Positions 1 through 32,000 of a stretch of DNA of 32,000 bases are shown in pieces. This stretch comes from an uncultured archaeon (GTDB lineage: Archaea; Asgardarchaeota; Thorarchaeia; Thorarchaeales; Thorarchaeaceae): positions 60,001 through 92,000 of the forward strand of contig CAZYLT010000005.1 in NCBI GenBank assembly GCA_964648855.1, in the 5' to 3' direction. Below the pieces are notes generated by a model that was given only the letters and a program-made list of their open reading frames with translations, had not been told where the DNA came from and ran no database searches. Positions within the stretch are counted from its first letter, which is position 1. Every line of letters begins with the position of its first letter. Made by a program: the position numbers and the translations under genes.

Positions 1-2
1 AA

Positions 3-3000
3 TATAATAACCAGAAGAACCCATCGACATTCCTGAGTGCATCCAGTGAGCGCGACCTCCGTGACGCATGGGAGAATGATGATAGTGCAACCATGACCTT
101 CACAACGAGTTCGACAGAACCAATAACAATGGATGCAACCATGACCATGGACATCGAGGGCTCTGGTCAGACTCTTGATGAAGATTTGAATGATGGTACT
201 ACATTCTACGCAACAAACGGTACCAATTACGTGGATTGGACTGCTAACGTACTCGTTTCGCCACCAAATAACACTGAAACAATGAATGTGGAGATCAACT
301 ACCCCTTTACCCAATGGAATCCAACAAAAGTCATCAATCCGTTGGGAGCTGAAAAGACATATGGCACCGATTGGGATTATACTGCAGGAACGCTAACCAT
401 CTACTATCCAGCTGTCGATGTATATGGCGTATGGGTTCTTGAGTTTGTTAGCTGGAACTATGTTGAAGATTTACAGTTGGGCGTCAGTGGTCAGCCATTA
501 TCAGACTCCGCAACTCTGAATATCAACGATGATTTGAAATTACGTGCGACCACTCCATGGATACAAAATGCGAGAGCTGGTCTGGTATTGACCGATCCAA
601 CAGGGGCTGTCTGGCATACTGATTACAACACAACTGGGGCTCCTGGTACAACGTGGGATGTACCTTCCTTCCAATATCGATTCCCTCTAACAGTACCGTC
701 CTCCCAAGTAGGTGGCGACGTAACCGATTTCCCTGTGAAGGTAAGCTTTACAGATTCAAATCTCCAAGATACAAGCAAAGTACAAGCATCCGGCAATGAT
801 ATCGTCTTTGTGCAAAACGGAATAGTTCTTTCTCACCAAATTGAGCTGTTTGACCAAACCAATGGTGAACTAGTTGCATGGGTCAAAGCGAATTTGTCCG
901 GCTTAGTTGATACAAATCTATTCATGTATTATGGGAATCCAATTGTGGGTTCTTGTGAGAATCCTGAGGATGTCTGGACAAACAGCTATGATGCAGTGTG
1001 GCATTTGGATGAGGATGTGACCGATGAATCAACCGGTGGTATCCATTATGACTCTACGAGTTCGAATCTTGATGGAACACAAAATGGCAACTCTCGGATA
1101 GCTGGAAAATCTGGGGGATATGCACAATCATTCGACGGAACAAATGACTGGATTGTGATTGACTCTAGTTTGGGATATGATCCAACAGGCGACCTCTCAT
1201 TCTCCGGATGGTTCTATCTCCCTAGTGATTTCAGCAGCTCCTCATCGAGTCTCTTGCTCATGGAGAAGTACCTGAATGGAGACGACAACTTTCATATTGC
1301 ACTTGCAGGTTCTGATTACTCAGAGAGCGGTGTGACTGCTGGTAGCTTGGTCATCGGCATGGAGCTTGGTACGGATGAATATGCAAAGTGGACAAATGAT
1401 TATACATTCTGGGCCTCAGGCTGGTATCATTATACAATCACTATTGACTCTGATAATGTAGCAAATACAAAGCTCTATGTCAATGGTGCAGACGACACTG
1501 CTACAGGGAGTGCTGGCTCAGGAGGTACTCCTAATCCCGCAGATTTGGACTTCTCTGCTGATTGGGGAATTGGCGGAAGGTATGTAGAAGAAACTGCTGA
1601 ATTTCCAAGCAGTGAGGAATTCTTCAATGGAAGAATGGATGAGGTGCGAATCTCCAGCACTTATCGCTCAAGTTCTTGGATAAAAACTGAATATAACAAT
1701 ACAAATAACCCAACTGTTTTCGTACAAAGGGCAAGCGAACAGCAGAAGACCTCTCCTGAACACACATTCACTAAGACTATCGACTCATCTGCCATTGCAG
1801 GAGAATGGACCGCAAGTGTATACTACAACGACAGTGGAGCCTCTGTATCCGAAGCAACAGGACTCTATGAACGCAACTTCATCGTGAAACACGACAGTTC
1901 CCTTACGTTACTTTCGCCAACCGATGCTACATCCGATAAGACCTCTCTCAAAGTCGCCGGAGAACTTCTGCAAATAGAAGTACAGCTCACAGATGATATC
2001 ACAACGGATGGAGTTACTGGGGCTACGGTAAAGGTCAACTGGACTATTTCTGGAACCCCAACCGAAATTACGTTAGATGAATATGATAATGGTCGATATG
2101 GGAAGGTTCTGAATACATCCGACCTTAGTGAGAATAAGAGATGGAGAATCGATATCTGGTCTTCACATATTTACTATAATGATGCCACTGATTACTTCGA
2201 TTTGGACTTGAATCATGAAACTGATTTGACGTATCTGAATGTAGAAACTACTCCCACCGGATTTGATTTCACAGCTACACTTGTCTTCAGAGATGTCTAT
2301 GATGATACTCCAGTTACTGGAGCTGTAATCACTTTCGCAAATGGGACGCCCGTAACTATAGTTGACGAAGGAGCTGGAAGGTACAACATATCGCTCTCTA
2401 CCAGCAGTCTCTCTCTGGGTGACCATTGGTACGAATTCAGGGCATCTACGAGCGGAAGCTTTCTGGACGATGACACAACAAATGTGACCTTCACGTTGAG
2501 AAAACACTATACGGCCGTGAGCGTGCAAGGTGACTTCATCACTCCATACGGTGAAAACACCACAGTGAATGTTATCATTACCGACTTGGACACTGGTAGC
2601 GTGCTTAGCGAAACGAGCTCTATCTCATCATGGACATTTTCTTGGACTGGAGGCTCTGATACTGATACTTCTCTCACAGATTTCAGCTATATCTTGGCTA
2701 CGAATGCATGGAATATCGGAACTGATACGGTGACAATCTCAGTATCCATGTCAGGAGATTACTATAACCCGACCGATTATCTGTTTGATGTTCAAATTAG
2801 GAAGCACTATACTTCAGTGACAATTCTGGGAGATTTACTGAGTCCTCATGGATTTGATACGAATGTTACAGTTGTAATTACTGATGCTGACACCGGGCAG
2901 ATATTATCGAATATAGGCGATGTTTCATCATGGAACTTCGACTGGGGTTTAGGCTCGAATGATGAAACGCCTCCTGAGGATTTCAATTACACATTAAGCT

Positions 3001-6000
3001 CAAGTGCCTGGAATCTCGGTATAACTCAAGTAACGTTCTCTGTAAATATGAGTGGAATCTACGACAATCCCGCAAACTATGAATTCGAAGTAGAAATTAG
3101 AAAACATTATACTTCTGTATCAGTGCAGGGTGATTTCGTTACTCCCTATGGTCAGACTACCGATGTTACTGTCGTCATCACTGACCTAGATACAGGTACA
3201 TTATTAGGTTCCACAATTTCCATATCTTATTGGAATTTCACCTCTAGTAATCCCTCTGTTGATGAAACCTCTCCAACCGATTTTAGTGTGACATTGACTA
3301 CCGATACTTGGAGTCTAGGTATTGAAATTGTAACGCTTTCAGTCACCATGAGCGGAATCTATTATGATCCCGCAGATCACACCTTTGATGTTGAAATAAG
3401 AAGGCACAAAACTGCCGCATCCATCATTGGGGAATTCGTTACTCCTTATGGTCTTACTACTAATGTCACTGTTATCATTACTGACTTGGATACAGGCCAA
3501 CAGCTCTCAGATACAAGCAGCATCTGGTACTGGAATTTCACTTCATCATATAGTCCAATTAATGAAGAAGCCCCCTCTGATTTCAACCTAAGCCTGAGTA
3601 CGGAGAAATGGCTAATCGGCACTCAAACAGTCACCCTTTCTGTCACGATGATTGGATTCTATGATAGTCCTCAGAACATCCAGTTTGACATTCGAATACG
3701 TAAGCATTACACATCGGTAAGCGTATCTGGCAACTTCCTGACTGCGCATGGTTTCGATACCAACCTGACAGTTGTTATCCAAGATACAGACAATGGATCG
3801 GTTCTGGCTACAACAGCGAACGTTTCGTCATGGATTTTCGACTGGGGTACGGCCTCAGATCAAGAAAGCCCTGCCGACTATAGCTACATTCTTGCTACTA
3901 GCTCGTGGGACTTGGGAAAATTCACGATAACTTTGTCAGTGAACATGACCGATATCTATCAGAATCCGAGCGACCACCAATTTGAAGTACAAATTCGAGA
4001 GCATTACACCCAAGTTTCTGTATCCGGTGGCTTGGTGACTCCCTATGGAAATACCACTCCCATTGAGGTTGTAATAACGGACTTGGACACAAACACAGTT
4101 CTCGCAGATGCCAGTGTCATAACCGCATGGTCATTCACATCTACCTACGACCCTCTCATTCCACCTACCGACGATTTTTCAGTCGATCTAAACACAACCG
4201 CTTGGGATGTAGGGACTGAGTCGGTGACTCTCTCAGTCACACTGAGCGGCATTTACTTTACCCCCTCAGACTATGTGTTCAATATCAGAATACGAAGTCT
4301 TGAAACAACTCTCTATCATGAACCTAGCGATTTGCTGTTTCCGACCGGAGATGACTTTGTGATTGTTCTAAGGCTGAATGTGAGCGAGAATGGAATATAC
4401 TATGGCAACCCAATAAATGAACTATCTCAGGGTAATTTCACAGTAAGAAACTCCACTTACACTTATCCTGCAACAATCACATTCCTCGCAGACGGAAGAT
4501 ACAATCTTTCCATTGATGATGTTGGACATTTTGTTGAAGGAAGTTACACAATCACAGTGAGAGTAGACCCTACAAGTTCGCTATATGCCCTAAGCAAAGT
4601 TGTAATCACCTTTGAGTATCAACCCGCGAGGAGTGACCTCACTGCAAACCTCTATACAATCTCAACTCCCTACAATACGAATGCAACGGTGACACTAACT
4701 TATTACGACCTTGACAGGGGTTCCGGAATCACTACTGCTACAATCAACGCAAATATCTCTTGGATATCCTATACACATATTGGCAGTGGTAAGTACGAAG
4801 TGGAAATCGGTGTGGCCGATCTGACCATTGGCTCTCATTATGTCAATCTTACAGCAGATGCGGAAGGTTATACTGCCAGAAGTCTGGTAATCAAAGTAGT
4901 AATAACTAGAATTCATACGGATGCCGAGCCGTCCACAATCTCAATCGATATGCCTGTCGGGAACACCGAGATATTCTATATTGACTTCATCGATTTAGAT
5001 AATGATGTAGCCATTTTCGGCGCTGAAGTAATGCATGTAAGCAATTGGACTGGGTCAACACCAATCAATATAACATGGACTGGTAGCCGATATCGAGTCA
5101 ATTTCACTACAACCGGCGCTGACCAGCTGGGAATCTACCTGATTAGATTCAATTTCAGTAACGGTCTGAATTACCAACCCGCCATTTGCGATGTGGAAGT
5201 TGATATTCGCACTCATATTACAATATTCAATCTTGAAACTGCTGTTGAACCGACCGCTTTCAATGCCCTCATCAATATATCTGTCCGATACTATGACTTC
5301 GATAATAAGGTGGGCATCGATTCAGAACTTGTTGAAGATCATGTTTGGAATGGAACATTGGTTGCCACCACTTTGATTAATGAAGGTGGAGGATATTATA
5401 CAATTCAGATTAATGCAACTCAATTTCCCATCGGAGAGCAAAACTTCATTATCTATTTCAACTGGACTGGCACGGTTCAGCAGTATGAGAACAAGACAAT
5501 TACTGCTTCCGTCAATATTATTGGAGTGGCATCGGAGTTAACCCTCATATCATCCTCGGAACCAACTCCCTATTTTGGCAATATGTCATATACAATCAAA
5601 TATGCTGAGCAAGATAGTGGCGATGGCATAACTAACACAAGTAATCTTGAGTATGGAGATGGCCATGTCTTTATTTACGTAGAATTTGATGGCGTAACCG
5701 TCGATTTATCAAGCATTGCCATCTGGGAAGTAGATTACACAAATAAGCCCGGGCAGTATTCAATTAGATTCAACACCTCAATATTCAGCTCAGTCGGACT
5801 CTTCTACATGAAGGTCTACATCAATTGGTCGAAAGGGGTTGACCCTCAATACACAAATCGTACTGACACAATATCTGTTCGTGTACTGGCTCGTGATACC
5901 CTCATTTCGGTCATTCCTGCTTCATCAACACCATACAATGAGTATGCCGAATTCTCGTTCACATACGAAGATACTCTTGCAAGCGAGGATATTGCAAACT

Positions 6001-9000
6001 CGAGCCAGCTGTCCATTTCTCTTAGCTTGGCATCTTACAGTATTAGTTATGACTCTCCATCTCGGCACTTTACGGTGAGTTTCAATACTAGTCAGTTTGG
6101 ATCACTAGGTCAACAATCGTTTACACTAAATGTAACATGGGCTGGAATTCCGTTCTATGCAAACCGAACGAATCGCGTTGTTTTTGTGACTGTCACAGAC
6201 AGAGATACGGTACTAGACTATCAGGCACCTCCTCCCACCTCTTACCGTGAGAATGTATCATTCACACTCACATGGACTGACATTGCCGGCTCTACATCTT
6301 CAGGAATAGAGGGTGCTAGCATTGTTTTATATGATGGTAGCAATCCGATATCTGCAACCTATTACTCAGTTTCAGAATCTGGTGCCGGTGAGTACGATAT
6401 TGAACTGAATACCACCTATAAGACTGAACCTGGATACTACTCATTGAGAGTCGAAATTTCCTCGGCGGAGTTCTATTACTACACAGTAGATGCTGATAGG
6501 ACATTCAACATCCGGCAGAGGGTTACAATTCTTACCTCGGATCCGGTTAGCGATGTCCCGTATAATTCACCAATTGAAGTTGTCTTATATTATCAGGACT
6601 TGTTGAGCCTTGGCATAATTGGAAATGATTCATCTCTGGTTTCATTAGAAATAGTGACAGCAGGCGATTGGATATTCACAATATCTTGGCGACCGAGTAG
6701 AGGAAATTACCTATTGCTCATTGAAACTTCAAATCAAGCTGGTCTGGAAATTGGTGTTGAATATGAGCTACAACTCAACATGAGTTATGCATATACTGAT
6801 CCCTACTATAGATGGGATGACCTAACCATCGCCTATCAGCTTCGATATAGGGCATCCTCCTTAGAACAGACGGAGGCACCCATTCAAACGCCCTACCTTG
6901 ACTATTCCAATTTCACGTTGTACTACAGTGATGCAGATGCAAGCACCGGAATTGATGGCGGTGACATATATATCCTGAAGGGAGGCACAAGCCTCACTCA
7001 AGGTACTGATTTTGTATACAGTGTTAAGGCAGGAGGGTATTATTACGTATCAGTCAACAGTACAGCCTTGGATGAACTCGGTGGAACACAAATCACAGTC
7101 TGGGCAAACTGGACTGGAGGAACACCCTACCATAATAATGCAAGTCTGTCATTGACGTTGACTGTTACTCGACGAGCTACTAATGTTGTAGTATTGGTAT
7201 CTCCATCACGGACAAACTATCTTGAAGATGTGGTATTTGTTGTTGCATTTACTGATTTAGGAACAAATAACGCCCTAAGTACGGATAAGAGTTTGATTAC
7301 AATCTACAATGAGGGCGTTGCTCTTGATGCAGTTGATTTCACTTTCTCTCAGCTGGGTAGTAATTACAACTATGAGATTACCATCAATTCTTCTACTCTG
7401 TCAGCACAGCTCGCTTCAGAGCTCAATATAACAGTCTTTGTGGATTGGCCAAATGCACCGAATTACTATCAAGACGACTCAACATCTATACGGGTTACAA
7501 TCATCGCTCGAGAAACTGCATTGTCGATAGACAAACCTCAACGAACCGCATACGACGAGAATGCTACACTCAGTTTCCAGTTCTTGGACACAACAAACAT
7601 ACCTGAGCAATTGATAGAAGACAATCCCTCTCTCTCAGTTATCACAAATCTGTCCGCGATTCCTCAGATTACTTATGACTCTGGAAGTAAAGCTTTCAGT
7701 ATTTCATTTAATACTGCTCAATTTGGATATGTTGGTGTCCATTACTTCTATATCAATGTGACTTGGACTGGCTCGCCCTTCTACGGGAATAAGACATTAC
7801 AGATTTCATCTGTAAACGTGATATATAGGGAAACTCAAGCGAATTTCGAGGCCCCAGCGCCAACGCCGTTCAACGATAATGCCACATTCACAGTAACCTA
7901 TCTCGATATTGCTGGAGAAACAGAATTTGGGATTTCAGATGCAACTCTGACCATGTACTACTCTGGGGCTCAGATTCCATCAGAGAACTATAAGGTGACA
8001 CCAGATGGCTCTGGTGGATTTTCGGTGGAGCTATTCACCGGCTTCTTCACAGAACCTGGTTCATATGAACTCAATGCGAGCTTGGTATACACGGGAACAG
8101 AGTTCAAATCTGATGCCTCTGCGATTAGGAGTCTCTTGGTTCGATTCAGAAACACCATTCTGTCCGCAGATCCGGTTGGCTCCATCGGATACGGGACTCA
8201 AATGGAAGTTATATTAGAATTCCAAGATCAGCTAACACTAGATGCCATTGGTAATTCCTCCGATGAAACCACACTGACAATCCTTAATGATACTGCTACG
8301 CCATGGGTCTTCACCGTTCAGTGGCAACCATCAACCGAAACATACAGTCTGGTAATAGACACTGATGGTCAATCTTTGAGTGTTGATGTAAGCTATAGTC
8401 TGCGTGTAAATATGACCTATGTCTACCAGTCTCCCTACTACCGCCATGATGATACCTATATTTTCTTCTCAATACGAAAGCGGACATCACTGCTCAGTGT
8501 ACCTGAGCCCCCAACGCCTACTGCTTTCAATGAGCTTGCTGTTTTCGAATTATACTACGAGGATACCGATGTGAACCAAGGAATATCGGGGGCTACAATC
8601 CTAATAGATTCACTTGTCGAAGGCACTGATTTCTTTGTGTCTACAGGGGATGCTGGCACATACTTCATTTCACTGAACACATCCTCTCTTGGTGCTCCCG
8701 GTTCATATATTATCACAGTCACTGCAGATTGGCTCGATTCTGCTGCGCCATATTACAAAGACGCTGTACGTAATGTGACGGCATCTGTGACTCGAAGAAG
8801 TGCTGAGGTTGAAATTCTATCTCCTCCTGGTCAAGCTAGATACTTAGATAACCTGACTTTCACTTTTGCATACACCGATACAGCAGGAAGTAGCGAAACA
8901 CGCATATCCATAACGTCCAGTGATATTCAAATCTATGCCAATGGGACGCTCCTTCTCAACTCAGAATTCACATTGACCGAGACCACAAACGAAGCTTTCC

Positions 9001-12000
9001 GGGTCAGCATCAATACGACGGTGTTGGCTGCGACACTCGTTACTGATTACAATATTACCATTATCGTTGATTGGGCTGATGGTGTTGCCCCATACTATGA
9101 GGATGACCAAACCGAGTTATCGGTTAGCAGTGTAGGTCGTTCGATGTCTGTTACTCTCGGGCAAATCCAAACCACTCCTATAGATGATAACATGACAATT
9201 TCCTTCACTCTCGTTGATATCGCAAATGGCGCTCCTGTATCTGACGCCGTGATAATATTTGACTGTGCGAGAGCGGACATCACATTGTCCGAGGGCTCTT
9301 CATACTGGCTTTATGAAGGCACTGGAATATTGGTAGGTCACTACAATATAACAATTCGAACTTCAGCTTTGAAGGGAGTGGATGACTATGATTTCGACAT
9401 AGACATTCATTGGAACCAATCCATGAGTCCCTATTACAACAACCTTTCAAGAATCACGGTAACTGGTTCAGTTGATTTAATTTGGGCCTCTCTCCAAAGT
9501 GACTCTCCATCACCATCATCCGTACAAATCAGTGACAATGTTACTGTTGTTGTTTATTATACGGATCTCGATCACGGAGATGAGGGAATTGCTGGTGCAG
9601 AGGTATATGTTTCCTACCTCTCAACCGGTCTGATTCCAAGCTTCTTGAGCATAAACAAATCCATACCAGGCGTTTATGAGATTACTCTTAGCACAATAGA
9701 TTTGGATGACACTGGCGCCTATACATTGAATATAACTCTAGCCAAGTCAAAATATGAGAAGAAAGAAGTAAACCCCTCATTCACTGTTTCCGTGATTAGC
9801 ACCATTTTGACTCCTGACGAAGATACCATTGAAGACATACTCTGGACTACGGAGGTTACCATCACAGTGTCATACGAGGACTTACTACATCTCAACCTTA
9901 CACCCGGTGCGAATGTTACATATTCATGGGATGGTGGCACAGGCTCATTCAATGAGATTGGTTCGAGTGGTGAATACTATGCAACAATTGATACAACCCT
10001 TGCTAACTCAGGCACACGCGTAGTAACAATAACTGCTGAGAAGGACAAGTTCAGAACTTCTATTACCACTGTGGCTCTAATTGTTCTGACTCTGCCGTCA
10101 GAGATGGTAGCTTACGAACCTGCTGAACTTGTGAATGAGATTCCTCGTGGGAGTCCAGTTGATATCACTGTCTATCTGAATGATACCTACAATCTCCAAC
10201 CAATTCAGGATTCAATTGTATCAACTGTATACGCCACGTTTGAAGGAACTGACTATCCACTTACCTATAACGAGACCCCGGGCTATTATTATACTACTAT
10301 ACCTGGAGCGGATACAGAACTCCCAATCAGTTTCTACAATATTCGTGTTACTGCTCAGATGAATAACTATGATCCAGCCAGCTTCTCATTCAAGATTGAC
10401 CTATTGCAGACGTTAACTAGTTTGGAGCTCTATGATGATACCCAAGAAACGATGAATGCGGTTTTCTTCGAACAAGTTGAATTCACTCTCAACTTCACAC
10501 AGACAGTGAATGGAGATCCTATCGACATAGCAGAAGTCACCTGGTCATTATCTGACTCTGACCTGAAAGGCAACTTCACAAACTTGGGTGGCGGCATTTG
10601 GCATGTTGTCTTTGAGACTGCTAATGCCGGATATGGGACCTGGGGCTTTACCTTCAGGGGAATCCCAGACGATCCTGTCTTAGCTGCAACCACCTCAACG
10701 TTGACTCTTACCATAAAGAGGATTCCGACTCAGGCTGTTAATCCGACTCCTCTTACAGTTGTTTGGGGTTGGACGGGGAACATCAGTTTCCTCTTCTATG
10801 ATACGTACTTTGATGTTGGTATCTCAGGTGCCTTAGCGGAGTACTCTTGGGGTCCAATCAAGGGCAATGCTACAGACCTAGGAAATGGCACATACCTCGT
10901 TCCTGTTGATACAAGCATCCTGAGTACGGGGGACCGTCACTCTCTTCAAATTGCATTCTCAAAAGAGAATTATCAAGAGAGCAACGGGGGGCTCCAGATA
11001 GCGGTGCAAGAAATACCAACAGAGTTGTTCATTGCCCCTCAAGAGAATGACAGAATGATGATTGAGGGTAGTAAGACCAATCTTCAAGTGCCAATAAATG
11101 ACACTATCACTATTCGACTGTTCTACAATGATACAGACAATACTGAGGGATTTGTGGGTGGGATTGAAGAGGCATATCTTCTACCAGAGAGCTCGATAAT
11201 TGGTAGGCAGACATTCCAGGGACAGCTTGATTTCGAACTGATATCCGTAGGTGGCGGCTGGTATCAAATCGAATTTAATAGCAATGAAGCTCGCTATTAT
11301 ACCGCTGGAACATGGATTGATGGTGCCGAATTCAATTACTATGTAGCTATTAAGCTCGAGAATAGAACAATGGTTGAAACCTCCATACGAATCACCGTTA
11401 TTGAGAAACCCTCAGAATTAGTATTAGACCCTGAACTAGGTCTAACTCAGCCAGTTGTTTCGATGTATTATGGAGAAACCATACCGGTCACAGTATACTA
11501 TAATGATACCTGGCACAACTGGGGCGTTGATGACGCAACAATCATTGGGCAAATAGATATTGAGTCGCTTGTATTAGAGAATTGGGAGGAAAGCGGCGAA
11601 GGGTTCTATATTCTGTACCTAAGTGCTCCTGCTCCTATTGTGCCTGTTGGAATCGACCGAACCTCGGTAATCGTTACTGTCAACGCCAATAAGAGCACAC
11701 ATGCAGATGGACAACTGCTCCTGCGAGTGAACATCATCCCCACCGAATCACAAACCACAATGAGCACTGCAATCTCTTGGGGTACCCCTATCAGCTTGCT
11801 ATTGCTCTTCCTAGTGGTTCTATGGGTAAAGGTCTTTAGCGTGCCAAAGCGACTTCGGCAGATCAACGGTCAGATCAAGTCGCTAAGTAAGGGCAAAGTG
11901 CCAAAGCCAATTGAAGAGGCCAAGGACCGCCAAGAATTGGTTACCGACCTCTTCAATGACACCTATGAGAAGGTGGAAATAACGCGGCGTCCGGATGAGC

Positions 12001-12569
12001 TTCCTGCTGAGGCAGTGGATGTCGAGGTTCCCGAGATGGGTGAACTTCTCGTCCAGCTATCTATACTCACCAACTTGAGCTCTCAAGAACTCGATGAGTT
12101 CAAGGCAGACATCTCGAAGATGAAGCTCAGTGAACAAGCTGCCTTTGTGAAAGAAGTCATCTATCAAGAGGCGATACGTGCTGCTCGACGGGAGGACACA
12201 ACGGTTGAGGAAATTGTTGAAAAAGTTCGCAATGACGCAAAACGTCAGATTAGTGGTGAAGAGATAGAACGCATCTCCGCTCCTGAAGAGGCAGTGCCTG
12301 ACCGTGTGCTCCTCTCGGAAGAGGATGAAATCGAAGAGCCCACTGAATTCGAAGTAGAAGGTCCTGACGACGTTCTGGAAGAGGACATTTCTGGAGCCAA
12401 GGAGATACTGCCTGATGACCGACTTAGCCCATTCGAGCTTGAGGAACTAAAGAAGGACCTTGAGAAGAGAGGTGTACCTGCTCACGAGATTGATACGATA
12501 ATTGATCAGGCAAAGAACCTGCCGCGTGAACTGGTGGAGGAGCTTGTACGGAGTCTAGGCGAAGAGTAG
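3..12569 (+). CDS. Giant single-pass cell-surface protein (DUF2341 + LamG/ConA-like module, many Ig-like repeats, C-terminal TM, cytoplasmic tail); 5'-partial
   Basis: The frame is open from nt 3 (YNNQKNPSTFLSASSER...) through the ATG at 93, so the real start lies upstream of the window. DUF2341-type motifs (DFPV..., DIVF..., VAWVK..., MYYGNP) and LamG motifs (VWHLDE ... FNGRMDEVRIS) are present. The repeats are Thr/Ser/Tyr-rich with many N-x-S/T sequons. Hydrophobic WGTPISLLLLFLVVLWV is followed by basic residues. Confidence 0.92.
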   Translation, partial: YNNQKNPSTFLSASSERDLRDAWENDDSATMTFTTSSTEPITMDATMTMDIEGSGQTLDEDLNDGTTFYATNGTNYVDWTANVLVSPPNNTETMNVEINYPFTQWNPTKVINPLGAEKTYGTDWDYTAGTLTIYYPAVDVYGVWVLEFVSWNYVEDLQLGVSGQPLSDSATLNINDDLKLRATTPWIQNARAGLVLTDPTGAVWHTDYNTTGAPGTTWDVPSFQYRFPLTVPSSQVGGDVTDFPVKVSFTDSNLQDTSKVQASGNDIVFVQNGIVLSHQIELFDQTNGELVAWVKANLSGLVDTNLFMYYGNPIVGSCENPEDVWTNSYDAVWHLDEDVTDESTGGIHYDSTSSNLDGTQNGNSRIAGKSGGYAQSFDGTNDWIVIDSSLGYDPTGDLSFSGWFYLPSDFSSSSSSLLLMEKYLNGDDNFHIALAGSDYSESGVTAGSLVIGMELGTDEYAKWTNDYTFWASGWYHYTITIDSDNVANTKLYVNGADDTATGSAGSGGTPNPADLDFSADWGIGGRYVEETAEFPSSEEFFNGRMDEVRISSTYRSSSWIKTEYNNTNNPTVFVQRASEQQKTSPEHTFTKTIDSSAIAGEWTASVYYNDSGASVSEATGLYERNFIVKHDSSLTLLSPTDATSDKTSLKVAGELLQIEVQLTDDITTDGVTGATVKVNWTISGTPTEITLDEYDNGRYGKVLNTSDLSENKRWRIDIWSSHIYYNDATDYFDLDLNHETDLTYLNVETTPTGFDFTATLVFRDVYDDTPVTGAVITFANGTPVTIVDEGAGRYNISLSTSSLSLGDHWYEFRASTSGSFLDDDTTNVTFTLRKHYTAVSVQGDFITPYGENTTVNVIITDLDTGSVLSETSSISSWTFSWTGGSDTDTSLTDFSYILATNAWNIGTDTVTISVSMSGDYYNPTDYLFDVQIRKHYTSVTILGDLLSPHGFDTNVTVVITDADTGQILSNIGDVSSWNFDWGLGSNDETPPEDFNYTLSSSAWNLGITQVTFSVNMSGIYDNPANYEFEVEIRKHYTSVSVQGDFVTPYGQTTDVTVVITDLDTGTLLGSTISISYWNFTSSNPSVDETSPTDFSVTLTTDTWSLGIEIVTLSVTMSGIYYDPADHTFDVEIRRHKTAASIIGEFVTPYGLTTNVTVIITDLDTGQQLSDTSSIWYWNFTSSYSPINEEAPSDFNLSLSTEKWLIGTQTVTLSVTMIGFYDSPQNIQFDIRIRKHYTSVSVSGNFLTAHGFDTNLTVVIQDTDNGSVLATTANVSSWIFDWGTASDQESPADYSYILATSSWDLGKFTITLSVNMTDIYQNPSDHQFEVQIREHYTQVSVSGGLVTPYGNTTPIEVVITDLDTNTVLADASVITAWSFTSTYDPLIPPTDDFSVDLNTTAWDVGTESVTLSVTLSGIYFTPSDYVFNIRIRSLETTLYHEPSDLLFPTGDDFVIVLRLNVSENGIYYGNPINELSQGNFTVRNSTYTYPATITFLADGRYNLSIDDVGHFVEGSYTITVRVDPTSSLYALSKVVITFEYQPARSDLTANLYTISTPYNTNATVTLTYYDLDRGSGITTATINANISWISYTHIGSGKYEVEIGVADLTIGSHYVNLTADAEGYTARSLVIKVVITRIHTDAEPSTISIDMPVGNTEIFYIDFIDLDNDVAIFGAEVMHVSNWTGSTPINITWTGSRYRVNFTTTGADQLGIYLIRFNFSNGLNYQPAICDVEVDIRTHITIFNLETAVEPTAFNALINISVRYYDFDNKVGIDSELVEDHVWNGTLVATTLINEGGGYYTIQINATQFPIGEQNFIIYFNWTGTVQQYENKTITASVNIIGVASELTLISSSEPTPYFGNMSYTIKYAEQDSGDGITNTSNLEYGDGHVFIYVEFDGVTVDLSSIAIWEVDYTNKPGQYSIRFNTSIFSSVGLFYMKVYINWSKGVDPQYTNRTDTISVRVLARDTLISVIPASSTPYNEYAEFSFTYEDTLASEDIANSSQLSISLSLASYSISYDSPSRHFTVSFNTSQFGSLGQQSFTLNVTWAGIPFYANRTNRVVFVTVTDRDTVLDYQAPPPTSYRENVSFTLTWTDIAGSTSSGIEGASIVLYDGSNPISATYYSVSESGAGEYDIELNTTYKTEPGYYSLRVEISSAEFYYYTVDADRTFNIRQRVTILTSDPVSDVPYNSPIEVVLYYQDLLSLGIIGNDSSLVSLEIVTAGDWIFTISWRPSRGNYLLLIETSNQAGLEIGVEYELQLNMSYAYTDPYYRWDDLTIAYQLRYRASSLEQTEAPIQTPYLDYSNFTLYYSDADASTGIDGGDIYILKGGTSLTQGTDFVYSVKAGGYYYVSVNSTALDELGGTQITVWANWTGGTPYHNNASLSLTLTVTRRATNVVVLVSPSRTNYLEDVVFVVAFTDLGTNNALSTDKSLITIYNEGVALDAVDFTFSQLGSNYNYEITINSSTLSAQLASELNITVFVDWPNAPNYYQDDSTSIRVTIIARETALSIDKPQRTAYDENATLSFQFLDTTNIPEQLIEDNPSLSVITNLSAIPQITYDSGSKAFSISFNTAQFGYVGVHYFYINVTWTGSPFYGNKTLQISSVNVIYRETQANFEAPAPTPFNDNATFTVTYLDIAGETEFGISDATLTMYYSGAQIPSENYKVTPDGSGGFSVELFTGFFTEPGSYELNASLVYTGTEFKSDASAIRSLLVRFRNTILSADPVGSIGYGTQMEVILEFQDQLTLDAIGNSSDETTLTILNDTATPWVFTVQWQPSTETYSLVIDTDGQSLSVDVSYSLRVNMTYVYQSPYYRHDDTYIFFSIRKRTSLLSVPEPPTPTAFNELAVFELYYEDTDVNQGISGATILIDSLVEGTDFFVSTGDAGTYFISLNTSSLGAPGSYIITVTADWLDSAAPYYKDAVRNVTASVTRRSAEVEILSPPGQARYLDNLTFTFAYTDTAGSSETRISITSSDIQIYANGTLLLNSEFTLTETTNEAFRVSINTTVLAATLVTDYNITIIVDWADGVAPYYEDDQTELSVSSVGRSMSVTLGQIQTTPIDDNMTISFTLVDIANGAPVSDAVIIFDCARADITLSEGSSYWLYEGTGILVGHYNITIRTSALKGVDDYDFDIDIHWNQSMSPYYNNLSRITVTGSVDLIWASLQSDSPSPSSVQISDNVTVVVYYTDLDHGDEGIAGAEVYVSYLSTGLIPSFLSINKSIPGVYEITLSTIDLDDTGAYTLNITLAKSKYEKKEVNPSFTVSVISTILTPDEDTIEDILWTTEVTITVSYEDLLHLNLTPGANVTYSWDGGTGSFNEIGSSGEYYATIDTTLANSGTRVVTITAEKDKFRTSITTVALIVLTLPSEMVAYEPAELVNEIPRGSPVDITVYLNDTYNLQPIQDSIVSTVYATFEGTDYPLTYNETPGYYYTTIPGADTELPISFYNIRVTAQMNNYDPASFSFKIDLLQTLTSLELYDDTQETMNAVFFEQVEFTLNFTQTVNGDPIDIAEVTWSLSDSDLKGNFTNLGGGIWHVVFETANAGYGTWGFTFRGIPDDPVLAATTSTLTLTIKRIPTQAVNPTPLTVVWGWTGNISFLFYDTYFDVGISGALAEYSWGPIKGNATDLGNGTYLVPVDTSILSTGDRHSLQIAFSKENYQESNGGLQIAVQEIPTELFIAPQENDRMMIEGSKTNLQVPINDTITIRLFYNDTDNTEGFVGGIEEAYLLPESSIIGRQTFQGQLDFELISVGGGWYQIEFNSNEARYYTAGTWIDGAEFNYYVAIKLENRTMVETSIRITVIEKPSELVLDPELGLTQPVVSMYYGETIPVTVYYNDTWHNWGVDDATIIGQIDIESLVLENWEESGEGFYILYLSAPAPIVPVGIDRTSVIVTVNANKSTHADGQLLLRVNIIPTESQTTMSTAISWGTPISLLLLFLVVLWVKVFSVPKRLRQINGQIKSLSKGKVPKPIEEAKDRQELVTDLFNDTYEKVEITRRPDELPAEAVDVEVPEMGELLVQLSILTNLSSQELDEFKADISKMKLSEQAAFVKEVIYQEAIRAARREDTTVEEIVEKVRNDAKRQISGEEIERISAPEEAVPDRVLLSEEDEIEEPTEFEVEGPDDVLEEDISGAKEILPDDRLSPFELEELKKDLEKRGVPAHEIDTIIDQAKNLPRELVEELVRSLGEE
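669..1740 (+). other. DUF2341 + laminin-G/concanavalin-A-like module within the giant protein
   Basis: FQYRFPLTV...DFPVKV...ELVAWVKANL...MYYGNP, then YDAVWHLDE...WYHYTIT...KLYVNG...FNGRMDEVRISSTYRSSSWIKTEYNN. Confidence 0.8.
2499..4292 (+). repeat. Six tandem 99-100 aa Ig-like repeats
   Basis: The R-x-H-[YK]-T motif recurs at 2499, 2799, 3099, 3399, 3699 and 3996, with the next boundary at 4293. Consensus RKHYTxVSVxGxxxTPYGxxTxVxVVITDLDTG...W..F...W..G...VTLSVxMxGxYxxP. Confidence 0.93.
5889..9134 (+). repeat. Two copies of a ~540-aa five-domain super-repeat (5889-7505, 7506-9134)
   Basis: Domain pairs occur in the same order: SFNTSQFG/SFNTAQFG, WTDIAG/YLDIAG, TILTSDPV/TILSADPV, DPYYRWDD/SPYYRHDD, PNYYQDDST/APYYEDDQT. 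Confidence 0.85.
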
Positions 12570-12573
12570 GACA

Positions 12574-13344
12574 CTAGTCCTTCTCCTCGCTGTCTTGGTC
12601 AAAATATGAGAGGGGCAGAGTTGTTCCAAATCTAGGTGGCTTTGCCTTTGCCGATCTTCTTACTGGGTGTTGCGGATGTTTGGCTAGAGCATATTTGAAA
12701 TAGGACTTCGATTCCTCAACATGAACATGTACTTGAGCACAGCTTGCTAAGGCCTTTCCGCCTGCAGGTAAATGCCGATTTTGCTCCGAAGGTTGAGCTG
12801 AAATTATAGTGAAAATTCCCCTTTGCAATGTGAAGGTCATGATTTTGGTGGCCATGTGTGTTAATTGCTGTAAGCCCTCACCCGATATGCCCTCTTTGAT
12901 GAATAGATTTGGCAGCCCTGTAACAAAAAGGACTCTTGCTGGAACTCTGTCAAAGAATCTGTCTATCTGATTCATTACTAAGTCATAAGTTTGTGAGGAA
13001 TTGAATGCGCGCGATATATAGATTCTATCCATCACTGCCTCGGGTTCAAGATCCAATTCATAAGAGATGTCCGTGAGTTGGTCGATATGAATAATGTTGG
13101 CACTGTCGATTATGATTGATGAACTTTGGATACCTCCCTTGTCCTTTGGGAGTTGTGCCTGAACTGCTATTCTAAACAAATCATCATGCAAACCTCTATC
13201 GCCGTAGAAGAGATGCACAAGCCCGCTTTCAAGACCGCCATCAAGCAATCTGTCAAGTGCAGGATTTCCAGTACCAAGTTTTAATCTTACGACCTCATCT
13301 GCTGTTCGAAAGCCCGGCCTTAGGCCCTGATTGATTTTTCTCAT
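12574..13344 (-). CDS. RadA/Rad51-family paralog with degenerate ATPase motifs
   Basis: TGNPALDRLLDGGLESG, IIIDSAN, MDRIYISRAFNSSQ and GGKALAS align to the RadA core. Walker A is replaced by YGDRGLHD and Walker B by LFVTG. The N-terminal GFRTADE (FxxA) motif is present. Confidence 0.85.
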   Translation of the reverse strand: MRKINQGLRPGFRTADEVVRLKLGTGNPALDRLLDGGLESGLVHLFYGDRGLHDDLFRIAVQAQLPKDKGGIQSSSIIIDSANIIHIDQLTDISYELDLEPEAVMDRIYISRAFNSSQTYDLVMNQIDRFFDRVPARVLFVTGLPNLFIKEGISGEGLQQLTHMATKIMTFTLQRGIFTIISAQPSEQNRHLPAGGKALASCAQVHVHVEESKSYFKYALAKHPQHPVRRSAKAKPPRFGTTLPLSYFDQDSEEKD

Positions 13345-13413
13345 CTCGCAATCATATTTGATGGATCACATAATAACACCCCCAAAAAAAATCGAGGTCC
13401 ACGTAGCAAGAAC

Positions 13414-13440
13414 TTTAATAGTCACTGTAGCTACGATGAC
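13414..13440 (+). promoter_or_regulatory. TATA-like box (TTTAATA) followed by an imperfect 20-bp palindrome
   Basis: TTTAATA at 13414-13420, then GTCACTGTAG|CTACGATGAC at 13421-13440 (8/10 symmetric), in a divergent intergenic region. Confidence 0.4.
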
Positions 13441-13467
13441 GTACTAACTCGGCCGGGAGGCAGATTA

Positions 13468-13677
13468 TTGACACAAAGAAAAGTTAGGGTATGTCCGCGG
13501 TGCGGAAGCCCACATATTCGCGAGGCCACTAGTTCAGTTGGAGGCTGGCTTGTTCCAAAGACGTATTATTGTGAAGCAGAAGGGTGTGGATATTCAGGGT
13601 CTGTCTATGTTGAAGTGGACGCATCAGAAGTGGATGAACTCAGAACTGCAATCAATGGCGAAATAGGCTCAGAATGA
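13468..13677 (+). CDS. Small Zn-ribbon protein (CPxCG type)
   Basis: CPRCGS ... YYCEAEGCGYSG; TTG start with GGGAGG upstream. Confidence 0.75.
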   Translation: MTQRKVRVCPRCGSPHIREATSSVGGWLVPKTYYCEAEGCGYSGSVYVEVDASEVDELRTAINGEIGSE

Positions 13678-13742
13678 CCATATCTTACACTCCGAAATTA
13701 ACTTAAGGCAAAACAAAAAGCAAGAAATGAGGTTGAGTAAAT

Positions 13743-14183
13743 ATGGTTACTGTAGATGAATTCGAATTTCCAGAGGATTTGCACTATTTTGCAAGTGAAA
13801 CCGATTCTCTGTGGTTGAAGAAAGAAGACGGAAAGGTACGACTTGGTATCACTCCTCTTGGAGCTTATGCTGCTGGCAAGATTAAGTTCATACGACTCAG
13901 ACCTGCTGGGAAGAAAGTAAAATCAGGTCGAAGCATAGGAACTCTTGAGTCAGGTAAATGGACAGGTGCGGTCAAGGCACCAGTTGGAGGAGAGATTGTT
14001 GAGGTCAATGATGACCTGAAGAGCAATCCCAGTCTTATCAATGAAGACCCATATGGCAAAGGATGGGTTGCTGTACTAGAACCCGAAGACATGTCCGAGT
14101 TGGAAAAACTTCAGGGCCCAGATGGTCTGGAAGAATGGGCGAAGGAAGAAGTCGCTAGTAAGAAAGAGATGAAGGGCGAATAG
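13743..14183 (+). CDS. gcvH: Glycine cleavage H-like lipoyl-carrier protein
   Basis: FPEDLHY, VRLGIT, GTLESGKW (lipoyl-Lys motif), APVGGEIVEVN, LINEDPYGKGW. Confidence 0.88.
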   Translation: MVTVDEFEFPEDLHYFASETDSLWLKKEDGKVRLGITPLGAYAAGKIKFIRLRPAGKKVKSGRSIGTLESGKWTGAVKAPVGGEIVEVNDDLKSNPSLINEDPYGKGWVAVLEPEDMSELEKLQGPDGLEEWAKEEVASKKEMKGE

Positions 14184-14221
14184 CGCTCTTCAGCTCGTGG
14201 GGATGGAATTTTCCCCCCCGC

Positions 14222-15358
14222 TCATTTTCTCTTTACTAGTTCTCTGCGCATAGAAACTGCAGTATCATACAGGATTTCAGGTGGTACCAAGACATATAGC
14301 AAATTTTTGCTATATCCTGATTCGAAAACTACACACTGGAATATCAGTGACTGTAGACTTCTCTCAATGTCTTCTGGGGCATATATGACTCCCAATTCCT
14401 CACATTTGATTTGGACAACTTCATTGAGTGTTTTTCGATCAATATAGGTTTCAGTCTTATATTGCATGAGGTGTCCCGAGAGGGCTTCTAGAACTAGAAG
14501 CGTCATGAAATCATTCATACTTATGGCTTCTATAGTTTCCATGTAGTCCTGTTCATGACCCAATGTAGCAATATCAGATGTGGCATTCCTCACCATGTCC
14601 GAATCTATCTCATGACCTCTTGAGGCCAAGGGATACAGGGTTTTGAGCGCCTCTATTGAGGTCTTGGGCTTTGAAGCATCGAATTCACATACTATGTCTG
14701 CTATGTATCTCACAACTTCGTCGGTCAGTCCGAGCGGAAAGGTGTCTTCAACTCTCATTCTGACTATCTCATAGAGCTGTGATTGAGTGTATGTATCCAG
14801 TGGTATCTCAAAATCATATGCCATGGCTGAAGCCCCGCCTTTTGTGAGAAATCTATAGTCATGGCTGTTGAGAATCCCAATAGTGCTGGCTTGGATCTCT
14901 TTGGAGAGTCTTGCCAGCTTGCTGAATATCTCTTCATTGCTTTCATCTATATTGTCTATAACAAATACTCCCTTCTTCGGAGAGGTGGTTGCAGTTCTCT
15001 TGAATTGCATCCAAAGGACATCCAAGTCAAATGCAACTGTGATAGGTCTGTCATTCTTGATGTGTATTCTATTATTCAGGTCAGAAACTATTTCTAGAAT
15101 GTCCTTATTCTTTGCATCCACGTATACCGTATAGGCATCAAATTTGCTAGGTACTATTTTGGTGAGGAAATACCTGGAAAAGACAGTCATTCCAACACCG
15201 GTAATCCCATGTACGAGGCAATTTACACCATAATTATCAGCGAAGGAGTCCGAGTGGATTCCTTTGATTGAATCCAATTCCCGGTCTCGATGCAGAAGCT
15301 CCTTTGGCACATAATACGGGTCGAATAGGCCCTTAGGGCTGACCTCAGGCTTTCTCAT
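14222..15358 (-). CDS. Cdc6/Orc1-family protein with degenerate AAA+ motifs
   Basis: N-terminal FDPYYVPKELLHRDRE is the Cdc6/Orc1 signature, and YTQSQLYEIVRMR matches. Walker A reads GITGVGMT and Walker B FVIDNID. The C-terminal region is winged-helix sized. Confidence 0.85.
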   Translation of the reverse strand: MRKPEVSPKGLFDPYYVPKELLHRDRELDSIKGIHSDSFADNYGVNCLVHGITGVGMTVFSRYFLTKIVPSKFDAYTVYVDAKNKDILEIVSDLNNRIHIKNDRPITVAFDLDVLWMQFKRTATTSPKKGVFVIDNIDESNEEIFSKLARLSKEIQASTIGILNSHDYRFLTKGGASAMAYDFEIPLDTYTQSQLYEIVRMRVEDTFPLGLTDEVVRYIADIVCEFDASKPKTSIEALKTLYPLASRGHEIDSDMVRNATSDIATLGHEQDYMETIEAISMNDFMTLLVLEALSGHLMQYKTETYIDRKTLNEVVQIKCEELGVIYAPEDIERSLQSLIFQCVVFESGYSKNLLYVLVPPEILYDTAVSMRRELVKRK

Positions 15359-15386
15359 TCTTATCAGTAATTGGTCCTGAGTTCAG

Positions 15387-15394
15387 TATATAAA
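15387..15394 (-). promoter_or_regulatory. TATA box (TTTATATA) of the cdc6-like gene, probably leaderless transcript
   Basis: Canonical archaeal TTTAWAW box 28 nt upstream of the ATG at 15358. Confidence 0.55.
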
Positions 15395-15439
15395 CACCCC
15401 AGAGACATGACCGAAAGTATTCTGTAATGATAGACAAGA

Positions 15440-16777
15440 TTAGACCATAGTCTGGAGCACATCGTTGCATTCGGGATCCAAAATGAATGAGTTGAATCCT
15501 CTTCCTATGACATCTCTTAGTTCTTGAAGACGCTTCTTCTTCACCTCGTCACTGAAAGGCCACTTATGCTCGGGTTTTGGAGTTATCCCCAGATCCTGGC
15601 ATTTTCTGACAATCTGCATGACGACATCGTATATTTTTTCACCACTCTTCTTGGATGGTCGTATCTCTCTGGAATGCATAATCATGCCATATGCAGCAGT
15701 ATTATCTCCCAAGTACCATTTACTGGGGGCATGTCCATATTTCGCGAAGGGTGTTAGTCCGTTGTCCATCAAGAGGCTATCGATTTCTGAGATGCTATCC
15801 TGCATATTCTTTAGACTATCATCATGCAATCCATAACCCTCGAAGAGTGCCATCTGTATCCCCTCTTTGGGATTGCGTTTTGGTAGCTTGATTCTGACCT
15901 CTTTCATTTTCTCAAGGTCATTGGATTCGAGCTTGGTCAAATTCACTATGTCATTCAGTTCTTCTTCGTATCCTTCTGGTACCTCAAGGATATGAAGCGG
16001 AGGTTTCAAATCTCCCCGGATATCTTCATGAGCCATGACGATTGTCTCGCCATATCGAATAGGGCTCTTTCGTTGTACCATTTCTGCAATTGCGTTGCCC
16101 ATCTCTTGATAGTTCTCGTATACAACTGTGCCTCCTACTGTTTCTTCATCTTCAAATGGGCGAATATCCAATCTGAGTTCTGTGATAAATCCCAGTGTTC
16201 CATGTGAGCTAGCGATATCGTGGATGGAGAAGCTCATATCATTGAGCTTTTCGGCCATCTGCTTATGATTGGATCTCACACCATTCTGATCAACTGTAAT
16301 TGGAGTGCCATCATACAGAACCATTCGCACTCGGTGGGTGTTGTCCCTCATTGTCCCGTTTACCCATGTATCATTTCCTCCACCATCCGTGCTCAGTATC
16401 CCGCCGACAGTGGCTATATCCCTGCTACTTGGTGCGACCCATAGCTTCATTCCTATAGGCTCAAGAATCTCGTTAATCTCGTCAGGGGTTGCTCCAGGTT
16501 GAACATCAACATAACCTTGGTCTTTTGAGATTGCCAAGACCTCTTTCATTTGTAGACTGCTAAGCATTATTCTCCCTTGATTTCCACCGGTGCATGCTCC
16601 GCTTAAACCAGACCCGCCTCCTTTTGGCGTGACTTCAAAATCCTTCTCATTAGCAAATTGTACAGCCAATATGACATCCTTCTCCGTCTTAGGATAGAAG
16701 ACCCCCTTAATCTTCTTGAAGTCAAGTCGATAGTACATCGAGGCATTTGCACCAATGGCAACATCTCTTAATTTCAC
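15440..16777 (-). CDS. FAD-binding oxidoreductase, GlcD/D-lactate dehydrogenase family
   Basis: PKGGGSGLSG, PSSRDIATVGGILSTDGGG, SSHGTLGFITE, C-terminal GHA...PEH. The start was moved to GTG at 16777, 1 nt after the upstream stop and preceded by GGAGGGGGAG. Confidence 0.85.
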   Translation of the reverse strand: MKLRDVAIGANASMYYRLDFKKIKGVFYPKTEKDVILAVQFANEKDFEVTPKGGGSGLSGACTGGNQGRIMLSSLQMKEVLAISKDQGYVDVQPGATPDEINEILEPIGMKLWVAPSSRDIATVGGILSTDGGGNDTWVNGTMRDNTHRVRMVLYDGTPITVDQNGVRSNHKQMAEKLNDMSFSIHDIASSHGTLGFITELRLDIRPFEDEETVGGTVVYENYQEMGNAIAEMVQRKSPIRYGETIVMAHEDIRGDLKPPLHILEVPEGYEEELNDIVNLTKLESNDLEKMKEVRIKLPKRNPKEGIQMALFEGYGLHDDSLKNMQDSISEIDSLLMDNGLTPFAKYGHAPSKWYLGDNTAAYGMIMHSREIRPSKKSGEKIYDVVMQIVRKCQDLGITPKPEHKWPFSDEVKKKRLQELRDVIGRGFNSFILDPECNDVLQTMV

Positions 16778-16778
16778 C

Positions 16779-17882
16779 CTACTTCTCCCCCTCCAAGGCT
16801 GCATCTAGTAATTCCACAATATCTACGGTCTCCAAATTATTACCGAGTAGCTGTTCTCTGCAGGATGGACAGGCAGTAATCACTATGTATTTTCTGAGAT
16901 GCTCACTGGCCGCTCTCAAGCTGATGATTTTGTCACTAAGTTCTGGATCCGTCATGCGGAGTAGTCCGCCGCCGCCACAACAACTGAGCTCCATCTCCTT
17001 GTAGTTCATATCCATCTTCACTAGGAGCGACCGAGGTTCAGTCTTGACTTCGCAAATCCTATGTAACTCACATGGGTCATGATATACGAAATTATCCTCG
17101 CCTTCATAGCTTGGAAGACTATCATAGTGCCTGTCGAAGAACTGCGTATGATGCAATGCCTCTACGCCCTCTAGTGAATGGTGCATTGAGAGCTGTATCA
17201 GACAACCTGGGCAGCAGGTAACCACATATTCTGCCCCTGTGGATTCAATTACTCTCTTGTTATGTTTTCGAAGCATCTCCGCGCCATCTTCATCTCCCAT
17301 CAGATGAAGTGGGTGCCCACAACAGAATTCTTGAGATCCCATAACGAGATAATCAATATCAGCTCTCTCCAAGGATTTGAAGAATGATTTCAGAACGTCC
17401 ATCTGGGAGTATCTGAATGACATAAGACAACCTAGAAAAATCACAACATCGGCCGTTTTTCCTTCCTCATACACACGGTCTTCAATTCCGGGGATAATAT
17501 CCCGCAATTCATCCAGCCAATAGATTGCTCGGTCCTCCGGATCCAATCCATAGATATTCTGGACATTTGCTAGGGCATCGCGCAGCGAATCAAGATAGCC
17601 AAATTCTTCAGGCGCTTCCTCTAGAGCTCTTCCTCTGCTATCGTGCCAGACTTTGAGCAGGTCAACATCTGAAGAACAGATCTCTTTGCATCTTCCACAC
17701 ATTGTACACTGAAATAGAAGTCTGCGGAACTCTCTTCCAAGTTCCTCGTCCTCTTCTATCAAATCCATTACCTGTAATAAGTACGTCTTACCACGTGGTG
17801 AATATTGTTCTTCTCCGACCGCATCAAATATTGGGCAGATTTTTAGACATGAACCACAACGTACGCACTTTTCGAAGGACAT
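16779..17882 (-). CDS. Fe-S oxidoreductase, GlcF/HdrD-like (2x[4Fe-4S] + two CCG domains)
   Basis: CVRCGSCLKICP, CTMCGRCKEIC, EFCCG, TCCPGC, YHDPC, SCCGGGG, TACPSC. Confidence 0.9.
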   Translation of the reverse strand: MSFEKCVRCGSCLKICPIFDAVGEEQYSPRGKTYLLQVMDLIEEDEELGREFRRLLFQCTMCGRCKEICSSDVDLLKVWHDSRGRALEEAPEEFGYLDSLRDALANVQNIYGLDPEDRAIYWLDELRDIIPGIEDRVYEEGKTADVVIFLGCLMSFRYSQMDVLKSFFKSLERADIDYLVMGSQEFCCGHPLHLMGDEDGAEMLRKHNKRVIESTGAEYVVTCCPGCLIQLSMHHSLEGVEALHHTQFFDRHYDSLPSYEGEDNFVYHDPCELHRICEVKTEPRSLLVKMDMNYKEMELSCCGGGGLLRMTDPELSDKIISLRAASEHLRKYIVITACPSCREQLLGNNLETVDIVELLDAALEGEK

Positions 17883-18060
17883 CTACAATTTCTCCATGGT
17901 TTCAGGCTCGTGCAGATTCTAGTCAAAACAAATAGGCTTACCTATAGCTCAAATAATGCTTCCAACGGGTTTTCGTGGATGCTTATTTCGGCGCATATTT
18001 ATGCAATCTCTCTTCGGTAAAGATGGGTTCACGAGACCTCTTTCGAGGACTGGATTAACC

Positions 18061-20055
18061 ATGGCAAGCAGAAAAACAAAGGCCGCCCTTCTCGTCATCA
18101 TAGTAGTGTCAACCATATTCATAGGCTCATTTCTACTAAATCGACTGTTTCCAGCCGGTGAAGATGGCGGCAGCCAAGCCCAGATTGAGCCTCATCCCTA
18201 TAATGCACTGAACTGGTGGGATGTCGCCAAAGAGATTGCCGAAACTGGAGATATGTTCACACCTCTAGGTAGAATCGTAGGTATTGGAAATAGACATCTT
18301 GAGAACCCAAACACAGGATACTATGATGCAGCTGATTATCTGATAGGCTTGCTTGGCGGCTGGGGTCTCGAGGCAGGGTATTTTGGGGACCACGATTCGG
18401 TTCTGAGCCGTCAGAAAGGATATGGAAACGATAGCAGGGCAATTGTCTTCGGCGCACATCTTGACTCCAATGAAAATGGGGTCGGAGTAAATCAGAATGC
18501 TGGTGGATGTGCCGTGGTCACTATGATTGCAGATGTCCTCAGGAATTATCGTCTTCCTGTTGACATCTATTACGCTTACTTCTCGTACAATACAGTATTC
18601 TTGGACGATCAGAAAAGAGTACGCGCAATGTATGGCTCAAAGGAAATCGCACAACACTTCGTTGATGAAGATATTGATGTTATGGCATTCTATAACTTCG
18701 ATGAGCTTCTGTTTTACGATGATAACCAAGCTGAAACTGAATCGCTGGTTGCAGAGCACCATTCTCCCGAGAGCAGAGGCTATCATAAAACACAGTATTT
18801 GGCTGAGCTTATGCAGGCATTTCTGAGAAACTCGGGACATAACTTCATGTCTATAGATGACGAAATTGGCACTCAGACCGATCACTGGGCCTTCTGGGAC
18901 CGTGGTCTACCTGCTGTGAATATCAAGAGTGGTCACAGAATAGATCCGGAATTTCCACCAGACGATTCTCTCTATAGCGAAGACCATAATCGTGACCATG
19001 CGTTTGAACTGGGCAAGGCCGCCGCTGCGCTGGCAGTCTACTTGGCTTCAAGCGGAAATGGAGAGGCGATATCATTCAAACTTGAACAGCCAATTCCGCC
19101 GGGAAGCTCATCCCAATTCCGTACGGTGTTGTCTCGCGGTCAGACTATCCAACTGACTAGCATATCCAACTCAACAGAACCCATATCTCTCAGAATCCAG
19201 GCTGGCAATGGTACGATTTTCCCTGCTACGGGTCTCGATAACGGAAATGTCACTCTGACCACCGAGCAGGCGGCGGGCTTAGGCCCCCTCACGGTGACCA
19301 TCGCAAACATAGGGAATACGACTATCTACATCAAAGCTCACATATTGTATCACAACGACCATGATGGAAATGGCATCGTGGATGCGGAGCAGTATGCTTG
19401 GGATGAACCAGACCCACCGCTTGATTGGGATAAGGACGGTCTCTCGGACAGAAATGAGGAGGTATATGGAACCGACATTTTTGTTTCCGATACCGATAGT
19501 GATGGTATGCCAGACGGCTTCGAAGTAATTTACGACCTGAATCCGCTCTTGGATGATAGCGATGGTGATTTGGATGAAGATGGGCTCGATAATATCCGGG
19601 AGAAACAACTGGGAACCGCCGCAAACAACAATGATACGGATTCAGACGGCATGCCCGATGGGTGGGAAGTATTGTATCTAACAGACCCACTAGCTGATGA
19701 TTCGTTAGAAGACTTTGATAGAGATAATCTCACTAATATAGAGGAATATCAATATGGCGCCGACCCGTATCTACCTGATTCTGATTTTGATGGTGTGAGC
19801 GATGCGGAAGAAGTTAGCAGGGGGATGGACCCGTCCAATGATGATACAGATAATGACGGTCTTCGAGATCATCTCGAGCTGATTGAGGGACTCGACCCAC
19901 TATCCCCTGATTATGATATTGATTTAGTACCTGATGGGCCGGACCATAACCCCAAAATCAATGGCCTTCTCATGATATTGGGACTTGCAGCAATTCCGGT
20001 CATTATCGGGTCAATATTCTTCTATCGACGACTCTACAAATCCTCAGGCGAGTAG
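18061..20055 (+). CDS. Membrane-anchored M28 peptidase-fold protein (degenerate active site) with DxDxDG Ca-binding (TSP3-like) repeats
   Basis: The likely start is ATG 18061 (MASRKTK + hydrophobic stretch). IVFGAHLDS, NFDEL and TDHWAFWDRGLPAV give the M28 fold. Acidic repeats and a C-terminal TM (LLMILGLAAIPVIIGSIFFY-RR) follow. Confidence 0.85.
   Translation: MASRKTKAALLVIIVVSTIFIGSFLLNRLFPAGEDGGSQAQIEPHPYNALNWWDVAKEIAETGDMFTPLGRIVGIGNRHLENPNTGYYDAADYLIGLLGGWGLEAGYFGDHDSVLSRQKGYGNDSRAIVFGAHLDSNENGVGVNQNAGGCAVVTMIADVLRNYRLPVDIYYAYFSYNTVFLDDQKRVRAMYGSKEIAQHFVDEDIDVMAFYNFDELLFYDDNQAETESLVAEHHSPESRGYHKTQYLAELMQAFLRNSGHNFMSIDDEIGTQTDHWAFWDRGLPAVNIKSGHRIDPEFPPDDSLYSEDHNRDHAFELGKAAAALAVYLASSGNGEAISFKLEQPIPPGSSSQFRTVLSRGQTIQLTSISNSTEPISLRIQAGNGTIFPATGLDNGNVTLTTEQAAGLGPLTVTIANIGNTTIYIKAHILYHNDHDGNGIVDAEQYAWDEPDPPLDWDKDGLSDRNEEVYGTDIFVSDTDSDGMPDGFEVIYDLNPLLDDSDGDLDEDGLDNIREKQLGTAANNNDTDSDGMPDGWEVLYLTDPLADDSLEDFDRDNLTNIEEYQYGADPYLPDSDFDGVSDAEEVSRGMDPSNDDTDNDGLRDHLELIEGLDPLSPDYDIDLVPDGPDHNPKINGLLMILGLAAIPVIIGSIFFYRRLYKSSGE
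19357..19950 (+). repeat. About nine DxDxDG-type acidic repeats
   Basis: DHDGNG, DWDKDG, DTDSDG, DLDEDG, DTDSDG, DFDRDN, DSDFDG, DTDNDG, DYDIDL, spaced ~20-25 aa apart. Confidence 0.85.
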
Positions 20056-20088
20056 ATACCACCATAGATGAATTTGTAAGTACGCCTC

Positions 20089-20135
20089 AAAAAAAAAGGA
20101 AAGAGGGGGTTAGAGTGGAGCATAAAACTCCACTC
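20089..20135 (-). terminator. Hairpin plus oligo-T terminator of the malic enzyme gene
   Basis: Perfect 8-bp inverted repeat GAGTGGAG(20113-20120)/CTCCACTC(20128-20135), followed on the minus strand by a pyrimidine/T-rich run; lies between convergent genes. Confidence 0.65.
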
Positions 20136-20144
20136 GTCAAGAAT

Positions 20145-21506
20145 CTATGTCTTGGGGGCTTTTGGAATGTATCCCTTTGAATAGAGAGCTTCAGATGCCG
20201 CTCGAGCAGTGCGAATCACGTCTTCAGCATGTTTGTACAGGTCATCTCGCTCCCACTCCTTCTGGGCTATTCCTTGCTCAATTGCTTTCATGCCAACAGC
20301 TGTGGCTTCTTCCGGGTACAATTCCCATTGATCCATCGTTGGAATGACTTTCTCTTCATTCGCTTCTTTTGCACCAAGCTCTGCAAGAGCCTTTGCTGCA
20401 GCAACACACATCTCATCAGTAATTGTTGAAGCTCGAACATCCAATGTACCTCTGAAGATACCTGGGAATCCCAAGGAGTTGTTGATTTGGTTGTCAAAAT
20501 CGCTACGACCTGTTCCGACGATCTTGGCTCCAGCATCTTTTGCGTCCCATGGCCAAATCTCAGGAAGTGGATTGGCACAGGCAAAGACAACCGAATCGTC
20601 TGCCATTTTTCCTACCCACTCCTTCTTTATGGTGCCAGGTACTGGTCTTGATGCGGCTATTAGAATGTCCGCATCGTCAATTACCTCCCCTAAGCCGCCG
20701 GTCATCCTATCAGGGTTGGTCTTCTGAGCCAGGTCGTACTTGAAGATGTCATCGTCTTTTTCTTCAACAATATCTTCGCGGTCCGAGTATATTGCGCCAG
20801 TGCTGTCAACCATGATGATATTCTTGGGATTTGCACCCGCTGCAATCAAAAGGTAGGCTGTTCGCGTATTGGCAGCCCCGACACCGAGCATCCTGATGGT
20901 CACATTCTCAATTTCCTTTTTGACTACTCTTAATGCGCCAAGCACACCCGCGAGAACAACTGTTCCCGTACCCTGGGCGTCATCATGCCAGACTGGTATA
21001 TTCACATCTGGATGATTTCTCAGTTCTTCTAGCACATGGTAACACTTTGGTTTCTCAATGTCTTCTAGATTGATTCCACCAAAAGATGGCTGAAGGAATT
21101 TGACTGTCTGAATAATCTCGTCTTTATCCTTTGTGTCCAGACAGACGGGCCAGGCGTCAACGCCTCCTAGGTATTTGAATAGGATAGACTTTCCTTCCAT
21201 GACAGGTCCTGCAGCTTCTGGTCCAATATTACCTAGTCCAAGAACCCTCGTCCCATCGCTGACAACGGCGACCATATTGCCCTTATTGGTCATACTATAA
21301 ACCTGAGCGGGATCCTCTTTGATTGCGTTACATGCTTTGGCTACACCAGGGGTGTACCAGATTGCGAAGTCGTCAAAAGACCGCACTGGTACCTTGCCTA
21401 TGCTCTGAATCTTTCCCTTGTAGAATGGGTGAAGAACAAGTGCATCTTTACCAGGCTTCTCGGCCTTCTTTTTTAGTTCATCAACACTAAGTTTCTCTTC
21501 TGGCAT
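20145..21506 (-). CDS. mae: NAD(P)-dependent malic enzyme
   Basis: YTPGVA, VVSDGTRVLGLGNIG, PVMEGKSILFK, GGINLEDI, HDDAQGT, GVGAA, ANPLPEI, NQINNSLGFPGIFRG. ATG 21506 is preferred to TTG 21521. Confidence 0.95.
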   Translation of the reverse strand: MPEEKLSVDELKKKAEKPGKDALVLHPFYKGKIQSIGKVPVRSFDDFAIWYTPGVAKACNAIKEDPAQVYSMTNKGNMVAVVSDGTRVLGLGNIGPEAAGPVMEGKSILFKYLGGVDAWPVCLDTKDKDEIIQTVKFLQPSFGGINLEDIEKPKCYHVLEELRNHPDVNIPVWHDDAQGTGTVVLAGVLGALRVVKKEIENVTIRMLGVGAANTRTAYLLIAAGANPKNIIMVDSTGAIYSDREDIVEEKDDDIFKYDLAQKTNPDRMTGGLGEVIDDADILIAASRPVPGTIKKEWVGKMADDSVVFACANPLPEIWPWDAKDAGAKIVGTGRSDFDNQINNSLGFPGIFRGTLDVRASTITDEMCVAAAKALAELGAKEANEEKVIPTMDQWELYPEEATAVGMKAIEQGIAQKEWERDDLYKHAEDVIRTARAASEALYSKGYIPKAPKT

Positions 21507-21606
21507 TCCAATAAGCCTCAAATCAATTTTCCAAGATTGTCCGAGAGTTTGGCCAATTTTGGCAGGTCAAGTTCATTACATCATTTATTAAAGTGTATCT
21601 TTCCCT

Positions 21607-21677
21607 CGGTTTATCTGGGGCGTAACTGGATTCCAGACAGAAAATGACTCTTCACTTCGAAATCCATCAATAAACCG
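21607..21677 (-). other. 71-nt multi-stem RNA hairpin immediately 3' of the bcp pair
   Basis: Nested complementarities: CGGTTTAT/ATAAACCG, TGGATTCC/GAAATCCA and AAAATGA/TCACTTC; the mismatches become G-U pairs on the minus strand. Confidence 0.5.
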
Positions 21678-21678
21678 T

Positions 21679-22152
21679 TTATAATTTCAGTTCCCAGTAG
21701 TCAATGATTTGTTCTGCATGTTGTGAAGACTTAACATCTTCTATGCCCTGGTTTCCACCAAAAATGGCTTCTATTTTTCCCTCTTCATCGATGAGGTATG
21801 TAATCCGTCTTACGCCCATCCCGATAATTTTCAGGCGGCTTGTTGCCTCATACAGCTCTGCTATCCTGTAGTCTTCATCCATGAGAATTGGAAATGGTAG
21901 ATTGTGTTTATCCTGAAATTTCCGATGAGTTTCAGCATCGCCACCTGAAATACCAAAAATTGGAATGTCCTTCCCTTGAAAGAGAGTATAGCTATCTCGG
22001 AGAGAACAGGCCTCCGCAGTACAGCCGGGAGTGAAATCCTTAGGATAGAAATAGAGAACAAGCTTTTGTCCTCGATAATCGGAGAGTTTGAACTCCTCTC
22101 CTGATGCTGTTTCGGTCTTGAAGTCTGGCGCTTTGTCTCCTATCGCTAACAT
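21679..22152 (-). CDS. bcp: Peroxiredoxin BCP/PrxQ (2-Cys, CxxxxC)
   Basis: GDKAPDF, YFYPKDFTPGCTAEAC, RITYLIDEEG. Confidence 0.93.
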   Translation of the reverse strand: MLAIGDKAPDFKTETASGEEFKLSDYRGQKLVLYFYPKDFTPGCTAEACSLRDSYTLFQGKDIPIFGISGGDAETHRKFQDKHNLPFPILMDEDYRIAELYEATSRLKIIGMGVRRITYLIDEEGKIEAIFGGNQGIEDVKSSQHAEQIIDYWELKL

Positions 22153-22163
22153 ATCAATTCCCT

Positions 22164-22643
22164 CTACAGGCTAAGATTCCAGTGCTCAATGACCTGGTCT
22201 GCATGCTCTTTGGTCTTGACTTTTTCGACTCCATTAGGTCCAAAGACATCTTCAATCTTACCGTTCTCATCAATCAGAAATGTGGTCCGTTGAATTCCCA
22301 TGTATTCTTTACCATACATTTTCTTCTTCTGCCAGACCCCATATTTCTCGGCTATTTCATGGTTCTCATCCATCAGTAGTGGGAACTGAAGATTGTTCTT
22401 TTCTTTGAAGTTTTGGTGCGTCTTCTGGGTGCCAGGAGCAATTCCAAATACTTCAATACCATTCTCTAGAAATTGGGGATAATTATCTCTGAATGACACC
22501 GACTCTGCTTGACAGCCCTTTGTGTTATCCTTCACATACCAATACAGCACAATCTTCTTACCTCGATGGTCACTCAACTTGAACTTCTCTCCACTCTCTG
22601 TGGTGGATTCAAAATCAGGTGCCTTATCTCCTTTCTTTAGCAT
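22164..22643 (-). CDS. bcp: Peroxiredoxin BCP/PrxQ paralog (1-Cys, atypical motif)
   Basis: GDKAPDF, YWYVKDNTKGCQAES, YGVWQKKKMYGKEYMGIQRTTFLID. Confidence 0.9.
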   Translation of the reverse strand: MLKKGDKAPDFESTTESGEKFKLSDHRGKKIVLYWYVKDNTKGCQAESVSFRDNYPQFLENGIEVFGIAPGTQKTHQNFKEKNNLQFPLLMDENHEIAEKYGVWQKKKMYGKEYMGIQRTTFLIDENGKIEDVFGPNGVEKVKTKEHADQVIEHWNLSL

Positions 22644-22654
22644 AATTCATCACC

Positions 22655-22679
22655 CTTTCACAATTAACTATTGTGAAAG
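22655..22679. promoter_or_regulatory. Perfect 10-bp inverted repeat upstream of the bcp operon (candidate operator)
   Basis: CTTTCACAAT-TAACT-ATTGTGAAAG, 11 nt upstream of the ATG at 22643, between a TTAATA box (~22694-22699) and a GGTGA SD. Confidence 0.6.
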
Positions 22680-22783
22680 CATGGCAATATCAGTATTAAG
22701 TATTTTGGACCGGAACGACAACGGCGACAAGCCTTAAAGCATCCAGAACGCCTCAATTCAAACACCTACGGGAGAACATACTC

Positions 22784-23800
22784 ATGGCAAAAGAAGTGTT
22801 GACAGAAACATCGCTGATAGACTACCAGATTCTGTTCATCACCATCTTCTTCGTAATACTTGTTGGTGGTTTGCTTGGTACTCCATATGTGTTGTCGTTT
22901 GTCAATTTTCTCGAGTTATTGCTAGCCAATCTCTTATGGTTTGTTGGAATACCCATTGGCATAGCCGCCACAGGATTCTTTCTGGGCTGGATATCCAAGA
23001 AGAATGCTGTTGAATATACCCCCGTTGACCACGAATTTTCTCCTAGGCAATACACGATTCAGGAATTTCAACGACTAGAAAGAAATCACAATAGGGAATA
23101 TTCTCGAGCTGTGTCAACACCAACGTTCTGGCATTATTTCAATCCGATTATATTGATTATTTTGATAGCAGGTATTCGACTGGACATAGCTCAAATCGAA
23201 TTGGTCTTGGGAATGAGGATAGTATATCTATACACGTTTCTACTATCTCTGATATTTGCATCATCTACGTTCGGAGCATGGAGAGCCACTTCTAATGAAG
23301 CGTCAGCTGACTTGAATCTGAGGCTAATTAGAGAAACAGCTTCACTCGCGAAACAGCAGAAGGGTGTAGCTGGAGTCCTAAATCTCTCCATCGTGATTGA
23401 TAGAGCAGAAATGGGGAACGTGGAGATCTATACAGACCCCAGAGTATTGTTCAGAATCCGCGGCATTCCAGAACACAGCTTTGTTGAAACATGGAGTGAA
23501 GAAGTTGGATCAGCAAACCGATTGTATGCGAAATTATTAGGATCGAAAGACAAACCATCAACCGCATTCTGGTGGCACCATCGAGACAGGTATTTCCAAA
23601 AATCCATAGCTGGCTGGGAGGACAGTAAATATGTAAGGTCACCATTGTCTGGAGTACATGACGAAATTTGCGTGAAGGATGTTGACATGCTCACCAAGTC
23701 TGCGATATCGCTATTATGTCTTGAATGGACTCGAACACGAGGCACCAATGAAGAGTTGAATAAGATTTTGCAGGAATTTGATGTAAATATTGATAGATGA
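22784..23800 (+). CDS. Uncharacterised 4-TM membrane protein with soluble C-terminal domain (paralog 1)
   Basis: Two hydrophobic hairpins separated by a ~45-aa polar loop; GGGAG SD; motifs shared with the next two ORFs. Confidence 0.8.
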   Translation: MAKEVLTETSLIDYQILFITIFFVILVGGLLGTPYVLSFVNFLELLLANLLWFVGIPIGIAATGFFLGWISKKNAVEYTPVDHEFSPRQYTIQEFQRLERNHNREYSRAVSTPTFWHYFNPIILIILIAGIRLDIAQIELVLGMRIVYLYTFLLSLIFASSTFGAWRATSNEASADLNLRLIRETASLAKQQKGVAGVLNLSIVIDRAEMGNVEIYTDPRVLFRIRGIPEHSFVETWSEEVGSANRLYAKLLGSKDKPSTAFWWHHRDRYFQKSIAGWEDSKYVRSPLSGVHDEICVKDVDMLTKSAISLLCLEWTRTRGTNEELNKILQEFDVNIDR

Positions 23801-23833
23801 TTTGCCTTCATTGGAACTGCCCTCGGGAATGTT

Positions 23834-24760
23834 ATGAATATGCAAAAATTGTCCCTACCCTCTGTGCCTATGCTGAATGTTGGTTCATTTGCAATAACAC
23901 TGATTTGGGCATATATGGGGCTCATGATGGCTGAATACTTGCTTGTAAATTTCTTTCAAAGAGTAGAAGCATGGATTGTAGCTTCTCTCCTTCTGGAGCT
24001 CTCGATGCTCTTTGCAATTCTTTCTCTCTCTTGGTGGGTTAAATCCAGATTGGATACGATTGATATTCAGTGGGGATTTTCGACTGAAGAAATTGAACTG
24101 CACCAACTTGAAAAGATGTATGGTGAGTATCTTGGAGCCTATTCCTGGCTTATCAATCATCACTACTTCAGACGAATACTATTGATGACTGTTGTTTTTG
24201 TCATGGGTCCAATGGTCCCGTTTCTGACATATCAGCTTGGTGTCTATGCATTCTCATATTCCCCGGTCGTTTTCACACTATTTCTGATTGGGCTTGGAAT
24301 CACTTCAGTCAGAGCAATTTATCCCTCTGTTCCAAGTTCAGTCGGTGATGAATTTTCTCTGCCTTCTCTTTCAAGAGTGAAATCCTTCCTCAGAATTCTC
24401 AACAATATAGACACTGTATCGTGGAGTGGGGTGAAAGTCAAAATAGGTGAGTTCGATGACTATTACGTGATTGCAGATGTACAACCCGTCGGAAGGGTCC
24501 GTGGGTTTGAGAGTGTTCTTCAGATTGAGTTCTCTGAGGATTGGGAAGGTGATTACGAGGGCATTCGAATATACGATTTGAGCGGGGCAACTGAAGATCA
24601 AGAGGATAAGCTGCTGGTTGTGATTGACTCCACATCTCCCGCGTCAATTCAGAAAGCGATAAAGGAAGCAATAGCCTCATTTACGGAATTGCATGAATAT
24701 GATGAAGACACGATGGAGATTTGCCGAGAATTGCAAACGTCTTCTGAAAACAATGATTAG
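23834..24760 (+). CDS. Uncharacterised 4-TM membrane protein (paralog 2)
   Basis: Same architecture; GRVRGF motif; acidic C-terminus. Confidence 0.8.
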   Translation: MNMQKLSLPSVPMLNVGSFAITLIWAYMGLMMAEYLLVNFFQRVEAWIVASLLLELSMLFAILSLSWWVKSRLDTIDIQWGFSTEEIELHQLEKMYGEYLGAYSWLINHHYFRRILLMTVVFVMGPMVPFLTYQLGVYAFSYSPVVFTLFLIGLGITSVRAIYPSVPSSVGDEFSLPSLSRVKSFLRILNNIDTVSWSGVKVKIGEFDDYYVIADVQPVGRVRGFESVLQIEFSEDWEGDYEGIRIYDLSGATEDQEDKLLVVIDSTSPASIQKAIKEAIASFTELHEYDEDTMEICRELQTSSENND

Positions 24761-24835
24761 TCTACATGATATCCCAACGTTTAATCTGGATGAGCTTACT
24801 TTTATTACTGGGAGTTAAGTGCATAGCATTGAGGC

Positions 24836-25807
24836 TTGAGTATCTTGCCGCAAGGAGCGTTAATTGATAGAGGTCGTCAGAAGAATGTCAATGCTGTATA
24901 TGTCGTCATTGCCTTTGTAATTTCAGCCTATGGGATTTACGGATACTCTATGAATCCTACAATCAGTTTCTCTTCGTTGTTAGACACAATTTTTCTCTTG
25001 CTTGGGCTTCTTATCTTGTCAGCTATATTCGGTGCAATATCTAAACGTGCCATAGATTATATTCCTGGAACATGGGAGGAGTCAAAGAGTTGGATGGCTG
25101 TCGAAGAATATGAGGGGCTTGTTGAAAAGCATAACAAAGCATACCGCGGGATCTTAGGCGATACGAAGTCTAGCTGCAGCATCTGTTGCGGGCTGTTTTC
25201 CCTTCCAGTTATCGCTATTGGAATTTTCGTATACGGTGCATTTGCGCAGCCTCTCTTCAGCACGTACTTAGATATGCTGTTACTCCTTATCTTGTCGTAC
25301 CTCTTTGTCTGTGCAGTCGGCTTTTTGGGCGGATACAATGTGACTGGAACGGATGCTGACTTGCCTTTTGCAAAGCCTACAAAGGGGGCAGTCTTTCGCT
25401 ACATGGCGGCTTTGGATGATGTGGCTGATATTGACGCAGGCTTTGATGTTGTGATTGGAGCCAGAGACTCGTTCAAGGCCATTATGGAGTCTGAAGCAAA
25501 GGCGAGAGTATCTGGACTTCCTGATACCGCTGCTCTTAAGGTGCAAGTGACTTCCTCCGGTTTCGACTATCCCTATCTTGTTGGCACGATATACAAGGGG
25601 CCTCAGGTGGCCGAGAGAGAAGAACGATTCAATATTGGGGCACGATATCCTGCTCTCTTTGAGTACTCGATGGATGGAAACGTCACAATCATAGTGGGTA
25701 GGTTTGATATCCCTAAGAGAACGAGTAGCGTTCCGCGTATCTCTGAGTCAGACTTCAAAGCTTTAGGCAGGTTCATGGCTGCCAAGATGAAGGAATTACA
25801 TGAATAG
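24836..25807 (+). CDS. Uncharacterised 4-TM membrane protein (paralog 3)
   Basis: Same architecture; ISKRAIDYIP and ARVSGLP motifs; TTG start. Confidence 0.8.
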   Translation: MSILPQGALIDRGRQKNVNAVYVVIAFVISAYGIYGYSMNPTISFSSLLDTIFLLLGLLILSAIFGAISKRAIDYIPGTWEESKSWMAVEEYEGLVEKHNKAYRGILGDTKSSCSICCGLFSLPVIAIGIFVYGAFAQPLFSTYLDMLLLLILSYLFVCAVGFLGGYNVTGTDADLPFAKPTKGAVFRYMAALDDVADIDAGFDVVIGARDSFKAIMESEAKARVSGLPDTAALKVQVTSSGFDYPYLVGTIYKGPQVAEREERFNIGARYPALFEYSMDGNVTIIVGRFDIPKRTSSVPRISESDFKALGRFMAAKMKELHE

Positions 25808-25885
25808 CATTGATAGAGAATAGACATCTTTAATACTGGCACCACCACGATGTGGCCTACAGAATGGGCAACAGAAGGAGATTAG

Positions 25886-26194
25886 ATGAATACCGCCAAT
25901 TGGACCAACAAGTGGATTCTAGCCTTTATTGCTGGACTAGCTATTCAAGCAATCTTCTATCCATATATCGCATTTCTAAAACCTGAAGACTTTGCGAGCC
26001 ATCTTTATTTCTATGATGTCTGTACTATTGCTTTCTTTTCACTTGCAGTCCAAGTAGTCGGTTTTCTCATCATAATGAGAAAAACAAAGAATGAAGATCC
26101 CTCAATCTATGGCCAGGGTCGACCTTTTCAGCATAAACTGAGAGAAGAAGATGCAGACTTGGCTGACAGAAAACCCACTTACGCTGAAGAATAA
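25886..26194 (+). CDS. Small 2-TM membrane protein
   Basis: AGGAG SD; two hydrophobic segments and a charged tail. Confidence 0.7.
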   Translation: MNTANWTNKWILAFIAGLAIQAIFYPYIAFLKPEDFASHLYFYDVCTIAFFSLAVQVVGFLIIMRKTKNEDPSIYGQGRPFQHKLREEDADLADRKPTYAEE

Positions 26195-26230
26195 CCGTCA
26201 TAGAGTGCTTTGCTGCCGTGTTTGTTTCAT

Positions 26231-27064
26231 TTACCAGGAAATTCCCGGATACATTCTTGGAGGAATATGATCTGGGATAAATCCTGGAAACCACATTTCT
26301 ACTAGGGGCAAATACGGGGCCAATAGCAGCGTTGCCGCCACTAAGATGGCAAATGTCAGTGTATGAACGGCAGTCACATAGGTGTAGTAAGGCCGTATAT
26401 AGCTGTAGAATGCAAATGCTGGAATAGATAATGCTGCCATTGCCATGATCTCTACCGGGGAGAAGAAGAAGGGCATCGAAATTGGCCACAGGAAATAGAA
26501 TATCCATGTTATTGCTTCACTAGATGTTTCATGATGAGCTATCTTGTGAATCCCGTCTACCCCCTGACTGAGGAAGAATACAGGGACAAGCAACCACCAT
26601 TGTAGTCCTACGAAGAACATTGCTCCGGCGTAGAAGAGAAGGTCTCCAAAGCTCTCGAACCTCTCCCATAGAGGATTGCGTGAAAAGAACTCAGTGGCTT
26701 CAGTCATGAAATACCCGATCATCTGCATCAATACCAAAATCGGTAGGAAGAAGAAAGAAACAGCTATCATTACGACAGCGGCCCTTGGCAAGTCTGGAAT
26801 CTTCCCCTCATGATAGTTGTCAAGTGGATAAATTCCATGCAAGGTAAAAGCTGTAACTAGTGCTAGAATTCCACTTGGAAGGAAATAGAGTGGTTGTGCC
26901 AATAACGACAACGGCCCCAGAAACGAATATACATTGGTGGTGAGAGATGATGGATTGAGGTACCAGACGCCAAAGACCACAAGCAACTCTGGTATCAGCA
27001 TCTTTAACCTATAATCTTGGATGAATTTCATAATTGGACCAGGTTCGGCACTCTCATCAACCAA
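26231..27064 (-). CDS. Polytopic membrane protein of unknown function
   Basis: 277 aa with about 6-7 hydrophobic segments; the TTG start is uncertain. Confidence 0.75.
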   Translation of the reverse strand: MVDESAEPGPIMKFIQDYRLKMLIPELLVVFGVWYLNPSSLTTNVYSFLGPLSLLAQPLYFLPSGILALVTAFTLHGIYPLDNYHEGKIPDLPRAAVVMIAVSFFFLPILVLMQMIGYFMTEATEFFSRNPLWERFESFGDLLFYAGAMFFVGLQWWLLVPVFFLSQGVDGIHKIAHHETSSEAITWIFYFLWPISMPFFFSPVEIMAMAALSIPAFAFYSYIRPYYTYVTAVHTLTFAILVAATLLLAPYLPLVEMWFPGFIPDHIPPRMYPGISW

Positions 27065-27184
27065 CAGTTACACCTACCTATATAGCACAGGAGTGCCTCC
27101 AGTAACCTCTCTTAAGCGTATCCCTCCTATGTGTGAACCGTAAATTGGTATGACCCAAAATCTGCAACTGGAATGATGACACTC

Positions 27185-28210
27185 CTAAGAAAACGATTTC
27201 AATATATCCGGATATTCCTCGCTTAGCTGATGGATTTTTCTTGTTAGTACGCGACTTGCCCCCGATAGACCGCATTGTGTTGAAATCATGGAGTTGGAAA
27301 TGAGCAAGTCAGTGTCGACGCCCACTTCTTGGAATAGGTCAATAGTCCTATGGAGATTCCGTTTCAGATCCTGAAGAACGCTGTCCTTAATCCCATCATC
27401 GGTATTCGGTATCAATCCTAGCGCAAATGCTCCACCTTTTTCCATGAAGCGATTTATCTCTTCAGCGTGTTGACTGGAGATTTCCGGAGGATAGCTTATC
27501 AAATCTATATGAATGATTTTGGACATACCTTGCCATAGCAAATAGCGCTCGTTGAGCTCAGCCAGACGCCAGTCCCCACAATAGTGATACGCTGAAATGA
27601 CTTTTTCAGGATAAATCTTGTCAACCGAGTCTGCCAGGTCTTTTATACTGAATTCCTCAAGCAACCCTCTTCTCATATCCTCCAATATGAGTGCCATAGA
27701 GGGGTCATCTTGGCATAGGACTATTTCGTCTGCGTAGTTATCAAGATGCCACCTAATTCCCTCCCCAATCCGGTTCATTAGGGCTTCAAAAAACGGAAGC
27801 ACATGTGCAGATAGGAGTTTCTTTCCATCATGGCTCCTAATATTGTACGCCATCGTAACGGGAGCTGTAATCTGTGTCTTGATAATGCTATATTCCTGCT
27901 TCTCTACCATCGAATAAAGACTGGGGAAGTTTTTCCTTGGTGGAATCAACGGGTCGGAACTCTGCAACGTTTCACGATAGACATGAATGTCGGGTTCCCA
28001 GAGAAAATCTCCTTCTTCCTCAAAACCATCGATGAGCACTGCAAACTGTCTTATCATATCTTCTTCTTTGTTGGAAGGAATTTGAAATGTATAAGGAAGA
28101 GCTAGCTGGCTCACGTAGGTAAGGGGTTTGGAGTGTTCTGTTTCACCAACACTTCCAACGCCAAAGAATTCGCCTTCTAGTTTCTCAGGCAGCTTCGACG
28201 TGGTCAACAT
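27185..28210 (-). CDS. Core methionine synthase-like protein (stand-alone MetE catalytic domain; putative corrinoid:homocysteine methyltransferase)
   Basis: GVGSV, FQIP..EDMIRQF, KTQITAPVT, QDDP, Zn-ligand-like HYC, HID and TQCGL, ALGLIPNT; no folate-binding N-terminal half. Confidence 0.7.
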   Translation of the reverse strand: MLTTSKLPEKLEGEFFGVGSVGETEHSKPLTYVSQLALPYTFQIPSNKEEDMIRQFAVLIDGFEEEGDFLWEPDIHVYRETLQSSDPLIPPRKNFPSLYSMVEKQEYSIIKTQITAPVTMAYNIRSHDGKKLLSAHVLPFFEALMNRIGEGIRWHLDNYADEIVLCQDDPSMALILEDMRRGLLEEFSIKDLADSVDKIYPEKVISAYHYCGDWRLAELNERYLLWQGMSKIIHIDLISYPPEISSQHAEEINRFMEKGGAFALGLIPNTDDGIKDSVLQDLKRNLHRTIDLFQEVGVDTDLLISNSMISTQCGLSGASRVLTRKIHQLSEEYPDILKSFS

Positions 28211-29933
28211 TGTTCCCCTTTCTAGACTCAGATTTTCTCTTGACGACTCGATTGCAGGAATGAATGGCCGGGCAGCCTATACACGCCTCAGGTACGTCTG
28301 AAACCGACTGTTCCCCATATAACAAGAGATTTTCATCGATATCTTGTGTTTCAGGAATGGTTCTCCTTCTATCCTTAATATCTTCGCGGTCAACATGGCA
28401 TTTCAAATCTCGCATCTCTTCGACGAATTCGCTCATTTTTCCCTGGATGACTGCCGCCGTGGGTCCCACTCTCTTCACAACATATTCCTTGAATTCATCC
28501 AATAACATTAGATGTTCCATGTCTCTCTCTGATTCAGTTTCAAATAGAGTGACTTTGTCTAATGAGGCGAAAATTGTCTGAGAGGTCCAATCCTTGATGG
28601 ACCTTGACACATTTGCAGGGATTGGTTTGCTACTCTCATTATCCAGAAATTCAATAATCTCTTTATCCCTAATCCCCATTTCCACAGCTTGGAAAATCGA
28701 TTGTTCAGTGATTTTGAAAGTACTCACAACATCAGTCCGAACTGGTTCAGATAATAGCATGAGTTTGTAAAGTTTGAAATACCCCATCTCTGAAGTGAAT
28801 ACAGTCATTTCGAAGTTTGGTTGAACAATAAATGTATCATGTGGTCTTGCATTTTCACGGGGTTCCCTTGCAATGACCGTTTCACCAACATCAGTTAGTT
28901 TGACAGCATGAAGCGCTTTTCCGGAATAACCTCCTTCGAGCAGACCAAGCAATATCGGATTCTCCAGAGCCATTGCTACGCGGTCTTCAGAAACTTGAAT
29001 CCATTTTAGGGGCTCTCTCTCCAGGAATAGCTCACTCCGTATCCACTCTCTCATTTCTTGGACCGTAATCCATTCCTCACTATTGCTATCTCTTAAACGA
29101 CAGATTATGAGATTGAGTGTGTATTCTGTGGGTTGTTCTGCCGTAGCCCATATAGCTCGAGTTCTTCCCAAGGCTGAAAGAAGAATTCGCTTGGAAACCT
29201 CCTCTTGGCATCCAGCAAATAAGGCCTTCACTTTCCCGGGAACAACCCGGTCTTTGTCTACAATTTCATAAGCTCCCGCTTTCCTAGCTAAACGTTGAAC
29301 CAAATCAAAACGGTCTTCCGTTGTTTCGGACATTGCCTCAACTATTGCATCTATATCTCTTTTCGGAAATTCCCATGAGCTTGTCATTTTCACATCATTT
29401 TTGGCAAGATACGATACTAGGAGAAGCATGTCAACAAGCATAGCATCTCGCTCATTTACAATCGTCTTCACCTTTGATGGTTTTTCCGGGTCGATTTCTG
29501 GCTTTCTCGCAAAGTATTCCTCCAAATGAGGCAAGAAGAAGTCTAGAATCTTGAACTCAGCTACTTCCCTCCCGGTCTCCGTTAATCTAGACATGGTTCT
29601 GCGAATTATGATTCCCCTTTTCCGAAGGTCTCTTTCCGTCTGATTTAGTTGCCCGTAGCTGTATATCTTTCTATACGGTTTCAGCCTATCATAGCTCATG
29701 GCTCCCCCATTGAGCGTGAGCATTCCAAGGAGATCCTTCTCTTTGTCTGAAAAGGTCGAGAATATTCTCTTTCTCTCCTCAAGACTTCTCATCTTCTTAG
29801 CTAGTAGCTCCGAGAGCTGAGTCCCTGACTTGCTGGAGCTAACATCAATTCCCCAGTATTGACATGCAACAATCAGGTCTTCTCTGAACATATGCTCTAA
29901 TTCTTCTTCAAGGCGCTCTTTTGGCATCATCAT
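28185..29933 (-). CDS. Helicase-associated (Helicase_C_3 / XPB-NTD / Tfb2-p52-like) domain protein
   Basis: IVQPNFEMTV...FKITEQSIFQAVEMG....IIEFL......IPANV...IKDW is the Helicase_C_3 pattern. No helicase motifs are present. C-terminal CIGCPAIHSC. Confidence 0.75.
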   Translation of the reverse strand: MMMPKERLEEELEHMFREDLIVACQYWGIDVSSSKSGTQLSELLAKKMRSLEERKRIFSTFSDKEKDLLGMLTLNGGAMSYDRLKPYRKIYSYGQLNQTERDLRKRGIIIRRTMSRLTETGREVAEFKILDFFLPHLEEYFARKPEIDPEKPSKVKTIVNERDAMLVDMLLLVSYLAKNDVKMTSSWEFPKRDIDAIVEAMSETTEDRFDLVQRLARKAGAYEIVDKDRVVPGKVKALFAGCQEEVSKRILLSALGRTRAIWATAEQPTEYTLNLIICRLRDSNSEEWITVQEMREWIRSELFLEREPLKWIQVSEDRVAMALENPILLGLLEGGYSGKALHAVKLTDVGETVIAREPRENARPHDTFIVQPNFEMTVFTSEMGYFKLYKLMLLSEPVRTDVVSTFKITEQSIFQAVEMGIRDKEIIEFLDNESSKPIPANVSRSIKDWTSQTIFASLDKVTLFETESERDMEHLMLLDEFKEYVVKRVGPTAAVIQGKMSEFVEEMRDLKCHVDREDIKDRRRTIPETQDIDENLLLYGEQSVSDVPEACIGCPAIHSCNRVVKRKSESRKGNNVDHVEAA

Positions 29934-30096
29934 TCACTTCAACAAATTGAGGAATTGCAAACAAGCGACCATAAATTATGACAATATGATGCTTACGGTA
30001 TGTCCAATGGACCTAAGTGATTCGCGTTATAAAAGATGACAGAAGTATGTTACATTAGGGGCATGCTTATTTTGTCAAGGCAAGATTCTGATATAG

Positions 30097-31203
30097 GTGT
30101 TTCAGTTGGAGCCTCTGCTTTGGTGTGTAAAGTATCGTCCAAAAACATGGGAGCAATTCTATGACCAAGAGATGGCAATTTCACAATTGAAAAACTATGC
30201 TTCGTCCAAGGTATTTCCGAATCTCATATTGTATGGACCCTCAGGCACTGGAAAAAGTGCTGCAGCGCGAGTTTTTGCTGAACAGATTTTAGAGGATACA
30301 TTTCATTCAAATTACAAGAATCTCAATATTCGTGACATCAGAAATTACCCAGTTACTAAGGCAAAACGGAATATTAAGAAAATAGCAAAACTGAGTCGAG
30401 ATCAGAGAAGCGAACTTGATGAGTATATGTCCATCGTTTTTAGGGAAGCCAAAGCTGCACGAAAGCTAAGAGGCGAGTCAGGCAATCCCAACCGAAGCCA
30501 ACTACTGCATGAAGCCATCTGTCTTTTTGCTTCGACAATAACCGTCAGTGATGAGCTTGTGAAGATTCTGGTGCTTGATGAAGCAGATGCGCTAGATAAC
30601 AATATGCAACAAGCCCTAAGACGAACCATGGAGATATATTCAGATGCCACACGATTCATTTTCATTACCCCCTCCCTTTCTGGCTGGAATCCAGCTATTG
30701 TATCCCGATGCTTAGTGGTTAAATTCAGGTCAGGTTCAATTGAGGTATTGCGCGACTTAGTCCGGGATATCGCAAAGAAGGAGAATGTCGAGGTCGATGA
30801 ATCTGGAGTAAATGCGATAGCTCGCGAGGCCAAAGGGGATTTCAGGAGAGCCATAAACTTGCTTCAGGTATCTGCTTCAGTGGGGCGGCGTGTCAATGAA
30901 GATATTGTGTATGAATATTCAGAAACCCTACTTGATTCAGAGATTCGAGAAATAGTATCTTTGTCACTTGCTGGTAAGTTCACAAAAGCGCGCAAAAAGC
31001 TTCGATCTCTTCTCGCACTTGAAGGGTACAGCCCACAAAAAGTGATTCTCGCCATTCAAGCAGAAGTGGTGAATCGGCCATTTGAAAATGAGGTCGTCTC
31101 TAAAGCTCTGAAACAAATTGCAGAAATCGACTTCAGAATGACTCAAGCTAGGAATCCCTTTATTCAACTGGAAGCACTACTTGCTTCATTTGGCAATCTA
31201 TAG
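30097..31203 (+). CDS. rfcS: Replication factor C small subunit-like protein with ~50-aa insertion
   Basis: WCVKYRP, GPSGTGKS, LDEADAL, QQALRRTME, SRC, GDFRRAINLLQ, IQLEALLA. Confidence 0.9.
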   Translation: MFQLEPLLWCVKYRPKTWEQFYDQEMAISQLKNYASSKVFPNLILYGPSGTGKSAAARVFAEQILEDTFHSNYKNLNIRDIRNYPVTKAKRNIKKIAKLSRDQRSELDEYMSIVFREAKAARKLRGESGNPNRSQLLHEAICLFASTITVSDELVKILVLDEADALDNNMQQALRRTMEIYSDATRFIFITPSLSGWNPAIVSRCLVVKFRSGSIEVLRDLVRDIAKKENVEVDESGVNAIAREAKGDFRRAINLLQVSASVGRRVNEDIVYEYSETLLDSEIREIVSLSLAGKFTKARKKLRSLLALEGYSPQKVILAIQAEVVNRPFENEVVSKALKQIAEIDFRMTQARNPFIQLEALLASFGNL

Positions 31204-31217
31204 TCTAGTCGGACAGA

Positions 31218-31526
31218 CTAGCGCAGAGGTTCTATTGACCGATCTACACTAATCTCTCGCTTGAAGACGTGAACTTGGTTAGGCGAAAGGTCTTGCTGGT
31301 CAAATAGGAAAGTGGACCTGATCTGTTTCCCGCTTTTTTCTATCATACCTTTGGACAACGCGATTGTTAACATCCTTCTCACTACGGATGGTCTTGCATA
31401 CCGGCACCTAAACGATAGGAACTCCACAGCATCTTCTATATCCATAGCACTTCCTCTCTTTCTAAAGAGATGTGTCAAGATTAGGAGTAGATGACGTCCA
31501 TTCATACGCGGCTTGCGTATAGTCAT
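31218..31526 (-). CDS. DUF2240-like archaeal protein
   Basis: The pattern F-x-x-x-G....FLSF....P......A...G.I.......TF resembles the DUF2240 N-terminal region (recognised from memory). Confidence 0.55.
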   Translation of the reverse strand: MTIRKPRMNGRHLLLILTHLFRKRGSAMDIEDAVEFLSFRCRYARPSVVRRMLTIALSKGMIEKSGKQIRSTFLFDQQDLSPNQVHVFKREISVDRSIEPLR

Positions 31527-31564
31527 CCTTTAAGTAGTTTAAGCAAAACCATCCTTCGAAGGCC

Positions 31565-32000
31565 ATGAGACGCGGTCCGAAGCATGTACACGGGCATTCC
31601 ATTACCCGCCTTAATCATCTGCTTCAGGTGCAGCTGGATGAAGTAAGTGATATTACTCTGACAGGTGCTGCACTCGGAGGTTGGTCCAATCTTAACCTCT
31701 TGGCGCGCAAAAACGAAGACATGTTTGTCGTCAAGTTCCCGCCGCTTCACATAACATATTCAGAGAATCCGTACAATTACCAGTACCAAATTCTGAATGA
31801 ACTGGAGCCTCTCAAAATTGGACCTAAACCAATCCAAATAGGGCGATTAGCGGACTCCAGAAATACGCCTTTTCTGATACTCAAATACATGCAGGGTGAA
31901 CTCATTAACTCTCTTGACCAGCTTAATGAGAAGAAAGCCAAAATTCTGGACGAAACTCTGTTGCTTCTCAATGACTCGACACTGAAACCCCTGAAAGCAT
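31565..32000 (+). CDS. Aminoglycoside phosphotransferase / choline kinase-like protein, 3'-partial (not in ORF track)
   Basis: Manual translation from ATG 31565 stays open to the window end: ...LGGWSNLNLL...FVVKFP...YQILNELEPLKIGPKPI...PFLILKYMQGE (kinase N-lobe). TTTAAG boxes lie 25-35 nt upstream. Confidence 0.75.
   Translation, partial: MRRGPKHVHGHSITRLNHLLQVQLDEVSDITLTGAALGGWSNLNLLARKNEDMFVVKFPPLHITYSENPYNYQYQILNELEPLKIGPKPIQIGRLADSRNTPFLILKYMQGELINSLDQLNEKKAKILDETLLLLNDSTLKPLKA

Follow-up and report, generated by a model that had tools for sequence, protein, structure and literature searches.

The question raised by this locus is what kind of protein is encoded by the very long reading frame at the start of the window, i.e. 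the 32,000-nucleotide stretch of a Thorarchaeia genome that was analysed, and to what its long C-terminal tail might be coupled. Within the window, a single stop-free frame (3..12569, + strand), open at its 5' end, supplies the 3' 4,188 codons of a type-I membrane protein gene. On the genome contig the gene starts at C5:57435, which is 2,566 nt upstream of the window, and the whole gene (C5:57435-72569) encodes 5,044 aa, the longest ORF in the assembly (3.11 Mb, 62 contigs, 94.6% complete). A GGAGG site precedes the start codon, and the part outside the window comprises a basic-hydrophobic, signal-peptide-like N-terminus, approximately 510 aa without a Pfam match and a first DUF2341+LamG head. 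A frameshift or assembly artefact was ruled out, and the gene is taken to be real, because homologs of 4,900-5,600 aa exist in other genomes. With the frame, the signal stretch, a single membrane span and an inside tail all found, the giant type-I membrane protein proposed in the initial annotation was upheld. It should also be noted that a DUF2334 (deacetylase-like) gene lies directly upstream (L001:11342-12037, +), and that two homolog loci (L026 and L032) are flanked by a similar gene.

Two DUF2341+LamG units were detected with Pfam, at residues 579-853 and about 1120-1416. The second of these falls within the window (792..1682, +), with both the DUF2341 (PF10102, E 4.8e-6) and the LamG/ConA-like Laminin_G_3 (PF13385, E 1.3e-12) matches above cut-off. 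The lectin-like head of the initial annotation is therefore present, but as two heads rather than one, the first lying upstream of the window. The N-terminal 510 aa and the region between the heads gave no family match in Pfam or NCBIfam, the first head gave no match against PDB sequences, and no catalytic domain was found.

The heads are followed by a stalk (1956..11699, +) of Ig-like repeats of ~100 aa. An iterated repeat HMM gave 28 matches across residues 1508-4755 together with three double-length gaps, and the number of domains is therefore about 31, in agreement with the earlier estimate by eye of some 30 beta-rich domains. Six near-alike 100-aa repeats (2502..4304, +), with self-BLAST periods of 100-500 and E-values down to 1e-35, have the sequence signature of a recent tandem expansion. 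Three repeats (9459..10430, +) were modelled as tandem all-beta sandwiches (pLDDT 97.2, pTM 0.84), so the beta-sandwich fold on which the initial annotation depended was borne out for these, and the remaining ~28 repeats are probably Ig-like as well, through the shared HMM. The best fold matches of the three repeats were titin Ig, FdeC, invasin and MpIBP, with NCAM and Dscam also matched, mostly at 8-18% identity, and at such low identity the matches speak for a generic fold only. The ectodomain carries 101 N-glycosylation sequons against 56.7 +/- 6.4 expected, an approximately two-fold excess (shuffle maximum 75 in 1000 shuffles), with 90 against 40 +/- 5 in shuffles for the stalk. An AglB/STT3 gene is present in the same genome, and the ectodomain is probably glycosylated. 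Across homologs, the number of heads ranges from 0 to 5 and the length from 2,500 to 6,500 aa, with ectodomain segments of the long homologs mostly at 25-60% identity.

A sequon-dense stalk of this kind could belong to a structural coat or glycocalyx, in which paralogs would form an irregular, non-crystalline envelope and the adaptor described below would merely anchor, sort or space them, with no part in recognition or signalling. Asgard envelopes with irregular surface densities and tower-like extensions of 112 +/- 33 nm have been described (10.1101/2025.07.22.663070, in its accessible part; PMC9834061), Lokiarchaeum ossiferum has complex surface proteins and lacks an ordered S-layer (PMC9834061), the S-layer domains SlaB and Sap are also among the Ig-like fold matches of the stalk repeats, and the family is near-universal in Thorarchaeia. 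The variation in head number and length, on the other hand, fits diversification for ligand binding better than a uniform coat, and the linkage of the adaptor to GTPase genes suggests regulation; a coat was consequently judged unlikely. As regards archaeal S-layer proteins (SlaB; PGF-CTERM), Ig-like domains, sequons and a C-terminal membrane anchor are shared, whereas the lectin-fold heads and the extreme length of the giant are not. Furthermore, PGF-CTERM/ArtA S-layer glycoproteins end in a PGF motif, a membrane span and a short basic end, while the giant has no PGF and continues in a conserved tail of 243 aa.

The membrane span is a single transmembrane helix (11781..11843, +), which is also a helix in the model. 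KD hydropathy showed one strong internal segment (2.42), with 1.75 for the signal and no more than 1.53 elsewhere. One K/R residue is found on the N-terminal side of the helix against seven on the C-terminal side, and the tail is therefore cytoplasmic, the topology not being the reverse of that assumed originally. In the model, the helix is followed by an amphipathic helix, a second helix and a helical module (M1); a disordered linker then leads to M2, a module of three helices. The juxtamembrane segment (11844..12032, +; 70% identity to the query among homologs) carries the motif P-x-x-[VLI]-R...K..P...R and is, from its profile and a complex model, the predicted adaptor docking site; P4804, R4808 and R4832 are among its conserved residues. 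M1 with the next helix (12036..12251, +) is the best-conserved block (82%) and lies outside the predicted adaptor interface. The acidic linker (12258..12407, +; 21%) is predicted to be disordered, with pLDDT <50 in parts, and the terminal M2 (12429..12566, +) is conserved at 68%.

The tail query (171 aa) matched 80 of the 85 other family genomes, every one of the 80 having 1-8 matches; these sit at the ends of frames of up to 6,560 aa, often as several paralogs per genome. A long tail conserved among homologs, as the survey of homologs had been expected to show, was thereby confirmed, its blocks reaching 68-82%. Among 1.84 billion representatives the tail profile found just 158 matches, and those with names are all Asgard, the named tail homologs being mostly Ca. 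Thorarchaeota (two of the matches, P0237 and P0238, are weak and look like chance). No Pfam family and no PDB sequence match were found for the tail query. Fold searches of the tail gave no Foldseek match at E <= 0.001, generic helical bundles with VIA (best Z 5.9) and no usable match in the Atlas, and such missing matches do not prove a new fold. Two tandem tail paralogs of about 2,590 and 2,550 aa were also found on another contig of the genome (L047:3826-19445 = G000:C8:75826-91445), with a shortened form of the tail and without DUF2341/LamG similarity. One paralog subfamily has four tandem M2 modules (L051, L055 and L063; P0111, P0113, P0122 and P0132).

M1 and M2 could be aligned over 19 columns (probability 48%, E 2e-4), and a duplication is plausible from the sequences, though not established. 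RecX_HTH1 weakly matched 13 of 87 tails (best E 0.0018), the fold searches giving no clear match, and directly downstream of the giant gene lies a convergent RadA/Rad51-like gene (12574..13344, −) with a degenerate Walker A (G-D-R for G-K-T) and no N-terminal domain, a neighbour that recurs in 25 of the 30 top loci. On one reading, M1 and M2 would be RecX-like modules that tether the inactive RadA neighbour to the membrane, as might happen in DNA uptake. This was considered very improbable, as the genes are convergent, the loci come mostly from one orthologous lineage, no RadA-like neighbour accompanies the paralogs that have these modules, and MobC and Bap31 families match the tails equally weakly. 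The RadA-like gene is probably a syntenic neighbour outside the system.

Weak matches to the tail share a motif that begins at the end of the membrane span, and in which P-x-x-[VLI]-R is followed by a basic helix and then by K-x-x-P and a conserved R. A profile of this motif was positive in 288 of 400 Asgard genomes, including nearly all Thor, Loki, Hermod and Odin-type genomes. It was found in 1 of 83 genomes of families f7-f13 (f8, f10, f11 and f13 are identified as Heimdallarchaeota by one genome each; f7, f9 and f12 are without a direct name) and in 0 of 5 of f30 (Borrarchaeum/Sifarchaeia). Some Loki/Hel proteins contain two units of membrane span and motif per chain (P0219, P0223, P0230, P0234 and P0236) and are apparently two surface proteins fused in tandem. 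Short motif-bearing frames also occur: in the present genome a 171-aa membrane protein (G000:C5:38275-38802, +), 19 kb upstream of the start of the giant gene, carries the motif (E 2.4e-6) without an ectodomain and may act as a decoy for the adaptor or simply anchor it to the membrane, and similar short frames were seen in G001 and G398.

The gene directly after motif-bearing giants in Loki, Odin and Atabeya loci encodes a protein of ~380 aa that starts with a longin-type W-D-x-x-x-G pattern and has putative winged-helix units, residues 267-335 giving weak HTH/TFIIE Pfam matches. From this pattern its N-terminus is read as longin-like. A profile of this putative adaptor was positive in 311 of 400 Asgard genomes, among them all 288 motif-positive ones, while only 3 of 83 genomes of f7-f13 have it and it is nearly absent from f30 too. 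As related genomes are not independent, this co-occurrence amounts to a few independent losses. Ten families have motif and adaptor genes side by side (f1, f2, f4, f6, f13, f21, f26, f28, f29 and f33). In G084, the lone motif-positive genome of the Heimdall group, they lie 91 bp apart on one contig, and in the cultured L. ossiferum the adaptor NEF87_001535 follows a giant of 2,295 aa. In addition, 32 long fusion proteins were found, in all 32 of which the motif stands ~100 aa ahead of the adaptor domain, with weak per-domain motif scores (E 1e-8 to 0.025 in this set); several of these fusions carry LamG or DUF2341 heads. In one further genome, an adaptor copy with one internal TAG (G286:C128:2500-3555), 69 bp after a motif, is a possible broken gene or former fusion.

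Three full-length adaptor paralogs are encoded in the Thorarchaeia genome (contigs C1, C5 and C12), all beside or near a longin-GTPase gene. The C1 adaptor (C1:192137-193321) is located just upstream of another giant of 2,338 codons, which is followed by the longin-GTPase; this cassette (G000:C1:181590-193321, −) also includes three coiled-coil genes, and its giant has a weak motif and an acidic tail. Downstream of the C12 adaptor (C12:44248-45390) lies the gene for an acidic-tailed longin-Arf-like GTPase; adaptors of this type are 83-91% identical across the family and the GTPase gene is kept downstream in most loci. The C5 adaptor (C5:43488-44630), a divergent copy, is found directly before its longin-GTPase at a point 13 kb upstream from the giant gene. 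Adaptor and GTPase are arranged head to head with a coiled-coil gene of the EAP30/Vps36 family, ESCRT-II-like in kind (G000:C5:42644-47072).

Longin and GTPase families work in eukaryotic trafficking, and the adaptor-GTPase pair on C5, 13 kb upstream and oriented divergently from the EAP30/Vps36-family gene, would suit a receptor for nutrient capture or endocytic-type cargo. The LamG heads, being lectin-fold, would catch polymers or particles, and the tail would serve as a sorting signal for adaptor, GTPase or ESCRT-linked machinery that clusters or buds the membrane. Since no catalytic domain was found, and since the ESCRT-II-like neighbour adjoins the most divergent adaptor paralog in a synteny known from one genome, such a role seems rather improbable.

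The giant gene itself has no adaptor or GTPase neighbour, and among the 30 top Thor loci an adaptor was found within 1.5 kb in none, so that pairing in trans rests on a complex model. Residues 18-166 of the tail (alignment A2) were modelled with the C12 adaptor, the sole paralog used. The pair scored 0.80 against 0.00 for the best of three controls. Of 80 solved complexes, 58 attain the mark set for such scores, as do 2 of the 110 mismatched pairs, counts that apply roughly to alignments made in-house. At least 80% of contacts are shared between the model runs, and the partner pLDDT is at least 78. In the predicted interface, tail positions 28-90 (the Asgard-wide motif with the next helix and strand) face adaptor residues 147-377, leaving the first 130 residues of the adaptor and M1 outside the listed interface. 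The true adaptor paralog is not fixed by this, because close cousins of a partner can pass the complex test, and the interface residues of the adaptor are not more conserved than the rest in distant homologs (0.23 against 0.27). The model thus predicts that the tail docks on the C12 adaptor encoded at an unlinked site. Coupling to cytoplasmic factors, which had been conjectured from the length of the tail, has in this way gained a candidate adaptor, backed by co-occurrence, gene adjacency, fusions and the controlled model.

The favoured reading, held with fair though limited confidence, is that of an adhesin- or receptor-like giant glycoprotein docked to an adaptor-GTPase module. The stalk would hold the heads roughly 140 nm away from the cell (31 domains of ~4.6 nm, a spacing implied by the accessible part of Nobs et al., 10.1101/2025.07.22.663070), where they may bind glycans or surfaces. 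The ~60 residues below the membrane would bind the winged-helix half of the ~380-aa adaptor, for which C12:44248-45390 is the best candidate, leaving its N-terminal longin-like domain free to pair with the longin-fused small GTPase. One near-invariant adaptor could serve several paralogs with variable ectodomains, M1 and M2 may bind a second partner or mediate oligomerisation, and the GTPase link might act in the placing and turnover of the giants or in relaying a contact signal. Adhesion and signalling are likewise deduced, as are a ligand for the heads and contact between adaptor and GTPase, and the reach to partner cells and the relevance to syntrophic contacts and protrusions raised in the initial annotation are conjectural. 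The higher identity of the tail blocks (68-82%) than of the ectodomain (mostly 25-60%) was counted in favour of an inner docking site. Counted against the favoured reading were the rarity of glycosylation in P. syntrophicum (PMC11284389) and the finding that persistent cell contact seemed not to be obligate in L. ossiferum (PMC9834061). A bolder proposal, doubtful on balance, is an outside-in receptor system in most Asgard, in which variable, lectin-tipped giants would use one juxtamembrane motif to recruit an NPRL2-like adaptor, which would serve a longin-fused small GTPase as its GEF or GAP. In Thorarchaeia the system would have become uncoupled, with a single near-invariant adaptor shared by many receptors, and a second helical module for docking would have been gained.

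The initial annotation had likened the layout to that of cadherin and IgSF receptors. A type-I layout, a beta-sandwich ectodomain and an adaptor-binding tail (here predicted) are indeed shared with these metazoan receptors, and the analogy stood to that extent, but the defining motifs are absent and the anchor motif was not detected in nearly all Heimdallarchaeia genomes. The cadherin calcium motifs DxNDxxP and LDRE gave 0 matches in 5,044 aa, and there was no Cadherin Pfam match. Cadherin_C, the catenin-binding domain, was not among the matches listed for the 87 tails, and a PDB sequence match was likewise not found. As to IgSF, the three modelled repeats have the Ig-like sandwich fold, and NCAM, Dscam and titin matched the stalk at 9-15% identity, but the B-F cysteine pair is absent, since the entire 5,044-aa protein has 4 cysteines. 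The giant is therefore a member of neither family and the likeness is one of analogy only. With the bacterial adhesins FdeC and invasin and the RTX adhesin MpIBP, a tandem Ig-like extender is shared (top fold matches, Z 10.5-11.6). The anchor of these adhesins is a beta-barrel or a retention module for type I secretion, whereas the giant has a single pass and a structured cytoplasmic tail, with no beta-barrel or RTX/type I secretion module matched in Pfam or NCBIfam.

A giant Ig-like stalk is an already known kind of Asgard protein. According to the accessible text of Nobs et al. (2025; 10.1101/2025.07.22.663070), LOKIASV2_19760 of Nerearchaeum marumarumayae is a protein of 5,416 aa in which 54 domains are fibronectin-like, and tower-like extensions of 112 nm are seen on the cells. 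From that description, a signal sequence, tens of Fn/Ig-like domains, a membrane span and a length of >5,000 aa are common to both proteins, and the giant has each of the features by which that text recognises Asgard adhesin-like proteins (signal sequence, Fn/Ig-like repeats, membrane span). The giant differs in its DUF2341+LamG heads and its Thor-type tail with M1 and M2, and for LOKIASV2_19760 the same text describes no conserved cytoplasmic motif or partner. The adaptor in turn resembles, by description, NPRL2/NPRL3 of GATOR1 and the Asgard NPRL2-like proteins in its W-D-x-x-x-G longin-type hairpin, putative C-terminal winged helices and small-GTPase link, though no Pfam NPR2 match was found. 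At the GP motif, which together with the arginine finger makes up the GAP site of NPRL2/3, the C1 adaptor has GP and the C12 adaptor GA. In the accessible parts of the sources, NPRL2-like proteins are reported from most Thor MAGs with no link to surface proteins described (10.1101/2020.10.19.343400), and they are tied to nutrient signalling, not to surface-protein tails (10.1101/2020.10.19.343400; PMC12290439).

What appears to be new here is that a giant gene is unlinked from the adaptor and yet its tail is modelled onto the near-invariant Thor copy, and that the Thor tail, by its sequence, seems to add the conserved modules M1 and M2 to the Asgard-wide motif. No paper on the tail motif or on its pairing with the adaptor was found in the literature, by locus tags either, in a search drawn mostly from outside subscription journals. 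Cryo-ET has revealed unexplained surface structures on Asgard cells, and for the numerous longin proteins and small GTPases of these archaea few partners are known. Made up of 60 tail residues and an adaptor of 380 aa, the pair is small, soluble and testable, and, if true, would connect the surface of the cell with GTPase switches in a prokaryote that is close archaeal kin of the eukaryotes. With the queries used, motif and adaptor are nearly absent from Heimdallarchaeia, which speaks for parallel invention and not for a direct ancestor of animal adhesion receptors. Aside from the giant gene, the window also encodes an M28 peptidase with bacterial TSP3 repeats (17956-20055, +), which is probably a secreted or surface enzyme.
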